Positions 1-64,000 of a stretch of 64,000 nucleotides of DNA are shown piece by piece. Numbering within the stretch: the first letter of the stretch is position 1; every line of letters begins with the position of its first letter. The notes under the pieces are model-generated. The model was given only the letters and a program-made list of their open reading frames with translations. It searched no databases and was not told the origin of the DNA. Origin of the DNA: a virus. Its lineage: Duplodnaviria > Caudoviricetes. Location of the stretch: IMG/VR virus record IMGVR_UViG_2603880214_000004, positions 1 through 64,000 of that record. One strand, given 5' to 3'. Position numbers and translations under genes: made by a program.

Positions 1-417
1 TTAAGAGTTTATTTTCTTGCGGCGGAACACTATTAACGAACCGATAAAAATAAGTCCAGCACTAACCGCCATCATAGTTACAGTGTTAGACGCTGTATTT
101 GGTAATTTAGTGCCTTGTTTATTATTAGAATTAATTGTTGTTTGGTTATTGGTATTAGTCTGGTTTTGCGCAGTTGCGTTGGTATCTAATGGGTATTTAG
201 TATCTTCACATGGAGTCCCATCGTTATCTTTATCTAACTGGTGTGGATCATTCCCCACTCCATAGCCATTTTGATTCCAGAAATTTTGCGCGTCTTTTTG
301 ACTTTTAAAGTCACTACAGTTTTTAGTGTCATTAGCACTTTTCGCTGCATAAACAGAAGAATTATAACCAACAAACAAAAATACAAAAGAAAATAGTAAA
401 ACTACTAACTTTTTCAT
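1..417 (-). CDS. Excalibur Ca-binding cell-wall-anchored protein (LPNTA sortase motif)
   Basis: Signal peptide; NCSDF...LDKDNDGTPCE Excalibur motif; LPNTA + hydrophobic helix + RRKK tail. Confidence 0.85.
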   Translation of the reverse strand: MKKLVVLLFSFVFLFVGYNSSVYAAKSANDTKNCSDFKSQKDAQNFWNQNGYGVGNDPHQLDKDNDGTPCEDTKYPLDTNATAQNQTNTNNQTTINSNNKQGTKLPNTASNTVTMMAVSAGLIFIGSLIVFRRKKINS

Positions 418-602
418 GATATTTCCCCTCTCCCTGGTATGTATTTACAATGAAATATTTTACATATTTCGTTCTGATAATTCAATCATATAAACAAAAA
501 GTAAGATTTCTTAACTAAGCATAACAAAAACAGTTACAACTATTTTGTCATATTTTGTCGAAGGAAAATAAAAAGCACTCATAAGAGTGCTTATCCATAA
601 AT

Positions 603-1112
603 CTAATGTTTTTTACTAGATTTTTTATGTCCTTTATTTCGTTCACAAGCCACGCCATCGCCATCACGATCTAGATGCGAAGCATAAGCTGGGCTATCTG
701 GAGTTATATCATAGTAACCAGCATTATTTGCATCTGTACAGTTTGCAAAGTGAACTTTCTCTTGTTTAGGTGCAGCTTGTTGCTGAGGTGCTGTATTAGC
801 TGTAACTTTTTGTTGTTCCTGTTCTTTTGCTCGAGCTGCTTCTTGTTGTTTCTTTTGTTCTTCCTGTTGTCTTTGAGCCTCTTCTTGTTTGCGTTGTTCA
901 TCTAATCGCTTTTGTTCTTCAGCCTTTTTTTGTTCCTCAGCTTGCTTTTGCTCTTCAGCCTTTTTCTGTTCTTCTAACTTCTTTTGTTCCTCTTCTTTTT
1001 TAGTTTCTTGTTTTGGTTCTTCTGATGTACTTGCTTTATCATTTGAACCACAAGCAGCCAATCCCATAAGTAACACGCTGCATGCTAAAGCCATTAACAA
1101 TTTTTTACTCAT
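603..1112 (-). CDS. Lipoprotein with coiled-coil linker and Excalibur domain
   Basis: Lipobox LAAC; EEQKK repeats; FANCTDA...LDRDGDGVACE. Confidence 0.85.
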   Translation of the reverse strand: MSKKLLMALACSVLLMGLAACGSNDKASTSEEPKQETKKEEEQKKLEEQKKAEEQKQAEEQKKAEEQKRLDEQRKQEEAQRQQEEQKKQQEAARAKEQEQQKVTANTAPQQQAAPKQEKVHFANCTDANNAGYYDITPDSPAYASHLDRDGDGVACERNKGHKKSSKKH

Positions 1113-1241
1113 AATTTAATTCCTCCAAGATATATAAAATATAATATTTCTGGACAATCTTATCAAAACAAACATTATCATATTGTCATATTATGTCGAA
1201 GGAAAATAAAAAAGAGAGCCGAAGCCCTCTAAAATCATTTA

Positions 1242-1703
1242 TCAATAATTATCCCCACTAGATTCATAATAATATGAATCTGAATTACCACAGCAGATGC
1301 ATGTTGTTTGTTGGATAAATAATGGACTAAGTTCAGCGTTAGCTGTAGTGGCATTTGAGAAAGTAATACTTTGAACATCCTCAAATAAGAAAGTTTTTCT
1401 ATCTCCTGGTGTTAATGTAATTGTTTGTGGAGTTGTGGAATTAAATGTTCTAATAGTCAATGTAACAAACGCAGCAAATACAGGGCTAAAACTAAAGCGA
1501 ATTAGAGTTTTATTGTGATTAGTTGTAAAATTTTCAAATAGGGTAATTGTAGAACCTGGTGGAATTTCAAGACTTGTAGGGGTAGTTTCAGAGCCGAAAA
1601 TTGTAAATGTCTCTATGAAACAGTTATTGGAGTTTGAAGAATTACATGATTTTTCTTTTTTCTTGTAATATTTCTTTCCATCTTTGCAGAAATAATCTGC
1701 CAT
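1242..1703 (-). CDS. exsD: Exosporium protein D homologue
   Basis: MADYFCKDGKKYYK start, NNCFIET, FTTNHNKTLI and QQTTCICC match recalled B. cereus ExsD; SigK-like AC-N16-CATAATAT upstream. Confidence 0.75.
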   Translation of the reverse strand: MADYFCKDGKKYYKKKEKSCNSSNSNNCFIETFTIFGSETTPTSLEIPPGSTITLFENFTTNHNKTLIRFSFSPVFAAFVTLTIRTFNSTTPQTITLTPGDRKTFLFEDVQSITFSNATTANAELSPLFIQQTTCICCGNSDSYYYESSGDNY

Positions 1704-2003
1704 ATCTAATCATTCCTCTCAAAAAAGAGTTTAAGGTTGTCCCATATATATTATGAAGGTTATATAAAAAGGTTCTAGTTTAAAAAGAGTAAATAAAAAA
1801 GAGAGCCGAAGCCCCCCACTGGTTAATTTTTTTAAACTTGATCTCTAACAAGTAAAAAATGTTGCTTCTATAATGAAATCAAATCACAATATATCTTTGT
1901 TGTTACGCAACACTTTTACATACAACGCTGGTTGTTTAGCAAATTGTAGCCTTTGCTGATGTCCATTTTTATAAAAGGAAAACCCATCAAGAACTAGATG
2001 GGT

Positions 2004-2501
2004 TTAATTTTCATACCAAGTTCCATTCACTTTTACTCGAACACGTTCTTGTTTCTTACATGACGTTAGTTTGTTATAGCTAAAATTACAAACTATATTG
2101 TAGATGCTGTCATAATTCCAAAAATACGCAGGGTGATTTTTTTTATAGTCTTTCCATTCATTACTATAGGTACCTTGGTTTTTTAAATCACCTTCTGTAC
2201 CGAACGCTGCTGCAACTTCTTCGTAGGACATACCTTGGCGTAAGCTGTTGAAAGCGTCAGTCATACGTTTCTGCTTAGCTTCTGCATTACGATTCTGTTC
2301 TTCTAGCTCTTCTAGTCTTTTTTCTTCTTTCGCTAGCTGTTTGGTTTGTTCCTTTTCCAGTTCTACTAGTTCTTTTTCGTAGTCGGCATGGACTTTTTCT
2401 CGTTCCTTTTCATATTTGTAATCTAAATACTTATTCCATCCCATAATCACAAGAGGGATTAAAATTAAACTACATATTATAACAATCAGCTTCTGCTTCA
2501 A
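2004..2501 (-). CDS. Membrane-anchored protein with coiled coil and BLIP/SmpA-like C-terminus
   Basis: N-terminal TM; LRQGMSYEEVAAAFG motif. Confidence 0.6.
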   Translation of the reverse strand: MKQKLIVIICSLILIPLVIMGWNKYLDYKYEKEREKVHADYEKELVELEKEQTKQLAKEEKRLEELEEQNRNAEAKQKRMTDAFNSLRQGMSYEEVAAAFGTEGDLKNQGTYSNEWKDYKKNHPAYFWNYDSIYNIVCNFSYNKLTSCKKQERVRVKVNGTWYEN

Positions 2502-3089
2502 ATCCCCATCCCCTTTAGTAACTATTTATATACATTTGATTATCCGATAAACCAGAATTCTTATTCGAAGAGGTTGAATTATCCGTAACTATCACTTCTT
2601 TCTTTTATGGTTGAGGACTTACCACTTAAAACAATGTAAGATTTCCGAATCATCATAACAGAATTGGTTAAACCTATTTCGTCATATTATGTCGAAGAGT
2701 AATAATAAAGACACCTTAAGGTGGTTTTCTTCAACTTGTAAATCCCATTTTTCTTTTGTTACTGTTTTCATATTAAATTCTTTATTCAATCATGTTAAAA
2801 ATGGACTGAATACCTTTTTAAAGGGTTCTTTATAGAACTCATCAATGTAGTCAATGTTTAATCAGTTAATATATGATTAGATTTTTAGATTAAATATTAT
2901 TAACTATTAATCAATATATATTATTTTAAAATTATATGTATATAAAGAATTTAATCTATCAGAATAACCTTATATCATCCAATTATTCTTATAAAGAAAA
3001 TTTATAATTATTTAAAAATAACAAAATAGTAAAAAAATGTATTAGTTAAATTAAATTGTAAATACTGTTGTGGAAGGAGGTGAAAGAAG

Positions 3090-3314
3090 ATGAATGGAAG
3101 AGTTGTTGGAAAACTAAGTATCAATGGAAAAGGGTTACTTTTAGTTGAAGGTGACCTACAAACTCAGGCACGTTTTTTTGGTATTCCAGGTACTGAAAGT
3201 ATTCCTACGGCACCAATTACTGGTGCAATTGGTGGTGTAATTGGTGGACCTGTAGGAGCGGCAATTGGAACAACCGCTGGGGAGATTATTGATGCTAATA
3301 TTAAACTTTTTTGA
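3090..3314 (+). CDS. Small glycine-zipper peptide (74 aa)
   Basis: Strong RBS AAGGAGGTG; GAIGGVIGGPVGAAIG zipper. Confidence 0.8.
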   Translation: MNGRVVGKLSINGKGLLLVEGDLQTQARFFGIPGTESIPTAPITGAIGGVIGGPVGAAIGTTAGEIIDANIKLF

Positions 3315-3471
3315 TGATGTTAAGTTCAGAGTAAGGCTATTGTAATCGAAGAATAAGCTACAAATAGTTGGATGTCTATAGAAGCTCTATAGATATAATT
3401 TAAGTGTTTTTTTATAAGTGGACAGAAATGATTTTCTGTCCACTTTATAAATTAGTAATAGGAGGAGTAAA

Positions 3472-4344
3472 GTGAAGAAATTAGCGTTAATTACAGGTAT
3501 AAATTATCGAGGCAGTAAATATGAGTTAGGGGGCTGTATAAACGATGCATCAATGATCTTAAATACGCTAGTTAAAAAATTTGATTTTAATCAGTCTAAT
3601 ATACAATTACTTATTGAGGAAGTAGCGACTAAAAAAAATATTCTCAAAGGACTGGAATGGCTAGTTAATCAACTAGAACCTGGGGATATTGGATTATTTA
3701 CATACTCGGGACACGGAACACAGACAGCGGATTTGCCACCAATTGATGAGGAAGATATGTTGGATGAAGCTATTGTACCCATCGATGCACTTGCTGACCA
3801 ATCTAATCTTATTAGAGATGATGAAATTAATACAATACTATCTAACATACCTAAAGGTGTAAAATTTGTGGTTATTTTGGATAGTTGTCATTCTGGAACT
3901 GGTACAAGGAACTTTGGTAATTATTATTCTATTCCGCAAGCGCGAACTATTGAGGATGTAAAAGCAATAATTAATAGTTTTAATAACGTTGAAAGAAGAG
4001 ATTTATCAAGTATTAAACCTCGTTACATTCCTCCAACCCAAACCATTCAAGACATAAAAATGATTATGAGTGGTTTTGAACCTATTAGAAAAGACTTTTC
4101 ATCTTTTTCAGGACCGAATCATATTTTATTAGCAGGATGTAAAGCAGATCAAGTATCATATGATGAAGGTACATATGGCCGTTTTACTAAAGCATTAACT
4201 GACGTGATGGGAAGCCAAAGTGCAATCACTTATAAAGAGTTATATTTCTTAGTAAGAAATATGGTTTTAGAGCGCTCAAATTACGCTCAAGAACCTCAAT
4301 TAGAGGGACCTGATGATTTAATAAACTTACAAATTTTCGAATAG
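3472..4344 (+). CDS. Caspase-family (peptidase C14, metacaspase-like) protease
   Basis: GCINDA, YSGHG (catalytic His), LDSCHSG (catalytic Cys), QEPQLEG. Confidence 0.92.
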   Translation: MKKLALITGINYRGSKYELGGCINDASMILNTLVKKFDFNQSNIQLLIEEVATKKNILKGLEWLVNQLEPGDIGLFTYSGHGTQTADLPPIDEEDMLDEAIVPIDALADQSNLIRDDEINTILSNIPKGVKFVVILDSCHSGTGTRNFGNYYSIPQARTIEDVKAIINSFNNVERRDLSSIKPRYIPPTQTIQDIKMIMSGFEPIRKDFSSFSGPNHILLAGCKADQVSYDEGTYGRFTKALTDVMGSQSAITYKELYFLVRNMVLERSNYAQEPQLEGPDDLINLQIFE

Positions 4345-4691
4345 TTGTATTTTAATGTATGTTCATTTTATGTGCATACATAAATAATAAAAAGATGGTT
4401 TGTATTAAAGCCATTTATCTAAAAAAGCTCTCAATTAGAGAGCTTTTCTCTTTAGTTAAATATTAATCATAACGAACTTATTCCATCATCTAGTATAGAC
4501 TATGATACATTGGAGGAATGCCAAATCCCAAAGATGGCTCATAAAATTAATTATTTAAAGATTACTTAAAGCTAATAAAACCCCATTTACGTATGATAGG
4601 GTTCACCGCGCCACCCTCAACAGAAAACCGTTAATTTAAAAGAGTATATAGACCGTCTCTAATATGATTTTATACTTATTATAAATTATTT

Positions 4692-5990
4692 CTATTCCAC
4701 CTTATTTAATAAACTCTTACCTCTGTTCCAATGATTATCTAAATATGTATTCCATAGATCAATATGTCTTATTGAATCCTGTTTAACAAAACGATTGTTA
4801 ACTAGCCTTATGAAATAAGGAGATCTACATAATAATTTTGATACCGCTACTTTAAAATTTATATATTGTTTTGTGTTAGGTCCTGATGAAAAATCTTCAT
4901 TATAATCCTTATACAGCTCTATCCCCGCATGTACAAATTCTGATCTCCAAGTATAAATTTGACTTATTAATGAACTAAATTCATTCTTATCCATGACATC
5001 CCAATTAACCAAACAAGGGAATAATACACGTAATCTGTCTCGCTTAGAATCTTTATGTTTTAATAGAATATTTTCACTAGCAATTGTTAACAACAATAAA
5101 GGTGTTCCTAATCCTTGAGTTATATCATTACTATTTTCAACCTCTATAGCTCTTTTAAAAAAATTTATACCGTTCAAAAATTTTTGGGAGACCGGGTTAT
5201 GAGTTTTCATAACCATTTCTTGATATATTAGATCCAATAACTTTATATATTTCTTTTCTAGGAGCCAGTCTAAGTTTATAAAACAATTTGCATTAAAATT
5301 AAGCGGTGCGTTGTTGAATTCATATTCTGTAGTACCACATGTTAAGAGAATATTAATATGTTCATTTTGATGTATATTACTGAAAAGAGGTAATTTGTAT
5401 TTAGGATACACATTCCCCCAGTATATAGCATGTAAAATAGAATTTGTATAAAGTCCTATATGTCTTGCCCTATAAAAAACATAACTATATTGATGTTTTA
5501 CTCTAATAGCTACTAATGGATGTTGTAAAAAAGAAGATGATTTTCTCTCAATATGCTGCATTCTTGTTTTCGTTTCATTCAATGACACTTTAAATATTTT
5601 TTTTAATGTATTTAATTTTTCATTTCTATCCCCTGAAATGAAAATAAAATCTTTATACTTTACTGTTTTTGAAAGAAATGCTCCTTTTAAAGGGAAAATG
5701 ATCCATCTTTCTTTGATATTTATATAAAGATTTTCATATATATATTCTAAAAATTGATCTGCATCTTGATCACTATAGTTTGTTTGCTGTTGTATGTGTA
5801 TATCTTCGAGATACGAATTAATTATACTTTCTGCTATTTCAACTTCAAAAATAGCACTAAATCTAGGGTGTTCATATATTTTTTCTAATAAAGTTTTCAA
5901 GGGCTTATCACTATGCATATCTACATCCCATTTGTTATTCCTATTACAGTAATATAATGCAGCCTTAGCAAATCGTCTTAATGATTCCAA
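4692..5990 (-). CDS. HEPN-domain (ApeA-like) putative antiphage RNase
   Basis: C-terminal IASENIL...IYTWRSEFVHAG with RxxxxH motif; low GC; stand-alone gene. Confidence 0.7.
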   Translation of the reverse strand: MESLRRFAKAALYYCNRNNKWDVDMHSDKPLKTLLEKIYEHPRFSAIFEVEIAESIINSYLEDIHIQQQTNYSDQDADQFLEYIYENLYINIKERWIIFPLKGAFLSKTVKYKDFIFISGDRNEKLNTLKKIFKVSLNETKTRMQHIERKSSSFLQHPLVAIRVKHQYSYVFYRARHIGLYTNSILHAIYWGNVYPKYKLPLFSNIHQNEHINILLTCGTTEYEFNNAPLNFNANCFINLDWLLEKKYIKLLDLIYQEMVMKTHNPVSQKFLNGINFFKRAIEVENSNDITQGLGTPLLLLTIASENILLKHKDSKRDRLRVLFPCLVNWDVMDKNEFSSLISQIYTWRSEFVHAGIELYKDYNEDFSSGPNTKQYINFKVAVSKLLCRSPYFIRLVNNRFVKQDSIRHIDLWNTYLDNHWNRGKSLLNKVE

Positions 5991-6649
5991 CGATATACAC
6001 TCCTTTTTATATTGTTTTTAATGTATCAATATTCAAATTATATATTACCTGTAGAAATAAAGTTATTGAAAATGAATTTATATTTTAAAATTCAGCACTA
6101 AAATAGGACTTATAAAGGAAGGTAAAATGATAGGTCTAAAAACAAGAAGTACCTCAAAATGTGATTATGATTGTGTTAAATCATAAAAAAAGACACCCTA
6201 AGGTGCCTTTCTCCGACTTGAACCACTTTAATTTTATATAAATATACACGTATTACCCCTTTGTTATACGTGTAAACACATCCTATAAAACAGAATCGTC
6301 TATATACACCAGATTGTTAGTTCACAAAATATCAAGAGATTTGAGATCAATATGTTACGTCTTTTAAAAGAATCTGCTTTATAGAATGTATCCACAATTT
6401 ATATTTTACTACATGTAATATTTATTTGGTGTATTTTTTATGAATATGTATAATTGCATAAAGTATATGAAAAAATGAGAGTATACTTTGGTATTGTGTA
6501 ATAAAGATATAGCCCACCTACGGAAATAGGTGGGCTTTTTTATATTGGTGAGATTGTACTAGTATGATAGAATAAGAACAACTGTATATTGTAGGGTGGG
6601 CGGTTGCGACTGTCCTTTTCTCATTTAATGAGGAAAGGAGGTGTAGCCA

Positions 6650-6805
6650 ATGGATCTATTTCTTCAAATAGTATTAGAGGTAATTAAGACGATCGTACGA
6701 GAACTTGTAGTTTTCGTGGTTAAGAAAATTACTTCTAAAAATAAAAAGAAGAAGACCACCCGTCAGCCTCGCAAGCGTGGGAAGTCTTCTAAATCTAAAA
6801 AGTAG
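6650..6805 (+). CDS. Putative type I toxin peptide MDLFLQIVLEVIKTIVRELVVFVVKKITSKNKKKKTTRQPRKRGKSSKSKK (not in ORF track)
   Basis: RBS AAAGGAGGTG held in a hairpin; hydrophobic/amphipathic N-terminus plus basic tail. Confidence 0.7.
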   Translation: MDLFLQIVLEVIKTIVRELVVFVVKKITSKNKKKKTTRQPRKRGKSSKSKK

Positions 6806-6906
6806 TATTTAGTTGCAACCACTCACCTTGCGGTAGCAGTTACTTGAAGAGATGTTGACGCATCTCTTCTTTTATTATATACATACTGTATTACTGTAAT
6901 ACTAAT
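6790..6906 (-). ncRNA. Putative antisense antitoxin RNA (ends approximate)
   Basis: Convergent promoter TTGATT-N16-TATAAT (6940-6913) reading into the toxin 3' UTR. Confidence 0.45.
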
Positions 6907-7149
6907 ACAGTAATTATATCAAATGCACATAAAAAATCAATGCGTACGTAATGGATATAATGGACAAAAGAAAAGACACTCTAAGGTGCCTTCCTCTACT
7001 CAATCTACATAAGACTTTTCTTACAGCACAAATATATCTGGGTTCCACCCAATTTATATTTTACTACATCTCTTTATAAAGTTTAATTAATTTAATGTAA
7101 ATTTTATAAAGAAAAGACACCCAAATAAGAGTGTCTTTTCCCATAGTTT

Positions 7150-7260
7150 TTAGCAGAAACAGCTGCATCCGATAATGATTAATAGAATAAATAATACAAC
7201 TAATAAAGCGAATCCTCCAGCAAAACCGCAGCCTTCGCCGCAACTACCACCATATCCCAT
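7150..7260 (-). CDS. YjcZ-family sporulation peptide MGYGGSCGEGCGFAGGFALLVVLFILLIIIGCSCFC (not in ORF track)
   Basis: GFALLVVLFILLIIIG signature; RBS AAGGAGG. Confidence 0.85.
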   Translation of the reverse strand: MGYGGSCGEGCGFAGGFALLVVLFILLIIIGCSCFC

Positions 7261-7550
7261 AACAATAGTGCCTCCTTTAGATTAGAGGGTAAAACTAGGG
7301 TTCATTCCATGAATTTTAATGGGTTCACTTTACCTTATGTTTTTAAGAAATTAATTGAGCAGGTCCTTTTGAAAATAGAGAAAAGACACCCTAAGGCGCC
7401 TTCCTCTGACTTGAACCATCTTAATTTTAATAATATGTATTGGAATACCATCCAAATATTGTTTTACCATGTTAATTAATATCGGCCATTAAGAAATAGG
7501 GTTTAAGTCTATATTTTGTGGTCAAGCTTTTTAATAGAAATTTATGTTAC

Positions 7551-8339
7551 TTAATTGTTGAAGTATTCATCTTGAATACGTTGAGAATATATCGCCCCTA
7601 CTTCTTCAAAAATTGATAATAACTCATCATATGTATTCTCATCATCACCAATTTTGTTCCATAATTCAGCTCCAATAAGTACACATGGGTCATAATCCAT
7701 CTCAAAAAGCGCAAAAGGAAGTTTATGTGATTGACTACGATACAAATTTCCTTCTCCCGCTGGATTATAAGGTAATCCAAAATAAGCTTCATATCCTTGA
7801 TCGCTTGCAATTAACCTGAACATATTTTTCTTGGCAAGTTCAGTTTGATCTAAATTAGGTTTTACAGTTTTGAAACTATAGAATTCTTCTGTACCATCTG
7901 TTCTCCGAATATATAAATCACTTTTTACTAAGAAATTTTGTGTTATTGGGTTATTTAAAGCTAAAATCTCTGTAACTTCCTCTTCCCAATTAGGTAAACG
8001 ATTCCTAGAACGTTGTTCTCTTAAGATGGTATCAATTTGTTCAGAACGCCATGTATTTATGGTAACCTCTTGATCATATTGATTTTCTGCAAAAGCGCCA
8101 GCTCCTTCTGCAATGATTTTTCCTATTTGTTCAAAAATGCGTTGCCCCAATGTTGTAACAAAACTTCTTTCAAATTTAGATCCTTTCCAGACTTGACTTG
8201 GGACTAGATGAAAACCAAAAGGGTTTTTTGAAGCAATCTCAGTTTGGTTGAATGGTTCTTTTACAGTTCTTTTATGAATTAGTTTCTCCATAACTTCTGC
8301 TAAATGGTTTTTAATCTGCTGCTTCGTATGTTCATTCAT
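7551..8339 (-). CDS. Type II restriction endonuclease, TdeIII-like
   Basis: FERSFVTTLG, SDLYI..FKTVKPNLDQ, LPYNP; downstream of a C5 MTase. Confidence 0.75.
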   Translation of the reverse strand: MNEHTKQQIKNHLAEVMEKLIHKRTVKEPFNQTEIASKNPFGFHLVPSQVWKGSKFERSFVTTLGQRIFEQIGKIIAEGAGAFAENQYDQEVTINTWRSEQIDTILREQRSRNRLPNWEEEVTEILALNNPITQNFLVKSDLYIRRTDGTEEFYSFKTVKPNLDQTELAKKNMFRLIASDQGYEAYFGLPYNPAGEGNLYRSQSHKLPFALFEMDYDPCVLIGAELWNKIGDDENTYDELLSIFEEVGAIYSQRIQDEYFNN

Positions 8340-8407
8340 TAGATTTTGCTCCTTTAGGATAAATTTACCTACAAGGTCTATTATAAAATAAAAAACATAG
8401 GAAGGAC

Positions 8408-9502
8408 CTATGTTTTTAAAGTTTTTAAGATTGCTCGTCCCATAACTTCTGCTAAACGGACAGGGACAGCATTACCTATTTGAGTATATTGCTTGCCAAG
8501 TGTACCTTTAACTATATAATCTTTTGGAAATTCTTGAATTGCTAAATATTCTTGTATACTTAATGCACGATCTTCATAAGGATGTCCTAAATTCGTACTT
8601 TTTTGTGTTGGTGAAGTCAATACTGTTGGAGATGGCTTATTTACATTTACTCGACGAAAGAAACCTACTTTACCACCACCACTTGTGTAAGCTCCCCCCA
8701 TAGCTTCTTTTACAACATCTTCAGGGAGATCCCGCCAATTTCCACCACCCAGAGGAATCATTTGCATATACTTTAATCTATCCTCAGAATACTCTTGATA
8801 ATTATGTTCTTCAACTTTTAAATTTTCTAACACTTGCCCAACCGTTCTCCAAGGTAAAAGACCATTATTTCCATTCTTATTATGAGTCGGTGTTGGAAAA
8901 ATAAAATCTCGATTTAAATCTTCCCTAATTCCAACAATAAAAACACGTTCGCGAGCCTGTGGAACGCCAAAATCTGCGGAATTTACTAAAGTTGGTGTCG
9001 CGATGTTGTATCCTTCAAATCGGTTAAGTAAAAAGCGCAACGCACTGCCCTTAGTTTCTTCCTCTGTTAAAGGTGGAAAACCTTCTCCTTTTTCTTTTAA
9101 CGGGCGATTTTTTAATGGTGAAGATAAAAGCCCTTTTACATTTTCAATTAAAAATGCTTTAGGTTGTAATTCATGTATTAAATCAACAAATTTTAACATT
9201 GCTTGTCCTCTAGGATCATTAAAAGCCTGTCTTTTCCCGGCTGTACTAAAACTTTGACACGGGCTTCCACCAAATAATAAATCAATTTCTTCACTTTCTC
9301 CGAGGTTAGCATCTTCTCTAACACGAGAAGCATTATATTCCATTATATCCCCTTGTTTAATATTCCAATTAGGATTGTTAATTTTTAACGTTTCACAATA
9401 AACAGTTTCAAGTTCAACTGATAATTTAACATCAAAACCAGCACGATGAATCCCTAAATCTAATCCACCAGCACCAGCAAAAAATGATATTGCTATTGCC
9501 AT
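8408..9502 (-). CDS. DNA (cytosine-5) methyltransferase of the R-M system
   Basis: FAGAGG, GSPCQSFS, ENV, QARER, QIGNAV motifs. Confidence 0.95.
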   Translation of the reverse strand: MAIAISFFAGAGGLDLGIHRAGFDVKLSVELETVYCETLKINNPNWNIKQGDIMEYNASRVREDANLGESEEIDLLFGGSPCQSFSTAGKRQAFNDPRGQAMLKFVDLIHELQPKAFLIENVKGLLSSPLKNRPLKEKGEGFPPLTEEETKGSALRFLLNRFEGYNIATPTLVNSADFGVPQARERVFIVGIREDLNRDFIFPTPTHNKNGNNGLLPWRTVGQVLENLKVEEHNYQEYSEDRLKYMQMIPLGGGNWRDLPEDVVKEAMGGAYTSGGGKVGFFRRVNVNKPSPTVLTSPTQKSTNLGHPYEDRALSIQEYLAIQEFPKDYIVKGTLGKQYTQIGNAVPVRLAEVMGRAILKTLKT

Positions 9503-9897
9503 AATAAACACCTCTTAATAATCAATAAAAATACTATAACATGTTTTAATTTATCGGTCCACTAGTTTATTTATATGGATAATTTTAACACTTTAAATTT
9601 AATAACAATCTTTTTATTAAAGTATTATTCAAAATTAAAAACATTATCATCATAAAGGAAAAAAGAAGAAGTATTGTAATATGATAACTATTCATATGTT
9701 TATTTACTTCTTATAAGATAATGTTATCATTCATTCTTAAGCTTTTTTCCATTTAGATGTTATTTCTTTTTTGAAAAGGATGTTATACCTTTTTATAACT
9801 ACTTAATACGTATTAAAAGGTATAATGTGCACATTACCTAAAAAAACACCCAAAGGTGCCCTGAATCATGTTATTTTGAAATAATTATATTATTTAT

Positions 9898-10515
9898 TTA
9901 TTTATTTATTAACTTTAAAATTTCTTTTGTAGCTTCTAACCTAACAGTTTCATCCTCAGAGTTTTTCATTAAGTATTTTAATGTTTCTAACGACTCTTTA
10001 AGTAGATCTTCACTATTCTCAAGTTTAGTCGTTGTTGGCTTTTCACCAGTAATATATTGTTCAATTTCAGCTTCTTCCCATGTGCCATTAAAACGGCAAA
10101 CCGTGCGAATGTTTTTAAGTAAAGATTGTATTTTTGCATTAAATTGTTCGAAAGGAACTTCATTTAACCAAGTAACTGAACGTGTATGAGGCATATAATC
10201 TTTGATATAATCTTTATTCCATGTATACTCATTAATCTCCCCTATATGAACTATCCCCTTTTTACGAACAAGAACTATATCACCAGCATTCATTACAGTA
10301 ACAAAGGTATTGACCATACTAAAATTGGTTCTAAATGATTGACCTTCATAACTTGGATAGGCAGAGGATAGCTTTTCACGAATTACATCGGTGGATGCCC
10401 CTGTTAAATCGCCAGTTTTGGACCAACCAATCGCGATGAACTCATTCTCGATAAAGCTTTCAAATCGCTCTATTTTCTCTGGTTTAGTTCTTAACATGAA
10501 AATATTTTTAACCAT
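9898..10515 (-). CDS. Mrr-associated (COG4127-like) putative modified-DNA reader without a nuclease domain
   Basis: IAIGW..GDL, MNAGDIVLV, HIGEI, HTRSVTW pattern; short helical C-terminus. Confidence 0.55.
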   Translation of the reverse strand: MVKNIFMLRTKPEKIERFESFIENEFIAIGWSKTGDLTGASTDVIREKLSSAYPSYEGQSFRTNFSMVNTFVTVMNAGDIVLVRKKGIVHIGEINEYTWNKDYIKDYMPHTRSVTWLNEVPFEQFNAKIQSLLKNIRTVCRFNGTWEEAEIEQYITGEKPTTTKLENSEDLLKESLETLKYLMKNSEDETVRLEATKEILKLINK

Positions 10516-10546
10516 TGTACATTCCTCCCAGGTTTTATATGTAGAA

Positions 10547-10604
10547 CTAATTTATGCATAGTTATAACTAAGTTGCAACTTAGTTATAACTATGCATAAA
10601 TTAG
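10547..10604. repeat. 58-bp perfect palindrome with no loop
   Basis: ctaatttatgcatagttataactaagttg|caacttagttataactatgcataaattag; the halves are exact reverse complements. Confidence 0.97.
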
Positions 10605-10756
10605 AAATGTTTGTCAAATAAAAAAAGCACTCTTTTTTGAGTGCCTTAAAATCCATATTTTATTAGATTCATAAACTTCCTATAAATTAGAATACAAATT
10701 ATAGAAATGTAGTTATAATCTACTATTTTATTATATATTTTTGGGGAGGATGTATA

Positions 10757-11045
10757 GTGAATAAAGTATATGAATTTAAAAGTACTGGAAAGTCTATAAT
10801 CACTATTGATGGGAACTTTATCCGCATAAAAAGAAAAGGATTTGTAAACCTTATGAATCACGGTTTAGATGGCTGAAGAAATCAAAACATATATAGAAGG
10901 AATATTGTCGAATAAGGGGCAAACACAAGTTGCTACAACTGCAAGTGGAGCTGACGAAATATTAAAGTATAAAGGGTTGTTAGATTAAGGAATTATTACT
11001 GAAGAAGAGTTCTAAGGGAAGAAAAAGCAATTATTAGGTATATAG
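10757..11045 (+). pseudogene. Degraded DUF4429/SHOCT-type gene
   Basis: Fragments VNKVYEFKSTGKS..HGLDG* and GADEILKYKGLLD*GIITEEEF*GKKKQLL with internal stops. Confidence 0.65.
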
Positions 11046-11216
11046 AGGAGACGCTCATTTGAGCGTTTTTTATTTTATTATCAGGTGATTAATATCATAT
11101 GTATTATTGTAAAAAAGACCTAGATAATAATTTATTTTAATTGGACTATAGATACTTAAAAATAAATAATTAAGGTATAATATTTTTTGTGAATAATTGT
11201 AGGGAGGGGGAATATT

Positions 11217-12287
11217 TTGTCTACACGTATTTATTTTTCTGATGTTTTCGAAAGAATTTCTCAGTTCATAGGTGAAGAAGATATTCATATAGATGAGGAA
11301 TTTTTAAGTTCTCTTTTGCGTTTTCTTTCTAAAGTTTGTAATTATGAAGAAGAAGAAATCAAAATTAGACCTAAATTAATACTTACAAAGAATATAGAAA
11401 AAGTTTTAAAAACAGTTCCTTATCATTTCAAAGTTAAAAGAGGAACGGGAAGAAGTAATGGTGAAGACTTTGATAAGATGATAAAGGCTATTATGCCTTT
11501 TTGTAATTTAGGATGGTACGTTTATGTTGATTTTCAAGATGATGAAATTGAATATGGGATAATCCGTTCATTTAGTGGCCCTAAGGGTTTGACTCTAACG
11601 GAGACACTATATTCTAATAATCTTAATGAAGAGGGAGTTTCAATAGTAGAAATTTCTGTAGCTAGTAAATTTGAAATAGATATACAGGGGGTTAAACAGG
11701 AAAAGTTAATAATTGATTTTAGATTAGTTAGTGAATGTCAGCAAGATTATCCCACTATAATAGACTCAATGGCAGGAGATATTGTAGCTAAAATAGATGA
11801 TCAAGAAACACGTGAAAAATTGATTGATGTATTTAAGAAGTTACTTAGATTACCTCAAGATAGAGTTCATGGAACTATATGCATGGTGGTAAATGATGAT
11901 TATTGTTTTCCAAATGACTCTTTATCGGATGGGATTTGGCTTGATGAGCCAATAAACCTCTCTGAATCCGCGTTATTTGCAATTAATGAAACTAGAGATA
12001 TTTATTTAGGGGAAAGATACTATGCACTTTCAGGACTATTCATAGAAATGTTAAATATGGATGGTATAACGGTTATTGATAATAAAGGGAATGTGCGTGG
12101 ATTTAATGTATTTATTAACAAACAGATAGAAGAGAAGTCGGCAAGATTAATTTCTGGCGGAGCAAGAAAAAGAGCTTTCTATTCATTGCTTGAGACTGGG
12201 GATTCAAAAATTATAGGTGTTTATTTCCAATCTCAAGATGGAGAAATAATGTATAAAAGGATGTGTGATTACCGTGACGGAAAATAA
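11217..12287 (+). CDS. DisA_N/diadenylate-cyclase-fold protein with N-terminal extension
   Basis: HGTICMV, MDGITVID (cf. DGA), GGARKRA (cf. GxRHRxA), SQDGEI. Confidence 0.75.
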   Translation: MSTRIYFSDVFERISQFIGEEDIHIDEEFLSSLLRFLSKVCNYEEEEIKIRPKLILTKNIEKVLKTVPYHFKVKRGTGRSNGEDFDKMIKAIMPFCNLGWYVYVDFQDDEIEYGIIRSFSGPKGLTLTETLYSNNLNEEGVSIVEISVASKFEIDIQGVKQEKLIIDFRLVSECQQDYPTIIDSMAGDIVAKIDDQETREKLIDVFKKLLRLPQDRVHGTICMVVNDDYCFPNDSLSDGIWLDEPINLSESALFAINETRDIYLGERYYALSGLFIEMLNMDGITVIDNKGNVRGFNVFINKQIEEKSARLISGGARKRAFYSLLETGDSKIIGVYFQSQDGEIMYKRMCDYRDGK

Positions 12288-13590
12288 TCTTCCAGTTGTA
12301 TGGGGAGCGAATCAAGGGCTCTCTATTCCAGGACATGAATTGATACAAATAAATAAAGTGGTCGAATATAACAAAAGGCTGTACCCTCGTGAGGTACAAA
12401 CTATAGTAAAAGCCTTTGATAACGAGTTGTACGATATGGCTATTGAGTATACTTGGACAAGAACCTTTAATATATTACGTGAAAGGGTCATGTCTTTTGG
12501 AAAAGATTTTGTACTAGAAATGTTAGGAAGAACCGATGAGGATACTTTAGATTCGCTTTCTGAGGTAGAAACAGTAAGGTTGGCTGCGGATTTAGGAATT
12601 ATTAATGAAACGGCTAAAATGAGGTTTATGCATGTAATCGAATTAATACAACACTATTCATCAAGAAAGGCGCCTGAAGGAGAAGCGATTAATACTTTAG
12701 ATGCTTTAAATAATGTAGGAATATGTGTTCAATATGTATTAGGTTTTGAAGAAGATGGATTTATGATAGAATACTCATCATTTAGAGATAGGTTAAAGAC
12801 AGAAAGAATCCCTACAGAAGACTCAGTTGTTGAAACTTTAAAGTTGGCTCCTTATTTCTATAAAAGAACGACGCTGCGGACTTTGTTGAATCTTATAAAG
12901 AGAACAAAAGGCGGTGAACAGGAAAATGTATTTGCCAATATGAGTACCATAGTTCCGGTCGTTTGGGAGGATCTTATGTCAGATGACCGCTATCCATTAG
13001 GATTCTCTTATGCTGAGGCAATTAATGAAGGAGACCAAAAACTAGTATCTGCTTTTAAATCAGTATTGTTAAAGGTACAAGGGTTTGATTATGTTCCAGA
13101 AGATTTACGTTCAAGATCATTTATTGCTGTCGCAAAAAATTTATTAGATGTTCATTATGGGATTGATAATTTTTATAAAGAGCCTGCAGCAGCCAAATCA
13201 TTAATGTCAATGGGAACCACTATACCAAAACCTGCAATTGGAGCAGTCTTGTCTGCAACATTAGCTTGTAAGATAGGAAATAGTTATGGTGTATCTAATC
13301 TTGCGCAAGCGTCCCTAGATAAAATTCTTGGAACTTTATCCAAGGAGCAATGGGAACATTATTTCAATACTGTCTTCCCTGCAGATGAAACAATAATTGA
13401 CAAGCTTATGTATAGTAATGACAAGATGCAAAAAGAATGGACTAAAGTAATTGAAGTTTATTCTTTGGATCAGTTGAATTTCAAAAATACAAAAATCGGG
13501 AATTTGGTTGTAGCATCAAGAAATTCAAAGTATAAACGAGTTAAAATAATTTTAGGTGAATTAAATGAAAAAATACGTGGGGAGAAATAG
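12265..13590 (+). CDS. Helical protein coupled to the DAC-fold gene, possibly a degenerate HEPN-like N-terminus
   Basis: Overlaps the upstream stop; AIEYTW..LAADLGII..IQHY helix pattern lacking RxxxxH. Confidence 0.55.
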   Translation: MITVTENNLPVVWGANQGLSIPGHELIQINKVVEYNKRLYPREVQTIVKAFDNELYDMAIEYTWTRTFNILRERVMSFGKDFVLEMLGRTDEDTLDSLSEVETVRLAADLGIINETAKMRFMHVIELIQHYSSRKAPEGEAINTLDALNNVGICVQYVLGFEEDGFMIEYSSFRDRLKTERIPTEDSVVETLKLAPYFYKRTTLRTLLNLIKRTKGGEQENVFANMSTIVPVVWEDLMSDDRYPLGFSYAEAINEGDQKLVSAFKSVLLKVQGFDYVPEDLRSRSFIAVAKNLLDVHYGIDNFYKEPAAAKSLMSMGTTIPKPAIGAVLSATLACKIGNSYGVSNLAQASLDKILGTLSKEQWEHYFNTVFPADETIIDKLMYSNDKMQKEWTKVIEVYSLDQLNFKNTKIGNLVVASRNSKYKRVKIILGELNEKIRGEK

Positions 13591-13823
13591 AATTAACGTA
13601 AGATGTGTTTTTTTAATAAAGCCCAATCTTTACTATGAAGTAGCCACTAGAACCATGAGATATACTGAGACTCTGTTAAGTAACAGGGTCTTTTATTATT
13701 GCTTGTATAGATAAATTTATTTTTGATTCTATAGAAAGATAATAAAAAAGAGAGCGAATGGGGATATTACCGCATTTGATAAATCTAGCAAATGAGGATA
13801 ATTTCCTTTATTATGAAATCAAA

Positions 13824-13961
13824 TTACAGTATATTTTTGTTGTTTTGCAATATTTTCACGTACAATGCAACTTGCTTAGTAAAACGACCTTGCAGCCGTC
13901 CAGAAAGTTCTTCATAAGTTCCTGTGGTTAATACGGTAAAACATGTATAAGAGTACTTCAT
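13824..13961 (-). CDS. Small hypothetical protein or remnant (45 aa)
   Basis: ORF MKYSYTCF..KQVALYVKILQNNKNIL; a diverged partial copy lies at ~1870-1965. Confidence 0.35.
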   Translation of the reverse strand: MKYSYTCFTVLTTGTYEELSGRLQGRFTKQVALYVKILQNNKNIL

Positions 13962-14310
13962 ACAGAAAGATGCACTATTGCATACCTTTATCCTTAAGTG
14001 TGAGAAAGCCTTGATATATAGCTATTTTCAAACTTTCTCAACATTTTTCTGATAACCACACGACTGAATTTTGGCAAAAATATGATATTATGAAAATAAT
14101 AAAATAAACGGACGTAAAAAAGACTCACAGCGTGTATAAGTAGTGCGCTAACACTCTTACACCGCTTTCCCTAATCGCACTAGGGAAAACACTTACTGCA
14201 AGTCTTACACAAATTATAACACATCTTTTGAATGTAGTGACGCGTTTTCCTTTGAAAGTTAAAAAATGGGTATAACGTGTCTTTTGTTCCGAAAAAAGGG
14301 GAGCAAAGTT

Positions 14311-15438
14311 ATGCAAAGTGTTTTAAATAGAATAAACGATGATCTGTATGCACAAAAAATAAGTAACAGACAGTTATCTACAATGCTAGATATAAGTCAC
14401 ACAACCACTAATGCTATGTTATCAAACAAGAGGGAGTTTGATTTTGTTCATTTTGTTAGGGTATTACAAATGCTTTACCCTAATGATGTTAATTTACGAA
14501 GAGAATGTTTGAGAGGATTTATAAATAAAATCTCTCCTAAAAATGTAAGATTAGGAATGGAATTTTTAAATTTATATGGTGAACTTGATTTGCAAAATAT
14601 TTTAGTTGAAAAATCTAACCAATCTTCAAATCGAGTAAATAAACAATTAGCTGAAGTATATGAATTATTGCTTCGTAGAAGTGACGAAACAATTACAAGG
14701 AAAGATTTTCACCAAGAGGTCGAGAAAAAAAGAAAAGAAAAGAAAATTACCAGTAATGAACTACGTATAGTTTCTGATTTCGCGCTAATTTATTCATTCT
14801 TGGACTATAAAAATTATCAAATGGTATTAAAATACACAAAAGAATTAAGAACTTACATCGATGAAATTAAGAATAGGTCGTTATCTCACTCTTTCTTGAT
14901 AAGAGCCAGAGAAATGGAAGCAACAACTAACCATCGAACTAATAATATAGAAGATGCTCGTATGTTGTGCCAAAAGATAATTAATGATCAAGAGAATATC
15001 TATATTGGTACAATAGCTAATGCTTATTGTATTTTAGCGGAAACGTATTCTTTTACAAATTTTAAGATAGCGAAAATGCTCTTAGAAAGAGGTATTAGAC
15101 TACTTCATAACCCAACCAATAAGAAGCTAATAATTAGAAGAGCTGTTTTAGAAAACACTCTTGATTTTTTACGTCTGCATTGGGGAGAAGAGTTAGATTT
15201 GGTGAAACCGCACCATGCAGCAGAATTAGCCTTTCTATACATTAAAAGCAACCGTAAACGTGAAGCTATTGCGATTTTGGATAAAATTAAAAGGGAAAAT
15301 GGTTCATTGTCACCTATGCAAGAATACTATATGGGATTGGCGACAGGTAATAAAAAACACTTCGAAATTTCTATAGAAAAATTTGAAAAAACAGGAGATT
15401 TTTTCTATATTTCACTCCCTAAATATGCCTTGAAATGA
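14311..15438 (+). CDS. aimR: AimR-family arbitrium receptor (HTH + TPR)
   Basis: N-terminal HTH, TPR-like helices, followed by a secreted peptide gene and next to cI. Confidence 0.85.
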   Translation: MQSVLNRINDDLYAQKISNRQLSTMLDISHTTTNAMLSNKREFDFVHFVRVLQMLYPNDVNLRRECLRGFINKISPKNVRLGMEFLNLYGELDLQNILVEKSNQSSNRVNKQLAEVYELLLRRSDETITRKDFHQEVEKKRKEKKITSNELRIVSDFALIYSFLDYKNYQMVLKYTKELRTYIDEIKNRSLSHSFLIRAREMEATTNHRTNNIEDARMLCQKIINDQENIYIGTIANAYCILAETYSFTNFKIAKMLLERGIRLLHNPTNKKLIIRRAVLENTLDFLRLHWGEELDLVKPHHAAELAFLYIKSNRKREAIAILDKIKRENGSLSPMQEYYMGLATGNKKHFEISIEKFEKTGDFFYISLPKYALK

Positions 15439-15472
15439 TATAATGGAGGCATAAATAGAGGTGGTGAAATGA

Positions 15473-15625
15473 TTGAAATCAAAAATCATTAAATCGATTT
15501 TAGCGATTGCCGCTGTAGCTTGTTTTTCTTTTACAGCAGTAAAAACAGAAGATACACAACAGGTTGCAAAAGTAGAACAGCCTGTACTATATATGCAAGT
15601 TGATCCTGGCGGAGCCGGGGGGTAA
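15473..15625 (+). CDS. aimP: Arbitrium pro-peptide MKSKIIKSILAIAAVACFSFTAVKTEDTQQVAKVEQPVLYMQVDPGGAGG (not in ORF track)
   Basis: TTG start after GAGGTGG; signal peptide; C-terminal DPGG-type peptide. Confidence 0.85.
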   Translation: MKSKIIKSILAIAAVACFSFTAVKTEDTQQVAKVEQPVLYMQVDPGGAGG

Positions 15626-15640
15626 TTAAATAGATATTAA

Positions 15641-15670
15641 AAATGACACTATCATAACGATAGTGTCATT
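15641..15670 (+). terminator. Hairpin after aimP
   Basis: aatgacactatc-ataac-gatagtgtcatt. Confidence 0.6.
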
Positions 15671-15773
15671 CGTGCTTTTAGGGAGTGGAACGCTTTTTAA
15701 CAAATGTGCAAAAACGTTCCAAATGTGAAAAATTCACAAACTACTATGAAGAGAAAAGGATGGGGTACTTAAG

Positions 15774-15911
15774 ATGGAGGATTGCAAACGAGGCATACAA
15801 TCATTAATTGATAAGGCTAAAAATGGGGATAAACAAGCGACTTTAATTTTAAAGGAAATCGACATACTTTTAAATGAATGCGAAGTGACTATGACAAAGA
15901 AAAAAGGATGA
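15774..15911 (+). CDS. Putative AimX small ORF/transcript convergent on cI
   Basis: 45-aa ORF MEDCKRGIQSLIDKAK.. between aimP and the 3' end of cI. Confidence 0.55.
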   Translation: MEDCKRGIQSLIDKAKNGDKQATLILKEIDILLNECEVTMTKKKG

Positions 15912-15940
15912 TTGTTAGCGGTAACTATCAATCATCCTTA

Positions 15941-16300
15941 CTATTTATCATCTTCTATATCTAATCCAGAAATTAACGCTTTTATCTTCTTAATAGCGAA
16001 TTCTTTAGTTTCTTCATCAAATGTTTCTACACGATTTATATAATGTTTTAGTTCTAACATAACATCTGATGATGAAGAATTTTCGTTAGTTTTATTATCT
16101 GATAATCCCATAATATAGTCGGTAGATATGTTTGCTAAATTAGAAATTTTAGAAACGGTTTCTCTAGAGGGGGTCTTTTTACCTGATTCCATAAAAGAAA
16201 CCATCGGTTTACTAATATCTACACTATCTGCAAACTGTTGCTGTGTATATCCGAGCGACATCCTTATCTCTTTTATTCTTTTCCCAATTATATTCTCCAT
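15941..16300 (-). CDS. CI-like XRE repressor
   Basis: IGKRIKEIR..YTQQQFA HTH; start moved to the ATG with RBS AAGGGGAG. Confidence 0.88.
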   Translation of the reverse strand: MENIIGKRIKEIRMSLGYTQQQFADSVDISKPMVSFMESGKKTPSRETVSKISNLANISTDYIMGLSDNKTNENSSSSDVMLELKHYINRVETFDEETKEFAIKKIKALISGLDIEDDK

Positions 16301-16357
16301 AATGCTCCCCTTTTTTATTACCTTAGTATTACCTGATACATAAAATATAACAGAAAA

Positions 16358-16719
16358 GTTGACTCTAAGACAACTTAGTTTTTTAAAACCGATTTTTAAA
16401 AAACGTTGTTGACTTGTAGTTAACAAATTGGTATTATGAAGACATCGAAAGAAATAAGGGTGGTGCTAATGACAAAACTTAATGCAGATCGTGCTAAAGA
16501 ATTAAGGAAGTCACTAGGTTATACACAGCAATTCGTAGCTGATTACCTATGTTGTTCTAAAAGTGGTATTTGTTATATGGAAAAAGGTAAAAGGCAACCG
16601 AGTCTAGAGAAATTAGGTAAATTATCAATATTATATAGAGTGACGACTGATGAATTATTAGAGTAAAGTTAACCCTAGGTTGTCGTTTTTTTGAAAATAT
16701 AAGTTAACCTATAGTTAAC
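16358..16719. promoter_or_regulatory. Four operator-like 17-bp inverted repeats (GTTRAC-N5-GTTAAC-like)
   Basis: 16358 gttgactctaagacaac; 16408 gttgacttgtagttaac; 16668 gttaaccctaggttgtc; 16703 gttaacctatagttaac. Confidence 0.75.
16469..16666 (+). CDS. Cro-like HTH protein
   Basis: Divergent from cI; XRE HTH. Confidence 0.85.
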   Translation: MTKLNADRAKELRKSLGYTQQFVADYLCCSKSGICYMEKGKRQPSLEKLGKLSILYRVTTDELLE

Positions 16720-16825
16720 TATAGAGGGAATGAATACTCATTGGAAGCAAAAAGGAAGATTGTTTATTAATGAAATACCAACGAAACGCGGAATTATTCC
16801 AGAAATGGATAGGGAGGCGATGTAA

Positions 16826-16948
16826 ATGATGGAGGAAAGTACATTATCATTGGCAATTGTATCAGCGGCTATATGTCTATTAACATACCTAGTACACAGA
16901 ATTGATGTCTGGGATAAAAAGACAGGATGGTCACAAGATGATAAATAA
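16826..16948 (+). CDS. Small membrane protein (40 aa)
   Basis: RBS GGGAGG; one TM. Confidence 0.55.
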   Translation: MMEESTLSLAIVSAAICLLTYLVHRIDVWDKKTGWSQDDK

Positions 16949-17078
16949 ACAGCAACGTGATGAATATGAACGAAAGAAAATCTTGTGGATTATAAAGGAT
17001 TTAAGAGCAAAGGGTGTACATAACAGCGCAGATAAGGTTGAGGAAACATACAAGAGGTATATCACTCTAGCTAAATGA
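16938..17078 (+). CDS. Small hypothetical protein (46 aa)
   Basis: Overlaps the previous gene; MINKQQRDEYERKK.. Confidence 0.55.
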   Translation: MINKQQRDEYERKKILWIIKDLRAKGVHNSADKVEETYKRYITLAK

Positions 17079-17340
17079 TAAAAGCCCTGCAAGGGGATGC
17101 AGGGCAAGACTAAGGGTATTGAAGAATTGTCGATTCTAAAAGTAAAGGACTTCTTGGAATGTAATAAGTTTAACACGTAGTTCATTAAATTTTTATATAA
17201 AGATTTTACAGATTTATGAACACAATAAAATTTGATAAAAGGAGTGATTCATGTGGAAGAAAACAAGAATCAAGCCCCTGCGGTAACAGAGGCTGTTGTA
17301 GAAGTGAAAATTCTATTAAATAATAAGCAAATTTGTGAAT

Positions 17341-17589
17341 CTAACGTTGTACTTCAACTTGACCAGAAATAGTAGCACTATATCGTTCATGCATACGTTT
17401 TCTTAAGTTATCTTCATAAGCTTTTGTCGCTTCTTTTATAACCATTTCTAGACTGCTCTCTGGAGTTAAATCATTATACTGGTGCGATTGTTCATGGACG
17501 TATTTTAAAACACCGTCAACAATTTCATGATGAGATAGTTTGAAAATATCATCTAAGTCAACACGAATATTTATAGTAGTTGGTTTCAT
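17341..17589 (-). CDS. Hypothetical protein (moron, opposite strand)
   Basis: RBS AAGGAGGTG before MKPTT. Confidence 0.6.
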   Translation of the reverse strand: MKPTTINIRVDLDDIFKLSHHEIVDGVLKYVHEQSHQYNDLTPESSLEMVIKEATKAYEDNLRKRMHERYSATISGQVEVQR

Positions 17590-17940
17590 AAAAACACCTC
17601 CTTCCAGTCTAAGTAATTCGACAGAAAGGAGGGAAATCCTACAAGGATAAGACGCGCATTCGCTTGTCGTAATATTCAGGAATTTAATGGTGTTCCCCAT
17701 CTAGTAAAAGGATTCCTGGATATTTTGATGCGTGAAAGCATCAAAAAAGCCCGTACAGAAGCACAGGCCAGTTGTTACACATATCGGTAACTAAATTTTA
17801 ACAAACTTTCAGAAAGTTAGCTATTGAAAAATAAAAAACGCTCGATGGCAACGAGCGATGTAGAGAAAACATTCCCTAAAATTAGCTACCCATATTATAC
17901 CATAAGTTTTCTCTCAGTAAATAAGGAGGAATTCAAAAAA

Positions 17941-18141
17941 ATGATTGAAAATCCAATTACTTACGGAAATCATCACGATTCATCAGCAAGAGACTTCATG
18001 GATTATTGCCAAGGGTGTGGTGGAGAAATCTTCTACGGAGAAGGGTACCTTGATTTTAGTGGTGATCCAATCCATACCGAATCCGAATGCATCAAACAGT
18101 ACGTTGAAGAACATTCGATGAAGAAAGTAGCAGGTGAATAA
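17941..18141 (+). CDS. Small Zn-finger phage protein
   Basis: CQGCG..H..EC; RBS AAGGAGG. Confidence 0.65.
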   Translation: MIENPITYGNHHDSSARDFMDYCQGCGGEIFYGEGYLDFSGDPIHTESECIKQYVEEHSMKKVAGE

Positions 18142-18319
18142 GGTGATCCTACAAAACAAAATTGAAGCTGAAATTCAAATTATGAAGAGTCTAGTTGAAC
18201 GATACAAGCAAAGTAAAGAGCCTAACGCTGTATCAATGGTTGTAGCTTACGAGTATGGGTTACAAGCACTTATGGAAGTGTATGAAGCTAGTAAACAAAC
18301 GGAAATAGCACCATTTTAA
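18134..18319 (+). CDS. Hypothetical phage protein
   Basis: Coupled ORF in the early operon. Confidence 0.6.
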   Translation: MNKVILQNKIEAEIQIMKSLVERYKQSKEPNAVSMVVAYEYGLQALMEVYEASKQTEIAPF

Positions 18320-18336
18320 AAGAAGGGGAGATTCAT

Positions 18337-18969
18337 ATGATAACTGAAAATTACTTTTCTAAATTGGCTCAAATAGATTGTTCGGGACATGTTGAGAAGA
18401 AAGGGCGTTTTAACTACTTATCATGGGCGTGGGCGGTTAAAAAGCTTCGTGAAGTAGATCCAACAGCCACATGGGAAGTAAAACGATTTGATGGAGTGCC
18501 TTACCTCAAAACAGGTTGTGGTTACTTTGTAGAAGTTGAAGTAACTGTACAAGGAATACCACTAAGTCAGATTCACCCGATACTTAACAATCAGAACAAG
18601 CCGATTGCAGAGCCTAATAGTTTTGACATTAACACAAGTATCCAACGTTGCTTAGTAAAGGCAATTGCACTTCACGGATTAGGATTGTACATCTATGCAG
18701 GTGAAGATTTACCAGAGATCCAAGAGGAAATGATTACTGCTCAACAAGTTGGTGCAATTAAATTAAACATAAAAAAATTAGCTACCCTTCGAAAAGTGGA
18801 TGAAGACACGATTAAAGGATACTTAGGTATTAAAGAGGTTGGCGAATTGACATTAAAACAAGCTGGAGAAGTACTTAAGAAATTAACAAAGTGGGTTAAA
18901 CAGGCTGAAAAAGAAACTTCTGAAACTGAAGAGCAAGAACAAGTAGAAAAAGTAGAACAAACAAACTAA
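18337..18969 (+). CDS. Sak-like (DUF1071, Rad52-like) ssDNA annealing protein
   Basis: YLSWAWA, SIQRCLVKAIALHGLGLYIYAGEDLP. Confidence 0.85.
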   Translation: MITENYFSKLAQIDCSGHVEKKGRFNYLSWAWAVKKLREVDPTATWEVKRFDGVPYLKTGCGYFVEVEVTVQGIPLSQIHPILNNQNKPIAEPNSFDINTSIQRCLVKAIALHGLGLYIYAGEDLPEIQEEMITAQQVGAIKLNIKKLATLRKVDEDTIKGYLGIKEVGELTLKQAGEVLKKLTKWVKQAEKETSETEEQEQVEKVEQTN

Positions 18970-18984
18970 GGAGATGCTAAACCT

Positions 18985-19161
18985 ATGTTAGACAAAAATC
19001 AATCTAAAGTCGTCCTTCCGAAGTGGGTGTGGAAGGGCGCATGGAATGAAAAAGAAGCAAGAGTAAAGGCGATTGAGTACATCACCCCCGATCGCTACCC
19101 AGGATATAAAATAATCAAAATTCAAGGCGACATAGCGGTATGCGAAAGGGCGAATGCGTGA
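18985..19161 (+). CDS. Hypothetical protein (58 aa)
   Basis: RBS AAGGAG; MLDKNQSKVVLPKWVW.. Confidence 0.6.
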   Translation: MLDKNQSKVVLPKWVWKGAWNEKEARVKAIEYITPDRYPGYKIIKIQGDIAVCERANA

Positions 19162-19382
19162 TGTTTAAGATACCTGTAAGGCGTGGATCGATGAAAGAGA
19201 TGTTAATAGCAGTTCGGGATTTAGAAAAACGAGGTTATGACTATGTAACACCAATTAAACGAATATATAGGGCAGAAAGAACTTTTTATCATGAAGGTAA
19301 GTTCAGGGGGAGAGAAAAGGTTCGGTTTACTGGCATGGAAGACAATGTGAGTTATGAATGTTGGATGAAGAAGGTGAACTAA
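19161..19382 (+). CDS. Hypothetical protein
   Basis: Stop-start coupled ORF. Confidence 0.6.
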   Translation: MFKIPVRRGSMKEMLIAVRDLEKRGYDYVTPIKRIYRAERTFYHEGKFRGREKVRFTGMEDNVSYECWMKKVN

Positions 19383-20144
19383 ATGAGCAAATTACTTATA
19401 CATGAAGAACCATTAATCGTGTTACCAGGATTAGCAAAAATGATTGGATTAAACGAAGCAATATTTTTACAACAAGTTCATTATTGGATAAATAAATCAA
19501 AGAATTTCAATGACGGTTATTACTGGGTATATAACAGCTACGATGAATGGCTTAAGCAATTCCCTTTTTGGTCTTCTGCTACATTGCGAAGGATAATAAA
19601 CAAACTTGAGAAGCAAGGGTTACTTATAAAAGGGAATTACAACAAGTTAAAAATAGATCAAACAAAATGGTATCGAATTGATTATGACTTGTTGGAACGG
19701 ATGAGCAGACCATCTGCTCAAAATGAGCAAATGGGGTGCTCAAAACGAGCAGATGGATTGCTCAATATGAGCAGGCCATTACCAGAGACTACTACAGAGA
19801 ATACAACAAAGAAAGTAAGTAGTAGTAATATCTTCGTATTCTATGAAAATAACTTTGGAATTCTAAATCCGTTTGTAGCTGACAGTATTACGCAATGGGT
19901 TAACGATACAAGTGAAGAACTTGTACAAGCTGCTATGGAACGTGCGTTAAAACAACAGAAGAAGTGGAATTACGCTGAGGGGATTTTAAAACAGTGGGCT
20001 AACAAAAACATTAAGACTTTAAATGATGTGGAAGCTTTAGAAGCTGACTATCAAAGAAATAAAGGAGCAAAAAACAATGCAGAGAGCAGCGGCAGCAATA
20101 CCAACCGATATAGCCAAAAAGGTGAATATGACTATGGATTCTGA
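19383..20144 (+). CDS. Replication initiator with DnaD domain
   Basis: N-terminal wHTH (GLNEAIFLQQVHYW), C-terminal YAEGILKQW. Confidence 0.85.
   Translation: MSKLLIHEEPLIVLPGLAKMIGLNEAIFLQQVHYWINKSKNFNDGYYWVYNSYDEWLKQFPFWSSATLRRIINKLEKQGLLIKGNYNKLKIDQTKWYRIDYDLLERMSRPSAQNEQMGCSKRADGLLNMSRPLPETTTENTTKKVSSSNIFVFYENNFGILNPFVADSITQWVNDTSEELVQAAMERALKQQKKWNYAEGILKQWANKNIKTLNDVEALEADYQRNKGAKNNAESSGSNTNRYSQKGEYDYGF
19701..19775. repeat. Iterons of the lytic origin within the initiator gene
   Basis: Three TGCTCAAAATGAGCA-like palindromic repeats at ~22-bp spacing. Confidence 0.7.
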
Positions 20145-20886
20145 TGTGTGTGATACACATGGCATGAATAAGATGAAGTTTGGTGGACAAGTTGTTTGCC
20201 CTCGATGCTTCCTTGAAAACGATAGTAAGAAGCTTCAGCAACAGGAGCAAGCGAAATATGATGCGGATAAAGCGAACGAGAAGAAATTCATGTTTCACCA
20301 ACAAAGCATGATAGCCGATAGCAACATTAAGAAAGCTAACTTTGAAAACTACCAACCTACTAGCGAGGAAGGAGCGAAGAACCTTGGACTCGCAAAGGTC
20401 ATCGCTATGGATTATCTCAATGGAAAAGTGTTTAACACGATTATGGCCGGGAATTGCGGAGCAGGGAAAACACATCTTGCTTACGCTATAGCGGAAGAAC
20501 TTGCAGGTGCGGGGATATTAGTTGTCTTCGTCACAGTTGGCGAATTGCTACGGAAGATTAAAAGTACGTTCAATAAAGATTCCTCCTTAACTGAGGATGC
20601 AATAATTCAAAGTTTAGTAAGAGCACAAGTATTAATAGTCGATGATTTAGGAGCAGAGTTAGGCGCATTAGATGCCAATACAAAAGCAACAAACTTCATT
20701 AATAGGGTGCTATTCGATGTTTTCGATGGCAGGCAAGGCAAATCTACTATCTTCACAACAAACCTCACAGGGAAGCGTTTAGACGAGGCATACGATGAGC
20801 GGATTGTATCGCGGATTCTCAATAATTTCAGAACGATCACTTTCAAAGAAACAAAGGATTACAGAAGAAAGGCATTGCCATTTTAA
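20077..20886 (+). CDS. DnaC/IstB-like helicase-loader ATPase
   Basis: GNCGAGKT Walker A, IVDDLG Walker B, TTNL. Confidence 0.9.
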   Translation: MQRAAAAIPTDIAKKVNMTMDSDVCDTHGMNKMKFGGQVVCPRCFLENDSKKLQQQEQAKYDADKANEKKFMFHQQSMIADSNIKKANFENYQPTSEEGAKNLGLAKVIAMDYLNGKVFNTIMAGNCGAGKTHLAYAIAEELAGAGILVVFVTVGELLRKIKSTFNKDSSLTEDAIIQSLVRAQVLIVDDLGAELGALDANTKATNFINRVLFDVFDGRQGKSTIFTTNLTGKRLDEAYDERIVSRILNNFRTITFKETKDYRRKALPF

Positions 20887-20900
20887 AAGGAGGACGGAAT

Positions 20901-21665
20901 ATGCAAATGCTTGATCTATTTTCAGGGATCGGCGGTATTAGTTTAGCGGCGGATTGGGCTGGAATTGAAACAGTAGCCTTTTGCGAGATTGAACCATTCA
21001 ATCAGAAAGTATTAAACAAGCATTGGCCTATAGTACCAATCTTTTCAGATATACGAAAACTTACAAAACGATCATTAGAAGAACGGGGTGTTGATGTTGG
21101 AACAATTAGCATTGTGGCAGGAGGATACCCTTGCCAACCTTTCAGTGTTGCCGGGGACAGAAAGGGCGAGGAGGATGACCGTCATCTCTGGCCAGAAGTA
21201 TTCCGTTTATTACAAGAAATCAGGCCAACTTGGTTTATTGGTGAAAATGTTGCTGGACACGTCACATTGGGACTCGACAATGTGCTTACTGACTTGGAAA
21301 GTATCGGCTACACCTCACAACCGTTTGTTATTCCGGCTTGTGCCATCGGTGCCCCGCATAGAAGGGAAAGAGTCTTTATTATCTCGTTTCTTTCCAACTC
21401 CAACTGCATCAGATACCAGGGGTCTCAACAATTACGAGAAGACATTAGCAAAATTGAAAAATGGGGAAAGAGCTCATTTGGGACAACTTCCAAACTATTT
21501 GATGATATTGACTGGGAAAAGAGGGCGTTCCAATCCAGCTTTTTGGGAAGAGATGATGGGCTTCCCAATCGGATGGACAGAATTAGAAGCTTAGGTAATG
21601 CAGTTGTACCTCAGCAAATTTATCCTATATTTGCAGCGATAGCAAAGATAGAAAGGGGAGATTGA
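20901..21665 (+). CDS. Orphan C5 DNA methyltransferase, large subunit
   Basis: FSGIGG, GYPCQPFS, ENV, HRRER, SLGNAV; lacks TRD/motif IX. Confidence 0.88.
   Translation: MQMLDLFSGIGGISLAADWAGIETVAFCEIEPFNQKVLNKHWPIVPIFSDIRKLTKRSLEERGVDVGTISIVAGGYPCQPFSVAGDRKGEEDDRHLWPEVFRLLQEIRPTWFIGENVAGHVTLGLDNVLTDLESIGYTSQPFVIPACAIGAPHRRERVFIISFLSNSNCIRYQGSQQLREDISKIEKWGKSSFGTTSKLFDDIDWEKRAFQSSFLGRDDGLPNRMDRIRSLGNAVVPQQIYPIFAAIAKIERGD
21094..21594 (+). CDS. C5 methyltransferase small subunit in an overlapping frame
   Basis: PTPTASD and NPAFWEEMMGFPIGWT (motif IX-like) supply what the host frame lacks. Confidence 0.75.
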   Translation: MLEQLALWQEDTLANLSVLPGTERARRMTVISGQKYSVYYKKSGQLGLLVKMLLDTSHWDSTMCLLTWKVSATPHNRLLFRLVPSVPRIEGKESLLSRFFPTPTASDTRGLNNYEKTLAKLKNGERAHLGQLPNYLMILTGKRGRSNPAFWEEMMGFPIGWTELEA

Positions 21666-21666
21666 G

Positions 21667-21930
21667 ATGTGTGTATGTGAAGGAACAGGAGTAATTAAGA
21701 ACGTTATAGGGAATGGCTGCTATCAATTTGCACCGTGTATTTGCGAAGCAGGGAATCGCAGTCCTGAAGAAGTCGATAGAAGACGTCATGCCGTTATGGC
21801 GGAGTTAAGAGAAATTCATCAATTACAACTGGAGGGGAAATGGGATGCCACGACTTGGAACGGATTTGGAAAAGGAGAATTACACAATGGCGTTGCAGCA
21901 GGGAAAGTACATGAAGAAATCGCGTCGTAA
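21667..21930 (+). CDS. Small Cys-rich phage protein
   Basis: CVCEGTG..PCIC. Confidence 0.6.
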   Translation: MCVCEGTGVIKNVIGNGCYQFAPCICEAGNRSPEEVDRRRHAVMAELREIHQLQLEGKWDATTWNGFGKGELHNGVAAGKVHEEIAS

Positions 21931-22132
21931 TTTATATATCGCTTTGGAAGAGTTGGACTTAGTGTTTGATGAAAGCGAAGTGATTCGATTAAGAGAAATG
22001 TGGGATGAGGATAAAGATATTCTTGAAATAGCAAAAGAGCTAGGAAGGCATCAACTAGAAATCGCCGCATTAATTATGGATCAGGCAGATAAGAATAAAA
22101 TCAAATCGCGTCCAATGGGGTTAGGGGCATGA
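21845..22132 (+). CDS. HTH-like phage protein
   Basis: ILEIAKELGRHQLEI. Confidence 0.6.
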   Translation: MPRLGTDLEKENYTMALQQGKYMKKSRRNLYIALEELDLVFDESEVIRLREMWDEDKDILEIAKELGRHQLEIAALIMDQADKNKIKSRPMGLGA

Positions 22133-22392
22133 AACAACTAACACTGGAGGATGTAGTCGGAAGTTTTGATTATACCGCAACAAGTACCGTGGACAAATTC
22201 TTGAAGCGTAATAGCGTTATGACGTACTCAGTAGAGTTTTACGACAAAGACGAGAAGTGGAAGCTTCGTTGGTTTGAGGCGAAGTCCGAGAGCGAAGCTA
22301 TAGGAATGGCTAAAAAGAAATACGGAAAGATACAGATTATCACCACGTATATTTCTGATAGAACCTTAGAAGAGATAATGAATTTAGATTAG
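22129..22392 (+). CDS. Hypothetical protein
   Basis: Coupled ORF. Confidence 0.6.
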   Translation: MKQLTLEDVVGSFDYTATSTVDKFLKRNSVMTYSVEFYDKDEKWKLRWFEAKSESEAIGMAKKKYGKIQIITTYISDRTLEEIMNLD

Positions 22393-22540
22393 GAGACATA
22401 GCGTTATGACGTATTTAAAAGGTAGAAACTCATTTGATTAAACGAGGCACCCGTAGGCGTCATAGCGTCAGTAGAAACGTTGGGATTATTGGAATCAGAA
22501 AGAAATATGGGCTTCGGATTTACTGGCTATGGGCACTAAA

Positions 22541-23767
22541 TAAAAAAATGGTCCTTACTATTACGTAAGAACCCCATAATCGAAGAAAAAAAGTCGTATG
22601 TGAAACCAAGTGGGAATCACAAATATATTTTAACATCTAAATATATAGTTGTCTATACGTCGAATTAAACAACATAGTTATTTAAACGAAGGAGCCCTAG
22701 ATTTAGGGATCTAGGGCTTCTTGTGTTGGTATAACTCACACAATGTTATGAAAAGAAAAGAACTTACTGAAGATAACATATGAATGTTTCGTAAATGTAT
22801 CAAAAAAGTGAACAAAATAGTTATTTTATGATGAATAAATAAAAGAACCCGTTTGTTATAAACGGATTCTTCCCACAAGATTTGCAAGAAATTCAAGGTA
22901 ACTAGACCGGAGCACTTATTGAAATTCTTGTGATAATACTGTATGCAAAAGAATCAATAAGGTTAATGAATTTTAAACAAAATCCTTATTGGAAAGAAAA
23001 AGAGATAGGATTCACAACCCCATCTCTTCTAACAGAGATAAGTGCAGTTTTGCTTCTTCGCAATTTGGATTAATGCAGTAATGAATAAACGAATGGTCAT
23101 CGTGTTGTATGAGAGGTTGATCACAAGATACACATGTATATAGTGAGAGCATTTTATATACATCCTTACAAATTATGGATTAATTTTAACATAGTTTTAG
23201 CTGGTTGAGGAGTAAGAAAAAATCGTGATTTAAATAAAAGAAACCCCGATTGTCTGCGGGGTTCCTAAGGGTAATCGTCAAGTAATGACGTACTCGACTA
23301 AATAACCATATCATGAATTTTTTGGTAAAAATACTGGTAAATGTGTCCAAATGAGGAAGGGCATCGTTTTGAACAAAAACGCTATTTTGCACAACAAAGC
23401 AGCTAGCTAAAGTAGCTAACTGCCTGCTGTAAATACTATTCCAGATGGATACGCAAATTGTAACTGCAAGTTACATTTATAGTATAAACAGACTTGAAAA
23501 TGTTATGCAGGGAAGTAAACTAAATAAAAATTTCATTTTATAAAAATAAAAACCCTAGTTCCCTAGGGTAATGGTATAGCAGCCAAATATATTTTATCCT
23601 TTTATATCGTAACGTAATATTACGTTGAAAACATCAGGTAAATGAAACCAATTACAGAAAATAAGAGCAGCTAGCAAAAGCTAACTGCTCGGTTCTCCAA
23701 GGGGGAACAAGGAGAAAGTAACTTAATGGGTTGTCTACAGTATTGACGGAATATTGAGTTTTATTCA
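22541..23767 (-). ncRNA. Array of ~100-nt promoter-hairpin-terminator cassettes (putative sRNAs)
   Basis: Minus-strand SigA-, SigK- and SigG-like promoters each followed by a terminator; AACAAAATAGTTATTT-like spacers. Confidence 0.55.
23012..23152 (-). CDS. 46-aa Zn-ribbon peptide MLSLYTCVSCDQPLIQHDDHSFIHYCINPNCEEAKLHLSLLEEMGL (not in ORF track)
   Basis: RBS AAGGA; CxxC..CxxxxC; ends in a terminator hairpin. Confidence 0.6.
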   Translation of the reverse strand: MLSLYTCVSCDQPLIQHDDHSFIHYCINPNCEEAKLHLSLLEEMGL

Positions 23768-23953
23768 CGAGAGATTATATTCTGAAATTTGAATTATGAT
23801 AGTCGATATTCTCCATATTGACCAGAAAAGAACTAAAAGTTCTAGTGAAATTCCAAGGGTTCTTTTCTTAGTTTTTTGAGATTCTTTTATCAAATAGCCA
23901 ACAGCACTAATTGCTATAAGAATGAAAAGAATAAGTTCGAGTGTAACTGGCAT
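23765..23953 (-). CDS. Small two-TM membrane protein
   Basis: Two hydrophobic helices; RBS AGGAG. Confidence 0.6.
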   Translation of the reverse strand: MPVTLELILFILIAISAVGYLIKESQKTKKRTLGISLELLVLFWSIWRISTIIIQISEYNLS

Positions 23954-24063
23954 TCTATCTACTCCTAAAAATAAGTTTGCATATAACGATTATAAGATAT
24001 TTTAATGATTGGTAGTAAAAAATTCAACAAAATAATCCTTTTAATAGAAAGTGAGGAATAACA

Positions 24064-24693
24064 ATGGGGCAAGGTAACCGTGGAATGGCATTTGAAATGC
24101 TTATCAATCTAGCGAATGAAATGTATCAAAGAGGGGGAGTGGCGCTTATTAACAAGCGTCCGACTCCTGTGAAGGTGTTAAAGAGCAAAGGTAGCCGTGT
24201 ACTAAATGGATTCTATGAAGCAAAGAGCACAGTAGACTATGATGGTGTATATAAGGGGCGAGCTGTAGCATTTGAAGCGAAGTCTACAGAGAAAGATACA
24301 CGTTTTGATTTAAAGAACATTGCACAGCATCAATTGGATTACCTGGAGAAAGCGGAGAAGATGGGAGCGATATGCTTCTTCCTTATAGAATTCAGTAAGG
24401 ATAAGTCAGTATTCGCAGTGCCACTATCAGTCATTCAATCTTATGTAAGGATGTCTCATCAACCGAAGGGCAAGAAGTCTATACCAAGAGCAGACTTTGA
24501 TATTTATGGGTATTTAGTAGAACAGACAGAACGAGCGCCGATTGATTACTTGCAATATGTTGACGAAGTAGTAGCACCAGTCATGTTTGATGGAATGATT
24601 CAATTTGATCAGGACTATCAAAAGGTAGCGAATAATATTGAAGCAGCAAAAGAGAAGATGGCCAACAAGAAATGTAAATTATTAAGGGTTTAA
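24064..24693 (+). CDS. recU: Holliday junction resolvase RecU
   Basis: NRGMAFE, KRPTP, STVDYDGVYKGRAVAFEAKST, HQ. Confidence 0.92.
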   Translation: MGQGNRGMAFEMLINLANEMYQRGGVALINKRPTPVKVLKSKGSRVLNGFYEAKSTVDYDGVYKGRAVAFEAKSTEKDTRFDLKNIAQHQLDYLEKAEKMGAICFFLIEFSKDKSVFAVPLSVIQSYVRMSHQPKGKKSIPRADFDIYGYLVEQTERAPIDYLQYVDEVVAPVMFDGMIQFDQDYQKVANNIEAAKEKMANKKCKLLRV

Positions 24694-24831
24694 TGGATAA
24701 CGGAACCTTGCATGGTGGATGGTAGGCACTATTCGCTATGCATGTTTCCCTTATTCAACAAAGAGATAGTAAAATTTCACGTACCTGATGTGAATGTAAA
24801 AAGACAAATTCAGAAATAGGGGGATTCCTTC

Positions 24832-25218
24832 ATGGAGAGACAATTAACATTATTACCGACTATTGATAGAGAGACAGAAAAACAGGTTCAGAAAGAAGTA
24901 GTGAAAATACTAAAGGAATACCGCGCATTAAAAACTCGTTTTGAGAATGAAGTGGAGTTACAACACGAAGGAATCAGTTTGTTTCCAGAGATTAGGGACA
25001 CGAGATATATTAGCAATATCAAGTTCAAGCAGATCGATAAGGCTTTAGAGTACGTTTTGGATTATGACGAGGCTGAGATCATCAAAAGGAAGTACCTAAA
25101 TGCAGATAAACCGAAAGACAGCTTTATTTACACTGAATTATCGATGAAGAAAGATCACTTCTATTATAAGAAGAAAAATGCGATTCGATTGATCGCGACA
25201 TCTTTAGGGATGATTTAA
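24832..25218 (+). CDS. ArpU-family late transcription regulator
   Basis: EAEIIKRKYL..DSFIYTEL..YYKKKNAI. Confidence 0.85.
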   Translation: MERQLTLLPTIDRETEKQVQKEVVKILKEYRALKTRFENEVELQHEGISLFPEIRDTRYISNIKFKQIDKALEYVLDYDEAEIIKRKYLNADKPKDSFIYTELSMKKDHFYYKKKNAIRLIATSLGMI

Positions 25219-25278
25219 TAATACAAAAAAAGCCAAATTAACAGTTTTTAATTAACTATCCATTTGGCTTTTTTTGTT

Positions 25279-25617
25279 TTATTTTTTAGGCATCCATGTA
25301 TGTCCGCAATTCATGCAACCATTAACAATATTTTTTCTACCAACAAATCCACTGAATAAAATTATCGGTGGTCCTAGAAGTACAATAAGAAGACCAACAA
25401 TTGCAGAAAGTCCAACAACTCCATCCATAGAATTTCGAGGAACTATAACATATAAAAAATTAGAAACTATTCCAATAGTTATAAGTGTACCTAACAGAAG
25501 AAACAGAATAAAAAACGCCCTTTTGAAATTATAACCACGCTTATTACCGACTATTTGATCTGATTTGCATTTCCTACAAACCACGCGCTTTGTTACTTTT
25601 TCTTTTTGTACCGTCAT
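25279..25617 (-). CDS. Membrane protein with split Zn finger
   Basis: CRKC - two TMs - CMNCG. Confidence 0.65.
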   Translation of the reverse strand: MTVQKEKVTKRVVCRKCKSDQIVGNKRGYNFKRAFFILFLLLGTLITIGIVSNFLYVIVPRNSMDGVVGLSAIVGLLIVLLGPPIILFSGFVGRKNIVNGCMNCGHTWMPKK

Positions 25618-25819
25618 GTCTAACCATCCTTGCTTTTTATAAAATTATAATAGCTTAATTATATGATATTATTACCTGAACTGGATACAAATATTATCAA
25701 AAAAAGAAAAAATATAATAAATTGGAATGTTTATGTTTTTAAAAACTTCGACAAAATACCGACAAAATTGGGGACTAAATAGGGGGAATTTTGATAATGA
25801 AATCAACGATATTCTTAAT

Positions 25820-26622
25820 GTACAAGCCCTTTGACAAACGCATATCGAAGAGGATTAGTACACCTATAAGTGAAACGTTCTTATGCGAGAATGTCACGGT
25901 AACGTATACCGCATAGTAGGGCGGGCAAGGCGGTACGAACCCGCGTTAAGACGAAAAGACCAATGAATGTATTACAATGACATATTCCAGTGTGGCGGGT
26001 GTGAGATAATTCGCATTCGTCATGCTGTTTCTATTGTATTTATCAATCAGCTCGGAATGCGTCCTCTGGGTTGATAATAAATATAAGTCTATTTCTCTCT
26101 AATATATTGGTTCTTGAAAATGGAATGGGGGTGGTTGCTCATGATTGAGTGACACTTGCATTCTAAAAAGCTAAAAAGTATACGTATCTCGTACGTTAGT
26201 AATTACTCACGATTCTTATTAATGACCAAAACGAGGGCAAAGAGTTCCACTCTTTGTTTGAGCCAATACAGCGGAAACATTCCCCTTCCGTCCCCTTAGT
26301 GTATTGGTTCAAACAAGGGGTCGGAAGAAACATATACGTCTTGGATATAAATCCTTTATAATTCGATATTGGTCAGCGGAGGCCTTGCGACAGCTGATGT
26401 ATTGACCGACTCTACGGAGTATAAACGAGAAGATTCCTAGTCTTCTCCCAGCCACCGAACGTAAAGCGCGTAGCTAATAAGAGCTAAAAAATTATATGAT
26501 GCGGTGGCTTGGAGAAGGTTGAGAGTTATCAGCCTTGATCTAAGAGAAACTTTTGCCATTTGTTTTCTCTCTTTTCTCCCATCCCCTTGAAAGCTGTCAC
26601 TTCGGCGATGGCTTTTTGTTTT
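25820..26622 (+). ncRNA. Candidate large structured RNA (~800 nt)
   Basis: No credible ORF; at least 8 stems rich in G-U pairs; ends in a cUUCGg terminator. Confidence 0.6.
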
Positions 26623-26691
26623 GTGAAGAGGATTGTATCTAATTATGTCGAATATAAGTATTTGCATAAAATGCACAAGGGAGATGGAGAA

Positions 26692-27057
26692 ATGGAAAAT
26701 TTAGAAACCGCAGAGATTAAAGAGCGTTTAGAATTCCTTGAGTTTAGACAAAAATTACTTTTCGAAAACACAGATTTATCTAGGTATTTATTTGAAATGG
26801 AAGTAACAGAAGAGCAACTTAAACGTATTTATAATTTGATGGATGCTTTGCGTGAAGAGATACGTGAAGAAAAACTTGTAACACACAGCGCATACGAACA
26901 ACAGATTTATGAAATAGTTCCTGCGAAACGTGGCAATTATCACTTTGCGGAGAGTATTTCGCAACTTTTACATGAGGCAAGACGTTGGCCAGAGGTATTT
27001 GAACATGTTTATGGTAGTATGGAAAAATTCAAAAATTATTTAAATAAAGAAGAATAA
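26692..27057 (+). CDS. DUF1878 (YhaI-like) protein
   Basis: ERLEFLEFRQKLLF; RBS GGAG. Confidence 0.6.
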   Translation: MENLETAEIKERLEFLEFRQKLLFENTDLSRYLFEMEVTEEQLKRIYNLMDALREEIREEKLVTHSAYEQQIYEIVPAKRGNYHFAESISQLLHEARRWPEVFEHVYGSMEKFKNYLNKEE

Positions 27058-27195
27058 TGTCAACAAAAGCATCCATAACGGGTGCTTTTTTCTTTGTTAT
27101 ATAGAAATTACACATTAAACGTATTTAAATGCTGTTTTAGGTATAATGTCAATTGACTCATCCTGGTACAGATAACAGATGATTTTCTATTTAGA

Positions 27196-27402
27196 TTAGA
27201 TGTTAAATGTACCGTGAAACTCTTGGAAATACAATGCTGGAAAAGGATAATGATATTGGTGTATTACGGGATAAGGCGGAATTGTAGGAGTAAAGGGTAT
27301 GTGCCCAGGATGCATACCATACTGACCATATGAAGGATATTGAGGTAAATGTTGCCAAGACGAAGCTGGAGCTACAACAATCCTCATCGGTAAAGGATTC
27401 AT
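27196..27402 (-). CDS. Pro/Tyr-rich small protein, spore-coat-like
   Basis: Composition; RBS AGGAG; CATA-type -10 upstream. Confidence 0.55.
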   Translation of the reverse strand: MNPLPMRIVVAPASSWQHLPQYPSYGQYGMHPGHIPFTPTIPPYPVIHQYHYPFPALYFQEFHGTFNI

Positions 27403-27774
27403 AATATAATCACTCCTAAAGTAGTATTCATGTAATAGGGTATGCGCTCACTGAATATAGATGTGCACAATCTAGGCCTATAAACATAATAATTAACGAA
27501 CAGAAAATATGGTTACTGATCTTATGATGTGTCAATTATGGGTGTTTTATTTTACCATGTAGATGGAACAAACATGTGTATAGCAATTATTGTAGGCGCT
27601 GCTGTGATCTGGGTGGCGTCTTGTTTGTTGTTAAGGAAAGATAAGGGGTGAGGGGACTTGCAATTTGAAATATTATTAGTCTAAAAAACAAAACATAGAC
27701 TAGTAAACAAGCTGTTTTCACCGTTTATTCATAGAATATGATGAATTCTATTTTTAGAGGAGGGAATCATATCT

Positions 27775-27987
27775 ATGGGATGGGATAATAATTTTGGGCA
27801 TTCTCGAGATTGTAATAGATTTTGGGATGATTTAGTATTTTGCGGATGCGGTCGTAGACGTAGAAGAAACGATTTTAACGACTGTCATTGTAGACGTGAC
27901 TGCGATTGTGATGAGTGTCGTCGCAGACGTAATCATGACCGCGATCGTGACCATAATCATGATCATGGTGATCATCGAGATTGGTAA
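27775..27987 (+). CDS. Cys/Arg/Asp/His-rich small protein, spore-coat-like
   Basis: RBS GAGGAGG; CHCRRDCDCDEC, DHNHDH. Confidence 0.65.
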   Translation: MGWDNNFGHSRDCNRFWDDLVFCGCGRRRRRNDFNDCHCRRDCDCDECRRRRNHDRDRDHNHDHGDHRDW

Positions 27988-28134
27988 AATCTTTTGAAAG
28001 AGTGCATATTTTAATTGCACTCTTTTTTATTATGTTTTTATGAGTACTTATTAATTCGAAGAATACAGTTTCAATTTGATTTAACATTTAACAAAACAAA
28101 CGAACACAACGAACGAAAATAGAGGAGGAAAATC

Positions 28135-28341
28135 ATGAACTCTAATGTTACGTTTTCGATGCAAATGAATGGTGAAAGTAAGGATGCAACTGCTTATGTT
28201 AGTGGTATCGCAAATATTGCTGTTTTTCTGCTAGCTAACACAGATAGACGTATAGTTGATAAGTTGTTAACTCAAGTTGGCGAAGAAGAGAAGATGTTCA
28301 TTAAAGCTACTTTATCAGGATTAAAACATCATTCTCAATAA
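28135..28341 (+). CDS. Hypothetical protein
   Basis: RBS GAGGAGG. Confidence 0.55.
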   Translation: MNSNVTFSMQMNGESKDATAYVSGIANIAVFLLANTDRRIVDKLLTQVGEEEKMFIKATLSGLKHHSQ

Positions 28342-28344
28342 GTA

Positions 28345-28462
28345 TAATGTCTCAAAAACATTTGATTATGAGACGTCGTTGGACTTAACTAATTATCAAT
28401 GATTGTTATGTATCAAAAATATGTATCGAAAACAATTGAATTCGAGACATGAAATTGATACA
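28345..28462. promoter_or_regulatory. Putative res site
   Basis: Inverted pairs tgtctca..tgagacg and tgtatca..tgataca directly upstream of the resolvase. Confidence 0.55.
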
Positions 28463-28494
28463 ATTAACCTATCAAACATAGAGGGTGATGGGGA

Positions 28495-29088
28495 ATGATA
28501 TTTGGTTATGCGAGGGTATCAACAAAGAAGCAAAGTTTAGATATGCAGTTGGATGAGTTGAAGCGATATGGTTGCGAGGAAATCATAACTGAAAAAGAAA
28601 GTGGCGCGAAGAAGGATAGGAAAGAACTTCAACTTCTTCTTGGTAAACTTCGCAAGGATGATACATTAGTTGTTTATAAACTGGATCGCTTAGGGAGGAC
28701 AATGCATCAACTTGTTAATTTACTTCAAGAATTTAATGAAAAGAGTATTCACTTTGTTTCTATTAAAGACGGAATTGATACATCTACAACAATGGGAAGA
28801 TTCCTATTTCATATATTTGGTGCTATGGCAGAAATGGAACGCGAAGTAATTAATGAGCGTGTTATTAGCGGTGTAGCTGCTGCTAAAGCAAGAGGAAGAG
28901 AAGGTGGAAGAAAGAAAGCTCATACTCCTCAACAAATACAAGGCATGATGGAAATGCTTGCTTCTGGTAAAACAAAAGTTGAAGTGTGTGAGATGTTCGA
29001 TGTAGCTCGTGCAACCCTTTATAGGTATATAAAAGAACATGATTCTAAACAATCAGTTTTAAATGCTGAGGAGGGTAAAAATGAATAG
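28495..29088 (+). CDS. Serine recombinase (resolvase/invertase)
   Basis: GYARVST, KLDRLGR, C-terminal HTH. Confidence 0.95.
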   Translation: MIFGYARVSTKKQSLDMQLDELKRYGCEEIITEKESGAKKDRKELQLLLGKLRKDDTLVVYKLDRLGRTMHQLVNLLQEFNEKSIHFVSIKDGIDTSTTMGRFLFHIFGAMAEMEREVINERVISGVAAAKARGREGGRKKAHTPQQIQGMMEMLASGKTKVEVCEMFDVARATLYRYIKEHDSKQSVLNAEEGKNE

Positions 29089-29506
29089 TAGAGTGGAATT
29101 CGAACAGAATCGCACGTATTACTTGAAGATGTTACCTAAAGAGTGTGCAAATTGTGGAGAAACAAATGATTTAGATATACACCATATAGTTCCATTAGCG
29201 AAAGGTGGCACGAATCGAATTAGTAATTTGGTTATGTTATGCCTTGAGTGTCACGGGAAAATACATGGCGTTAATAGGGTTAAGCATAAGGAATTGCAAA
29301 GACTGGGAATTGAAAAGGCAAAAGAACGCGGTGTATATAAAGGAAAACCGAAGAAATACACTGAGACAAATGAAAGTATGAAACAAGCTTTGGATTTATT
29401 TAAAGGTCGTAAGAATAATGGTTATACCGTAAAGAGGATATGTACCGAAACAGGTGTTAGTCGTACTGTTTTGTATGAAATAGCAAAAGAAAAAGGAATA
29501 GTTTAA
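29081..29506 (+). CDS. HNH endonuclease fused to a resolvase-type C-terminal arm/HTH
   Basis: CANCG..HHIVP..N..CLECH; GIEKAKERGVYKGKP..VSRTVLY. Confidence 0.8.
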   Translation: MNSRVEFEQNRTYYLKMLPKECANCGETNDLDIHHIVPLAKGGTNRISNLVMLCLECHGKIHGVNRVKHKELQRLGIEKAKERGVYKGKPKKYTETNESMKQALDLFKGRKNNGYTVKRICTETGVSRTVLYEIAKEKGIV

Positions 29507-29652
29507 TTTACTTTAAAGTAGCGAATCCGCTACTTTTTTATTTTATAAAAAAGAACCTGCAAACCTGCAGATTCTCCTGATAATGATTTATGAAGTAAGA
29601 CCCGAAAATATAATACAATGATTCGAAAATTAGTTCAAGAGTGTTTGGTGAT

Positions 29653-29883
29653 TTAAGCCGCTCTATAATCTTTGTTTTTAAGCTTCTTTCTAATATCCAT
29701 AAATCCGATAATCATTATTGCCATGCATATTAACTTGAGCCAACGAAATTCCTGGTGGTACATTAGCCCAGAGAAGAATTCATAGGCATATAACAAACCG
29801 ACGATTGGAAATAGCCAAGTCATAAATTTCAAATCTTTTAGATGAAACTTATAATTATTAATCTTTTTCCACATATGTATCAA
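29653..29883 (-). CDS. Small membrane protein
   Basis: Two TMs. Confidence 0.6.
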   Translation of the reverse strand: MIHMWKKINNYKFHLKDLKFMTWLFPIVGLLYAYEFFSGLMYHQEFRWLKLICMAIMIIGFMDIRKKLKNKDYRAA

Positions 29884-29892
29884 CTCCTATTG

Positions 29893-30099
29893 TTATGAGG
29901 TTCTGTAGTTTTTCTTTTTGAAATCTCGCATGTTGAGGATAAAGAATAGAAGGAAGATAACAGCTCCGATGCCATTAATCCAGTAGTATGTGCGCCCTGT
30001 TGTGAATCCGTTATAGAATTCATAGGCATTCCAAATTACAAGAAGTACTGAGCAGACAGTAGAGACCATTAATGAGCCAAAACTTCTCATGATTTTCAC
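29893..30099 (-). CDS. Small membrane protein, paralogue of its neighbour
   Basis: Shares AYEF..G and KxYR motifs with 29653-29883. Confidence 0.6.
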   Translation of the reverse strand: MKIMRSFGSLMVSTVCSVLLVIWNAYEFYNGFTTGRTYYWINGIGAVIFLLFFILNMRDFKKKNYRTS

Positions 30100-30316
30100 C
30101 TCGATTCAAAATGTTAGAACTTCTTTATAATTTTACATTTAAATAAATAGATTTACAAGGAGAGGGAATAATAAAAAGAACCCGCTGGAGTTCGGGTCCT
30201 TTCAGAAGTGATGATGTATTCTCGGCTTGGGAACTGAGAAAAACACAAAAATATAATACATCGAGTTTTAGGGAATTTCAAGAATAAATTAGAGTGATTT
30301 TGGAGGATGATGAATA

Positions 30317-30529
30317 ATGAAACTAACTAAACAAGAACAAGCGATTGCAATTGGTACATTCATTTCGATGTTGGGACAGGACTTTGTAAATGAGCGCATC
30401 GATAAACAGAAATTAGAAAGTGCAATTCCAATCTTTAATGAGTTAGAAGATAACACAACACCAAAGCAAAAGAGAGAAGCAATGGTTAGTTTGCTCGATA
30501 AAACAATGGAAGAATTCCTAAAAGCTTAA
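30317..30529 (+). CDS. Hypothetical protein
   Basis: RBS GGAGG. Confidence 0.6.
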   Translation: MKLTKQEQAIAIGTFISMLGQDFVNERIDKQKLESAIPIFNELEDNTTPKQKREAMVSLLDKTMEEFLKA

Positions 30530-30561
30530 AAAACTAATAGAGCCTATGTGAGGTGGTGGTT

Positions 30562-31476
30562 ATGGCTAGACAACGTAGCCCGGACAGAGATAAAGCATTT
30601 GAAATATATAAAGTAAGTAAAGGTGAGAAGCCATTAATTGATATTGCTGCTGAGTTAAACCTTAAGCCTTCGCAAATCAGAAAGTGGAAATCACAAGACA
30701 AATGGGATGAACAAATGAATGGTAACGTTACTATTGCGAAAAGGAGCGTTACTAATGTTAAAAATCCCAAAACGAAAGAAAAACTGAAAGAGATTTTAGA
30801 AGATGAAGAGTTGACCGAAAAGGAAAGGCTCTTTTGTTTGTATTATGTGAAATACTTCAATGGTACACAAGCTGCACTGAAGGCTGGATACTCCAAAGAC
30901 GGCGCTCATGTACAGGCTAGTCGATTGCTAAGACGTGAACGAGTTTCTTCCTATATAAAAGAGCTTAAAGGTGAGTTAATCGAGAATGTATTTGTGGAAG
31001 CGATGGATGTGCTTAAAGAGTACATTAAGATTGCTTTTGCTGATATTACTAACTATGTAACCTTTGGACAGAAGGAAGTACCTGTAATGGGGATGTTTGG
31101 CCCGATGAAAGATGAATCCGGTAAAGAAATAACTCGTATCATAAATTATGTAGATTTACACGAGGCTGACATGGTTGATGGTTCTATAATAACCGAAGTA
31201 AAACTCGGAAAAGATGGCGTGTCAGTAAAACTTGCTGACAAGATGAAAGCACTGGACAAACTATCACAGTACTTTGACTTAGTACCTGACAATTTCAAAC
31301 GTAAAATCGAAGAAGAACGCCACAAAATGCAGATGGAAGTGCAGAAAGCTCAAATTGATAAAATTAAAGCAGATACTTCTCGTATTAAAGGTGATGAAGG
31401 TGAAGAGTATGAAGATGACGGATTCATCGATGCGTTAGAAGGTAAAACAGCAGAGGTGTGGGAAGATGAAACTTAA
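30562..31476 (+). CDS. Terminase small subunit
   Basis: N-terminal HTH; FNGTQAALKAGYS. Confidence 0.9.
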   Translation: MARQRSPDRDKAFEIYKVSKGEKPLIDIAAELNLKPSQIRKWKSQDKWDEQMNGNVTIAKRSVTNVKNPKTKEKLKEILEDEELTEKERLFCLYYVKYFNGTQAALKAGYSKDGAHVQASRLLRRERVSSYIKELKGELIENVFVEAMDVLKEYIKIAFADITNYVTFGQKEVPVMGMFGPMKDESGKEITRIINYVDLHEADMVDGSIITEVKLGKDGVSVKLADKMKALDKLSQYFDLVPDNFKRKIEEERHKMQMEVQKAQIDKIKADTSRIKGDEGEEYEDDGFIDALEGKTAEVWEDET

Positions 31477-32740
31477 ACCTGCCCCTTTTAAATTTAGACC
31501 ATTCTCAAAGAAACAATTACAAGTACTCACTTGGTGGAGAAAAGATTCACCTGTGAAGGACCATGACGGCATTATATGCGATGGTTCTATTCGTGCTGGC
31601 AAAACTGTTTCGATGGCTCTTTCTTATGTTATGTGGGGAACTGAAACATTCAATGGTGAAAACCTAGGTATGGCAGGTAAAACAATTGGATCACTGCGAC
31701 GCAACGTAATTACTCCATTAAAGAAGATGTTAAAATCACGTAAATATAAAGTGAAAGACCATCTATCAGAGAACATGCTTACCATTAGTAAAGATGGCCA
31801 TACGAATCATTTCTATATATTTGGTGGTAAGGACGAATCATCACAAGAACTTATCCAAGGTATTACATTAGCGGGTATGTTTTTTGATGAAGTTGCTCTT
31901 ATGCCACAAAGCTTTGTGAACCAAGCGACAGGACGTTGTTCTATTGAAGGCTCAAAGTATTGGTTTAACTGTAACCCTGCCGGCCCGTATCATTGGTTCA
32001 AACTTGAATGGATAGATAATAAGGAAGACAAGAACCTGCTACATATTCATTTTACAATGGACGATAATCTTTCTTTATCTGAAAAAGTGAAGCAAAGATA
32101 CTATCGTATGTATAGTGGAGTCTTCTTTCAACGCTTCATTTTAGGTTTATGGGTGCTTGCAGAAGGTATTGTATATGACATGTTTAACAAAGAAAAGCAT
32201 GTTGTAAAAACAGTAGAAAGAGAATACGAGAAGTATTATGTATCTTGTGACTATGGTACACAGAACCCTATGACATATGGACTATGGGGATTGTGTAAAG
32301 GTATATGGTACAAAACAAAAGAGTACCATTATGATGGTCGTAAAAATTCACGGCAAAAGACAGATGATGAGTATCTTGACGACCTAAAAGAATTTATCGG
32401 AGATATTTCTATTCGTGGAATTATAGTTGACCCATCAGCAGCTTCATTTATTGCTTTATTGAAAAAGAATCGATTCAAAGTGCTTAAAGCTAAGAATGAA
32501 GTTATAGATGGCATAAGAAATGTAGCGCGACTTCTTAATGAAGAGAAGATAAAATACAACGACTGCTGTAAAGAAACATTCCGTGAATACGCTTCTTATA
32601 CTTGGGATGAAAAAGCTACAGCTCGTGGTGAAGATAAACCAAATAAAGAGAATGACCACCAAATGGATGGTGATCGTTACTTTGTAAATACAGTTGTTGT
32701 AACTAATAACAAAGCTAAGGCTGTTAAGTCAATCTATTAA
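31466..32740 (+). CDS. Terminase large subunit, PBSX family
   Basis: GSIRAGKT, DEVALMP, DYG, DPSA, DHQMD. Confidence 0.93.
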   Translation: MKLKPAPFKFRPFSKKQLQVLTWWRKDSPVKDHDGIICDGSIRAGKTVSMALSYVMWGTETFNGENLGMAGKTIGSLRRNVITPLKKMLKSRKYKVKDHLSENMLTISKDGHTNHFYIFGGKDESSQELIQGITLAGMFFDEVALMPQSFVNQATGRCSIEGSKYWFNCNPAGPYHWFKLEWIDNKEDKNLLHIHFTMDDNLSLSEKVKQRYYRMYSGVFFQRFILGLWVLAEGIVYDMFNKEKHVVKTVEREYEKYYVSCDYGTQNPMTYGLWGLCKGIWYKTKEYHYDGRKNSRQKTDDEYLDDLKEFIGDISIRGIIVDPSAASFIALLKKNRFKVLKAKNEVIDGIRNVARLLNEEKIKYNDCCKETFREYASYTWDEKATARGEDKPNKENDHQMDGDRYFVNTVVVTNNKAKAVKSIY

Positions 32741-32752
32741 GGAGGTGAGACG

Positions 32753-34177
32753 ATGTTTGAACACTATATTCCATTGCTGGATGAACAAAATGGCGAGCCT
32801 ACATCAAAGTTACTAAAAAAAATTATTGATGAGTTTGAACCATTAAAACAACGCATGATTAACAGGTACGAGCGATACAAAGCAAGTGAAAAGGGTGTGC
32901 CTATCTTTACTCGCGAGTTTAAAGGTGATGGTAATAAAGATAAGGTTAACAATAAGCTAAACAATGACTTCTTTTCTGAAATTATCGATACAAAAATCGG
33001 TTATATGTTTGGGTTGCCTATCTCATACAGCTTAGATCATGAAGATGATGAAGTATTGAAACGTATTCAGGACTTTTTAAAAGCGAATCATACTGAGGAT
33101 GCTGACGCAGAAACAGGGAAGTTCGCTTCTATTTGTGGATACGGAGCGAGACTACTGTATCACGATAAAGAAGGCATCGAAAAGGTTATGAATATCAAAC
33201 CTTATGAAGCTATATTTCTTACGAATTCAAGCATTGCAGAACCTAAATACGCTATACGCTGCTATCCAATCAAAGTAATTGATGGTGATGATTTCAAGGA
33301 TGGTTACAAAGTAGAGTTTTACAATGAAACAAACATTATTGAGTACACTGGTGAAGATTTAGATAAGTTAACAGAGACTGACCGTATTCCAAACTTATTT
33401 AAAGGTGTGCCACTTATTGGGTTTCCTAATAATGAAGAATTACAAGGAGATGTAGATAAAGCTATATCACTTATTGAAGGTTACGACCGTTCGTTTTCCG
33501 ATGTAAACAGTGAAATTGAACAGTTTCGTCTGGCTTATATGATCTTTAAAGGCATTGATATAGATGATGATACTATCGAGAAGCTAAAACAAACAGGAGC
33601 TCTTGATGTAGGTGAGAATGGTGAGGCTTCTTTTTTAACTAAGGACCTTAATGACAACATCTTAGAACACCATCTCGACAGATTAGAAAAGAATATATGC
33701 CGTTTCACAAAGCATGTGAACCTTTCTGATGAATCATTTGGTGGTAACCTTACTGGTGTTGCTATTCGTTACAAGTTATTAGCTTTAGAAACTAAATCAG
33801 GAACATTAGAAATGAAGTTTACTAAGTCATTGCGACAACAATTTAAGTTATTGTTTGACGCTTGGAACTTACGCTCAAATAAAGGAGAACTAGACTACCT
33901 TTGTATGACGTTTCAATTTACGCGAAACCTTCCAGCCAACTTAGCTGATGAAGCTGATGTGCAGTCTAAACTACAAGGTTTAGTAAGCGAAGAAACACGA
34001 TTATCTATGTTATCTGTTGTTTCTGATCCGAAAGCGGAGATACAGAAGATGCAGGAAGAAGAGGCGGATTCCATGAATCTCGACAAGGTAGGTGAGCCTA
34101 GTGGAATGGGACAAGAAGCAGAAACATCTCCAAAAGATAGAGGACGAACTGGAAAAGGCGATTCTCTACCTGTATAA
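32753..34177 (+). CDS. Portal protein, SPP1 gp6-like
   Basis: Position; GNLTGVAIRYKL. Confidence 0.9.
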   Translation: MFEHYIPLLDEQNGEPTSKLLKKIIDEFEPLKQRMINRYERYKASEKGVPIFTREFKGDGNKDKVNNKLNNDFFSEIIDTKIGYMFGLPISYSLDHEDDEVLKRIQDFLKANHTEDADAETGKFASICGYGARLLYHDKEGIEKVMNIKPYEAIFLTNSSIAEPKYAIRCYPIKVIDGDDFKDGYKVEFYNETNIIEYTGEDLDKLTETDRIPNLFKGVPLIGFPNNEELQGDVDKAISLIEGYDRSFSDVNSEIEQFRLAYMIFKGIDIDDDTIEKLKQTGALDVGENGEASFLTKDLNDNILEHHLDRLEKNICRFTKHVNLSDESFGGNLTGVAIRYKLLALETKSGTLEMKFTKSLRQQFKLLFDAWNLRSNKGELDYLCMTFQFTRNLPANLADEADVQSKLQGLVSEETRLSMLSVVSDPKAEIQKMQEEEADSMNLDKVGEPSGMGQEAETSPKDRGRTGKGDSLPV

Positions 34178-35018
34178 AGATGCTTTAGAAGAAGTCAGAG
34201 GAATACTGGCTTTTTATTATGCCAAATATGCCGTAAATGAGCAGTTGAGTATGCAGGAAATGCGCCGATTCAATCGATATAAGAGCATGCAAAGTGAACT
34301 GCAACACGTTATTAATGAAATAACATATGAGAAAAAGAAAACTCTCAATGAAACGCTCTCCAATCAGTATGGAGAGTCTTTTTATTATACGAGTTATCTC
34401 ATCGAGAAAGAAGTCGGCGTGGCTCTTTCGTATGGTCTTCTTGACCCGAACGTCATTAAACGAGCGGTACAAATGCCAATCGATAAAATGACACTCAATC
34501 AAAGGTTAAGTACACATCGAGTACAGATAGTTAACCGAATACGCAGAGAGTTATCTATCGGTCTTAGAAAAGGCGAAGGATATGCAACAATGGCAAATCG
34601 GATTAAGCCAATACTTGATGGTGATGCGAAGAAAGCCCAAATGGTCGCTTGGACAGAAAGTGCTAGGGTGCAAAACTTAGGTACTTATGACAGTGCTTCT
34701 CACGCTTTTGATGAAGGTGTATCAATGAAGAAGATTTGGATTTCTACATTAGATAAACGTACGCGTCCTACTCACCAAGCAGCAGATCATCAAAAAGTAC
34801 CGTTTAAAGGATTATTTAAAGTCGGTGGTTATAGTTGCGAATATCCACATGATAGTAATTTACCTGCTAAAGAAGTTGTACGATGCCGCTGTACTTTCAT
34901 TACTGAGGTAGCGGATGTTAGCTCATTCATTGAGAGAAGGGCCAGAAACCCAACTACAGGTAAGAATGAGGTGATTAGCGCAGTTAGTTACGAGGAATGG
35001 AAAGACTCTCTTGAATAA
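34092..35018 (+). CDS. Minor head morphogenesis protein (SPP1 gp7/MuF)
   Basis: WTESAR, DKRTRPTH, RCRCT. Confidence 0.88.
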   Translation: MSLVEWDKKQKHLQKIEDELEKAILYLYKDALEEVRGILAFYYAKYAVNEQLSMQEMRRFNRYKSMQSELQHVINEITYEKKKTLNETLSNQYGESFYYTSYLIEKEVGVALSYGLLDPNVIKRAVQMPIDKMTLNQRLSTHRVQIVNRIRRELSIGLRKGEGYATMANRIKPILDGDAKKAQMVAWTESARVQNLGTYDSASHAFDEGVSMKKIWISTLDKRTRPTHQAADHQKVPFKGLFKVGGYSCEYPHDSNLPAKEVVRCRCTFITEVADVSSFIERRARNPTTGKNEVISAVSYEEWKDSLE

Positions 35019-35090
35019 TAAAACACACGAGGGCTTATAAAATACGAACTAAATAGGGTGTATTCATAGGAACTCAGAGGAGGAATAATA

Positions 35091-35822
35091 ATGAAACAAT
35101 TACAAAAGCAAGCGGAAGTACAGTTTTTAAAAGAAAGAGAACTAACAAAGTTACCGTTTCGTTTATCAAATCTGCAATTCTTTTCTGATCCTGCAATACC
35201 TGCAGATGAGACACTACAGAATGAACAAACATCACCTGCGGATGATATAAAAGATTCACTAGTTGAAGAGCAAAAAGAACCGCCAGTTGGTGAACAAAAA
35301 GAACCGAAATTAGATGATGCAACAAAAACATTTATTGAGAAGATGGTACAATCAGCGGAAGATAGAGTGCGCTCTAAATATTCGAAAGAACTGAATGCAA
35401 CAAAAAAGGAATTAGAGAACTATAAAACCGCTTCTATGACTGCACAAGAGAAAGCTGAATATGAGATGAAACAACTTCAGGAACAACTAGAAGAGCGAGA
35501 AAGGGTACTTCATCAGAAAGAAATGCAGAGTGTTGCATCAGATGGTTTATCAGCGGTTGGATTGGATCTTAAATTTGTAGATTTTGTTATTGGTTCAGAT
35601 GTAGAAGATACAAAAGTTAGGGTGTCAAAGTTTAATGATTTATTCTCTACTGCATTAGAAGTAAAAGTGGCTGAAAAGTTTAAAGCTGCTGGCCGAGAAA
35701 TCCATGTTAGTGGCGGAACTGGAGGGGGATTTACGAGAGAACAAGTAAATTCAATGAGTCAAGCTGAAATTAATGCGAACTGGCCACAAATTCAGAAGGA
35801 TATGCGCAATTGGGGTAAGTAG
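35091..35822 (+). CDS. Scaffold protein (DUF4355-like)
   Basis: LQFFS motif; coiled coil; upstream of the capsid gene. Confidence 0.8.
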   Translation: MKQLQKQAEVQFLKERELTKLPFRLSNLQFFSDPAIPADETLQNEQTSPADDIKDSLVEEQKEPPVGEQKEPKLDDATKTFIEKMVQSAEDRVRSKYSKELNATKKELENYKTASMTAQEKAEYEMKQLQEQLEERERVLHQKEMQSVASDGLSAVGLDLKFVDFVIGSDVEDTKVRVSKFNDLFSTALEVKVAEKFKAAGREIHVSGGTGGGFTREQVNSMSQAEINANWPQIQKDMRNWGK

Positions 35823-35939
35823 CACTAGGAAAGTTAAGTGATTTGAATGGTACAGTCAAAAAAATATAAAACGAACAAAAGAGATTGCTAGTTTAGTAAT
35901 CTCTTTTGTTATGGAAAAACATTAAGGAGGAATTAATAT

Positions 35940-36785
35940 ATGTCAGTATCAACTTTTATTCCAACAATTTGGGAAGCGCGCTTGATGGCGAACTTTCACA
36001 AGCGTTCTATTGCGGATTTAATTACAACAACGCCAACGAAAATCGAAGGTAATAAGATTATCTTTAATCGTGTAGGCGCAGTAAATGTAAAAGATTATAA
36101 TGGTACAATCGAATGGGATGATACCAACCCTTCTAAAGTAGAAATTAATATGGATCAACAAAAGTATTTTGCTTTCAAAGTTGATGATGTAGATGCAGTT
36201 CAGGCTGCTGGAGATTTAATCGACCCACATACACAAGAGGCAGGAGCGGTACTTCAGGAAACCGTTGATACATTCGTATTAGGGCTTTATAAAGGCGCTC
36301 ATAAAACTCATACAATTGGGAGTGACTCTAGTCCAATTGAGTTATCACCTAAAAATGCATATGATTACATTGTAGACTTAAATACGATTTTAAATATTAA
36401 AAAGGTTCCTAAAACTGAACGATTCACAATCATCAATTCTCAGGTTTTAGGTTTATTATCTAAAGATGATCGCTTTACTAAGCAACCTGTTGTTTTAGAA
36501 AATGGTATTGTTGAAGGACAGATTATTAATGGATCACAAATCGTTGTATCAGAAGAAATTCACGGTACTGGTGGTAAGTATAAAATTTTAGGTCTTCATA
36601 AGTCTGCCATTGGATACGGGACACAGTTAACTGAAACAGAGGCACAACGTCTGCAAAATTCCTTTGCAGATGGTATTCGTGGTCTTATGGTTTATGGTGG
36701 AGATATCCTTCGTCAAGAGTCAATAGCGGTACTTACAGCTACAGTTACATCAATTACTCCGGAAAAACCAGGTGGAGGGGCTTAA
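35940..36785 (+). CDS. Major capsid protein (P22-coat-like)
   Basis: FIPTIW, DQQKYFAFKVDD, FADGIRGLMVYG. Confidence 0.88.
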   Translation: MSVSTFIPTIWEARLMANFHKRSIADLITTTPTKIEGNKIIFNRVGAVNVKDYNGTIEWDDTNPSKVEINMDQQKYFAFKVDDVDAVQAAGDLIDPHTQEAGAVLQETVDTFVLGLYKGAHKTHTIGSDSSPIELSPKNAYDYIVDLNTILNIKKVPKTERFTIINSQVLGLLSKDDRFTKQPVVLENGIVEGQIINGSQIVVSEEIHGTGGKYKILGLHKSAIGYGTQLTETEAQRLQNSFADGIRGLMVYGGDILRQESIAVLTATVTSITPEKPGGGA

Positions 36786-36828
36786 TAAGCCTTCTCCATT
36801 TTTTTCTTTTACGTAAGTAGGTGATTAG

Positions 36829-37140
36829 ATGGAAGATATGAAAGCAGAAATTTTAAAACGTGTAAAACTGCAAGTACCTAATATAAGTGATGAAAATTTA
36901 TTAATAAGCATTGAAGATACAATGTTAATGGTTGCTGAGTACACCAATAGAACTATTCCTGAATTCCCTACTGCTTATATTGGTATCATCGCTAAAATGG
37001 TGGTTCATCAGTATATGGAGCAAGAGAGAGAAGGAAAGAAAAGTGAATCGTTAGGTAACTATTCTGTTACTTATGATGATGTGGTAGATTATCCAGCAAG
37101 CGTCACGAAGGGGCTGAAAGTGAGGTTACGTGTTCGATGA
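36829..37140 (+). CDS. Head-tail connector
   Basis: EGKKSESLGNYSVTY. Confidence 0.8.
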   Translation: MEDMKAEILKRVKLQVPNISDENLLISIEDTMLMVAEYTNRTIPEFPTAYIGIIAKMVVHQYMEQEREGKKSESLGNYSVTYDDVVDYPASVTKGLKVRLRVR

Positions 37141-37481
37141 TTCAGTCAATGATACGCAAGTTTGGAAAAGATGCTACAGTACTTCGCAACGCTGGTTCTG
37201 ATGATGGACCATATCCAACAGAAGAATGGAAAGAAATCAATACTGTTAAAGGTGTATTGGATGCTATCCAAGGGACAAAGGATGCTCGCAATAAGAAAGT
37301 AGAAGAGAAAAGCACACATTTCTTTTACTGCATGCTTTTCGACGTAACTATTCAAGATAGATTAGTTATCGATAAGAAGGTATACAGCGTTACTTATCCG
37401 GGCGACCCAATGAATGCGGGTAGATTCTTTCAAATAGAATTGGAGATGTTGCCATATGAGCGTGAAATTCCAATCCAATAG
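37137..37481 (+). CDS. Head closure/stopper protein
   Basis: Synteny; size. Confidence 0.7.
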   Translation: MIQSMIRKFGKDATVLRNAGSDDGPYPTEEWKEINTVKGVLDAIQGTKDARNKKVEEKSTHFFYCMLFDVTIQDRLVIDKKVYSVTYPGDPMNAGRFFQIELEMLPYEREIPIQ

Positions 37482-37863
37482 AGCCGCTGTTATGGCGAGA
37501 CATTTGGCTGCAAAGAAAGCAGCTCATACTGCTATTGGTCAATTTGTATCTTCTAAAGCTAAATTACTTGCTGCTGTAGACACTGGCAATCTAAGAAGAA
37601 GCATTAGTTCTAAAGCAGAGCAAGAAAAAGTTGTTATCGGTACTTCTGCTGATCATGGAATTTATGTTGAGAAAGGAACAGGAATTTATGCTGTAGACGG
37701 TGATGGGCGTAAAACTCCTTGGATGTACCGTGACCCTAAAACAGGGAAGATGGTTAAAATTCAAGGGCAACATGCACAGCCTTTTCTTAGACCAGCAGCA
37801 GAGAGCAATAAACCGCAAATTACACAAGTTGGCACGCGAACCTATTCGTCGTTAATGAGGTAG
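37456..37863 (+). CDS. HK97 gp10-like neck protein
   Basis: VDTGNLRRSI, YVEKGT, QPFLRPA. Confidence 0.85.
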   Translation: MSVKFQSNRAAVMARHLAAKKAAHTAIGQFVSSKAKLLAAVDTGNLRRSISSKAEQEKVVIGTSADHGIYVEKGTGIYAVDGDGRKTPWMYRDPKTGKMVKIQGQHAQPFLRPAAESNKPQITQVGTRTYSSLMR

Positions 37864-37868
37864 ATAGC

Positions 37869-38231
37869 ATGAATGACTTTATAAATATATTACACAGTGA
37901 ATTAAAACAGATTCATAAAGAAACGTATTATGAAATCGCTAAAACAACGGCTGAAATGCCTTATCTGGTATTCACGGTAAATGATGACAAAGAACCATGG
38001 GGACGAAAGAATATCATGCTTACAATTGATATTTACGGCACTTCCGCTCATCTTAGTAAAATAGATGAACTGATTATGAAGCTAGAAAACAATCTTCATA
38101 GAAAAAGGTTAAGCAGTGCTGAATTTGGTGCTGCTATTTCTTATCTTTCGAGTCAGAAAGTACCTGATCCAGACCCGAATATCAGACGTAAAGAAGTGCG
38201 GTTCATTTTAAGAACTTATTTTAAACAATAG
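37869..38231 (+). CDS. Tail terminator
   Basis: PYLVF, IDIY; synteny. Confidence 0.7.
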   Translation: MNDFINILHSELKQIHKETYYEIAKTTAEMPYLVFTVNDDKEPWGRKNIMLTIDIYGTSAHLSKIDELIMKLENNLHRKRLSSAEFGAAISYLSSQKVPDPDPNIRRKEVRFILRTYFKQ

Positions 38232-38245
38232 AAAGGGTTGATTAT

Positions 38246-38839
38246 ATGGCAGCTCCACAACCAAAACCAGAGAATGTCCTATTCGGAGATTGGGGTGCAT
38301 TCTTCTTTAATTATGGAGAAAAAGACGAACTACCTGTAGGTGCTACACAAGGCGGTGGCTCATTTAAATACGAACCAGAGTTTAAAGAAATTGAATATGA
38401 TGGTTCTCCTGGTGACACTATGGGGATGAAACGTATTACAAAATCAAAAACTCAAATTAGTTTTAAGACACTTGAATTTTTGGATAAAGAAAAAATCAAA
38501 AACTTTATTGCTGGTTTAAAAGTATCAGAAGAGACTGTTACAAAAGACGGGAAAACAATTAAGTACGACGTGATCGAAGCTACAGAACGTCTAACAAAAG
38601 ATAGCTATCTTAAAAACGTAGCATGGGTTGGCGAAACTTTAGGTGGAGATATCGTTGAAATTATCGTATATAACGCATTATCTGACGGTTCATTAGAGCT
38701 AGGATTTGAAAACGAAAGTGAAGTTGTTCCAGAAGTGACATTCACAGGACATCGTGATCCAGAAAACATTCGAAAAGTACCATGGAAAAAACGTATTTTA
38801 ACAGCAACAGAAGCAGCTAAATTAATACCAGCAGGTTAA
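38246..38839 (+). CDS. Major tail tube protein
   Basis: VGATQGG; synteny; terminator follows. Confidence 0.8.
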   Translation: MAAPQPKPENVLFGDWGAFFFNYGEKDELPVGATQGGGSFKYEPEFKEIEYDGSPGDTMGMKRITKSKTQISFKTLEFLDKEKIKNFIAGLKVSEETVTKDGKTIKYDVIEATERLTKDSYLKNVAWVGETLGGDIVEIIVYNALSDGSLELGFENESEVVPEVTFTGHRDPENIRKVPWKKRILTATEAAKLIPAG

Positions 38840-38885
38840 AGAGTAGGGATAATCCCTGCTCTTTTTATTTTAAGGAGGAATAAAT

Positions 38886-39314
38886 ATGACTATTGCAATT
38901 CAAGAAAAAGAATATAAAGTGAGACAAATTCATGGTGGAGATTTATTTTCTGTAGTTCGTATTTTGAAGAAATCGAAATTCAAGGTTGATATTAATTTAC
39001 TTAAAGATTTAATGATGGGCGTACGAAATAAAGAAGGGGCAACACAAGCTGATGTATTAGCTGCACAAGAGACTTTTGGTTACGACATTATCATGAAGTT
39101 TATTTTCGGATTAGAAGAAGCGGAACAGGAATTCTTTGAATTTGTAGCTGGACTTTTAGTCCATGAAGGTGAAAAAGGTAAAAAAACATCTCCAGATTGG
39201 GAAACAATACGAACTTTAAATCTAGAAGAGTTAGTTAAGCTGTTTACTGCAATCAAAGATTCAGAAGTTGGATTGGTTAAACTTTTTTCCAATGCGGTGA
39301 ACTTGATGAAATAG
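38886..39314 (+). CDS. Tail assembly chaperone (G)
   Basis: Between the tail tube and tape-measure genes. Confidence 0.75.
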   Translation: MTIAIQEKEYKVRQIHGGDLFSVVRILKKSKFKVDINLLKDLMMGVRNKEGATQADVLAAQETFGYDIIMKFIFGLEEAEQEFFEFVAGLLVHEGEKGKKTSPDWETIRTLNLEELVKLFTAIKDSEVGLVKLFSNAVNLMK

Positions 39315-39625
39315 ACTTCATCGATACGTTAGCTTCTCGTTATCCAAACATGGAGTACATACGTGGCTTGGAGGCCGAGATAGTTATTAATCTGTATCTC
39401 ACCGCAAAGAAAAAAGAAATGAATCGTATGTTATGGGAGGAATGGTGCGCGCTACAACCGTACTGCGATGAAACATTTCCTCAATTTAAACATAAGCGTG
39501 AAAATCCTACGCAAGAACAGGTGCATCAATATAACAATTCAATTGAACAAACACCGAAACAGAAACTCACAAAAGAAGAAGTGTTTGCTTGTGTTGCGAA
39601 AATCCGCGGAAAGGCTGGTGAATAG
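39281..39625 (+). CDS. Tail assembly chaperone GT extension via -1 frameshift
   Basis: The -1 frame opens right after a TAA at the CTTTTTTC run (39282-39289) and runs to 39625. Confidence 0.7.
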   Translation, partial: TFFQCGELDEIDFIDTLASRYPNMEYIRGLEAEIVINLYLTAKKKEMNRMLWEEWCALQPYCDETFPQFKHKRENPTQEQVHQYNNSIEQTPKQKLTKEEVFACVAKIRGKAGE

Positions 39626-42600
39626 ATGGAACTCTTTAAAATGTTTGGGTCAATCTTCTTAAAGGATGATCAGTTACAAAGGGGATTGACTAATGCTGAA
39701 AGAAGCGGACAAAGAACAACTGGCATCTTAGGACGCGGATTCGGTCAGGTTGGACAAGCAGCAGTAGGATTAGGTTCATCCGTTGGTGGAGCTGCTATAG
39801 CTTTGGGGGGATTAGTGGGCATTGCTGTTGGTGTAGGTGCTGCAATTGCTGGTGTAGTTCATGTGGGTTCTGAGTACACGAAACAAATGTCAAAGGTAGA
39901 AGCTCTTTCACGTTCGAATGGATTACAAATGGCCGAACTTGGAGCTAACGCTCGTAAGCTTGGTGCTGATACCAGGTGGTCTGCTACAAACGTAGCTGAA
40001 GCCTATGAATATATGGCCCTCGCAGGTTGGGACTCTAACCAAATGATTGCTGCTAGTAAGCCATTACTTGATTTAGCAACTGCTGGTGCATTAGATCTTG
40101 CAAAGGCTTCTGATATCGTGACTAAAATATTGGTCAGTTGTTAGGAAACTAGCTTCTAAAAATATCGGGTGAATTCATGGGAAATCTAAATTTATCGGTA
40201 ATTGATACTATGACTCCCTTTTCGGTATAATTAATACATACCAATGAAAGGGGACGGCATCAAATGAATAAGCATGCAATAAATTTCATCAACTTTATTA
40301 ACGAGGAAACTAATGGGGAATATACCGTATTAGGTGACTACGTTAACTCCTCTACTAAACTGGAAATGAAACATGAGAAATGTGGACTTATCTATGATGT
40401 ACGTCCTAATGATTTTAAAAGTGGTTGTAGGTGTCCTGAATGTGCAAATATAGGGAGAAAAACCAAACGAAGAAAGACTACATTCTCCGAAGAGGTTAAA
40501 TCATTAGTGGGTGATGAATACATTTTTTTAGATGTTTATGTAAATTACCACACAAAGTTGAAGGTAAAGCATAAGAATTGCGAGGAAGTATATGAGGTAA
40601 GTCCTGCTAACTTCCTAAAAGGAAAGAGATGTCCATCATGTTCTATAATCAAGCGATCTAGAAAACGAGCCAAGACTACAGAGGAAGTCAGGAAAGAAAT
40701 ATATGACTTAGTCGGTAATGATTACACCATTATAGGAGAGTATAGAAACTATGTAACTCCTATCACTATTAAGCACAACAAATGTGGTCATGAATATTTT
40801 GTAACCGCAGGAAACTTTATATCTCATGGAAAGAGATGCCCAAAATGTAAATTTAGTAGGGGAGAAAAACGTGTGAGGGACTATCTAGAATCTCATAAAT
40901 ATAAATTTGATGAACAATATAGATTCTCTGATTGTAAACTGTCTCTACCATTGCCATTTGATTTTGTTATTTTTAACGAGGAAGGTAACATAACACATGC
41001 GATTGAATACGATGGAGAATTTCATTTTCATAAGAAGTTTAGGTCTAACGAGCAGTTCGAATTGCAGAAAGTTAGAGATGAAAAGAAGAACGTTTACTGT
41101 AGGGAAAAGAAGATTAAACTTATCCGGATACATTATAAACACTTCGAAAATATTGAAAAGATACTTGATGCTAAATTACCGTAAATAAGACAATCATGAG
41201 CCAAGCCTGTGTGGAAACACTAGGAAGGTGCAACGACTAGATAAAGTAAGCTAAGTAAAAAAGACACTCAAAAGGGGGTCTTTTTTATATGCAGAAATAT
41301 CCAAGAGCGCCCGACACCCTAACGTAAAGTCGAGGGTGAAGATATAGTCTGAACTGGGGATGAAAAGACATCCCGTAATGCGGTGAAAACCCCAGAAGTA
41401 TCAGATAAAGAGCTGATACGATAACAAATTGGATACAATGACCCCATTCGGAATGAAGGCTTCTGAAGCAGGAAGAGCAGCCGATGTATTCGCGTTAGCC
41501 CAAGCGACTGCCAACTTAAATGTTGAACAACTCGGCGAGACCATGAAATATGCAGCTCCTGTAGCTGCTACATTCGGTTTAAACATTGAACAAACAGCTG
41601 CAATTGCTCAGATATTTGCAAATAACGGTATCAAAGCTTCTATGGCTGGTACTGCATTACGTGCCGGATTATCTCGTTTAGCTGCCCCGCCGAAAGAAGC
41701 TGCTAAATCGTTATCAGCATTAAATGTAACTGTAAAGGATTCACAAGGTAATTTAAAACCAATGAATGAGATTATTGGTCAATTACACGATGGGTTTGGG
41801 AAGTTAACCGACGCTCAACAAATCGCTGCTGCAAAAGCAATCTTCGGTGAAGAAGCGTATGCAGGATGGATCCAAGTTATTAAAGGTGGTAAACCTGCCT
41901 TTGATGATATGGTAAATACCCTCGAAACTGCTGAAGGCTCTGCAAAGGTTATGGCTGAAACAATGGCAAATAACTTATCAGGTGCAGTTGATGGCGTTAA
42001 ATCACAATTAGAAAATTTAGGGCTTGTTGTTTTCTCGCATGTTGAACCAGCACTTGTTGCAATGACAAACGGAACAAATAGTGCTGTTAAATCTCTTACT
42101 GACTGGCTTGATCCATCTGGTAGAGCTGTTGAAGCAGCTAAGCTAATGCAACAAACTGATCAGCAGTTAGCTCAATCTAAAGCCATTCTTGATATGAATC
42201 TCAAAAAAGGGAAGATAACGCAAGAAGAGTATAATGAAAAACTTGCTTTATCTAAGAAGCACGCTGAAGATATGATGAATGCCGATGGTATGTTAGCTCA
42301 GAAAAAAGAAGAGTTAAAAATGAAGGTCGAGGAAGGGACCATGACTCAAGAAGAAGCCAATAAAATCCTCGACCAATCTGAAGTTGAATACCAGAAACTC
42401 CAACAGGGTATTGAGCAAACTCGTCAACGTCAAGAAGCGATGAATAAAGTATTCGAACCACTTCGTGATGCAATTGGAATCATCCAACAAGTTGGCGCTG
42501 CTATCGAGCAATTCTGGATTGCTGCAACTGGAGATAGGAATGCGCTAGTTGAAGGGTATGACATCCTTACTAAACTAGGTTTTTCGGCTAATGCAATTCA

Positions 42601-43873
42601 GTTTATACAAGAAACTACAGCCGCAGTGCAATATGGTGTAGAAACTATGAAAGCTCTCGTATCTGGTGATTGGGGAGCTGCTAGTAATTTCTTAGATAAG
42701 TTAGGTTTTTCACCTGAACAAAAAGCAGATATTATTATGTTCGTTCAGGATGTGCACGCTCAATTGAGTAGTTTCATAGAAAATGTACAAGCCTTGATAG
42801 TAGCGCAAGCACCAGTAATTATGGGAATAATTGGCGCTACTTGGGACTTTATTAAAGGTGTATTCAATACAATAGCTCCTTACTTAATGCCTTTACTGAC
42901 AGATGTAATGTCGTTTGTAAATGGGATTATATCTCAAATCACTTCGTTTTGGAAAGAAAACGGAGATCAAATTGTACAAGCTGTAAAAAATGCCTTCTCA
43001 ATCATTCAATCTATTATAGCTTTTGTAATGCCAGCTGTAATGATGATTGTAAAAAGCGCATGGGACGCTATAAAAGATATTATCCAGGGTGCTGTTAATC
43101 TCATTATGGGAATTATCAAGTTTTTCGCATCTGTTTTAACTGGTGATTTCTCCGGAATGTGGACAGGGATAAAACAAATTTTCAGTGGTGCAATCCAATT
43201 AATCTGGGGGCTTATCCAATTTTCGTTTGTTAAACAAATTTTTGGTGCAGTGAAAGGGCTTGCATCTTCTTTTGGCTCTACGATTAGTAGCATGTGGTCT
43301 ACTGTTGTTGGATATTTCAAGACATTTATTAAGGAACCAATCGCTTCTGTAGTTCGTATGGCAATTGATATAGGTGAAGCTGCTATGAAAATTAAAGACA
43401 AACTGATTAATCCTATTAAAGAAGCTTGGAGTGGAATTATGGGATGGATTGATAAAATTAAAAACGGCGTAGCAAATATGTTTAGTGGTATTCACATTCC
43501 TGTTCCGAAAATTAGTGTAAATGGATCACTAAATCCTGTTAATTGGGCAAGTGAAGGTTTACCATCTTTCAGTGTTAAGTGGGCTGCAAACGGCGCTTTA
43601 ATTAAACCTGGTAACCCTACATTAATCGGCGTTGGGGATGCACGAGGATATGACGAAACGGTTTTACCGCTGCGAAAACAAACCTTCGATGCAATTGCTA
43701 ACGGAATAATGGGGTCGCTACCATTAACCCAACAAGCTGGAGCGCAACAATATGCATCACAAGGCCCTACTATTTTGCAAGTTAATTTAAACGGCATAGA
43801 AATAGCAAAGGAAATCTACTCAGATGTTAGCAAGTTTCAAGAAAGCGAGAAAGAAAGATTGAAAGTATTTTAG
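39626..43873 (+). CDS. Tape measure protein, spliced: exons 39626-40123 and 41432-43873 (979 aa)
   Basis: Joining gives continuous ASDIVT|DTMTPFG in a TP901-type TMP domain. Confidence 0.9.
40124..41431 (+). ncRNA. Group I intron (1308 nt) in the tape-measure gene
   Basis: Exon ends in U pairing with IGS (tgacU/Ggtca); terminal G; core elements CAACGACTA and AAGATATAGTCTG; P4 ttcatg/catgag. Confidence 0.92.
40264..41184 (+). CDS. Intron-encoded homing endonuclease (three Zn-ribbon repeats + Vsr/DUF559-like nuclease)
   Basis: Three KH..CG/CE...RCPxC repeats; PFDF..IEYDGEFH..D..K..LIRI. Confidence 0.8.
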   Translation: MNKHAINFINFINEETNGEYTVLGDYVNSSTKLEMKHEKCGLIYDVRPNDFKSGCRCPECANIGRKTKRRKTTFSEEVKSLVGDEYIFLDVYVNYHTKLKVKHKNCEEVYEVSPANFLKGKRCPSCSIIKRSRKRAKTTEEVRKEIYDLVGNDYTIIGEYRNYVTPITIKHNKCGHEYFVTAGNFISHGKRCPKCKFSRGEKRVRDYLESHKYKFDEQYRFSDCKLSLPLPFDFVIFNEEGNITHAIEYDGEFHFHKKFRSNEQFELQKVRDEKKNVYCREKKIKLIRIHYKHFENIEKILDAKLP

Positions 43874-43885
43874 GTAGGTGATGAT

Positions 43886-45352
43886 ATGACTGGAATCAGT
43901 TTCTTTAGTTTTAACGGGAAAAGAAATCCAAATGTAATCCCATTGCAGGGTAAAAAACGCCCTGCATGGGCTCCTTTGGAACGTACATTCCTTGAAGTCC
44001 CTCACTATCCAGGTGGGCGTTTGATAAGAACACAAACAAAAATGAGAAAAATAATTGTACCAGTTTCATTATTTTATGAATCTATGGAAGAGGCAGAAAA
44101 GTTAAAGGAAGAAATAGCTAATTGGCTTATTACAGGCCAACCTCAAGAACTGATCTTTGATGATGAAAAAGATCGCACGTATTTGGCTCTTATTGATGAA
44201 TCGTTTGACCCACAGCAATTAGTGAATTTAGGAGAAGGAGTCCTTACTTTTGTTTGTGAAATGCCATATAAGTTAGGACCTACTAAAACGGTAGAATTTG
44301 AAATGGATGGACGTGGGTTAATAGCAAATGTTCAAAATAAAGGAACGGTTCATTCAGAGCCAATTATTGAAATTGAAGTTGCGAATCCATCTACATTTTT
44401 AGATGTCTGGAATAAAGATGAATACCTCAGAATTGGTTATCCCCTTCAAGCTGATCAGTTACCTGTAGAAAGAAAACAAAGAGTAATGTGGGATCAAATG
44501 TCTACTACAGTAGGATGGACAAGTGTATCGCAGTTTGAAAACACTAAAGGTGGAGGTGCATTAAAATCTAACGGACATCAATTCTATGTAGAAGATTATG
44601 GCGATACGAACTACAAAGGGAATCATGGGGCGATTGTTAAAAAGAGCATTCCTGGAGGACCATTACAAGATTTTATAATGGATGCTTATGCTAGATTCAA
44701 TTGTAGTAGTTATGTACAAATGGGACAAGTAGAAGTGGCCCTACTTGATGAGAATAGTAAACCTGTAGTCCGACTGTCACTAAGCGATGTATTTTGGGAG
44801 GCTGAAGAAACATTTGGCGTTGCCAAGATTGCTTATCCAGGGCATCAAGCAGAACAAGTAATGCTCTATACACGCGGTATGCATCCTTGGACGTGGAATA
44901 ATTTTTATGGAAAGTTATGTGTGCATCGCATTGGAAATGAATGGGAGTTTTATATTGCAAAATTTGCTGATGGAACTGAGATTGATGATGCTGGAGCAAA
45001 AGCTCATTGGGTAGACAAAGATGGGATTTTGATGAATAAAGTTGCACAGGTGCAAATTTCTATCTGTCAATGGTGGAACAATAATCCGGCTGTACTCATG
45101 ACAGTTGATGATATTAAGATTTGGAAAGTTAACCAAAATACAAGTAATAATCCTCCTTATATTGTTGAGAAAGGAGATAAAGTGCAAATCGATACAGCTA
45201 AAAGTCTAATTAGTATTAATGGTACAAGTGCAATTAATCTGAAGGACTTATTTAGTGATTATCCTAAAATAACTAAGGACCAGAATAAACTTGAAATTAT
45301 GCCATCTAACATAGGGATAGCAAAGGTAACATATAGGGAGCGATTTAGATGA
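43886..45352 (+). CDS. Distal tail protein (evolved Dit)
   Basis: After TMP; LIFDDEKDRTY; 488 aa implies an inserted domain. Confidence 0.85.
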   Translation: MTGISFFSFNGKRNPNVIPLQGKKRPAWAPLERTFLEVPHYPGGRLIRTQTKMRKIIVPVSLFYESMEEAEKLKEEIANWLITGQPQELIFDDEKDRTYLALIDESFDPQQLVNLGEGVLTFVCEMPYKLGPTKTVEFEMDGRGLIANVQNKGTVHSEPIIEIEVANPSTFLDVWNKDEYLRIGYPLQADQLPVERKQRVMWDQMSTTVGWTSVSQFENTKGGGALKSNGHQFYVEDYGDTNYKGNHGAIVKKSIPGGPLQDFIMDAYARFNCSSYVQMGQVEVALLDENSKPVVRLSLSDVFWEAEETFGVAKIAYPGHQAEQVMLYTRGMHPWTWNNFYGKLCVHRIGNEWEFYIAKFADGTEIDDAGAKAHWVDKDGILMNKVAQVQISICQWWNNNPAVLMTVDDIKIWKVNQNTSNNPPYIVEKGDKVQIDTAKSLISINGTSAINLKDLFSDYPKITKDQNKLEIMPSNIGIAKVTYRERFR

Positions 45353-48300
45353 GAACTCCAAGCGGAATACTTCATGTTGTTGATTTTAAAACAGATCAAA
45401 TTATAGCAGCTATTCAACCAAAGGACTACTGGGCTGATAACCGTCATTGGGAAATCAAAAATAACATTGATATGTTAGAATTCAAAACTTTTGACGGCAC
45501 TCCACATGCAGTTACATTACAGCAACAGAACTTGGTTTTAAAGGAAGTACGAGATGGTCGAATTGTTCCGTATGTTATTAACAATGAAGTAGAAAAAGAT
45601 TCAAATGATAGATCATTAACTGTACACTCGTCTGGTGCCTGGGTTCAAATAGCGAAAGATGGGATTATTAAACCTCAACGTATAGAGAGCGAAACAGTTA
45701 ATACGTTTATTGATATCGCTCTTGCCGATTCAAAATGGCAACGTGGAATAACGGATTATTCTTCATTCCACAGTATGACTATCGATGAATTTATCGATCC
45801 TCTCACTTTTTTAAAGAAAATTGCTTCTTTGTTTGAGTTAGAAATCCGATATCGCGTCGAAATAATGGGTTCCAAGATTACTGGCTGGTACGTAGATATG
45901 ATAAAGAAGCGAGGTCGAGAAACTGGCAAGGAAGTAACTCTAGGAAAAGATTTAGTTGAGGTTAGAAGAATTGAACATTCTAGAGATGTTTGCACAGCAC
46001 TTGTCGGTTTTGTACGAGGTGAAGGTGACAAACTTATCACGGTGGAGAGCATAAATAAAGGACTACCTTACATCGTCGATAATGACGCATTTCAGCGATG
46101 GAATCAGCACGGGAAACATAAATTTGGTTTCTATACACCAGAAACATCAGACCAAGATATGACTCCAGAGCGGCTTATGACTCTCATGAAAACAGAATTA
46201 AGGAAACGAGTCAATACTTCCGTTTCTTATGTAGTAGAAGCACAATCGATTGGACGTATTTTCGGACTAGCACATGAACTAATTAACGAGGGCGATACGA
46301 TCCGAATCAAAGATACAGGATTCACACCTAAGTTATACCTTGAAGCACGTGTAATTGCTGGTGATGAATCTTTTACGGACCCTACACAAGATAAATATGT
46401 GTTTGGTGATTATCGCGAAATTACTGATCCAAACGAAGAACTACGAAAAATTTACAATCGAATCTTAGGGGCATTAGGCAATAAACAAGAGCTAATAGAT
46501 CAGTTAGATAAATTAGTAAAAGATGCAAATGAAACAGCTAGTAATGCTAAGAAAGAATCCGAAGCAGCGAAAACACTGGCTGAAAAAGTGCAAGAGAATC
46601 TTAAAAATAACACGGTAGACATCATTGAAGCTAAGAATCCACCGACAACAGGACTTAAGCCTAATAAAACACTTTGGCTTGATATTAGTAATGGAAAGCC
46701 TGGTATTTTAAAAATATGGACAGGTATAGCTTGGGAATCGGTTGTACCAGATGTTGAATCAGTTAAGAAAGAAACACTTGAGCAGGTTAATAAAGATATT
46801 GAATCAACAAAAACAGAATTAAATCAAAAGGTTCAAGAGACACAAAATCAGGCGACGGGACAATTCAACGAAATAAAGAAAAGTTTACAAGGTGTCAACC
46901 GTACAATTTCTAATATTGAAAATAAACAAGGTGAAATTGATAAGAAAGTAACTAAGTTTGAACAGGATTCTAATGGATTTAAAACTTCTATTGAATCATT
47001 AACGAAAAAAGATACTGAAATTAGTAATAAATTAAATACTGTCGAATCAAATGCGGAAGGTACAAAAAGGGCTATTTCTGATGTGCAACAAACAACAAGT
47101 GAACTAAAGAAAACAACTACTGAAATAGAAGAAAAAGCTGGGAAAATCAGTGAGAAGTTAACGAATGTAGAAACAAAGGTTAATAGTGATAAAACTGGTG
47201 GACGTAACCTTTTATTAAAATCAAATGTTAAATATGAAAAAACAGACTATCTAATCAATCAATATTCTCTAACTGAAAATTTCTTTGCGGGTGAGGAATA
47301 TACCTTTGTAATTAAAGGAAGTGTCCCACAAGGGCAGAAATTTGGAATTTGGCAGAATGGTGGGGCTAGCAATGTTGGATATGCAACAAGTGTTTACGCT
47401 AATGGAATAACTTATCTAACCTTTAAAGCTGTTGTGGCTACAAGTGGAAATGAACGAAAGTTAAGCTTATATAACTATCCGAGTAGTACTACGAAATCTA
47501 TTGTGGAATGGGTTGCCTTGTATAAAGGGAATAAGCCGCAGGATTGGACGGCACCGCCTGAAGAGCAGGTAACAACAGATGAATTTACCAAGAAAACAAC
47601 TGAGATTGAAAAAAGTGTGGATGTCGTAAAAAACACTGTAACCAGTGTTCAAAATAGCCAGGCTGGATTCGAAAAGCGTATGACTACAGTAGAGCAAACA
47701 ACAACGGGGTTATCTTCCACAGTGAGCAATTTAAATAACGTAGTATCAGATCAAGGAAAAAAGCTTACTGAAGCAAATTCAAAACTCGAACAACAGGCAA
47801 CAGCAATTGGAGCGAAAGTTGAGCTTAAACAAGTAGAGAATTATGTTGCTGGATTTAAGATACCTGAGTTGAAGCAAATCGTTGATAAAAATAAACAAGA
47901 TTTGTTGGGCGAATTAGCTAACAAACTTGCAACTGAGCAATTTAATCAAAAAATGACTTTGATTGATAACCGCTTTACTATCAATGAACAGGGAATCAAT
48001 GCTTCAGCCAAAAAGACAGAGGTATATACAAAAGATCAAGCAAATGGGCAATTTGCCACATCATCTTACGTAAGAGATATGGAAACCCGTCTCCAGTTAA
48101 CTGAAAAGGGCGTTAGTATATCTGTAAAAGAAAATGATGTAATCGCAGCTTTCAATATGAGTAAAGAAAACATTACTTTGAATGCAAACAGAATTAACTT
48201 AGTAGGTTTTATTACAGCAAATCATATCAAAGGAAAAGTTTTAGAAGGGGTAACACTTAAAACGAGTGGAAATAGATTTGTTGAAATAAATAAACAAGAC

Positions 48301-49383
48301 ATGAAGATTTTCGATTTAGATAAGCCACGTGGTTATATAGGATTTATGGAGACAAATGATGGGAGTATTCAACCTTCATTAGTCCTTGGTTCTGATAATA
48401 GAAAATACGCTGGTACAGGATCATTTTATATTTATCAAGTCATGCCGCGAATTAATGGAGTCGATCAACCTTCTAAAGCGTATGCAAAATTTGGGGTTTC
48501 TAAAGGAGAAAATGCAGAAGGAACTAATATTTGGTCAAATTATATTCAAATGCAGAATGACGGTGGACATCTAAGCGTATATTCAGATGGACAATTTCGT
48601 TTTCAAAACTTGAATGATATTATTTTTGAATCTGAAGGATGGGCTCCAGGATATGGTTACTTCTCTGTAACTACAACTGAACCGCATATTTTTAACAATA
48701 ACAAGGGACAGTTTACTTTCAAAAGAAAAGGCAGTGACTATAAAATACATTTCATAAACGGCGCCACCGATCATGATTTAATCATGGGTAATGCAATGAT
48801 AAGATCAAGTTTTGTACAAGGTTATAACAACGGATTACAGATTAAAGATATGATGGGCCAAGGATGGAAAGATATAGAATTAAGAACGCTACGAGCGCAA
48901 GAAAATGTAAATGCTAATGGTCAAATGTGGGCGAAAGCATTTAATCCTACATCAGCTAGGAATATGAAAGAAAATATAAAAGATATTCCTTTCTCCGCTC
49001 TTGATAAAATCATGAGTTTAGCTATCAAACAGTACAACTTCAAGGACGACATGTATGATCTGTATCAAATGCGTGCGAACAAACCGGAAGAACAAACAGA
49101 ACCATATACAACAAAAGAAATTGAAACGTATTTTGGTATGATTGCAGATGATACGGAAGATATATTTACAGATAAAGAGAAACGGGCTATTAATTTATAT
49201 AATACTGTTTCAATCTTTATTGCAGCTTTCCAACAGCAGTATCATCAATTTAACGAAGAGTTAACTACTGTTAAAGGTGAGAATAAACAACTAAAAGAGC
49301 AAGTTACGAAACTAACAAACGATGTGTCCACATTAACAGAATTAGTACAAAAATTAATAGACGAGAAATCAGAGCAGCCATAA
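45349..49383 (+). CDS. Tal/tail spike with C-terminal peptidase S74 chaperone
   Basis: N-terminal Tal fold, coiled coil, GGRNLL module, TSARNMKENIKDI. Confidence 0.85.
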   Translation: MRTPSGILHVVDFKTDQIIAAIQPKDYWADNRHWEIKNNIDMLEFKTFDGTPHAVTLQQQNLVLKEVRDGRIVPYVINNEVEKDSNDRSLTVHSSGAWVQIAKDGIIKPQRIESETVNTFIDIALADSKWQRGITDYSSFHSMTIDEFIDPLTFLKKIASLFELEIRYRVEIMGSKITGWYVDMIKKRGRETGKEVTLGKDLVEVRRIEHSRDVCTALVGFVRGEGDKLITVESINKGLPYIVDNDAFQRWNQHGKHKFGFYTPETSDQDMTPERLMTLMKTELRKRVNTSVSYVVEAQSIGRIFGLAHELINEGDTIRIKDTGFTPKLYLEARVIAGDESFTDPTQDKYVFGDYREITDPNEELRKIYNRILGALGNKQELIDQLDKLVKDANETASNAKKESEAAKTLAEKVQENLKNNTVDIIEAKNPPTTGLKPNKTLWLDISNGKPGILKIWTGIAWESVVPDVESVKKETLEQVNKDIESTKTELNQKVQETQNQATGQFNEIKKSLQGVNRTISNIENKQGEIDKKVTKFEQDSNGFKTSIESLTKKDTEISNKLNTVESNAEGTKRAISDVQQTTSELKKTTTEIEEKAGKISEKLTNVETKVNSDKTGGRNLLLKSNVKYEKTDYLINQYSLTENFFAGEEYTFVIKGSVPQGQKFGIWQNGGASNVGYATSVYANGITYLTFKAVVATSGNERKLSLYNYPSSTTKSIVEWVALYKGNKPQDWTAPPEEQVTTDEFTKKTTEIEKSVDVVKNTVTSVQNSQAGFEKRMTTVEQTTTGLSSTVSNLNNVVSDQGKKLTEANSKLEQQATAIGAKVELKQVENYVAGFKIPELKQIVDKNKQDLLGELANKLATEQFNQKMTLIDNRFTINEQGINASAKKTEVYTKDQANGQFATSSYVRDMETRLQLTEKGVSISVKENDVIAAFNMSKENITLNANRINLVGFITANHIKGKVLEGVTLKTSGNRFVEINKQDMKIFDLDKPRGYIGFMETNDGSIQPSLVLGSDNRKYAGTGSFYIYQVMPRINGVDQPSKAYAKFGVSKGENAEGTNIWSNYIQMQNDGGHLSVYSDGQFRFQNLNDIIFESEGWAPGYGYFSVTTTEPHIFNNNKGQFTFKRKGSDYKIHFINGATDHDLIMGNAMIRSSFVQGYNNGLQIKDMMGQGWKDIELRTLRAQENVNANGQMWAKAFNPTSARNMKENIKDIPFSALDKIMSLAIKQYNFKDDMYDLYQMRANKPEEQTEPYTTKEIETYFGMIADDTEDIFTDKEKRAINLYNTVSIFIAAFQQQYHQFNEELTTVKGENKQLKEQVTKLTNDVSTLTELVQKLIDEKSEQP

Positions 49384-49422
49384 GCTGGTCTTTTTTTATT
49401 ATCTAAAAAAGGAGAGAAAAAG

Positions 49423-49848
49423 ATGGATCGTATTGATGTATTATTAAAAACCTTTATTGCCACTTTTGGTGGCTTCTGTGGGTATTTCTTGGGAGGATGG
49501 GATGCAACATTGAAAGTTCTAGTAATCATGGCAGCTATCGACTATATCACAGGAGTAGTCGCAGCAGGATATAACGGAGAGCTAAAAAGTAAAGTTGGCT
49601 TCAAAGGCATCGCCAAAAAGGTGGTGCTTTTTCTTTTAGTTGGAGCGGCAGCTCAATTAGATGCAGCGTTAGGAAGCAATAGCGCTATTCGTGAAGCAAC
49701 AATTTTCTTCTTCATGGGTAATGAATTGCTTTCACTTTTAGAAAATGCTGGTCGCATGGGTATTCCGTTGCCACAAGCTTTGACAAATGCAGTTGAAATT
49801 TTAGGTGGTAAACAAAAACAAGAAGAGAAAAAGGGAGATGTTCAATAA
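49423..49848 (+). CDS. Holin
   Basis: DYITG, NELLSLLEN. Confidence 0.92.
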   Translation: MDRIDVLLKTFIATFGGFCGYFLGGWDATLKVLVIMAAIDYITGVVAAGYNGELKSKVGFKGIAKKVVLFLLVGAAAQLDAALGSNSAIREATIFFFMGNELLSLLENAGRMGIPLPQALTNAVEILGGKQKQEEKKGDVQ

Positions 49849-50785
49849 TGGAAATCAGAAAAAAATTAGTTGATCCAAGTAAATATGGTACAAAGTGTCC
49901 GTATACAATGAATCCAGAATTTATCACAGTCCACAATACTTACAACGATGCTACAGCAGAAAATGAAGTATCTTATATGATTCGCAATGATAACCAAGTA
50001 TCATTTCATATTGCAGTAGATGATAGAGAAGCAGTACAAGGAATCCCTTTAGAGCGTAACGCTTGGCATGCTGGCGACGGTAACGGGAATGGTAATCGGA
50101 AATCTATTGGAGTTGAAATTTGCTACTCTTTAAGCGGTGGAGATAGATACTATAAAGCGGAAGACAATGCCGCTATCGTTGTAGCTCAACTCATGAAACA
50201 GTACAATATTCCAATTAGTAAAGTTCGCACACACCAATCATGGAGTGGAAAGTACTGTCCGCATCGTATGTTAGCAGAAGGACGTTGGAATAGCTTTATC
50301 GAAAGAGTCCAAAATGCATATAACGGTGATAGTAATAACGTAGCCCCAACGCCTACTCCACCTTCATCTAGTGGGGCAGGTATTGCATATATCGAAGGTA
50401 ATAATGTTAACCTTCGTAAAGGACCTGGTACTGGATACGGAGTTATTCGCCAATTAGGTAAAGGCGAACCATATCAAGTGTTTGGGGAATCGAATGGCTG
50501 GTTAAACCTCGGCGGTGAGCAATGGGTTTATAACGATCCATCATATATCAATTACACTGGAGGGAATGCGCCAGAACCTTCGAAACCTTCGAAGGTTCTG
50601 GCGTTGGTGTCGTGACTATTACAGCTGATGTGTTACGCGTCCGCACTGGTCCAGGAACTAATTATGAAATTGTGAAAAATGTGTACCAAGGTGAAAAATA
50701 TCAAGCGTGGGGATGTAAAGATGGTTGGTATAATGTTGGTGGCGACCAATGGGTTTCAGGTGGATATTTGAAATTCGAAAAATAA
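49848..50785 (+). CDS. N-acetylmuramoyl-L-alanine amidase endolysin; frameshifted before its second SH3b domain (frame 0 stops at 50615)
   Basis: VHNT, AWHAGDG, SIGVEIC, CP; the -1 frame continues GVGVVTITADVLRVRTGPGTNY..FEK* to 50785. Confidence 0.88.
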
Positions 50786-50811
50786 AAACAAGAGCCGTCC
50801 TATCGGGCGGC

Positions 50812-51045
50812 TTATTTTACATTTTTATGATAATAGTCATGGTCATCCTTATCTCCACCAATCCCATCTCCATCAAAGTCCTCAGTGTAAGGATTGTTGT
50901 TGTATTCCTCATTGTCGCTTCCTTCTATAAGAGCACCTATGAATCCAAATATCCCTAATCCGATTACTAAAAGTATTACAATAAAACAACCCGCTCCCAA
51001 AAACATACTAAGATCATCGTCTTTATCCCCTTGCTTTTTATCCAA
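50812..51045 (-). CDS. Small membrane protein with DxDxDG motif
   Basis: TM + DFDGDG. Confidence 0.6.
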   Translation of the reverse strand: MDKKQGDKDDDLSMFLGAGCFIVILLVIGLGIFGFIGALIEGSDNEEYNNNPYTEDFDGDGIGGDKDDHDYYHKNVK

Positions 51046-51132
51046 AACTACTCCCCCTTTAGTGCATCCCCGTAACTTATATATACTAAACCAATTATAA
51101 TCTATTCACGCGAAAAAACTGACCGTATTCAG

Positions 51133-51486
51133 TCAGTTTATACTCACTAGTTCATCAAATTTAAACTCTGTATTTAAACCGAAAGCATCTGTACAATACA
51201 AAGTTTTTAGCATTGGTTCGATATGTAATACATTTATGTACATGTCTTGCACCATTCCGTCACGATAGTATGAGATATGTATTTCTTCTTTGTTTTGTAG
51301 CGATTGCACAAGACCGATTTGCAGCTGCTCTTTCATATCTTCAGTAACAATTGGTTTCGGCACTTTATTCAAATCGCTAATTATTTCTCGTATTACTTCG
51401 TATTGCTCTGGCATACTGGCAAATGGCCGCCACTTCACCATGCCCCTCCCGCGTAATTTAGGTGTTCCCCAACTCTGACTTTCCAT
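51133..51486 (-). CDS. YolD-like protein
   Basis: RGMVKWRPFASMPEQ. Confidence 0.88.
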   Translation of the reverse strand: MESQSWGTPKLRGRGMVKWRPFASMPEQYEVIREIISDLNKVPKPIVTEDMKEQLQIGLVQSLQNKEEIHISYYRDGMVQDMYINVLHIEPMLKTLYCTDAFGLNTEFKFDELVSIN

Positions 51487-51525
51487 GATGATCCCCCGAT
51501 TCGTGTAATTTAAGTTTAGTATACA

Positions 51526-51539
51526 CGAACGTACGTTCT
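51526..51539. promoter_or_regulatory. LexA (SOS) box upstream of the yolD-like gene
   Basis: CGAACGTACGTTCT vs consensus CGAAC-RNRY-GTTCG. Confidence 0.8.
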
Positions 51540-51541
51540 TT

Positions 51542-51781
51542 TTAAACTGCTTTTTCTGCGTTGTTTTTTGCCTCTAATTCCTTATTTAAAAATTCTATTC
51601 GTCGTTGGATAAATTCAATTTCGCTTCGGCGAGCTGCATTATATCCTTTAAAATGACCTTTTGCATATCCATCAGCAGATTTTATTTCCTTTTCGAAATC
51701 ATTAATGCTATCCGTTAAGAATTGAATGCGTTCATTCATTACTTCTATGAAATATTCAACGGACTTTCGCTCCATACCCAT
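51542..51781 (-). CDS. Coiled-coil hypothetical protein
   Basis: RBS AAGGAG. Confidence 0.6.
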   Translation of the reverse strand: MGMERKSVEYFIEVMNERIQFLTDSINDFEKEIKSADGYAKGHFKGYNAARRSEIEFIQRRIEFLNKELEAKNNAEKAV

Positions 51782-51816
51782 ATAAACAGCTCCTTTTGTA
51801 AAATTACACTATTGTT

Positions 51817-52077
51817 TTACATATCCCAAAAATCATCAGCTTTTGCATTTGGTTTTACATGACGAATGGCTCTCAATATTTTTTTCATAACAGTTGGACT
51901 AGGTATGTACTCTTTATCATTACACGCTTTCGAAACAGTAGGTCGGCTTAACTTAGCGGTCTTTTCTAAATCATGTTGATTAAATCCGTTCCGATCCAAA
52001 AAATCACCTAATTTTGTACGTTTCTTTCCTCCGAACTTCCAAAACACGTTTATCCCTCCCGAACTTATTTTCAACAT
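51817..52077 (-). CDS. XRE-type HTH regulator
   Basis: NQHDLEKTAKLSRPTVSKAC. Confidence 0.75.
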   Translation of the reverse strand: MLKISSGGINVFWKFGGKKRTKLGDFLDRNGFNQHDLEKTAKLSRPTVSKACNDKEYIPSPTVMKKILRAIRHVKPNAKADDFWDM

Positions 52078-52155
52078 TCTCGTCGAAAACGTAAAAAAAT
52101 ATTCGCGTAGACCGAAAAAGTTTTTTACATATTGTCCAAGCTGTACCCCATATGC

Positions 52156-52301
52156 TTTATCAAGGTCGCTACCAAAGTAGTTATCAAACTTATTATCAAA
52201 GTGGCTACCAAAGTAAATAGCTTAATTACTATCAAGGTAACTAGTATTTGTACTATCAAAGTAGCTATCAAGTTAGCTATCAAAGTAACACTATCAAGGT
52301 A
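52156..52301. repeat. Degenerate 12-bp direct repeats (CTAYCAARGTAR-like)
   Basis: About 10 copies of tatcaa/taccaa-based units upstream of the FtsK operon. Confidence 0.8.
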
Positions 52302-52363
52302 TGAGGGCGATAAACCTACGTGTCATAAGGATTCTAAATTCTGTTTATAAAGGGGAGTTTTAT

Positions 52364-52558
52364 ATGTTAACTACATTTATTTCTTTAGGAGTTTTAGGAG
52401 CAACAACAATTGGTGGAGCAATATTAGAGAAACATCTTGTAAAGAATGAACACGTTGCGGCAGCTAAACTTTTAAGTGAGGGAATGTATCACGGAATGAG
52501 GATAGGCGGAGTTTGTTTCATCGGTTATGTATTTATCAAAATCTTAATCATGTTCTAG
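52364..52558 (+). CDS. Small membrane protein
   Basis: RBS AAGGGGAG; two TMs. Confidence 0.65.
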   Translation: MLTTFISLGVLGATTIGGAILEKHLVKNEHVAAAKLLSEGMYHGMRIGGVCFIGYVFIKILIMF

Positions 52559-52569
52559 GAGGATGTGAA

Positions 52570-53736
52570 ATGGGGATCATCAAAGAATGGATTCATAAAC
52601 AAAATTTAAAGAACCAACTTATAGAAGTATTCGGAAAAGCAGGGTTATTTGTGGACCATCAAACACGGGGTGGGAAAGTGCCAATTTATCCAAAGATACA
52701 CAACATTTCCGCCACAAAAGAGAGCGTTAGATATATATTTACCATTCCGAACGGTCTAGATCCGAAGACAATTGAAAAGAAATGGTTTTGCTTTCAACAA
52801 ATACTAGGACGGAATGTAGCAATTGAAGGGGATATCAAAAAGTTTGTACTTAATGTGTTTCATTCTGATGCAGGGCTAAAACCATACAATTACAGTTATA
52901 AGAAATGGCAGCCGTTACTAAAACAGCATCGTCTACCTGTTGTGGTAGGTCGTGACCAATTCGGAAACATGATTGTATATGACATGGTTGAAGCGAATGC
53001 ACCGCATTTACTCATTGCAGGAGAAACAGGAAGTGGTAAAAGTAGTATGGTACGCGTTGTCCTGTCCACACTGATTCAAAGCATGTCTCCTGATAAATTA
53101 CATTTGTACCTGGGTGACTTAAAAAACTCTGAATTTCATTTCTTGAGGAGAGTAAAACACGTAAAAGAGGTTTGCATGGAAGAAATCGAAATGAAGATTA
53201 TGTTGCAGAAAGTGTGGAAGGAAATACGCGAACGTAGAAAATTGATGGAAGAGTATGAAGTGGATCATATTGATGAATATAACAAATTGAATCCTGATAA
53301 TCAGAAACCATACATTTTATTAGCAAGTGATGAAGTGGCCATGTTGCAAGACGAAAAGGAATGTATGTCTACAATTGAAAAGATATCGGCAGTTGGCAGG
53401 GCACTTGGAGTCTTCCTTATGCTTTCTATGCAACGTCCTGACGCAAAAGTATTAGATGGTAAGTTAAAGCTGAATATGACCGTTAGAATGGGCTTTAAAT
53501 GCGATAGTACGATTAACAGTAATATCATGGGTACACCTGGTTCAGAACACTTGGAGCAATCGGGCCAAATGATATTGAAATTAAATGGATTAAAGAAAGT
53601 GCAAGCTCCTTATTTAGAATTAAGCAAAGCGAAACAAATCGTTGAACCTTATCGGATTCCCAAAGAGGATACAAAGCTTCAGAATCCTCCACAAGAAAAG
53701 AACCAATTATTCGGGGTGTTAGATTATGAAGAATAG
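52570..53736 (+). CDS. FtsK/SpoIIIE-family ATPase
   Basis: PHLLIAGETGSGKS, DE, GRALG, QRP. Confidence 0.92.
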   Translation: MGIIKEWIHKQNLKNQLIEVFGKAGLFVDHQTRGGKVPIYPKIHNISATKESVRYIFTIPNGLDPKTIEKKWFCFQQILGRNVAIEGDIKKFVLNVFHSDAGLKPYNYSYKKWQPLLKQHRLPVVVGRDQFGNMIVYDMVEANAPHLLIAGETGSGKSSMVRVVLSTLIQSMSPDKLHLYLGDLKNSEFHFLRRVKHVKEVCMEEIEMKIMLQKVWKEIRERRKLMEEYEVDHIDEYNKLNPDNQKPYILLASDEVAMLQDEKECMSTIEKISAVGRALGVFLMLSMQRPDAKVLDGKLKLNMTVRMGFKCDSTINSNIMGTPGSEHLEQSGQMILKLNGLKKVQAPYLELSKAKQIVEPYRIPKEDTKLQNPPQEKNQLFGVLDYEE

Positions 53737-54334
53737 AGATAAAGCGATACTGAGCGATTTGAAACGGTTTAGATGTATGTCACGCAATGACATTATAGAT
53801 TTGCATTTTCATGGAGTAAAAAACGCGGTTACTTGCTGTAACACGGTGATGAAACGATTAAGGAGAGACGGTCATGTGGATGCCAATATCTCACAGCAGC
53901 CATTTATATATTTCCCTCAACCTAGCACACTTCGAAAAACTAGCCAAAAGATTCCCCACTTCCTCGGTATTGTGGATATATATAAACAGCTTATCCATTA
54001 TGAAAGGCCGAAACTATTTAAAGTGGAACCAAAGTACGGGAAAGATTATATGGAACCTGATGCATTTACAATATGGCGCAGATCTCCATTCTTTATTGAA
54101 GTGCAGAAGTCAGTTTACAGCAAGAAGGTTATGCAAGATAAAATCAACAGGTATGAATTATACTTCCACAGTCAGGAATGGCATAACGAGTCATGGCAGC
54201 CGAAAGGATCTAAATACTTCCCATCAATCCTCATTATTACTGATAAACAGTACGATATTAATTCTTCTAATTTACGAATCTTTCAAGCTTCTTCAATTAG
54301 CAATTTTATGGAGAGCCTTGCTGTAAAAGCATAA
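53726..54334 (+). CDS. Replication-relaxation family protein
   Basis: wHTH, HFLGI, EPDAF, FIEVQ. Confidence 0.8.
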   Translation: MKNRDKAILSDLKRFRCMSRNDIIDLHFHGVKNAVTCCNTVMKRLRRDGHVDANISQQPFIYFPQPSTLRKTSQKIPHFLGIVDIYKQLIHYERPKLFKVEPKYGKDYMEPDAFTIWRRSPFFIEVQKSVYSKKVMQDKINRYELYFHSQEWHNESWQPKGSKYFPSILIITDKQYDINSSNLRIFQASSISNFMESLAVKA

Positions 54335-54351
54335 TAAGGAGAGTTTTATTA

Positions 54352-54516
54352 GTGGGAATTGCATCCGTTGTAGCGTTATGCGGTGGGCTGTTCATTATGG
54401 TTGGTAGCCAGGAACGGGGATTCTCGCTAATAAGTCGTGCAGGAATTGGTTATATAGTGGTGCAAATGATTCCATTGTTTATGAGATTACTTGTTGAGAT
54501 TGCGAAAGCTATTTAG
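54352..54516 (+). CDS. Small two-TM pilin-like protein (54 aa; not in ORF track)
   Basis: GIASVVALCGGLFIMVG..AGIGYIVVQMIP. Confidence 0.55.
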   Translation: MGIASVVALCGGLFIMVGSQERGFSLISRAGIGYIVVQMIPLFMRLLVEIAKAI

Positions 54517-54691
54517 TCCTACAAATGTAGGGCTTTTTCTTTGCAGAAATTTCTTAACCGTCATGAGACATAGAGTGATTCAATATTCTAAATAATATAA
54601 TTTTTACTTGATTTTTTTGGAAAAAACAGTAATTATATGAATGTGTAACTCTAATATTATATTAGAAACAATAGAAATAAGGGGGGTATAA

Positions 54692-55540
54692 GTGGGAGAT
54701 ATTAAAGTTACTCCAGAGGAATTAAGAAATAGAGCAAAAACTTTTAAATATGCTAGTGCTGAAGCAACCGATCGTCATAATAGAATTCTTTCAGAAGTGT
54801 TTAATCTTCAAATGAGATGGATAGGAGCTTCTAGTTTAACTTTTTATAATGATTTGCCTCGATTTAATAAGTCTTATGAAGAGTATGTTCAATGTTTGAA
54901 CCATATTGAAAGTGAATTGGAACGCATAGCAGAAAAATTTGAACAGGCAGATAATCATTATATATTTAAAGATGCAGGCGCAGTGATTGGCGATTCAATA
55001 AAAGATAATAGTCCTTTTGCTCAAGTTTTAAATTATAATACAGATATAACACTCCCTAAGAATGCAAAGACTTTTTTTGATGATGTAAATGGATATGATA
55101 AGATAGGTGGAGAGGCTAAAGGGGCAGTTATAGATGCTGGATTTAAGGTTGGAGATTTTACTATACATGAACAACTTCTTAGAGGTGAGGTTAAGGCGCA
55201 ATTTGGCGGAGGAATAGGTGGAGAAGCTAAAGCTGGAGTAACTTTTAATGATTTTGGAGTAGATCATGAAGATGGAAAAGTCCATGTGAAAGTTGGGAAT
55301 GCTGAAGCTGGTGTTGAGGCTAAAGATGGTCATGTTGGCATTGGAGCTAAAGCAGATTTAATTAAAGGGGAAGCTGAAGTTAAAATTCCTATTCCTTTTA
55401 TTGATGATTGGAAGATAGTGGTTGGTGGAGAGGCAGCTTATGGTAGTATAGGCGGGGAAGCCAAACTGGGATTAATGAACGAGCTTGATGTTGGTTTTGG
55501 AATAGGATTAGGTGTAAAATTTGGAGTTGAAAAAGACTAA
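54692..55540 (+). CDS. WXG100-domain putative T7SS effector with Gly-rich C-terminus
   Basis: IKVTPEELR..WIG..AEKFEQAD; GGEAKAGV-type repeats. Confidence 0.8.
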   Translation: MGDIKVTPEELRNRAKTFKYASAEATDRHNRILSEVFNLQMRWIGASSLTFYNDLPRFNKSYEEYVQCLNHIESELERIAEKFEQADNHYIFKDAGAVIGDSIKDNSPFAQVLNYNTDITLPKNAKTFFDDVNGYDKIGGEAKGAVIDAGFKVGDFTIHEQLLRGEVKAQFGGGIGGEAKAGVTFNDFGVDHEDGKVHVKVGNAEAGVEAKDGHVGIGAKADLIKGEAEVKIPIPFIDDWKIVVGGEAAYGSIGGEAKLGLMNELDVGFGIGLGVKFGVEKD

Positions 55541-55568
55541 ATAGTTTGTTTTTTATAGGGGGGATAAG

Positions 55569-55787
55569 ATGCTTTCTTTAGATGTATTTAGGAAGATTTT
55601 AACGATTTTTTGTGCTATTGCTGTTCCTGCTAGTCTATTGGCTATATGGTTTGGAGCAGATGCTACATTGAAAGAAAAAATGATTTTATCAGTGGTATTT
55701 TGTGTAGTAATGCCATTATTTATTTTCATATTTTATAAGATTGTTTCATTTTTTTTTAAGAAATCTTATTCTTCAAAGAAGTATTAA
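55569..55787 (+). CDS. Two-TM protein, putative immunity
   Basis: Directly downstream of the effector. Confidence 0.6.
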   Translation: MLSLDVFRKILTIFCAIAVPASLLAIWFGADATLKEKMILSVVFCVVMPLFIFIFYKIVSFFFKKSYSSKKY

Positions 55788-55818
55788 TTTTATAATTTAT
55801 TAGAAGGGGTTTTTAATT

Positions 55819-56106
55819 ATGGAAAATACATATGTACCAAATTTATTAATTGGAGAAGATTTATTACCAATTGGTTCTGTAGTTCTTGTTGAGGGTATTA
55901 ATCAACCTCTTATGGTTTATGGTAGAAAGCAACAACAAGCAAATGAAGACAAAATGTGGGATTATGTATCTTGTCCTTATCCACATGGTAATTTATCTAA
56001 AGAATACAATGTATTTTTTAATCATAATCAGATAGCAAGCTTATTTTTTAAGGGGTTTGAAACAGTTGAAGAGTTAGAATTAAGAAATAAGTTATCGGAA
56101 TTTTAG
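55819..56106 (+). CDS. DUF4176 protein
   Basis: LLPIGSVV, WDYVSCPYPHG, FFNH..FKGF. Confidence 0.85.
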   Translation: MENTYVPNLLIGEDLLPIGSVVLVEGINQPLMVYGRKQQQANEDKMWDYVSCPYPHGNLSKEYNVFFNHNQIASLFFKGFETVEELELRNKLSEF

Positions 56107-56363
56107 TGAAAGGGCAGACTAATTTTATGTTCTTAGGATTTGGATGGTTTCCAAAGAGATGGGGAAAAAGGAAGGTTTCAGAAAAATTTCTGCAAGCAAA
56201 ATTTGCTGATGAAGGAAAAGGGATTTTGATTATTACTTATGCTATAGATTTATATGTGATATCTATTCCTTTAAAAGTAAAGAAACATAATTCACTTTAA
56301 TTTCTATTGAATATAGAAGTGATTATGCTACGAAAGTCATGTGTATACATGGCTTTTTTATTT

Positions 56364-56390
56364 GCAGGAATTTCTTAACCACCATGGAAT
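56364..56390 (+). promoter_or_regulatory. SigH-like promoter
   Basis: GCAGGAATT-N-GAAT. Confidence 0.65.
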
Positions 56391-56417
56391 ACTCTCACTA
56401 GGAGGTGTTGTGACGTT

Positions 56418-57005
56418 ATGACGGACGAAATTGTTTATTCTGCTAGTGAAGTATATAAACGACTAGGAATAAGTGATAGCACCCTTAGAAAGTACATGGA
56501 AGTATTGTCACGTGAGGGATTCGCAGTAAAGAAAGATAATCGCGGCAGACGCCAGTACACAGACAATGACATTATGGTGATTGAAAAATTAATTGAACTG
56601 AGTAAGCATGACGGTATGACGCTAGAAAAGGCAGCGAAGATGATTGCACAGCAAATAGAGAAAGTTAATCCGGATCTGATTCAAGAAGAGTCTGAGGAAA
56701 CGGACTTAGTGCCATTCCATATTAAACAGCAACTACAGGAACAGTACAGCGTTATGGCGCAAGAAATGAATCAGAGTATGTTAGCAATGGAGAAGCGATT
56801 AAGTGAGCAGGCCAAACAAAGTAACGAGGAAATCAAAGCGAGTGTAGAAGCGCACAATGAACGAGTGGAAAAACGATTGGAAGCTCGAGACGAAACCCTT
56901 ATGAAGACACTACGTGAGATGCAGGAAACCAAGAGATTAATGCAGGAATTTCGTGATGAGGTTGCTGCGGCGAAAGAGAAGAAACCGTGGTGGAAGTTCT
57001 GGTGA
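56418..57005 (+). CDS. MerR-like HTH/coiled-coil protein (DUF3967, RacA-like architecture)
   Basis: LGISDSTLRKY..GRRQYT; coiled coil; KKPWWKFW tail. Confidence 0.8.
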   Translation: MTDEIVYSASEVYKRLGISDSTLRKYMEVLSREGFAVKKDNRGRRQYTDNDIMVIEKLIELSKHDGMTLEKAAKMIAQQIEKVNPDLIQEESEETDLVPFHIKQQLQEQYSVMAQEMNQSMLAMEKRLSEQAKQSNEEIKASVEAHNERVEKRLEARDETLMKTLREMQETKRLMQEFRDEVAAAKEKKPWWKFW

Positions 57006-57078
57006 ATATATTTACACAAATTATGAACAAGTAGAGAGGGAAAATGCATACCTTTCTACTTGTTTTTATTTATGTATT

Positions 57079-57276
57079 TTATATATCCCAAAAGTCATTA
57101 TTTATATCACTGTTATTTTTATATTCACTCTTTTCTTTTCCGCACTTTTCGCATTTATAATAACTAAATATGCCCATTTTCCCTCTTTTAAAATCTTCAC
57201 TATCTTGAGCCTTAATAAAGTTATATTTGTGTATACATTTAGGTTCTTTTACTTTATCAATCCATTCTCTTAACAT
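57079..57276 (-). CDS. Small Zn-binding protein
   Basis: CIHKY..CEKCGK; RBS AAGGGGAG. Confidence 0.6.
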   Translation of the reverse strand: MLREWIDKVKEPKCIHKYNFIKAQDSEDFKRGKMGIFSYYKCEKCGKEKSEYKNNSDINNDFWDI

Positions 57277-57490
57277 AAAGTAACCACTCCCCTTTACAGA
57301 ATATCCATTGTTTATTTCTACACTTAGTATATCCTACAAAATATTACCAAACAATAAACGGGTTATGTCTCAGCGGACAAATCAACACTTTCTTGGTACT
57401 AACTCATAAACATATCGTGAAAAATCGTTGTTGCGAAGGAGGAGAGAAAGCCGTGGTGGAAGTTTTGATTATTGATTTTTAAATAAACTA

Positions 57491-57574
57491 CGCAAAAGTA
57501 GAAAAGTAGAAAAGTAGAAAAGTAGAAAAGTAGAAAAGTAGAAAAGTATATATTTCTACTTTTCTACTTTTGCG
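57491..57574. repeat. (AAAAGTAG)x6-7 tandem array with inverted copies
   Basis: cgc(aaaagtag)6aaaagta-tatattt-ctacttttctacttttgcg. Confidence 0.95.
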
Positions 57575-57592
57575 AAAGGTGTATTTATTATT

Positions 57593-57630
57593 GGGGTACT
57601 GCTAGCATTTCGGAAAACCCCCACGCTAAG
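57593..57630 (+). mobile_element. Tn4430-like (Tn3 family) 38-bp terminal IR
   Basis: GGGGTACTGCTAGCATTTCGGAAAACCCCCACGCTAAG. Confidence 0.8.
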
Positions 57631-57729
57631 TAAAAACATAGAATAAGCTGCCCATATGGACAGCTTATTTACATAATTATCGTTATCAGAAGTTGATATA
57701 TGTAATTCATCTACGAAAAATTATCACTA

Positions 57730-58040
57730 TCAGACTGGAATTATGCTTTCTAACTCAGTAATTTTCTCGCTAATTAACTGCTCTATTTTTTTTATAAAAT
57801 CATCAATTTGACTAAGTTCCGTAAGGATAAATAAATTTGAACGCATCCAATAAGGCTTTGATTGCTTATTGTCAGCTACTACCTCAATGCCTACAATTCC
57901 TCTTTTATCATGTAAGAAGAATCTCATGGATAAGAAATGAGTTACATTGTCTATATCCTCACCTGAAACCCATTGAAACTCATTTATTTTAAAAGTGGAG
58001 AACTTGATTATGCCTTTTTTAAAATCTTCGAGATCTTCAT
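57730..58040 (-). pseudogene. Truncated, frameshifted gene cut by a Tn3-type IR at 58045
   Basis: The reading frame extends upstream of 57927, shifts, and stops at GGGGTCACCATATCATTTCGGGAAAA. Confidence 0.5.
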
Positions 58041-58168
58041 TGGTGGGGTCACCATATCATTTCGGGAAAATTGTACATTTAGATACAAAATAGACACAAT
58101 TTAATCAATTCCCTGTATGTTAAGGAACCGGTTAGCAATCCCAAAAAACACATCTAATAGTATCTTTT

Positions 58169-59272
58169 TTAGAATCGCTCAAGTAATATTTTATTAGAGC
58201 CGAATTTTTTAGTTTTACAAATACAATTTATATTTGGAAGCCATTCTTTTTCATGGGTAATTTCCAATGTTAAATAGTTAATTGATAATTTTTTTCCACT
58301 AGATGCCAAAGGGTGTTTTAAAGAATAATTAATAATTTCAGTGCAAATAAGATTGGCTATTAAACTAATGTATGGACCTATGGCAGTAGTAATTGTTTTG
58401 GATTCTAACTCTAATAATTTTTCTTTCTTCAAGGGATTGTTTCCTAATAAATCGTGATAAAAACATTCTAAACAAGGTGTCTGATTAGGAATGCTGGTCA
58501 AAATTTGACCTGTCACACACCCTAATCCACCTGTTATAAGGGGAATATTCCTTATCTGTGAAAATAAATTAGACCATAATTGAATATATATAGGGGGCTG
58601 ATCTGCTGCACAAATTAAAATATCAATGTCCTCAGGAAATACCTCTAATAAATCTTCTACACCATTTATGCGTTTTGTGAAACCTGTTATAGAAATCTCA
58701 TCATTGAAAGCTTTGATATTATTTATAGCTGATTGCACTTTATATTCACCTATATCAGATAATTTATATAAAAATTGCCTATTCAAATTCTTGTATTCAA
58801 TCTTATCAGGGTCTACTATATAAATAGTATTTACGCCTAATCCTGCCAATTGTAACAATAAATTACTTCCCAATCCCCCAAGACCAATAATACCAATTTT
58901 TAATTCCTGTAATTCCTTTAAAATATTCTCTGCTGAATTATGCATAGAAGAAAAATTTGAAAAGAAATGAAGATTTGTTAAATGTCGATTATTATCTATA
59001 TTAGGATTAGGTAAGCACTGTTCTACATGACCGTAATTATTTAATTCTTTGATAGTATCCCATACATCTTGTTTGGTTAATGAAGGGAATTTAGAGTGTA
59101 ATATTTTAAAAATTTCTGTCACGCTCTTATTTCCATCTAATAAATTAAGAAGTTCTTTAAGAAAACCATCGCTATCTTTCAATACACTCATAAAATTTCG
59201 ATCTTTACCAATAATAATTTCTGTATCACTTATATAAGTGACAGGATGTATATCTTTTATTTTATAAAACAT
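58169..59272 (-). CDS. ThiF/E1-like adenylyltransferase with N-terminal RRE-like domain (RiPP maturase)
   Basis: GLGGLG, DPD..NLNRQFLY, AADQP, PCLEC..CIC; ~100-aa wHTH-like N-terminus. Confidence 0.88.
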   Translation of the reverse strand: MFYKIKDIHPVTYISDTEIIIGKDRNFMSVLKDSDGFLKELLNLLDGNKSVTEIFKILHSKFPSLTKQDVWDTIKELNNYGHVEQCLPNPNIDNNRHLTNLHFFSNFSSMHNSAENILKELQELKIGIIGLGGLGSNLLLQLAGLGVNTIYIVDPDKIEYKNLNRQFLYKLSDIGEYKVQSAINNIKAFNDEISITGFTKRINGVEDLLEVFPEDIDILICAADQPPIYIQLWSNLFSQIRNIPLITGGLGCVTGQILTSIPNQTPCLECFYHDLLGNNPLKKEKLLELESKTITTAIGPYISLIANLICTEIINYSLKHPLASSGKKLSINYLTLEITHEKEWLPNINCICKTKKFGSNKILLERF

Positions 59273-59341
59273 GATAAAAAACACCTCAATATATAAGATT
59301 TAAAAAAGGTGCTTTAAGAATTAAAGCACCTTTTTTAAATC

Positions 59342-59425
59342 TTATGTTCCTCCAATAGTACCTCCCCAAATCCAATCCAAAAAACCTGATCTTTGATCAA
59401 TTCTTTCAATATCGATTTTATTCAT
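59342..59425 (-). CDS. Putative RiPP precursor MNKIDIERIDQRSGFLDWIWGGTIGGT (not in ORF track)
   Basis: RBS AGGTGA; directly upstream of thiF with a strong intervening hairpin (59297-59341). Confidence 0.75.
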   Translation of the reverse strand: MNKIDIERIDQRSGFLDWIWGGTIGGT

Positions 59426-59676
59426 GTGAACTACTCACCTGCCTTTATGTAAATAATACCATTTTTAACTTTATCTTTCAATAGTTAATTTTCTATATAT
59501 TTTTATAATTTAAAAATATATAGAACAAATATAAGAATTCAATATTTAGGGGAGTGAAGTATAGGGTTTTTTTGTAAAATTTTGAAATGAAGAGGAAACT
59601 TAAAGAAATTCTATTAGGAAATGTCATATGTTTATTAAAAACCTTTGAAAATATAAAATAAACTTGAAGTAAACGG

Positions 59677-60285
59677 TTGAGTGGGATCAACGTGTATATT
59701 ACGAATCTTTCTACAGAAAATGTTCCAACGGAACACATCCATGACTTGTATTCATTACGCTGGCAAATTGAAATTTTGTTCAAAACATGGAAATCTTTTT
59801 TTAAAATTGACAGGTGCAAAGAAATTAAGAAAGAACGCTTAGAATGCCATTTATATGGGCAACTCATTAGTATTTTACTCTGTTCATCGACGATGTTCAA
59901 AATGCGTCGGTTACTCTTAGATAAGAAAAAGAAAGAGTTAAGTGAATTCAAATCCATCTATATAATAAAGAATTATTATCTATTGTTTTATGAAGGATTA
60001 CAAAAAGATACCCAGGAATTAACAAAGATATTATTTCGTCTGTTCAATCTTTTACAGAAAAACGGAAGAAAATCCCATAGGTATGAGAAGAAAACAGTCT
60101 TTGATATCTTAGGTGTTGTATACAACTTTTCTATGTCTCACAATGATGTAGCGTAATTCAAAAAATTGAAACCCGATAGGGTTTATTTGGTATGCGAATC
60201 TTTAAAGAACTTACACCGGACCTTTAGAAAAAAGAAAAAATCTCACGTGAAATTAAACTTATATAATCTTAGCTTGATGGGCATG
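59677..60285 (+). mobile_element. IS231-like (IS4 family) 3' remnant with right IR
   Basis: [16 protein letters not shown] (YREK); IR tcttagcttgatgggcatg ending at 60285. Confidence 0.88.
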
Positions 60286-61567
60286 GGGTACCGTCAGCAT
60301 TTTGGAAAAACCTCATGCTAAGCAAAAAATACAATAAGCTGTCCATATGGACAGCTTATTTACATAATGATCGATATCGGAAGTTACAGTTATTAATTAT
60401 TTATGAAATCTTTTCTTTTGTGCGAGTAATGTTTCTTCTCTGTAAAGTGAATAGAATCAATTCCTATGCATGGACTGAGATCCCCATCCAAAATATTGGT
60501 ACCACCAAAAGCAAAATGCTTTAATTGGTGCAATTCCTTAATAAAACCAATGGAAGGTATATCAGCACAATTCCAAAGAATAAAAAACTCTAGTGCCTTT
60601 AAATCCTCAATTCTATATAAGTTTTCAATATTTTTACACGCTTCAATTTCTAATCTTTGTAAAGAATGATTTAAGCCTTCTAAATTCCCTAAATCATTTA
60701 ATGTTCGTAAATAATTCAATTCTAATTTCTTTAATTTTTTTAACTTTCCTATACCTGCGAGAGAACTTATTCTACATTGGGTAAGAACTAATTCTTCGAG
60801 CTGTTTTAAGTTACTCAACTCTTGTAGATTTCTTTCCTTTGGGGCATATTTCCACATCCATAATAATTTTAGATTTTTGAGATGACCAAGTCCTTTTATC
60901 CTCTTGCTCCAATTTAGAAACAGCCGTTCTAAATTAGAAAATGCTCTTAGATCAATTTCATTTTTTCCATCTATAACAGTTGAATCAGTTAAACTAAGGG
61001 CTTTTAAATTTTTTATATGATATAAACCCGATATATCTTTTAAATAAGTGCTATCTAAGGATATTTCTTCAACGGTAGGACATTCACTTAAAAAATTCAC
61101 GTCTTCACTTTTATAATACCAGTCTATTATAGCTATCTGAGTAATCCGATGTTGGTTTATATACTCAATACATTCACTCAAATATTTATGTGATACTAAA
61201 ACCTCTATCCCTTCTGAGTCTTCTCTTATTCTGACATTACCGATCATTTTTTCCATATGTACCCCCAAGATATATTGCTCTATTTATTAATATAACTTAT
61301 TTGTAAAGAAGAAACACAATTCAACTTATGTATGCTCCATTCACATCAAGTTAACATAACGTCCTATTATCGGTAGCAAGAAAAAAGGAGGAACCCTAAT
61401 CTCACAAGGGAACCTCCTTTTTCTGTTCTATGAACCTATACATTTTTTTATACATTCCTATCCTGACGCGGTTTTAGGGTTCTTGTTTATTACTGGATTA
61501 GCCGAAAAACTGTATGAAATCTTGCATGCTCGTAGCGTGGTTTTTTCCAAAATGTTGGTGGTACCCC
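60285..61567. mobile_element. Non-autonomous Tn4430-like IR-bounded cassette
   Basis: IRs 60285-60322 and 61530-61567 (GGGGTACC..CATTTTGGAAAAA..); each abuts an IS231 IR (second at 61567-61586). Confidence 0.8.
60393..61256 (-). CDS. Leucine-rich repeat protein (possible toxin immunity)
   Basis: Repeated LxxLxxLxxLxL. Confidence 0.85.
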   Translation of the reverse strand: MEKMIGNVRIREDSEGIEVLVSHKYLSECIEYINQHRITQIAIIDWYYKSEDVNFLSECPTVEEISLDSTYLKDISGLYHIKNLKALSLTDSTVIDGKNEIDLRAFSNLERLFLNWSKRIKGLGHLKNLKLLWMWKYAPKERNLQELSNLKQLEELVLTQCRISSLAGIGKLKKLKKLELNYLRTLNDLGNLEGLNHSLQRLEIEACKNIENLYRIEDLKALEFFILWNCADIPSIGFIKELHQLKHFAFGGTNILDGDLSPCIGIDSIHFTEKKHYSHKRKDFINN

Positions 61568-61638
61568 ATGCCCATCAACTTAAGAATTTTATAGCGTCCT
61601 CAAAACGCAAAAACGGGAAGACCTACAAAAAGTAGAGC

Positions 61639-61905
61639 TTACTTTTTGTCGGAAATTATGTCATTTAGGATGTTCTGCTCATGTTCATTCAATTTACTAG
61701 CAATGTAGTAATCTAATATTTCATCAATAAGCTCATAATTTTTCATATCTTTCATTGTGCAAATGGTTTTTATTTTATTGAGTGTTTCAGGCGATACTTT
61801 TATATTTTTCCTGTCTGCTGCTGACAATGAATTCTTTTTCTTTGTCGCAGGATTATCTTGAACAGGTGTCACAGTCACTAAGTATTTTTTATCCAAATTG
61901 ACCAC
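61639..61905 (-). CDS. Small ribbon-helix-helix-like protein
   Basis: NIKVSPETLNKIK..YELIDEILD; resembles the upstream adaptor. Confidence 0.6.
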   Translation of the reverse strand: MVNLDKKYLVTVTPVQDNPATKKKNSLSAADRKNIKVSPETLNKIKTICTMKDMKNYELIDEILDYYIASKLNEHEQNILNDIISDKK

Positions 61906-62020
61906 TCCTATTTAGTATATATTATCCCAAACTATTAAAACTAATTTGCGTATCTTGTGTAGAGAGAAAAGTGGAAATATAGAAATATCCCTATTTCCAA
62001 ATAGGGATATTTCTATATTT

Positions 62021-62395
62021 TTAAATCTCTGTTAACAGCTTGAATTTCCTTTTCTGTTCAGGCGTTAGCTCATTTTCTACATAACGATCTATAAGTAAAT
62101 CGATGATCTCATACGTGAATTTTGTGTTTGTAAGTTTCATTAATACTTCAAGTTCTTCTTTTGATTGATTAGAAATTTTAATGCTGCCTTGCTGATTTTT
62201 AAATTTCTTTTTTGATTCAGTTTTTTCGTTTCTTTTTTCTTTTTGAGCTACTTGCTTTTCTTCTGTCTTAGGTTGAGAAGGAGCAGATGGAACTTCATTA
62301 TTTTCCACTACAGCTTGTCCTTGCTCTGGTACATAAGGTTCAGTAGGTTCAAAGTTACTTTTCTTTCTACCTAACAAACCAGGAGTTCTTGCCAT
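62021..62395 (-). CDS. Partition adaptor (RHH-like centromere-binding protein)
   Basis: Downstream of parA; disordered N-terminus; SIKISNQSKEEL..YEIIDLL. Confidence 0.7.
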   Translation of the reverse strand: MARTPGLLGRKKSNFEPTEPYVPEQGQAVVENNEVPSAPSQPKTEEKQVAQKEKRNEKTESKKKFKNQQGSIKISNQSKEELEVLMKLTNTKFTYEIIDLLIDRYVENELTPEQKRKFKLLTEI

Positions 62396-62396
62396 T

Positions 62397-63218
62397 TTAC
62401 ACACCAACCTTCATTTTTTCGAACATATCAATACGAGATAATAATTCATCACTAATCGTTTCGTATAGTTCAATTACATTCATATCATGTCTATCTTTTT
62501 CAGTAATACCATTCACATCAAATCGTTTAATACGTTCCATTTGAGGGACGATGTTTTTGAATAGGTTTTCTTCACCGAAAATTTCACGAGCGTTTTCCAT
62601 GATATACTCGTCAACCTTACCGTTGTTTTTTAATAGGACAGGAAGAACGCCAACTACTTCAATATCAAGATCATATTGTTCCTTTAACTTGATAAGCTCA
62701 TTAATATAGTTCTCAGCGCCAGTAAGAGAACGTTCTTGTGTTTGTAGTGCAATTAGAACATAATCCGAAGCTACAACTGCATTTTTTGTAACTTCTAGTG
62801 ACATAGGAGGAACGTCAATAAATATGTAGTCGTATTTATGCTTTATCTTTTCAAGTAATCCTTTAAAGTAATGATCTTCTTCAGCTTCTGAAGAACAATT
62901 TTTATAAAGGAATTTTGCGAAGTCCTGAAAATCAACATAAGAAGGAAGTAAATGTAAGTTCTCCATAATTTCCACTTCTAAGCCGTCTAGGTTTCCCTCT
63001 TGTATACCTTTCATTAATGTTTTTTCAACAGTAACGATTTCATCAGGGTTAAGGATTGATTTTGTTAACATTAAAGACTTTGTTGCGTTACTTTGTGGGT
63101 CAAGATCAACAAGTAATGTACGCTTGCCCTTTTTAGCAAATTCATAAGAGTTCAATACAGCATTTGTGGTTTTACCGACTCCACCTTTGTAATTACCTAC
63201 CGTAATTGTAATAGCCAT
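62397..63218 (-). CDS. parA: ParA/Soj ATPase (type Ib partition)
   Basis: KGGVGKTT, DLDPQSN, IDVPP. Confidence 0.95.
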   Translation of the reverse strand: MAITITVGNYKGGVGKTTNAVLNSYEFAKKGKRTLLVDLDPQSNATKSLMLTKSILNPDEIVTVEKTLMKGIQEGNLDGLEVEIMENLHLLPSYVDFQDFAKFLYKNCSSEAEEDHYFKGLLEKIKHKYDYIFIDVPPMSLEVTKNAVVASDYVLIALQTQERSLTGAENYINELIKLKEQYDLDIEVVGVLPVLLKNNGKVDEYIMENAREIFGEENLFKNIVPQMERIKRFDVNGITEKDRHDMNVIELYETISDELLSRIDMFEKMKVGV

Positions 63219-63245
63219 TTTTAACACTCCAGTTATAGTTTTTGA

Positions 63246-63590
63246 AATTTCCCTATATCCCTTTATAGAAATAGGGAAAAATAGAAATAGGGAAATAGGG
63301 ATATTTCTAACTATAGAAATAGGGATATTTCTATATCTTTAAAGAAATTATAACAATGATATTTAGGTTATGCAATAGAATCATAGAGTTAGTAATTAAT
63401 AACAAAAACGTTGGTATCAAAAGATTCTTTTGATGTACGAAGTAGAGAGAGTTAAGAAATGAATATGAAATTTCGTAGAGGAGATAGTAGAAGCAAAAAT
63501 AATAAAAATAGGGAAATATAGATATAGGGAAAAGGGGAAATATCCCTATATCTATAAGTGGAAATAGGGAAATAGGGAAATAGGGATATT
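63246..63590. repeat. Centromere-like ATAGGGAAAT/ATAGAAAT repeats (also 61974-62018)
   Basis: Direct and inverted clusters on both sides of the par operon. Confidence 0.8.
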
Positions 63591-63759
63591 ATTCGGAAAG
63601 TGCGCAAATTCGCTGTTTACAAAGGTTAATGCTTGTTGTAACGTAGTACACAACAAGCAACATTCTACAAAACAAAACATAATTTGATATTTTACATAAA
63701 TGAAGAGCAAGAAGATCGATAGAACAAACTTAAAAACAATTGAATATGAACACAAAACA

Positions 63760-63930
63760 AAAAGCCACTCCCATATGCTAACGGCTACCAACCGTTGTGG
63801 GAATGACTCAGCTCTAGTAATTGCTACCAACACTTACTAGACATAACCTGTAACCATGCAGGAATTTGGTTTAAGTAGTGTACCACCACTATCCTTAAAC
63901 AATTATGCCTTTCGACTAGGCTTATTTGAT
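63760..63930 (-). ncRNA. Putative counter-transcript/attenuator leader (gene beyond the window, possibly rep)
   Basis: Minus promoter TTGAAT-N17-TAAAAT (63965-63937); two hairpins with CTACCAAC loops. Confidence 0.4.
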
Positions 63931-64000
63931 ATACCCATTTTATCTATGATTCGGCTAAAATTCAACTAGTAAATGCTAGAATTGTATTTTTTGCAGTCAA

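What the first reader, a model, noticed from the sequence alone, without database searches (positions are those of the whole stretch)
3090..4344. Glycine-zipper peptide plus metacaspase: candidate protease-activated membrane toxin
Seen: a two-gene unit of a 74-aa peptide and an intact C14 protease, separated by a strong hairpin (3412-3450). The peptide has a 28-aa leader ending TQAR, then a 46-aa GxxxG zipper; the same QAR tripeptide occurs in the protease linker (SIPQARTIE). Known: metacaspases cut after Arg/Lys, and caspase-like proteases activate pore formers such as bacterial gasdermins. Inferred: cleavage at QAR|F releases a pore-forming peptide for abortive infection or as a bacteriocin. 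I do not recognise this pairing as a described system.
Basis: partly seen in the sequence, partly recalled or inferred. Interest (0 to 1): 0.85.

Follow-up and report, generated by a model that had tools for sequence, protein, structure and literature searches.

The report
Metacaspase with small glycine-zipper propeptide partner

Summary
There is a 74-aa ORF (3090-3314), a strong hairpin (3412-3450) and an intact metacaspase-type C14 protease (3472-4344).

The pairing is not chance. The peptide belongs to a tiny, unannotated family found only on Bacillus cereus-group mobile elements. Every member has a basic N-terminal beta-hairpin module of about 28 aa ending in an Arg. The C-terminal parts vary: three glycine zippers, one Cys-rich, one short. 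All five members with known context lie within 0.9 kb of a caspase of this clade, in three independent loci. The hairpin stem is conserved in two of them.

Caspases of this clade often lack the peptide; only 1 of 6 other evaluable close loci has it. The 'QAR in the linker' argument is weak.

My best reading (about 0.45) is that the Arg/Lys-specific protease cuts after R28 and frees a membrane-active peptide. That is the logic predicted in 2020 and shown in 2025 for EACC1-caspase modules. However, the peptide fails every EACC1 sequence test, and the protease has no sensor domain.

I class it as a new variant of a known kind. Cleavage, toxicity and trigger are all untested.

The parts
3074..3082 (+). 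Shine-Dalgarno (AAGGAGGTG) of the peptide gene
   Evidence: Read from the sequence, 7 nt before the ATG at 3090
3090..3173 (+). N-terminal module of the peptide (residues 1-28). It is basic (+2), forms a predicted beta-hairpin and ends in Arg28.
   Evidence: Conserved in all five family members. A leader-only HMM scores them at E 7e-21 to 7.7e-9. AlphaFold2 gives strands 4-11 and 14-20 at pLDDT 65-71.
3174..3314 (+). C-terminal part of the peptide (residues 29-74, plus stop). It is acidic (-2), a glycine zipper, and ends in a short conserved hydrophobic-Asp-hydrophobic tail.
   Evidence: 6 GxxxG motifs, 22% Gly, and no Arg/Lys between residues 29 and 71. The tail is shared with the ZJS3 B-type and B. 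toyonensis peptides. The model here has low confidence, pLDDT about 40.
3412..3450 (+). Hairpin between the peptide gene and the protease gene; probably a leaky terminator or attenuator
   Evidence: dG -21.6 kcal/mol, z -5.25. The stem GTGGACA/TGTCCAC sits at the same place, with a different loop, in the Bacillus sp. ZJS3 plasmid. It is unique in the window: 1 match against 0 in 100 shuffles. The consensus terminator scan did not call it.
3460..3467 (+). Shine-Dalgarno (AGGAGGAG) of the protease gene
   Evidence: Read from the sequence, 4 nt before the GTG at 3472
3472..4344 (+). Stand-alone metacaspase-type C14 protease of 290 aa. The p20-like part is residues 1-143, the linker about 144-210, and the p10-like part 211-290.
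   Evidence: Pfam PF00656 at E 6.3e-34. H81 and C139 are invariant. phmmer to Yca1 4f6o gives E 3.4e-31. The AF2 model has pLDDT 88.3, with residues 144-153 below 50. Top Foldseek hits are AtMC4 and AtMC9 at E about 1e-21.
4423..4447 (+). Terminator-like hairpin that closes the two-gene unit
   Evidence: Consensus scan: 10-bp stem followed by a T-rich tail
4692..5990 (-). Context only: a convergent 432-aa gene, possibly an ApeA-like HEPN defence protein
   Evidence: No Pfam, PADLOC or PHROG hit. Atlas feature search: the best clusters are unnamed (0.96); the nearest named ones carry HEPN_Apea or ApeA_NTD1 at 0.89-0.90 on 15-33% of members, which is a lead only. An R-x4-H motif is visible in the translation.
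7551..9511 (-). Context only: type II restriction-modification pair (TdeIII-type endonuclease plus C5 cytosine methylase)
   Evidence: Pfam RE_TdeIII at E 2.2e-60 and DNA_methylase at E 2.7e-62

Best explanation
This is a two-gene protease-propeptide module carried as accessory cargo by Bacillus cereus-group phages and plasmids.

The 74-aa product is a latent peptide with three parts: a basic N-terminal beta-hairpin 'handle' (residues 1-28), a single Arg (R28), and an acidic glycine-zipper segment (residues 29-74).

The neighbouring stand-alone metacaspase is specific for Arg/Lys and probably responds to Ca2+. It recognises the handle and cuts after R28. That frees the glycine-zipper peptide, which inserts into and permeabilises the membrane of the producing cell. 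The result would be cell death or growth arrest, as in abortive infection or element maintenance.

The conserved hairpin between the genes keeps peptide transcripts in excess over protease transcripts.

What is shown: the genes, the family, the conserved linkage, the Arg, the enzyme class and the hairpin. What is inferred: the cleavage, its site, membrane activity, the trigger and the biological role.
For: 1. Linkage. All five family members with known context lie within 0.9 kb of a caspase of this clade.
- Window: 158 nt upstream.
- Bacillus sp. ZJS3 plasmid: peptides A and B lie 285 and 70 nt upstream of a 57%-identical caspase. Peptide C lies about 0.86 kb downstream on the other strand.
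- B. toyonensis: the peptide and a 292-aa caspase carry consecutive GenBank protein accessions and share a 5,803-base longest-contig length. P0011, a member of that caspase's 90% cluster, is 71% identical to the window caspase.

2. Family layout. The N-terminal module is conserved and an Arg follows it in 5 of 5 members. The C-terminal parts vary: three glycine zippers, one Cys-rich, one short.

3. Cleavable sites. The window peptide has only five Arg/Lys (positions 4, 8, 14, 28, 72). None lies between 29 and 71, so R28 is the only basic residue between hairpin and zipper.

4. Enzyme class. It is a metacaspase by sequence and by fold. H81, C139, D25 and D137 are invariant. The acidic loop at residues 91-99 aligns with the region holding AtMC4's 96-EDDD-99 loop, which is needed for Ca2+-dependent substrate cleavage.

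5. Hairpin. Its stem is conserved between the last peptide gene and the caspase in 2 of 2 loci for which I have DNA.

6. Precedents.
- EACC1 plus caspase: the small protein is cut once and its C-terminal fragment forms pores (PMC12642450, section 9).
- AtMC4 cuts PROPEP1 at Arg69 on Ca2+ influx (bioRxiv 10.1101/2020.03.09.983940, passages).

7. Context. The module lies in the accessory arm of an arbitrium-type phage, next to a restriction-modification system and a possible HEPN defence gene.
Against: - No cleavage, toxicity or expression data exist. RNA runs gave 0 reads, which is no test.
- The peptide family is absent near most close caspases. Only 1 of 6 other evaluable loci at 45% identity or more has it: L083 has it; L003, L004, L084, L085 and L086 do not.
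- It is absent near all 181 remaining, more distant caspase loci. The protease therefore does not depend on this peptide.
- Two of five members lack a glycine zipper.
- The zipper is only moderately hydrophobic (Kyte-Doolittle 1.44) and acidic.
- AlphaFold2 gives no confident structure beyond the hairpin.
- The protease has no sensor domain, so the trigger is unknown.
- The family is tiny: five distinct peptides, two of them with a near-identical twin. Conservation arguments therefore rest on few independent events.
Confidence: 0.45

Rival explanations
1. The peptides are bacteriocin-like or RiPP-like precursors: a conserved leader with variable cores. The metacaspase is their leader peptidase. 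The mature peptides act on other cells and are released by phage lysis or an unlinked exporter.
For: - The leader-conserved, core-variable layout fits, with three different cores in one plasmid locus including a Cys-rich one.
- A hairpin after the precursor gene fits the design of a structural gene followed by a processing enzyme.
- Atlas feature neighbours include a glycine-zipper cluster (0.84) and a Blp class II bacteriocin cluster (0.78). Both score under 0.9 and are leads only.
- The Cys-rich member sits directly upstream of a second cysteine peptidase of the C92/YiiX type.
- A protease that needs high Ca2+ would be active outside the cell (inference).
Against: - No signal peptide or double-glycine leader is visible in the sequence.
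- No ABC exporter, immunity gene or modification enzyme lies between 1 and 9.5 kb of the window or in the ZJS3 locus.
- The protease has no signal peptide; it starts directly with the first strand of the caspase fold.
- The cores are acidic, whereas most membrane-active bacteriocins are cationic (the general rule is recalled).
Confidence: 0.2
2. The peptide regulates the protease rather than acting as its cargo. The hairpin module docks on the enzyme as a pseudo-substrate or antitoxin-like inhibitor, or as a bait that is consumed. The protease itself is the effector and cleaves cellular or phage proteins.
For: - The conserved part of the family is the N-terminal module, not the zipper. B-type members are little more than that module.
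- The protease lacks any other regulatory domain.
- Orthocaspase MaOC1 controls a neighbouring toxin-antitoxin pair by cleaving the antitoxin (PMC7935541, abstract).
- The excess of peptide transcript implied by the hairpin suits an inhibitor.
Against: - Close caspases commonly occur without the peptide. That is hard to square with an essential inhibitor.
- Glycine zippers recur in 3 of 5 members despite sequence divergence, which suggests selection on that part.
Confidence: 0.15
3. The two genes are neighbours by descent on a mobile element and have no functional tie.
For: - The peptide family is found in only a few related elements.
- Most caspases of the clade lack it.
- The hairpin could simply be a terminator that separates two units.
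Against: - Three loci keep the same order and strand even though the caspases have diverged to 57-71% identity and the peptides to about 40-50%.
- Their surroundings are unrelated: a phage in the window, and a 457-kb plasmid for ZJS3.
- No promoter-like site was called between hairpin and caspase. The protease start lies 21 nt after the hairpin.
Confidence: 0.05

Closest known systems
EACC1-caspase two-gene conflict system (Kaur et al. 2020, PMC7159879; Evans et al. 2025 preprint, PMC12642450)
   Same: - A 5' small non-enzymatic gene is followed by a 3' caspase-superfamily protease.
- The small protein combines beta elements with a hydrophobic segment rich in small or glycine residues.
- In the tested case a single cut separates a harmless N-terminal fragment from a toxic, pore-forming C-terminal fragment.
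   Different: - There is no sequence relationship. Pfam EACC1 (PF19953) finds nothing in the whole record at E up to 10. hhalign of the family against 24 EACC1 domains gives probability 0.06%.
- The peptide is 48-74 aa, against about 107 profile positions for EACC1.
- The order of elements differs: the hairpin comes before the glycine-rich segment here, and after it in EACC1.
- The predicted cut is after Arg here, and at Asp49 in the tested EACC1.
- The protease is a bare 290-aa metacaspase without the sensor or effector fusions typical of EACC1 partners. It scores 22-28 bits against a cut-off of 140 for NF047832.
- Hosts are Bacillus mobile elements, not actinobacteria.
Plant type II metacaspase AtMC4 and its substrate PROPEP1
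   Same: - A metacaspase-type enzyme with an acidic L5-type loop.
- A small precursor cut after one Arg to release a C-terminal peptide. The trigger is Ca2+ entry after membrane damage.
   Different: - The plant product is an extracellular danger signal read by a receptor, not a membrane toxin.
- The plant genes are not linked.
- The bacterial enzyme lacks the long type II linker. Its linker is about 65 residues.
Pepco/Trypco and bacterial gasdermin protease-effector modules
   Same: A small latent pore former is encoded beside a protease and unlocked by site-specific cleavage.
   Different: - Pepco is a 117-aa pre-assembled beta-barrel activated by removal of a C-terminal tail after an Ile.
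- Gasdermins are about 250-aa proteins.
- The window peptide gave no Pfam or PADLOC hit to either family.
Orthocaspase MaOC1 with its neighbouring ParE/ParD module (PMC7935541)
   Same: A prokaryotic Arg/Lys-specific caspase homologue acts on a small protein encoded next to it, and growth is inhibited as a result (abstract).
   Different: There the substrate is the antitoxin of a separate enzyme toxin. Here no separate toxin gene is present.

Membership tests
Metacaspase/orthocaspase (MEROPS C14B) | Caspase-haemoglobinase fold | tested here: met
   The AF2 model has pLDDT 88.3. Top Foldseek PDB hits are AtMC4 6w8r (E 1.2e-21, TMq 0.73) and AtMC9, then Yca1 and TbMCA2.
Metacaspase/orthocaspase (MEROPS C14B) | His-Cys catalytic dyad | tested here: met
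   H81 (in GHG) and C139 (in DSCHS) are invariant in 30 of 30 aligned sequences.
Metacaspase/orthocaspase (MEROPS C14B) | Acidic S1 pocket giving Arg/Lys specificity | tested here: inconclusive
   D25 and D137 are invariant and align with the metacaspase p20 region. Which residues line S1 is recalled from the TbMCA2 literature and was not checked on coordinates here.
Metacaspase/orthocaspase (MEROPS C14B) | Ca2+-responsive acidic loop | tested here: inconclusive
   The acidic stretch at residues 91-99 is nearly invariant. It aligns with Yca1 and AtMC4. AtMC4's 96-EDDD-99 loop is needed for substrate cleavage. Ca2+ dependence itself cannot be tested here.
EACC1-caspase system | Small protein matches the EACC1 domain (Pfam PF19953) | tested here: not met
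   There is no Pfam hit for the peptide apart from a sub-threshold C19orf12 match. PF19953 finds nothing in the whole record at E up to 10. Profile-profile comparison against 24 actinobacterial EACC1 domains gives probability 0.06%.
EACC1-caspase system | Partner caspase of the EACC1-associated type (NCBIfam NF047832) | tested here: not met
   28.3 and 22.1 bits against a cut-off of 140.
EACC1-caspase system | 5' small gene and 3' caspase gene on the same strand | tested here: met
   Seen in the window and the ZJS3 plasmid. B. toyonensis is inferred from consecutive accessions.
EACC1-caspase system | Caspase fused to variable sensor or effector domains | tested here: not met
   The 290-aa protein is covered end to end by the caspase domain.
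EACC1-caspase system | Cleavage releases a toxic pore-forming C-terminal fragment | not testable with these tools
Pepco/Trypco and bacterial gasdermin | Sequence match to the family models | tested here: not met
   The peptide gave no Pfam hit at E up to 0.1 and no PADLOC hit.
Class II bacteriocin or RiPP precursor | Recognised leader type (double-glycine, signal peptide or known RiPP leader) with a linked exporter, immunity or modification gene | tested here: not met
   No NCBIfam or Pfam precursor family matched. No transporter, immunity or maturase gene lies in window 1-9.5 kb or in the ZJS3 locus. The leader-conserved, core-variable layout is present.

The most novel reading that the evidence does not exclude
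A minimal, sensor-less death or alarm module works like the plant PROPEP-metacaspase damage circuit. Membrane damage or phage attack lets Ca2+ into the cell. The Ca2+-gated metacaspase switches on and uses a conserved 28-aa beta-hairpin 'handle' to recognise interchangeable cargo, cutting each after one Arg. The cargo includes glycine-zipper pore formers, a Cys-rich peptide, and possibly the tail of a 654-aa hemopexin-like protein. On this reading the handle is a portable protease-addressing tag. It would define a new family of protease-activated peptides on Bacillus phages and plasmids.
Probability: 0.2. Interest if true: 0.8.

Novelty: new variant of a known kind. Interest (0 to 1): 0.6.

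Why it matters
Protease-gated small pore formers such as EACC1, Pepco and gasdermin are emerging as a main logic of bacterial immunity. The described families come mostly from actinobacteria, cyanobacteria and proteobacteria, and their proteases are fused to large sensors.

This unit would extend that logic to Firmicute phages and plasmids in its smallest form yet: 74 aa plus 290 aa, with no sensor. It uses a true metacaspase that cuts after Arg. It also has a recognisable 'handle plus cargo' design that could be tested directly.

The unit raises an open question. If Ca2+ is the trigger of a sensor-less caspase, that would be a close parallel to plant damage signalling. The module is also small enough for complete reconstitution.

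Tried and rejected
- Peptide alone in the 5.8-billion-protein index: only itself.
- phmmer of the peptide against 1.84 billion representatives: itself plus 4 giant Gly-rich proteins that I take as low-complexity matches.
- Single-sequence caspase scans of genome contigs and viral contigs: nothing.
- Peptide alignment scan of viral contigs: nothing.
- tblastn of the peptide in plasmids: only ZJS3, at E 0.03.
- Caspase search in the family and order of B. songklensis: 1 of 22 and 1 of 401 genomes, the centre genome itself in both.
- Peptide profile in 70 scored genomes of the genus around a Nhe-positive Bacillus: 0 matches, with one further genome not scored. The same profile found all three ZJS3 peptides.
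- General link between glycine-zipper small ORFs and caspases: 33 of 8,885 small ORFs in 187 loci had two or more GxxxGxxxG motifs. Only the ZJS3 peptide was a same-strand upstream neighbour within 500 nt. The rest were antisense or GC-rich artefacts.
- Suspected likeness between the 63-aa ORF upstream of the L086 caspase and the C-terminal extensions of P0035, P0038 and P0039: no BLASTP alignment for the one pair tested, L086 against P0038. Dropped.
No statement on binding follows from that.
- RNA evidence: no RNA holder was listed. Four RNA runs of the same species label gave 0 reads, which is no test.
- Earlier-findings look-up by place: nothing.
- Literature searches for this pairing found no description of this family by listing. 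Supplements of PMC12642450 and source data of PMC7159879 could not be seen and may list further protease-associated small proteins.
Full report
**What is there.** The window is the first 64 kb of a 72,872-base IMG/VR provirus record. At 3090-3314 (+) a 74-aa ORF follows a strong Shine-Dalgarno. After a 158-nt spacer, a 290-aa ORF (3472-4344, GTG start, strong Shine-Dalgarno) matches Pfam Peptidase_C14 at E 6.3e-34. It also matches a PADLOC model named 'caspase' at E 2.5e-19.

The spacer holds a hairpin at 3412-3450. It folds at -21.6 kcal/mol, z = -5.25, and 0 of 200 shuffles fold as well. A terminator-like hairpin at 4423-4447 closes the unit.

The peptide splits into residues 1-28, ending TQAR, and residues 29-74. 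The second part has six GxxxG motifs, is 22% Gly, has a net charge of -2, and has no Arg/Lys between residues 29 and 71.

**The protease.** Its p20 part aligns with yeast Yca1 (4f6o, E 3.4e-31), AtMC4 (E 6.5e-27), AtMC9 and TbMCA2. An AlphaFold2 model built on 30 homologues has mean pLDDT 88.3, and only residues 144-153 fall below 50. Its best structural matches are AtMC4 and AtMC9 at E about 1e-21.

H81, C139, D25 and D137 are invariant in the 30-sequence alignment. The acidic stretch at 91-99 is nearly invariant. It aligns with the region whose 96-EDDD-99 loop AtMC4 needs for Ca2+-dependent substrate cleavage.

So this is a genuine metacaspase-type enzyme. Cutting after Arg/Lys is expected from the family. 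Ca2+ control is plausible but not shown. The protein is covered end to end by the caspase domain: it has no signal peptide, sensor or effector domain.

**The QAR argument.** QAR occurs in the peptide (26-28) and in the p20-p10 linker (156-158). However, 42 of 2000 shuffles of the caspase also contain QAR. The linker insert is variable across homologues. The closest relative reads SIPRAR while its own peptide ends ANR.

A basic site about 26 residues later (KPR, then an aromatic residue and a Pro pair; R184 here) is far better conserved. It is my candidate for autoprocessing. In the nearest relatives it shares an 'Arg then aromatic' look with the peptide boundary. That is an inference only.

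**The peptide is a member of a small family tied to this caspase clade.**
- Alone it finds only itself in two very large protein searches.
- It has no Pfam, NCBIfam, PADLOC or PHROG family.
- Context searching changed the picture. On a 457-kb plasmid of Bacillus sp. ZJS3, a 57%-identical caspase is preceded by two small ORFs of 60 and 53 aa. A third small ORF lies about 0.86 kb downstream on the other strand, directly upstream of a C92/YiiX-type cysteine peptidase.
- All three share the window peptide's N-terminal module. A leader-only HMM scores them at E 7e-21, 2.1e-16 and 7.7e-9.
- A profile search then added a 65-aa B. toyonensis peptide and a near-identical twin of the 53-aa peptide in Bacillus cereus group sp. 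N12.
- The B. toyonensis peptide and a 292-aa caspase carry consecutive GenBank protein accessions and share a 5,803-base longest-contig length. I read them as adjacent genes. P0011, a member of that caspase's 90% cluster, is 71% identical to the window caspase.

In all five distinct members an Arg ends the conserved module, at position 27, 28 or 36. What follows varies: a glycine zipper in three, a Cys-rich 20-mer in one, and a 17-mer in one. The N-terminal modules are neutral to basic (0 to +3), and the C-terminal parts neutral to acidic (0 to -5). AlphaFold2 on the four-sequence alignment gives a beta-hairpin for residues 4-20 at pLDDT 65-71 and nothing confident after that.

The inter-gene hairpin is also conserved. 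The same GTGGACA/TGTCCAC stem, with a different loop, sits between the last peptide gene and the caspase in ZJS3, at -19.2 kcal/mol and z = -4.18. The motif is unique in the window.

**Limits of the association.** I scanned 187 other caspase-bearing loci with the family HMMs: 80 genome, 3 plasmid, 24 viral and 80 metagenome. Only the ZJS3 locus scored.
- Among close relatives (45% identity or more) with usable upstream DNA, 1 of 6 has the family. L083 has it. L003 (B. songklensis), L004 (Paenibacillus), L084 (B. thuringiensis pH3-101, where the upstream region holds only a 59-aa winged helix-turn-helix gene on the opposite strand and I saw no family peptide), L085 and L086 do not.
- L115 has only 64 nt upstream and cannot be judged.
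- Neither gene is common. The caspase clade appears in 2 of the 80 best loci from 185,579 species representatives. It was found in 1 of 401 sampled Bacillales genomes. [quoted passage not shown]
- Peptide-first, the link is complete so far: 5 of 5 members with known context. Caspase-first, it is not.
- Two weaker leads point to related arrangements. The Paenibacillus caspase is preceded, 20 nt away, by a 411-aa trypsin-like protease with Gly/Ala-rich C-terminal segments. A 654-aa hemopexin-like protein 3 kb from the pH3-101 caspase ends in a tail resembling the B-type peptide (E 3e-4 within that record). A 95%-identical homologue in B. paramycoides stops before that tail.

**Context.** The record is a temperate Bacillus phage, possibly plasmid-borne.
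- AimR (arbitrium) lies at 14266-15438, a repressor at 15941-16426, and a Sak-type annealase at 18337-18969. ParA lies at 62397-63227. I saw no integrase among the ORFs I scanned.
- The caspase unit lies in the accessory arm to the left of AimR. It sits beside a convergent 432-aa protein with an R-x4-H motif. That protein's nearest named Atlas clusters carry ApeA/HEPN domains at 0.89-0.90, a lead only. A TdeIII-type restriction-modification pair is also there.
- The other family loci are on large or conjugative Bacillus plasmids among patatin, matrixin and peptidase genes.
- This is the kind of place where defence and addiction modules sit. That is circumstantial evidence.

**Mechanism.** The most economical reading is a protease-propeptide module. 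The metacaspase recognises the hairpin handle and cuts after the lone Arg. The freed glycine-zipper peptide attacks the membrane from inside. The hairpin attenuator gives more substrate than enzyme.

Each step after 'the genes are linked and the Arg is conserved' is inference. Because the enzyme has no sensor, I favour Ca2+ entry as the trigger, by analogy with AtMC4 and PROPEP1, which is cut at Arg69 at 0.4-0.8 mM Ca2+. Nothing here tests that.

The rivals are:
- a bacteriocin-type precursor with the caspase as leader peptidase (no exporter, immunity gene or signal peptide found);
- a regulator or pseudo-substrate of a protease that is itself the effector (the conserved part is the handle, but close caspases often lack the peptide);
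- mere adjacency (unlikely given three diverged loci and a conserved intergenic hairpin).

**Comparison with what is known.**
- Kaur et al. 2020 defined the EACC1 two-gene system. [quoted passage not shown]
- Evans et al. 2025 showed that a caspase-Avs12 fusion cuts EACC1 once. Only the C-terminal fragment is toxic, and cleaved EACC1 leaks liposomes (PMC12642450, section 9). Pepco works by C-terminal trimming (section 8).

The window unit works like these on paper, but it fails membership. Pfam EACC1 finds nothing in the record at E up to 10. hhalign against 24 EACC1 domains that I collected from 20 of 301 actinobacterial genomes gives probability 0.06%. The caspase scores 22-28 bits against the 140-bit cut-off of the EACC1-associated caspase model, and it carries no fused sensor.

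That is a similar theme, which I did not test.

**Verdict.** The feature is real and conserved. It is a previously unannotated peptide family paired with a minimal metacaspase on Bacillus phages and plasmids. It is best read as a new variant of the protease-activated small-effector modules. I searched the held literature six times without finding this family. Supplements that might list it were closed. Interest is moderate to high, at 0.6. The logic is known, but the family, the Arg-specific sensor-less enzyme, the handle-plus-cargo layout and the host range are new, and the system is small enough to test completely.

Noticed in passing
window 4692-5990 (-): A 432-aa protein lies convergent to the caspase unit and has no Pfam, PADLOC or PHROG family. 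It carries an R-x4-H motif near the C-terminus. Its nearest named Atlas clusters carry HEPN_Apea or ApeA_NTD1 at 0.89-0.90 on a minority of members. It may be an ApeA-like abortive-infection RNase.
   Followed up: partly
window 7551-9511 (-): A type II restriction-modification pair, a TdeIII-type endonuclease plus a C5 cytosine methylase, sits in the phage's accessory arm.
   Followed up: no
window 14266-15438 (+), 15941-16426 (-), 62397-63227 (-): An AimR arbitrium regulator (Pfam E 4.3e-50), a repressor and a ParA-type ATPase are present. No integrase was seen among the scanned ORFs and no tRNA gene was found. The element may be a plasmid-type prophage of the B. cereus group.
   Followed up: partly
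window 54692-55540 (+) and 52513-53736 (+): A 282-aa protein with an N-terminal WXG100 domain and an FtsK/SpoIIIE ATPase are encoded on the phage. Together they look like a type VII secretion-style substrate and motor.
   Followed up: no
L195 3050-5014 (B. thuringiensis pH3-101) and L196 6680-8455 (B. paramycoides p1): A 654-aa hemopexin-like protein lies 3 kb from a caspase. It ends in a tail resembling the B-type family peptide: hairpin module, a basic residue, then a hydrophobic-Asp-Leu-Phe end. The 95%-identical B. paramycoides homologue stops before this tail and lies among several peptidase genes.
   Followed up: partly
L083 5038-5911 (-), Bacillus sp. ZJS3 plasmid: A family member with a Cys-rich C-terminal part sits directly upstream of a C92/YiiX permuted papain-like peptidase. 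The same peptidase follows the caspase in pH3-101. The handle may serve more than one cysteine peptidase.
   Followed up: partly
L004 2745-3980 (Paenibacillus senegalimassiliensis): A 411-aa trypsin-like protease (Pfam Trypsin_2, E 7.2e-25) with Gly/Ala-rich hydrophobic C-terminal segments ends 20 nt before a 51%-identical caspase. This may be a two-protease cascade or a different latent effector.
   Followed up: no
L003 1705-3198 (-) and 3776-4816 (+), Bacillus songklensis: The caspase here carries an N-terminal extension with PVQQF-type repeats instead of a separate peptide. It is divergent from a radical SAM/SPASM peptide-maturase-like gene.
   Followed up: no
window 1-1112 (-): Two exported proteins with Excalibur-like Ca2+-binding motifs (DxDxDG...CE) are encoded here. 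One has a C-terminal membrane anchor and the other is a lipoprotein with a long Glu/Lys/Gln-rich repeat. This is read from the translations only.
   Followed up: no

What the first reader, a model, noticed from the sequence alone, without database searches (positions are those of the whole stretch)
11217..13590. DAC-fold enzyme with altered active-site motifs coupled to an unknown 441-aa partner
Seen: overlapping genes in a defence-rich island. Gene 1 has DisA_N-like motifs but DGI instead of DGA and RKR instead of RHR. Gene 2 is all-helical with a HEPN-like helix pattern lacking RxxxxH. Known: DAC domains make c-di-AMP, and cyclic nucleotides drive CBASS/Pycsar immunity. Inferred: a nucleotide-signalling antiphage system, possibly making a non-canonical messenger, or a phage device that perturbs host c-di-AMP and sporulation.
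Basis: partly seen in the sequence, partly recalled or inferred. Interest (0 to 1): 0.85.

Follow-up and report, generated by a model that had tools for sequence, protein, structure and literature searches.

The report
Prophage DAC-like enzyme with helical partner
A Bacillus prophage carries a conserved two-gene cassette: a divergent relative of the enzymes that make the bacterial signal c-di-AMP, and a helical protein that elsewhere is fused to proteases, kinases and phosphatases; it looks like an undescribed mobile conflict (probably anti-phage) module, but nothing about its function has been tested.

Summary
Two translationally coupled genes (11217-12287 and 12265-13590, + strand) form a unit bracketed by terminator-like hairpins. 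It lies in a complete provirus, between a type II R-M pair plus a PDC-S02-like gene and the arbitrium module. Neither protein hits Pfam, NCBIfam or PADLOC.

Gene 1 has an unknown N-domain and a C-terminal DAC fold (Z 10.5 to DisA). D-G, R-x-R, Ser and an acidic residue are invariant in 85 of 85 relatives, so DGI and R(K/R)R are family traits.

Gene 2 is all-helical, with a weak HEPN-like N-terminal bundle and no Rx4-6H.

New here:
- The pair recurs in 46 of 80 loci.
- It splits into a mobile clade (prophages, a Tn7-like element, plasmids beside R-M or CBASS-like genes) and a syntenic housekeeping-context clade in small-genome Clostridia that lack any canonical DAC.
- The gene-2 module also occurs fused behind caspase, metallophosphatase or protein-kinase heads, and alone on 80 plasmids.

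Best reading (0.45): a mobile conflict module in which gene 2 senses or regulates and the DAC-like enzyme is the output. It differs in architecture from Panoptoo/PanDA and CBASS-DAC.

The parts
11046..11071 (+). terminator-like hairpin upstream of the pair; closes the preceding (pseudogene) unit
   Evidence: 11-pair stem, 4 GC pairs, T tail
11142..11170 (+). weak sigma-70-like promoter candidate. Similarity of related contigs from two other runs to the window begins at 11146.
   Evidence: 9 of 12 matches; promoter-like sites are not enriched: 13 found against 20.4 expected; loose ends at 11146 in X2 and X3
11203..11211 (+). ribosome-binding site GGGAGGGGG ahead of the TTG start
   Evidence: read
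11217..12287 (+). gene 1: 356-aa DAC-like protein
11217..11744 (+). gene 1 N-terminal alpha/beta domain (aa 1-176) of unknown family. E45, E46, P52, K90, W100 and G114 are invariant in 85 of 85 relatives.
11343..11354 (+). YEEE motif (aa 43-46) of the N-domain
11745..12284 (+). gene 1 C-terminal DAC-fold domain (aa 177-356)
   Evidence: (Z 10.5, rmsd 3.3, 126 aligned to DisA 3c1y)
12060..12068 (+). D282-G283-I284, the equivalent of the DAC 'DGA' motif
   Evidence: D 85/85, G 85/85, I 83/85
12165..12173 (+). R317-K318-R319, the equivalent of the DAC 'RHR' motif
   Evidence: R 85/85; K 69, R 12, other 4; R 85/85
12231..12242 (+). S339-Q340-D341-G342; by position it matches the S-E-E-T-G (CdaA) or S-Q (DisA) stretch after RHR
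   Evidence: S 85/85; D 64 + E 21 = 85/85
12265..13590 (+). gene 2: 441-aa all-helical protein (alternative start at 12274)
12370..12759 (+). gene 2 aa 36-165: four-helix-bundle region resembling HEPN domains, without Rx4-6H
13153..13182 (+). gene 2 H297...E306 (H-x-G-x-(D/N)-N-F-Y-x-E-P), the best conserved stretch across the wider superfamily
13667..13692 (+). terminator-like hairpin 77 nt after the gene 2 stop

Best explanation
The pair is a self-contained, horizontally mobile two-gene conflict module carried as prophage cargo, most likely used against superinfecting phages or other invading elements. Gene 2 is the constant sensing or regulatory module. Gene 1 is the enzymatic output, filling the slot that caspase, protein-kinase or metallophosphatase domains fill in fused relatives. 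SHOWN: the unit structure; the DAC fold and the strictly conserved D-G / R-x-R / S / acidic centre of gene 1; a second invariant site in its N-domain; translational coupling with gene 2; the fusions of the gene-2 module; mobile, defence-adjacent contexts in the window's clade. INFERRED: gene 1 is an active ATP-using nucleotidyl-transfer enzyme; gene 2 holds it off or switches it on after a trigger; the burst of product arrests the cell or blocks the invader. The product could be c-di-AMP, another cyclic dinucleotide, or simply ATP drain. In Bacillota, an overdose acting through the host's own c-di-AMP targets is one possible route.
For: Fold and centre of gene 1:
- Model pLDDT is 85.5.
- The six top VIA rows are all DAC chains (Z 8.1-10.5); the next row is Z 3.5.
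- Foldseek's top rows are nearly all DisA, CdaA, DacM or CdaM.
- hhalign E 7.9e-5 aligns HGT/DGI/GGARKR to GAL/DGA/GTRHR.
- D282, G283, R317, R319, S339 and an acidic 341 are kept in 85 of 85 relatives.
- PanS is active with DGF and GGR (section 8 read).

Coupling of the pair:
- Gene 2 lies directly downstream, with a gap of -65 to +4 nt, in 46 of 80 loci.
- Nine NCBI genomes give the two genes adjacent locus tags.
- The pair also occurs on Vibrio and Agrobacterium plasmids.

Modularity of gene 2:
- L084 is Peptidase_C14 (1.4e-13) fused to the gene-2 module (3.4e-144).
- Four further caspase fusions, two Metallophos fusions and one full-length Pkinase fusion plus a fragment were found.

Mobile and defence context of clade A:
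- Window: R-M pair, PDC-S02-like gene and a caspase-domain gene, in a provirus rated 100% complete.
- Tn7-like TniQ/TnsAB/TniB genes (L003), an HTH-M78 gene (L005) and a ResIII helicase (L001).
- B. cereus-type proviruses L082 and L083.
- Vibrio plasmid: a C-protein/capH-like HTH gene plus BsuBI R-M.
- Agrobacterium plasmid: next to patatin and nucleotidyltransferase genes.
- L084: next to a 1045-aa SIR2_2 protein and a serine recombinase.
- None of the housekeeping neighbours of clade B occurs in 11 clade-A loci.
- Clade A has long branches and patchy taxonomy.
Against: No function was tested, and no PADLOC model matches either protein.

A large sister clade sits in stable housekeeping synteny in small-genome Clostridia:
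- An SDR gene lies within 6 kb in 30 of 35 paired loci, a PRK-like gene in 23, GroES in 21 and SepF in 20.
- 34 of 80 loci have gene 1 without gene 2, next to pheT or cardiolipin synthase genes.
- 8 of 8 such genomes lack a canonical DAC.
This looks like a physiological role rather than defence.

Gene 2 is unusually conserved (mean column identity 59%), unlike many phage sensors. Stand-alone gene-2-like proteins on plasmids suggest that the module has an activity of its own, not only a sensing role. Which partner senses and which acts is inferred from domain architecture alone. Binding between the two proteins was not tested.
Confidence: 0.45

Rival explanations
1. Classical second-messenger immunity. 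Gene 1 senses infection through its N-domain and makes a cyclic nucleotide. Gene 2 is the receptor and effector.
For: This is the order of events in CBASS, Pycsar and CBASS-DAC. Gene 1 has its own N-terminal domain with invariant residues that could sense. By structure that domain resembles the N-terminal 'sensor' domains of other DACs (DACNV/DACNH/DACNK clusters, TM 0.54-0.67; unnamed clusters up to 0.83, a lead only). Gene 2 has a set of near-invariant polar and aromatic residues (W64, N225, W234, H297, E306, N339) that could form a ligand pocket. It also has a HEPN-like bundle.
Against: Gene 2 has no Rx4-6H, no hydrophobic segment typical of a membrane span (highest 19-residue hydropathy mean 1.14) and no recognisable toxic domain. 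Its module occurs without a DAC-like gene on 80 of 82 plasmid records and fused behind caspase, kinase or phosphatase heads, so it does not depend on a DAC product. Gene 1 persists without gene 2 in 34 of 80 loci.
Confidence: 0.2
2. A physiological signalling module: an alternative diadenylate-cyclase system with its regulator. Mobile elements have picked it up to retune host c-di-AMP-dependent physiology (potassium and osmolyte balance, cell wall, sporulation) for the element's benefit, not to fight phages.
For: Clade B is syntenic and appears vertically inherited, next to GroES, SDR, PRK-like and SepF genes. In 8 of 8 small g1-bearing genomes no canonical DAC passes the Pfam cut-off. In a sample of the same order, 114 of 121 genomes have one, and the 2 with gene 1 are among the 7 without. 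Gene 2 is strongly conserved. The window's host group sporulates and uses c-di-AMP.
Against: The same five small genomes show no c-di-AMP riboswitch, no DarA and no PgpH (0 of 5 each), so canonical c-di-AMP signalling is not evident there. Completeness is not reported for those genomes. The pair also sits on Vibrio and Agrobacterium plasmids beside R-M or CBASS-like genes. The gene-2 module is fused to caspases next to SIR2 genes, which is typical of conflict systems.
Confidence: 0.2
3. A toxin-antitoxin or addiction pair analogous to HEPN-MNT. The DAC-fold nucleotidyltransferase modifies (for example AMPylates) or titrates the HEPN-like gene 2 protein, stabilising the prophage or plasmid.
For: Among the structural neighbours of gene 2 residues 36-165 are HEPN toxins of HEPN-MNT pairs: 5yep Z 8.7, the AMPylated HEPN toxin 8xdj Z 8.3, and 7ae2 Z 7.7. 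The genes are tightly coupled on mobile elements. The fused heads (kinase, phosphatase, protease) all act on proteins.
Against: These Z values are within the chance range for helical bundles (notes). There is no Rx4-6H, so there is no HEPN RNase to neutralise. The DAC fold is not the pol-beta fold of MNT. The clade-B chromosomal synteny is unlike addiction modules.
Confidence: 0.1

Closest known systems
Panoptoo / PanDA (PanS minimal DAC + PanE 2TM-beta effector; bioRxiv 10.64898/2026.08.10.743927 and PMC13640721)
   Same: A DAC-fold enzyme in a two-gene operon on mobile DNA near other defence genes. Its motifs depart from DGA/RHR (PanS: DGF and GGR; here DGI and GGARKR) yet keep the D-G and the Arg.
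   Different: PanS is about 150 aa, a DAC domain only; gene 1 is 356 aa with a large N-domain. PanE is a two-TM beta-barrel membrane effector; gene 2 is a soluble all-helical 441-aa protein. PanDA was reported never to share a genome with a non-immune DAC (passage). Here 7 of 7 larger genomes carrying the pair also have canonical DACs.
CBASS-DAC / DS-2 (CdaG-type DAC of about 550-575 aa: DACNG-DACNH-DAC, with cGAS-like cyclase and patatin; PMC13069673, PMC13092281)
   Same: A DAC with N-terminal accessory domain(s) in a defence context. By structure the gene 1 N-domain resembles N-domains of DACNV/DACNH/DACNK proteins (a lead). The Agrobacterium relative lies next to patatin and nucleotidyltransferase genes.
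   Different: Gene 1 gave no Pfam hit of any kind at E<=1; that the library holds DACNG and DACNH models is inferred from their accessions and its date. Gene 1 is about 200 aa shorter. No CD-NTase or patatin gene lies in the window. The partner is the gene-2 module.
Housekeeping diadenylate cyclases CdaA, DisA, CdaS (Pfam PF02457)
   Same: The same fold (Z 8-10.5) and the same positions of the catalytic D-G, Arg and Ser.
   Different: Below the detection limit of the Pfam model. Ala becomes Ile and His becomes Lys or Arg throughout the family. The N-domain differs, there is no membrane anchor or HhH domain, and the partner is not CdaR, GlmM or RadA.
HEPN-MNT toxin-antitoxin pairs
   Same: A nucleotide-transferring enzyme is encoded next to a protein with a HEPN-like helical bundle.
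   Different: The enzyme fold is DAC, not pol-beta. Gene 2 has no Rx4-6H and is three times the size of a minimal HEPN toxin.
Single-chain or modular defence proteins with swappable N-terminal effector heads on a constant module (Avs/STAND proteins, Lamassu LmuA; recalled, not tested here)
   Same: The gene-2 module carries alternative enzymatic heads (caspase, kinase, metallophosphatase) or is coupled to the DAC-like gene.
   Different: Gene 2 has no NTPase or SMC partner that I could see, and matches no PADLOC model.

Membership tests
DAC / DisA_N (PF02457) | Match to the Pfam model above its gathering score | tested here: not met
   No Pfam family at E<=1 for gene 1. 4 of the 120 listed relatives carry a precomputed PF02457 hit. 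The own-genome search with PF02457 found 0 matches.
DAC / DisA_N (PF02457) | DAC fold (central beta-sheet braced by helices) | tested here: met
   VIA Z 10.5 (rmsd 3.3, 126 aligned) to DisA 3c1y, 9.9 to DacM, 8.1-9.1 to CdaA-type chains; the next unrelated row is Z 3.5. Foldseek agrees.
DAC / DisA_N (PF02457) | DGA motif | tested here: inconclusive
   D and G are kept in 85 of 85 relatives. Ala is replaced by Ile in 83 of 85. PanS is active with DGF.
DAC / DisA_N (PF02457) | RHR motif | tested here: inconclusive
   Both Arg are kept in 85 of 85. His is replaced by Lys (69), Arg (12) or another residue (4). PanS is active with GGR.
DAC / DisA_N (PF02457) | Makes c-di-AMP from two ATP in a head-to-head dimer | not testable with these tools
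   Needs enzymology.
Panoptoo / PanDA | Minimal DAC of about 150 aa without accessory domains | tested here: not met
   Gene 1 is 356 aa, with a 176-aa N-domain.
Panoptoo / PanDA | Partner is a two-TM beta-barrel (S2TM-beta) effector | tested here: not met
   The gene 2 model has 23 helices and no strand. Its highest 19-residue hydropathy mean is 1.14.
CBASS-DAC / DS-2 (CdaG) | DACNG and DACNH domains N-terminal to the DAC | tested here: not met
   No Pfam hit at E<=1. There is only a structural resemblance to DACNV/DACNH/DACNK-type N-domains in the Atlas.
CBASS-DAC / DS-2 (CdaG) | Same operon as a CD-NTase and a patatin-like phospholipase | tested here: not met
   Neither was seen among the window ORFs scanned. 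Only the Agrobacterium relative has such neighbours, and they are transcribed divergently.
HEPN | Four-helix up-down bundle of HEPN type | tested here: inconclusive
   Residues 36-165 match 2hsb (Z 9.0), 1wwp (8.8), 5yep (8.7), 1jog (8.7) and 8xdj (8.3). Z under about 13 is common by chance for helical models.
HEPN | Rx4-6H catalytic motif | tested here: not met
   0 occurrences in gene 2, and none at a conserved position in 29 relatives.
Known defence systems in PADLOC-DB 2.0.0 | Match to any model | tested here: not met
   0 families at E<=1 for both proteins. 0 at E<=0.1 for the Vibrio pair, its 204-aa neighbour and two stand-alone gene-2-like proteins.

The most novel reading that the evidence does not exclude
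A third class of DAC-based immunity, the first in Gram-positive prophages. A helical sensor module is shared with caspase-, kinase- and metallophosphatase-headed proteins. Here it switches on a two-domain DAC whose product poisons the infected cell through the host's own essential c-di-AMP network, or is a non-canonical nucleotide. The same enzyme family has been domesticated as the only DAC-like protein of a small-genome Clostridia lineage.
Probability: 0.25. Interest if true: 0.85.

Novelty: new variant of a known kind. Interest (0 to 1): 0.7.

Why it matters
DAC enzymes entered phage defence only in 2025-2026, through CBASS-DAC/DS-2 and Panoptoo/PanDA. Both are described mainly from Gram-negatives, and PanDA is reported to be mutually exclusive with housekeeping DACs. 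This cassette would be a different architecture living in hosts that depend on c-di-AMP. That raises a question that can be tested directly: how is an immune DAC insulated from, or made to exploit, essential c-di-AMP signalling?

Independently of the DAC, the gene-2 module defines an unannotated superfamily: 655 clusters at 50% identity among 1.84 billion representatives. Its partners are interchangeable (caspase, kinase, metallophosphatase, DAC), so it is a candidate new sensor or regulator of conflict systems.

The clade of g1-like genes in small-genome Clostridia without any canonical DAC bears on how that lineage handles, or has replaced, c-di-AMP signalling.

Tried and rejected
- Family libraries. 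Pfam, NCBIfam and PADLOC gave nothing for either protein at E<=1. PHROGs gave only phrog_27609, of unknown function, for gene 2.
- PDB by sequence: 0 hits at E<=10 for both proteins.
- Fold searches for gene 2. Foldseek on PDB gave only generic armadillo or importin repeats (TM about 0.3, rmsd 15-19), which I set aside. BFVD gave 0 matches at E<=0.001.
- Gene 1 N-domain. No convincing solved fold; the best is a CorA soluble domain at Z 3.5. No sequence similarity to DACs or to its own C-domain (hhalign E 0.38 and 0.18). The idea that it is a degenerate DAC copy therefore rests only on similar secondary-structure order and on a statement about DACNH quoted in PMC13640721.
- GenBank phages: no blastn or tblastn hit for the locus or for either protein.
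- Window 4692-5990 (-), the other 432-aa unknown: unrelated to gene 2.
- Fused or longer forms. One relative was found among proteins of 773-2205 aa; more came from the exhaustive profile search.
- c-di-AMP riboswitch, DarA and PgpH in five small genomes: 0 of 5 each. Completeness is unknown, so I treat this as inconclusive.
- Expression. No run holds half of the stretch. Laying four runs gave one 162-nt contig inside gene 2 from a soil metatranscriptome, which does not show transcription, and nothing from one RNA run of the species label. This is no evidence either way.
- Literature. Five full-text searches and a term search in one further preprint found no description of this pair or of the gene-2 module.
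  - Read: the abstracts and sections 5 and 8 of 10.64898/2026.08.10.743927; the abstract, section 5 and passages of PMC13640721; passages of PMC13069673 and PMC13092281.
  - Galperin 2023 (22 DAC families) is not held. Its classification may already include the gene 1 family.
The supplementary and extended-data tables of these papers may list it.
- A Lamassu-like relation came to mind because two stand-alone gene-2-like genes lie next to 'ATP-binding protein' genes and one next to a 'dsDNA nuclease domain' gene.
- A PADLOC tally of neighbours in clade A against clade B was planned but not run, for the same reason.
Full report
OBSERVATION. Gene 1 is 11217..12287 (+, TTG start, 356 aa). Gene 2 is 12265..13590 (+, GTG start, 441 aa). 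They overlap by 23 nt, or by 14 nt if gene 2 starts at its fourth codon as in the stored forms. A GGGAGGGGG ribosome-binding site precedes gene 1. Terminator-like hairpins lie at 11046-11071 and 13667-13692, so the pair is a discrete bicistronic unit. That scan found 9 terminator-like sites in 4 kb against 1.3 expected. Promoter-like sites are not enriched.

The window is part of a 72,872-bp IMG/VR provirus record rated 100% complete. Upstream of the pair lie:
- a caspase-domain gene (3472-4344);
- a TdeIII-type restriction enzyme (7551-8339, -);
- a C5 cytosine methylase (8408-9511, -);
- a gene matching the N-terminal half of PADLOC PDC-S02 models (9898-10515, -; 3.8e-21).

Downstream lie AimR (NF038310, 1.9e-112), an AimP-like ORF, an HTH repressor and phage replication genes. 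The nearest named homologues are from the Bacillus cereus group.

GENE 1. No Pfam, NCBIfam, PADLOC or PHROG family matches it at E<=1, and no PDB sequence does. It has 314 relatives at E<=1e-3. A few are labelled 'DAC domain-containing protein', and 4 of the 120 listed carry a precomputed PF02457 hit. An AlphaFold2 model built from a 27-sequence alignment has pLDDT 85.5.

Residues 180-351 are a DAC fold:
- The exhaustive VIA search puts six DAC chains on top: DisA 3c1y (Z 10.5, rmsd 3.3, 126 aligned), MsDisA 10.3, DacM 9.9, 2fb5 9.1, CdaM 8.4, CdaA 8.1. The next row falls to Z 3.5.
- Foldseek lists almost only DisA, CdaA, DacM and CdaM.
- A profile-profile alignment of the C-terminal half against ten canonical DACs taken from genomes that also carry the pair gives E 7.9e-5 (probability 61%). 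It aligns HGT with GAL, DGI with DGA and GGARKRAA with GTRHRAA.
- By position, the later SQDG stretch corresponds to SEETG of CdaA and SQ of DisA.

I compared 85 family members: 80 loci, the window, two proviruses and two plasmids. D282, G283, R317, R319, S339 and G342 are invariant. Position 341 is always acidic (D 64, E 21). Position 284 is Ile in 83. Position 318 is Lys in 69, Arg in 12 and another residue in 4. DGI and R(K/R)R are therefore family signatures under strong constraint, not decay. The validated defence DAC PanS works with DGF and GGR.

The N-terminal 176 residues form a separate alpha/beta domain with its own invariant residues (E45, E46, P52, K90, W100, G114). It matches no solved fold (best Z 3.5) and has no sequence similarity to DACs. 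In the ESM Atlas its shape is nearest to the N-terminal parts of other multi-domain DAC proteins. Some of those carry DACNV, DACNH or DACNK domains (TM 0.54-0.67), and unnamed clusters score up to 0.83 (a lead only).

GENE 2. No family or PDB sequence hit was found, except phrog_27609 of unknown function. It has 176 relatives at near length, with a mean column identity of 59% among 29 of them. That is far more conserved than gene 1, at 37%. The model (pLDDT 84.7) is all-helical. Residues 36-165 align to HEPN proteins (2hsb Z 9.0, 5yep 8.7, 8xdj 8.3, 7ae2 7.7, and others). Such Z values are common by chance for helical bundles. There is no Rx4-6H in the protein and none at a conserved position in relatives, and there is no hydrophobic span. 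Across 37 diverse superfamily members, P321 is invariant. W64, L71, N225, W234, G273, H297, E306, L313, G338, N339 and G342 are kept in at least 90%. These lie mostly in the C-terminal half, around H-x-G-x-(D/N)-N-F-Y-x-E-P.

DISTRIBUTION. A scan of one genome per species (185,579 species) found 229 genomes with a gene 1 relative, and I analysed the best 80 loci. In 46 of 80, gene 2 lies directly downstream on the same strand, with a gap of -65 to +4 nt and most often a 4-nt overlap. In 34 of 80 no gene 2 was found anywhere in the locus. Five of those 34 have under 500 nt of sequence downstream.

A FastTree of 82 gene 1 proteins, rooted on the Vibrio member, shows two parts.
- Clade A has 12 rows including the window. 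All are paired, branches are long, and the taxonomy is patchy: Bacillus, Paenibacillus, Desulfosporosinus, Syntrophomonas, Lachnospiraceae, Congzhengia and a Geobacter-labelled MAG.
- Clade B has 69 rows (support 97), all but two labelled as Clostridia or other Bacillota. 35 are paired and 34 unpaired, and the unpaired rows fall in at least two subclades.
- The tree is quick and has long branches, so only this coarse split should be trusted.

Clade B context is conserved housekeeping.
- Paired loci: an SDR gene within 6 kb in 30 of 35, a PRK/uridine-kinase-like gene in 23, GroES in 21 and SepF in 20.
- Unpaired loci: pheT in 13 of 34, cardiolipin synthase in 11 and YqeY in 8.
- None of these neighbours occurs in the 11 clade-A loci.

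Clade A and its more distant relatives sit on mobile DNA, often next to defence genes:
- a Tn7-like TniQ/TnsAB/TniB set (L003), an HTH-M78 gene (L005) and a ResIII helicase (L001);
- two B. cereus-type proviruses with the same HTH-M78 / pair / integrase-like layout ahead of the terminase (L082, L083);
- a Vibrio plasmid with the order HTH (C-protein/capH-like), g1-like (25% identity, DGI, GGARSR), g2-like (35% identity), then a 204-aa ORF, beside a BsuBI R-M system;
- an Agrobacterium plasmid where the pair (hhalign 99.7% for the gene 1 relative) abuts divergent patatin and nucleotidyltransferase genes.

Contigs from two other public runs carry relatives about 92-97% identical. Their similarity to the window starts at 11146 and stops between 13496 and 13697, with unrelated flanks. 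This fits a cassette that moves with its promoter.

CANONICAL DACS. No PF02457 match passes the cut-off in 8 of 8 small (0.8-1.2 Mb) g1-bearing genomes. The two sub-threshold hits fall inside gene 1 itself, by my coordinate arithmetic. All 7 of 7 larger genomes with the pair have one to three canonical DACs. In a 121-genome sample of the order of one small genome, 114 have a canonical DAC. Only 2 have gene 1, and both are among the 7 without one. Five small genomes also lack the c-di-AMP riboswitch, DarA and PgpH (0 of 5 each). Completeness of these genomes is not reported, so absence is provisional.

THE GENE-2 MODULE ELSEWHERE. An exhaustive profile search of 1.84 billion representatives finds 655 clusters at E<=1e-3, 433 at <=1e-10 and 158 at <=1e-30. 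Several relatives carry the module at the C-terminus of a larger protein:
- four have an N-terminal caspase domain (P0248, P0250, P0251, P0255);
- two have a calcineurin-like metallophosphatase (P0247, P0241);
- one has a Ser/Thr protein kinase (P0299), plus a kinase-bearing fragment (P0362).

A provirus locus (L084) encodes a 694-aa caspase plus gene-2 fusion next to a 1045-aa SIR2_2 protein, a large serine recombinase and a UvrD/PD-(D/E)XK protein. On plasmids, 82 records hold a gene-2 relative and only 2 hold a gene-1 relative. The other 80 carry stand-alone proteins of about 470-480 aa in Escherichia, Klebsiella, Shigella, Clostridium perfringens, Streptomyces and Bacillus. hhalign to the E. 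coli form gives 98.4%. The six contexts I examined are varied, and none of the proteins is annotated with a function.

INTERPRETATION. Gene 1 and the gene-2 module are each autonomous: each occurs without the other. The pair is one combination of them. The pattern is a constant C-terminal module preceded by interchangeable enzymes (protease, kinase, phosphatase), or coupled to a DAC-like enzyme. In my recollection, this is the pattern of sensor-plus-effector conflict proteins. On that basis I place gene 2 as the sensing or regulatory part and the DAC-like enzyme as the output. The mobile, defence-adjacent contexts of clade A support a conflict role for the window's cassette.

How a DAC output would protect is inferred: ATP drain, a toxic excess of c-di-AMP in hosts where that molecule is essential but harmful in excess, or a different nucleotide. 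The essential-but-harmful point is recalled; the abstract start of PMC10636490, seen in the listing, says c-di-AMP is essential in B. subtilis.

Against a pure defence reading stands clade B, where the pair or gene 1 alone is fixed among core genes in genomes without another DAC. This points to a physiological function for the enzyme family, from which the mobile version may derive, or the reverse. I cannot decide between the rivals without experiments. My odds are 0.45 for the conflict module with gene 2 as sensor or regulator, 0.2 for cyclase-to-effector signalling, 0.2 for physiological manipulation and 0.1 for a TA-like pair.

COMPARISON WITH THE KNOWN. DAC enzymes in defence are described in two forms.
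- The first is the roughly 550-575-aa CdaG-type protein of CBASS-DAC/DS-2.
- The second is the roughly 150-aa PanS with its 2TM-beta partner.
- The present pair shares with them the fold and the defence neighbourhood. It fails their defining features: size and domain content, partner type, and operon partners (see the membership table).

Five literature searches, plus a term search in one further preprint, found no description of it. Galperin's 2023 census of DAC families could not be read and may already name the gene 1 architecture. I therefore rate it a new variant of a known kind, with the gene-2 module as the more original element.

LIMITS.
- No binding prediction and no expression evidence.
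- Neighbour genes were called by a simple longest-ORF rule.
- The tree is a FastTree with long branches.

Noticed in passing
window 4692-5990 (-) and 3472-4344 (+): A 432-aa protein with no Pfam hit carries WRSEFVH (an Rx4H pattern) near its C-terminus. It lies close to a 290-aa caspase-domain (Peptidase_C14, 6.3e-34) gene. This may be another defence pair in the same prophage arm. The protein is unrelated to gene 2 by hhalign.
   Followed up: partly
window 10758-11040 (+): Three short consecutive reading frames read like a frameshifted remnant of a SHOCT-type protein (..ADEILKYKGLLD / GIITEEEF..), ending at the terminator at 11046-11071. Read by eye; the family name is recalled.
   Followed up: no
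window 10552-10599: A perfect 20-bp-stem inverted repeat lies between the PDC-S02-like gene and the pseudogene. The scan listed it as a terminator-like site on the - strand.
   Followed up: no
window 14266-15625 (+): AimR (NF038310, 1.9e-112) is followed by a 50-aa AimP-like ORF ending in ...VDPGGAGG. From memory, this is a glycine-rich C-terminus unlike the SPbeta and phi3T peptides.
   Followed up: no
L036, L018, L065, L015, L025, L011, L014, L049 genomes (G001-G005, G128-G130): Small (0.8-1.2 Mb) Clostridia genomes have a gene 1 relative but no canonical DAC (8 of 8). In the five tested there is also no c-di-AMP riboswitch, DarA or PgpH. The lineage may have replaced or lost canonical c-di-AMP signalling.
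   Followed up: partly
L084:9221-11305 and 6045-9182: In an IMG/VR provirus, a caspase plus gene-2-module fusion (694 aa) lies directly after a 1045-aa SIR2_2-domain protein and a large serine recombinase. It looks like a defence hotspot at a prophage end.
   Followed up: partly
L099:2671-7257 (Agrobacterium pAt plasmid): The pair lies head-to-head with patatin-like phospholipase and nucleotidyltransferase genes (CBASS-like). On its other side are a 'pre-toxin TG domain' protein and an ankyrin-repeat protein.
   Followed up: no
L103:996-5191, L101:600-5197, L102:3035-7399: Stand-alone gene-2-like genes of about 470-480 aa lie in line with a 'dsDNA nuclease domain' gene plus a 557-aa unknown (B. 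mycoides), or with 'ATP-binding protein' genes of 588-668 aa (Pantoea, Streptomyces). This may be an association with SMC/ATPase-type systems. Not tested.
   Followed up: no
L086:3225-3839 (Vibrio plasmid): A 204-aa ORF with no family hit overlaps the end of the gene-2 relative. It is a possible third component in the proteobacterial version and is absent from the window.
   Followed up: no
window 11146 and 13496-13697: Contigs of two unrelated public runs share only the cassette with the window. Both break at 11146 on the left, with the same foreign flank. This suggests a recurrent insertion or exchange boundary.
   Followed up: partly

Follow-up and report, generated by a model that had tools for sequence, protein, structure and literature searches.

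What occupies the roughly 800 nucleotides between the late-gene activator and the packaging genes of this Bacillus prophage is the question raised by the DNA analysed here, a stretch of 64,000 nucleotides referred to below as the window. Our analysis supports the answer that positions 25805-26622 of the + strand (~818 nt, without a conserved ORF) form an RNA-like element at the start of the late region that lacks ORFs and is heavily structured in a strand-specific way. A sequence-only reading of the same DNA had proposed an ORF-free region with structure specific to one strand, and both proposals were borne out. The longest ORF inside the stretch is 48 aa, with no excess over the mean of 63 for shuffled sequences, and a coding signal, which that reading had set against an RNA, was looked for in 41 homologues without any being conserved, the three longest ORFs of the window each being kept in just 5 of the 41. 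The MFE of the + strand is -262 kcal/mol compared to -207 ± 7.3 for 20 shuffles (z -7.5), while the - strand gives -202.8 kcal/mol (z -2.5), and the conserved G.U pairs would become C-A mismatches if the opposite strand were read. Genome annotators leave this 0.8-1 kb blank or fill it with spurious ORFs. No description of the RNA was found in full-text literature searches, and in the available portion of the 0105phi7-2 genome paper (PMC10219371), the words 'non-coding', 'noncoding', and 'ArpU' are absent and the unannotated gap is undiscussed.

Covariation, the check that the sequence-only reading had proposed for its structure, is present beyond the controls. A 166-pair consensus obtained with RNAalifold is 95.4% paired across 42 distinct sequences, with compensatory changes in 53 pairs and 285 cells, compared to means of 31.6 pairs and 65.5 cells and maxima of 38 pairs and 85 cells in 300 shuffles, and to at most 19 pairs with compensatory changes in slid controls. 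These alignments support a predicted fold of about a dozen helices, with individual support for approximately ten. The least probable of the readings weighed here is that the region is a DNA element (an origin or a site for packaging or recombination), a coding region that has degenerated, or a roleless repeat of the bcr1-bcr18 set. The element is present several times per genome and its modules are shuffled between phages, as such a repeat might be, and the accessible text on bcr repeats gives an average of ~2 copies per strain and describes some as predicted RNA elements (PMC6542083, PMC3446304). A DNA element is at odds with folding that is so strongly asymmetric between the strands and with pairs maintained by compensatory changes, the absence of a conserved ORF speaks against a coding region, and a bcr listing supplies a name and not a function.

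From the 5′ end, the 5′ domain (25827-25961, +) consists of short helices (25829-33/25846-50, 25870-81/25888-97, 25909-12/25921-24, and 25930-33/25941-44) that are highly conserved, 93-100% paired in the 42-sequence RNAalifold consensus, and show few double changes. Next is hairpin H1 (25988-26027, +), an 18-bp, G.U-rich, and nearly invariant stem, cagtgtggcgggtgtgag/ttcgcattcgtcatgctg at 25988-26005/26010-26027, followed by UUUCUAUU. G.U pairs stand at 6 of its 15 consensus pairs in most sequences, and across 72 distinct sequences it is 99.8% paired, with eight pairs varying one-sidedly and none on both sides. Hairpin H2 (26034-26086, +; helices 26034-43/26077-86 and 26047-56/26065-74) has compensatory changes in 8 of 18 pairs. 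Alignment A3, covering H1 and H2, is 99.5% paired with double changes in 8 pairs and 60 cells, a cell count reached by none of 500 shuffles, and slid controls gave at most 2 pairs. A small hairpin, CUCA-UGAU-UGAG (26138-26149, +), carries compensatory changes in 3 of 4 pairs (24 cells), and this covariation explains the site better than the 3-codon mini-ORF (AUG AUU GAG UGA) that can be read there after an SD-like G-rich segment. The hairpin at 26194-26224 (+), with a conserved 13-nt loop UUACUCACGAUUC, shows compensatory changes in 5 of 9 pairs and is only 82.7% paired because misaligned variants lower the figure. The palindrome AGUAAUUACU was considered as a kissing site and rejected, since one half of it lies in the stem and the other in the loop of an ordinary covarying hairpin. 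The long hairpin of 24 bp (26246-26325, +; 26246-26270/26300-26325), which contains ctttgtttgagccaataca/tgtattggttcaaacaagg, is 97% paired, with compensatory changes in 12 of its 24 pairs (91 cells).

The most widely shared part of the RNA is the 3′ domain (26427-26588, +), with the + strand helices Hb (26444-48/26511-15 and 26450-57/26502-09), Hc (26459-62/26468-71), Hd (26516-22/26529-35), and He (26543-49/26564-70). The stems, repeats, and cUUCGg hairpin singled out in the sequence-only reading were all found where it had placed them, and two of these stems lie here, ccagccaccg/cggtggcttgg at 26448-57/26502-12 and aaggttga/tcagcctt at 26515-22/26529-36, both with compensatory changes. Alignment A4 of this domain (65 sequences) is 93.5% paired with double changes in 20 pairs and 88 cells, and none of 500 shuffles was equally high; a covariance model of the 140-position core, R1, scores 166 bits at the window's 3′ domain. 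An alternative fold, with a local hairpin (26427-33/26441-47) and a helix 26511-15/26575-79, does nearly as well as the nested one (92.9% vs 93.5% paired; 18 vs 20 double-change pairs). The data fit a mixed model in which the local hairpin's inner three pairs would be followed by Hb, and a helix closing the domain (26427-32/26573-78) is tentative.

A longer-range closure is suggested by the G-rich segment GGGGGUGG (26127-26134, +), the 5′ strand of a closing helix with 26579-26586 that is 87.6% paired in the RNAalifold consensus and shows GU/AU exchanges and two compensatory cases (loci L155 and L157). The closing helices take their 3′ strand from the C-rich motif UUUCUCCCAUCCCCUU (26573-26588, +), which ends 2-5 nt before the terminator. 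There is moderate support for pairing of this motif with the G-rich segment ~450 nt upstream, which would close the RNA; covariation is weak in the closing helices, and this part of the alignment is biased because some sequences were gathered using the C-rich motif itself. Among 76 distinct sequences fetched via an unrelated motif, it is exact in 44, varied in 28, and missing from 4.

This conservation bears on a reading that we regard as improbable, in which the RNA would be a trans regulator whose C-rich motif, single-stranded as CUCCCAUCCCC, pairs with Shine-Dalgarno regions, rich in G, on mRNAs of the host or the phage. Firmicutes have C-rich sRNAs (RoxS/RsaE type) that act by such pairing. 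The motif is the most conserved element of the RNA and adjoins the terminator as many sRNA seeds do, and a ~60-nt look-alike (C-rich stretch plus terminator) lies at one conserved chromosomal locus in four B. cereus-group genomes. There is also a likeness to StxS, which the available part of PMC7547250 describes as an sRNA arising from termination at a phage late promoter. Such a regulator would leave 750 nt of conserved upstream structure unexplained, and the consensus fold has the motif paired internally.

The RNA ends in a terminator-like site (26589-26622, +), an intrinsic terminator with a UUCG loop and a U-run whose hairpin and T-run match the cUUCGg terminator of the sequence-only reading. 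Compensatory changes occur in 6 of its 9 pairs both in the 42-sequence alignment and in A4, where 91-94% of cells are paired, and all 65 A4 sequences either keep this terminator with covariation or have another terminator at the same place. A role for the C-rich motif as an antiterminator, pairing with the terminator 3′ strand, was judged from the sequence to be too weak at 5 bp, and no pairing that convincingly competes with the terminator was found.

Of 115 IMG/VR loci retrieved by means of a single motif, 76 hold a homologue, as do 44 of 71 genomes from the genus, with none among the genomes sampled at order and class level outside it; in the genomes sampled, homologues are confined to Bacillus cereus-group phages and prophages. 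A strict gapped-pattern contig scan returned two loci only, one of them an 865-bp Chryseobacterium contig at coverage ~1 that is probably contamination. The length between the end motifs ranges from 706 to 963 nt across relatives, and the element is a many-helix RNA of ~0.8 kb (0.7-1.0 kb in relatives) that belongs to a family absent from Rfam. Homology between phages spans ~25820 to 26624 and ends there, and the flanking genes differ among phages, as for a cassette. The 3′ domain is also found in Waukesha92-, BMBtp3-, and BceA1-type phages, while the 5′ part is not common to the Waukesha type; in BMBtp3 and BceA1, it follows a different late factor, sigma-like by record annotation. The B. subtilis phage phi105 possibly holds a miniature relative, a suggestion that comes from two short shared motifs only, since its genome gave nothing significant against R1 (best 11.5 bits) and the MFE z-score of its leader is +0.3.

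The setting of the RNA is as distinctive as its fold. The sequence-only reading had placed it after arpU and a doubled repeat near 25749, and this was confirmed. The product of arpU (24832-25218, +), an ArpU/Ltr-family late-gene transcriptional activator, scores 46.9 bits against TIGR01637 (ArpU; cut-off 43.1), and a reverse-strand ORF (25279-25617) separates the gene from the RNA. Of 70 distinct loci, 67 encode an ArpU homologue on the same strand, upstream of the RNA and at most 1.3 kb from it. Four direct repeats with 11-bp phasing (CGACAAAAT, CGACAAAAT, GGACTAAAT, and GGGGAATTT) occupy 25749-25792 (+), with exactly two tandem copies of CGACAAAAT at 25749-57 and 25760-68. Ltr/ArpU proteins bind direct repeats just past their own gene and are needed for the late (terS) promoter, according to the available text of PMC3753634, and the array is probably the set of ArpU recognition repeats of a late promoter. 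The + strand has no other tandem array anywhere in the 64-kb window (2 sites in total vs 0.32 expected), IEBH, 0105phi7-2, and phi105 have one array each per whole genome, and across 70 loci in 8 ArpU clusters, the repeat sequence follows the cluster. A -10-like hexamer, GATAAT (25793-25798, +), can be read next to the array, ~21 nt from the conserved GTACAAGCC, a spacing kept in three promoter types. Transcription would then start near 25800-25806, and the RNA 5′ end would be expected ~14 nt upstream of GUACAAGCC.

This arrangement supports a candidate role for the RNA as the first segment of the transcript made from the one ArpU (Ltr)-type late promoter that the phage has. Because it would stand first behind this sole promoter and ends in a terminator, late transcription toward the HNH, terS, terL, and structural genes would have to cross both the RNA and its terminator. 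Being 5′-terminal in the late transcript would also suit a passive leader that protects or processes late mRNA (by blocking RNase J1 5′-3′ decay or as a processing platform) and has no effect on transcription. SD-like G-rich segments are 5′ stabilisers in Bacillus, which would fit this function, as would the extra 5′-terminal hairpin present in some relatives. We consider a passive leader very improbable, given that an intrinsic terminator stands between the RNA and the mRNA to be protected and that the size and conservation are excessive for a stabiliser.

Our best guess, to which we give a probability of about 0.4, is that the RNA acts in cis as a gate for late transcription, operating through termination and antitermination, and that its terminated part is a discrete late RNA. 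Once folded, alone or with a factor, the RNA would allow RNA polymerase to pass both the terminator at its end and the other terminator-like hairpins on the way to terS, a processive antitermination like that of HK022 put or the EAR of B. subtilis. Any polymerases that terminate would leave a discrete and probably abundant late RNA of ~800 nt, as lambda pR′-tR′ leaves 6S. The start site, late timing, read-through, and antitermination activity are all parts that we infer. The gate is supported by the sole + strand ArpU array and the + strand terminator-like hairpins that come after it, at 26589, 27065, 27594, and 29515, all before terS at 30553, and likewise by repeats specific to the ArpU cluster and by the ArpU gene so regularly found upstream. 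IEBH (L001) has + strand terminator-like hairpins at 4193 and 5337, before its terS, whose sequences are near-identical to those of the window's 27594 and 29515 sites. Sigma-A-like promoters may lie 3′ of the terminator. Against a gate, ~800 nt is far above the size that known RNA antiterminators need, the C-rich motif reaches only 5 nt of pairing where a convincing competitor of the terminator would be wanted, and promoter, RNA, and terminator form a self-contained cassette, a look expected of a free-standing RNA gene as well.

Such a free-standing gene, nearly as likely as the cis gate, would encode a large trans-acting ncRNA of the GOLLD/ROOL kind, with its own ArpU promoter, its own terminator, and a folded particle serving as a homo-oligomer, scaffold, decoy, or sponge, while the late genes would be reached by leaky read-through or other promoters. 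The size of 0.7-1.0 kb, the many covarying helices, the compact fold with long-range closure, the hyperstable UUCG terminator or its substitutes in relatives, and the cassette-like boundaries are all consistent with this, as is a nucleotide identity of 83% between this RNA and that of 0105phi7-2, which exceeds the 61.6% amino-acid identity of the adjacent ArpU protein. The widely shared 3′ domain and variable 5′ part also recall the conserved 3′ and variable 5′ regions of GOLLD in the accessible text of PMC12286853, a resemblance only. A free-standing gene is harder to reconcile with the absence of a second ArpU repeat array in four phage genomes, since the late genes would then be without their known activator site, and with the lack of nearby tRNA genes or of an Rfam match.

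Public RNA-library data touch the region at several points. Run X1 gave a 1,746-nt contig over 24800-26268 and run X3 a contig over 25016-26624 that continues into different DNA; both are possibly DNA carry-over, and contigs cannot give transcript ends. The RNA contigs from the two libraries take in the element together with flanking genes. Among raw reads, X21 had none on the region, and those of X23 fell solely at 27062-27148, outside the element. The ArpU-box promoter is what points to late expression.

The sequence-only reading had left its RNA as either a member of the GOLLD or ROOL classes or a new one, and the comparison with known families favours the second branch. No Rfam 15 family reached its gathering score anywhere in the window, so that the proposed Infernal search identified no known family and membership in GOLLD or ROOL found no backing. 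In a permissive scan of 25500-27200, the 12 matches listed at E <= 10 included no GOLLD, ROOL, or OLE; riboswitch, T-box, and known leader models gave no match, the only weak matches being generic terminators. EAR likewise had no Rfam match in the window, and ARAGORN found no tRNA gene in its 64 kb. Together, the sole ArpU promoter, the terminator, and the lack of an Rfam match lead to the suggestion of a new large phage RNA class that would be an obligatory leader of the late transcript. That it is a third giant ornate phage RNA class beside GOLLD and ROOL and unrelated to them, acting as an RNA-only, put-like licence for late transcription or as a particle released at the terminator, is possible and rather doubtful. 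In this reading the RNA, unlike GOLLD and ROOL, would have a known place in the phage programme, and in either form, if true, large phage RNAs would for the first time be set in a defined regulatory context.

Few RNAs of bacteria and phages are both large and highly structured, the known classes including OLE, GOLLD, ROOL, raiA, and a few others, and hardly any has an established function. The present family is testable: its natural variants are numerous and show clear covariation, its promoter (ArpU repeats) and 3′ end (intrinsic terminator) are defined, and its site, after the late activator and before the packaging genes, is fixed. These properties open the function of a giant phage RNA to ordinary reporter assays and phage genetics. 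It is carried by temperate B. cereus-group siphophages such as IEBH, 250, and 0105phi7-2, for which B. thuringiensis can serve as the growth host; the setting is one of genetically tractable Bacillus phages, and the possible phi105 miniature adds to the interest.

Among known systems, the bcr repeats, at 100-400 bp, share several features with this RNA. In the available parts of the papers describing them (PMC6542083, PMC3446304, PMC6199540), bcr1-bcr18 are B. cereus-group-specific and intergenic, with some predicted RNA elements and few copies in groups B and C. One module of the RNA may overlap a bcr repeat, and the length at which bcr1-bcr18 are described sets them apart from it. GOLLD is likewise phage- or prophage-borne, ORF-free, and at least ~800 nt long with many covarying helices, and its expression is tied to the lytic phase, as far as the accessible text goes (PMC12286853), whereas the present RNA is without a tRNA island, is limited to one genus in the genomes sampled, and has an ArpU late promoter and a terminator. 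ROOL, in the same text, is a large ornate RNA of Bacillota phages thought to be free of protein partners (PMC12286853); it differs in genomic setting, and its Rfam model has no match here. GOLLD and ROOL frequently neighbour tRNA genes, of which the 64 kb contain none, and both form homo-oligomeric nanocages.

HK022 put (~70 nt) and B. subtilis EAR (~120 nt) are RNA-based processive antiterminators, and EAR shows that the principle exists in Bacillus. Here too, a structured nascent segment would have a promoter on its 5′ side and several terminators of a long operon on its 3′ side, as with put and EAR, although the present RNA is some 10 times larger, has its own strong terminator, and lacks the two-hairpin architecture of put. 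The 6S RNA of lambda pR′-tR′ and StxS offer a second parallel, as promoter-proximal terminated late transcripts upstream of all late genes that, in the portion of PMC7547250 available, show that a short terminated RNA can have its own function. They differ in arising from a constitutive promoter, in being antiterminated by protein Q, and in being simple RNAs of at most ~200 nt, compared to an ornate ~800 nt behind an ArpU activator-dependent promoter. The closest relatives of that promoter are the Ltr/ArpU/RinA late promoters, in which an ArpU-family gene is followed by 2-4 direct repeats that its product recognises, with one promoter per phage, the repeat promoter lying directly upstream of terS in the studied phages, according to the available text (PMC3753634). 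In the present phage, ~0.8 kb of structured RNA and 3.9 kb more intervene before terS, which changes the picture of the Ltr/ArpU late operon to one in which the activator stands ~4.7 kb from terS with a structured RNA and several terminators between them.

The stretch between arpU and the packaging genes (25805-26622, + strand) is a strand-specific, covarying, ORF-free RNA module with an activator-dependent promoter at one end and a conserved terminator at the other. In the source, a 72,872-bp IMG/VR provirus record with a CheckV completeness of 100%, this stretch is preceded by genes for RecU (24064-24693) and ArpU (24832-25218; TIGR01637, 46.9 bits against a cut-off of 43.1) and by a reverse-strand membrane-protein ORF (25279-25617), and is followed by a small gene (26692-27057; 121 aa, weak DUF1878 match under the cut-off, E 0.002), a resolvase gene (28495-29088), an HNH gene (29063-29506), terS (30553-31476) and terL (31466-32740). 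The small gene lies inside a cassette (26624-27067) with a terminator at each border. Encoded on the left arm of the provirus (3472-9511) are a caspase-family peptidase (3472-4344) and a type II restriction-modification pair comprising a TdeIII-like endonuclease (7551-8339, -) and a C5 cytosine methylase (8408-9511, -).

The longest ORF within 25805-26622 spans 48 aa, no longer than those of shuffled sequences (mean 63), and no conserved ORF was found, each of the three longest being intact in just 5 of 41 homologues; length differences among the 41 homologues compared were mostly non-multiples of three. Folding of the + strand gave a minimum free energy of -262 kcal/mol against -207 ± 7.3 for shuffles (z = -7.5), compared to -202.8 kcal/mol and z = -2.5 for the - strand. 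Most of 73 sequences keep G.U at 6 of the 15 consensus pairs of the hairpin H1 (25988-26027). These pairs become C-A mismatches on the opposite strand, indicating that the constraint acts at the level of a + strand RNA rather than of the DNA; DNA-level readings of the element were held as lesser alternatives. These results bear out the sequence-only reading of an ORF-free, strand-specific structure, whose stems, tandem CGACAAAAT repeat and UUCG terminator were all found where claimed.

A consensus of 166 pairs was obtained with RNAalifold from 42 distinct full-length sequences, with 95.4% of cells paired. Both-side changes were present at 53 pairs (285 cells) compared to means of 31.6 pairs and 65.5 cells and maxima of 38 pairs and 85 cells in 300 column shuffles, and sliding the partners by 1-3 columns left at most 19 such pairs and 61 cells while pairing dropped to 42-47%. 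Counts for two sub-regions agree with this result: 25980-26092 (73 sequences, 33 pairs) was 99.5% paired with 8 pairs and 60 cells compensatory, and 26405-26625 (65 sequences, 42 pairs) was 93.5% paired with 20 pairs and 88 cells compensatory, with none of 500 shuffles equally high in either region and slid controls reaching at most 13 pairs in the second. Compensatory support was found on the + strand for helices 26034-43/26077-86, 26047-56/26065-74, 26138-41/26146-49, 26194-202/26216-24, 26246-70/26300-25, 26444-57/26502-15, 26516-22/26529-35 and 26543-49/26564-70 and for the terminator helix 26592-600/26605-13, as well as for 26459-62/26468-71, where it was read directly off the alignment and not from a pair count. 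Conservation of the 5′ domain (25827-25961) and of H1 is too high for covariation. The covariation among homologues and their lack of a conserved ORF both favor the structured RNA that had been proposed.

Two long-range helices were also predicted. Pairing of GGGGGUGG (26127-34) with CCAUCCCC (26579-86) is probable, given GU/AU exchanges, two compensatory cases and bulged variants alongside a few mismatches. Pairing of GAGAAG (26427-32) with UUUCUC (26573-78) is tentative; a competing local hairpin shows, in 8 sequences, an A-U to G-C exchange of its own. The strand containing the C-rich motif (26573-26588) is biased because part of the sequence set was fetched using that motif. An sRNA-like action of the same motif upon SD sequences was considered a lesser explanation of the RNA. 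Separately, look-alikes (~85% identity) of the last ~60 nt (26563-26622) occur in four species of the B. cereus group (L224-L227), always at the same conserved locus of the chromosome, between an opposite-strand 71-aa ORF and a downstream + strand ORF. The matched part is the pyrimidine/C-rich stretch plus the UUCG terminator, the look-alikes had no Rfam match, and in the host they may form the 3′ end of an sRNA or a terminator, with the phage RNA sharing or mimicking it.

The RNA had been proposed to be a GOLLD or ROOL member or a large phage RNA of a new class, expressed late. The Rfam 15 search that had been suggested returned no family at gathering score anywhere in the window, which also lacks tRNA genes. 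When 25500-27200 was scanned permissively, with E ≤ 10, 12 weak matches were listed, chiefly to terminator or microRNA models, with GOLLD, ROOL, OLE, EAR, riboswitches and introns absent among them. GOLLD or ROOL membership is thus unsupported, while the new class largely stands, as a large covarying phage RNA outside Rfam families whose lateness would follow from its context. Full-text searching found no literature describing it. A repeat-element reading carries less weight; the interspersed repeats bcr1-bcr18 of the B. cereus group are described as including low-copy predicted RNAs (PMC6542083, PMC3446304, PMC6199540), and one module of the present RNA may already figure among them.

GenBank matches comprised 22 records, 20 of them named Bacillus phages, the best being 0105phi7-2 (83% identity across 85% of the query), with IEBH, LY4, 250, PfNC7401 and PfIS075 also at the top; all six leave the region blank as an unannotated ~0.9-kb gap. 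The locus tags of 0105phi7-2 skip from 0105phi72_077 to _079 precisely across it, probably reflecting a gene call deleted by the annotators, and a term search of the genome paper (PMC10219371) returned no discussion of the gap. IMG/VR scans with the 15-nt C-rich motif and with a motif taken from H1 gave at least 115 loci (at least 76 of them true homologues by blastn) and 83 loci, respectively, which, pooled with earlier loci, amounted to 76 distinct sequences. By BLAST, 44 of 71 genomes in the genus of the B. cereus reference matched, often several times each, as did 5 of 251 in an order-level sample. The 140-position covariance model R1, built on the 3′ core, scores 166 bits at a single copy in the window's own record and matched 3 of 151 genomes in a class-wide sample. 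All matches at both levels fell within the same genus set, so that, among the genomes searched, the family was not found beyond the B. cereus group. The RNA represents a new family of large structured RNAs, genus-restricted yet abundant. H1 alone (query 162-213, ~85% identity) was present in genomes G044, G045 and G071, which suggests that modules circulate separately. A copy of this Bacillus phage RNA on an 865-bp Chryseobacterium proteolyticum contig (L124, coverage ~1) is most likely contamination of that assembly.

Homology among phages starts at ~25820 and ends at 26624, and in one related contig 350 unrelated bases replace the 26624-27067 cassette, with homology back at 27067. Directly upstream of the RNA are four direct repeats with 11-bp phasing (25749-25792, +) followed by GATAAT (25793-98, +). 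At 67 of 70 distinct loci a same-strand ArpU homologue precedes the RNA at a distance of 29-967 nt, and the 67 proteins form 8 clusters with repeat types particular to each, for example GCGAAC or GCAGAGAAA; CGGATAAA or GGAACAAA; CGACAAAA; and CCGAGAAAA. Waukesha92, BMBtp3, BceA1, phi4J1 and others also carry the 3′ third of the RNA, preceded not by ArpU but by a sigma-like late factor (record annotation). Two tandem arrays of the ArpU-repeat kind occur in the 64-kb window against 0.32 expected, and IEBH, 0105phi7-2 and phi105 have just one each in their entire genomes, before the RNA or its phi105 counterpart. The second array in the window (542-560, -), a tandem pair of CGACAAAAT and TGACAAAAT with 10-nt spacing near the provirus left end, closely follows a terminator and has an Excalibur/LPXTG surface-protein ORF (1-417, -) downstream of it. 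Of the late-promoter elements, GATAAT and the two G-rich repeats (third and fourth) are missing there, and the pair could reflect ArpU control of an accessory gene, or chance. In the Bacillus subtilis phage phi105 (L223, 3075-3445), an ArpU homologue (49.6% amino-acid identity) is followed by an 11-bp phased array (TCGACAAAT, CCGACAAAA, GGGGACAAA, GGGGGAGAAA) and a ~300-nt ORF-free leader that shares AGUAAUUAC and CUCU-CGGAGUAUA...AAG...AUUCUUA with the RNA in the same order. This leader may be a miniature relative, to judge from these motifs; its folding z is only +0.3 and it has no R1 match. A lone extra copy of the first phi105 repeat lies just upstream of ORF18 (~4283).

Further + strand terminator-like hairpins precede terS at 27065, 27594 and 29515, and IEBH has + strand hairpins of this kind nearly identical in sequence to the latter two. 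A conserved element at 27065-27150 (+) consists of a terminator hairpin, TATATAGAAATTACACATTAAACG... and TAGGTATAATG (perfect -10, poor -35); it lies directly behind the RNA's terminator in IEBH, LY4 and 250 and behind the inserted gene 26692-27057 in the window, and could represent a small RNA or a promoter that depends on an activator. The RNA region was present in two RNA-library assemblies, both including flanking genes. Of two raw-read RNA-seq runs, one had no aligned reads and the other (X23) covered only 27062-27148 at a depth of ~73, with unrelated sequence at both sides.

Given the ArpU array in front of the RNA, and provided that ArpU activates the late genes here as it does elsewhere, late transcription has to pass through the RNA and then its terminator. 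The RNA would then be made late, polymerase would read through the terminator to reach the late genes, the folded RNA would influence that read-through, and the terminated fraction would build up as a separate RNA species in the manner of lambda 6S RNA. We tentatively favor such a cis-acting gate of late transcription, a very large put- or EAR-like antitermination element, at a probability of about 0.4. Its size is excessive for such an element, however, and no antiterminator structure was found that would convincingly compete with the terminator. Cassette-like behaviour is equally consistent with a free-standing RNA gene, and thus fits the main rival, a trans-acting GOLLD/ROOL-like particle, which we regard as only slightly less likely; GOLLD likewise has a conserved 3′ and a variable 5′ region and is reported to increase during lysis (PMC12286853). 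A passive 5′ stabiliser is a lesser candidate. The regulatory context of the RNA is unusually well defined, making its function directly testable. Quiles-Puchalt et al. (PMC3753634) report experimentally that ArpU, RinA and LtrC bind direct repeats just distal to their own genes and that the late (terS) promoter requires those activator-bound repeats, and the cluster-specific repeats at the loci compared here, where binding is predicted, match the pattern described there.
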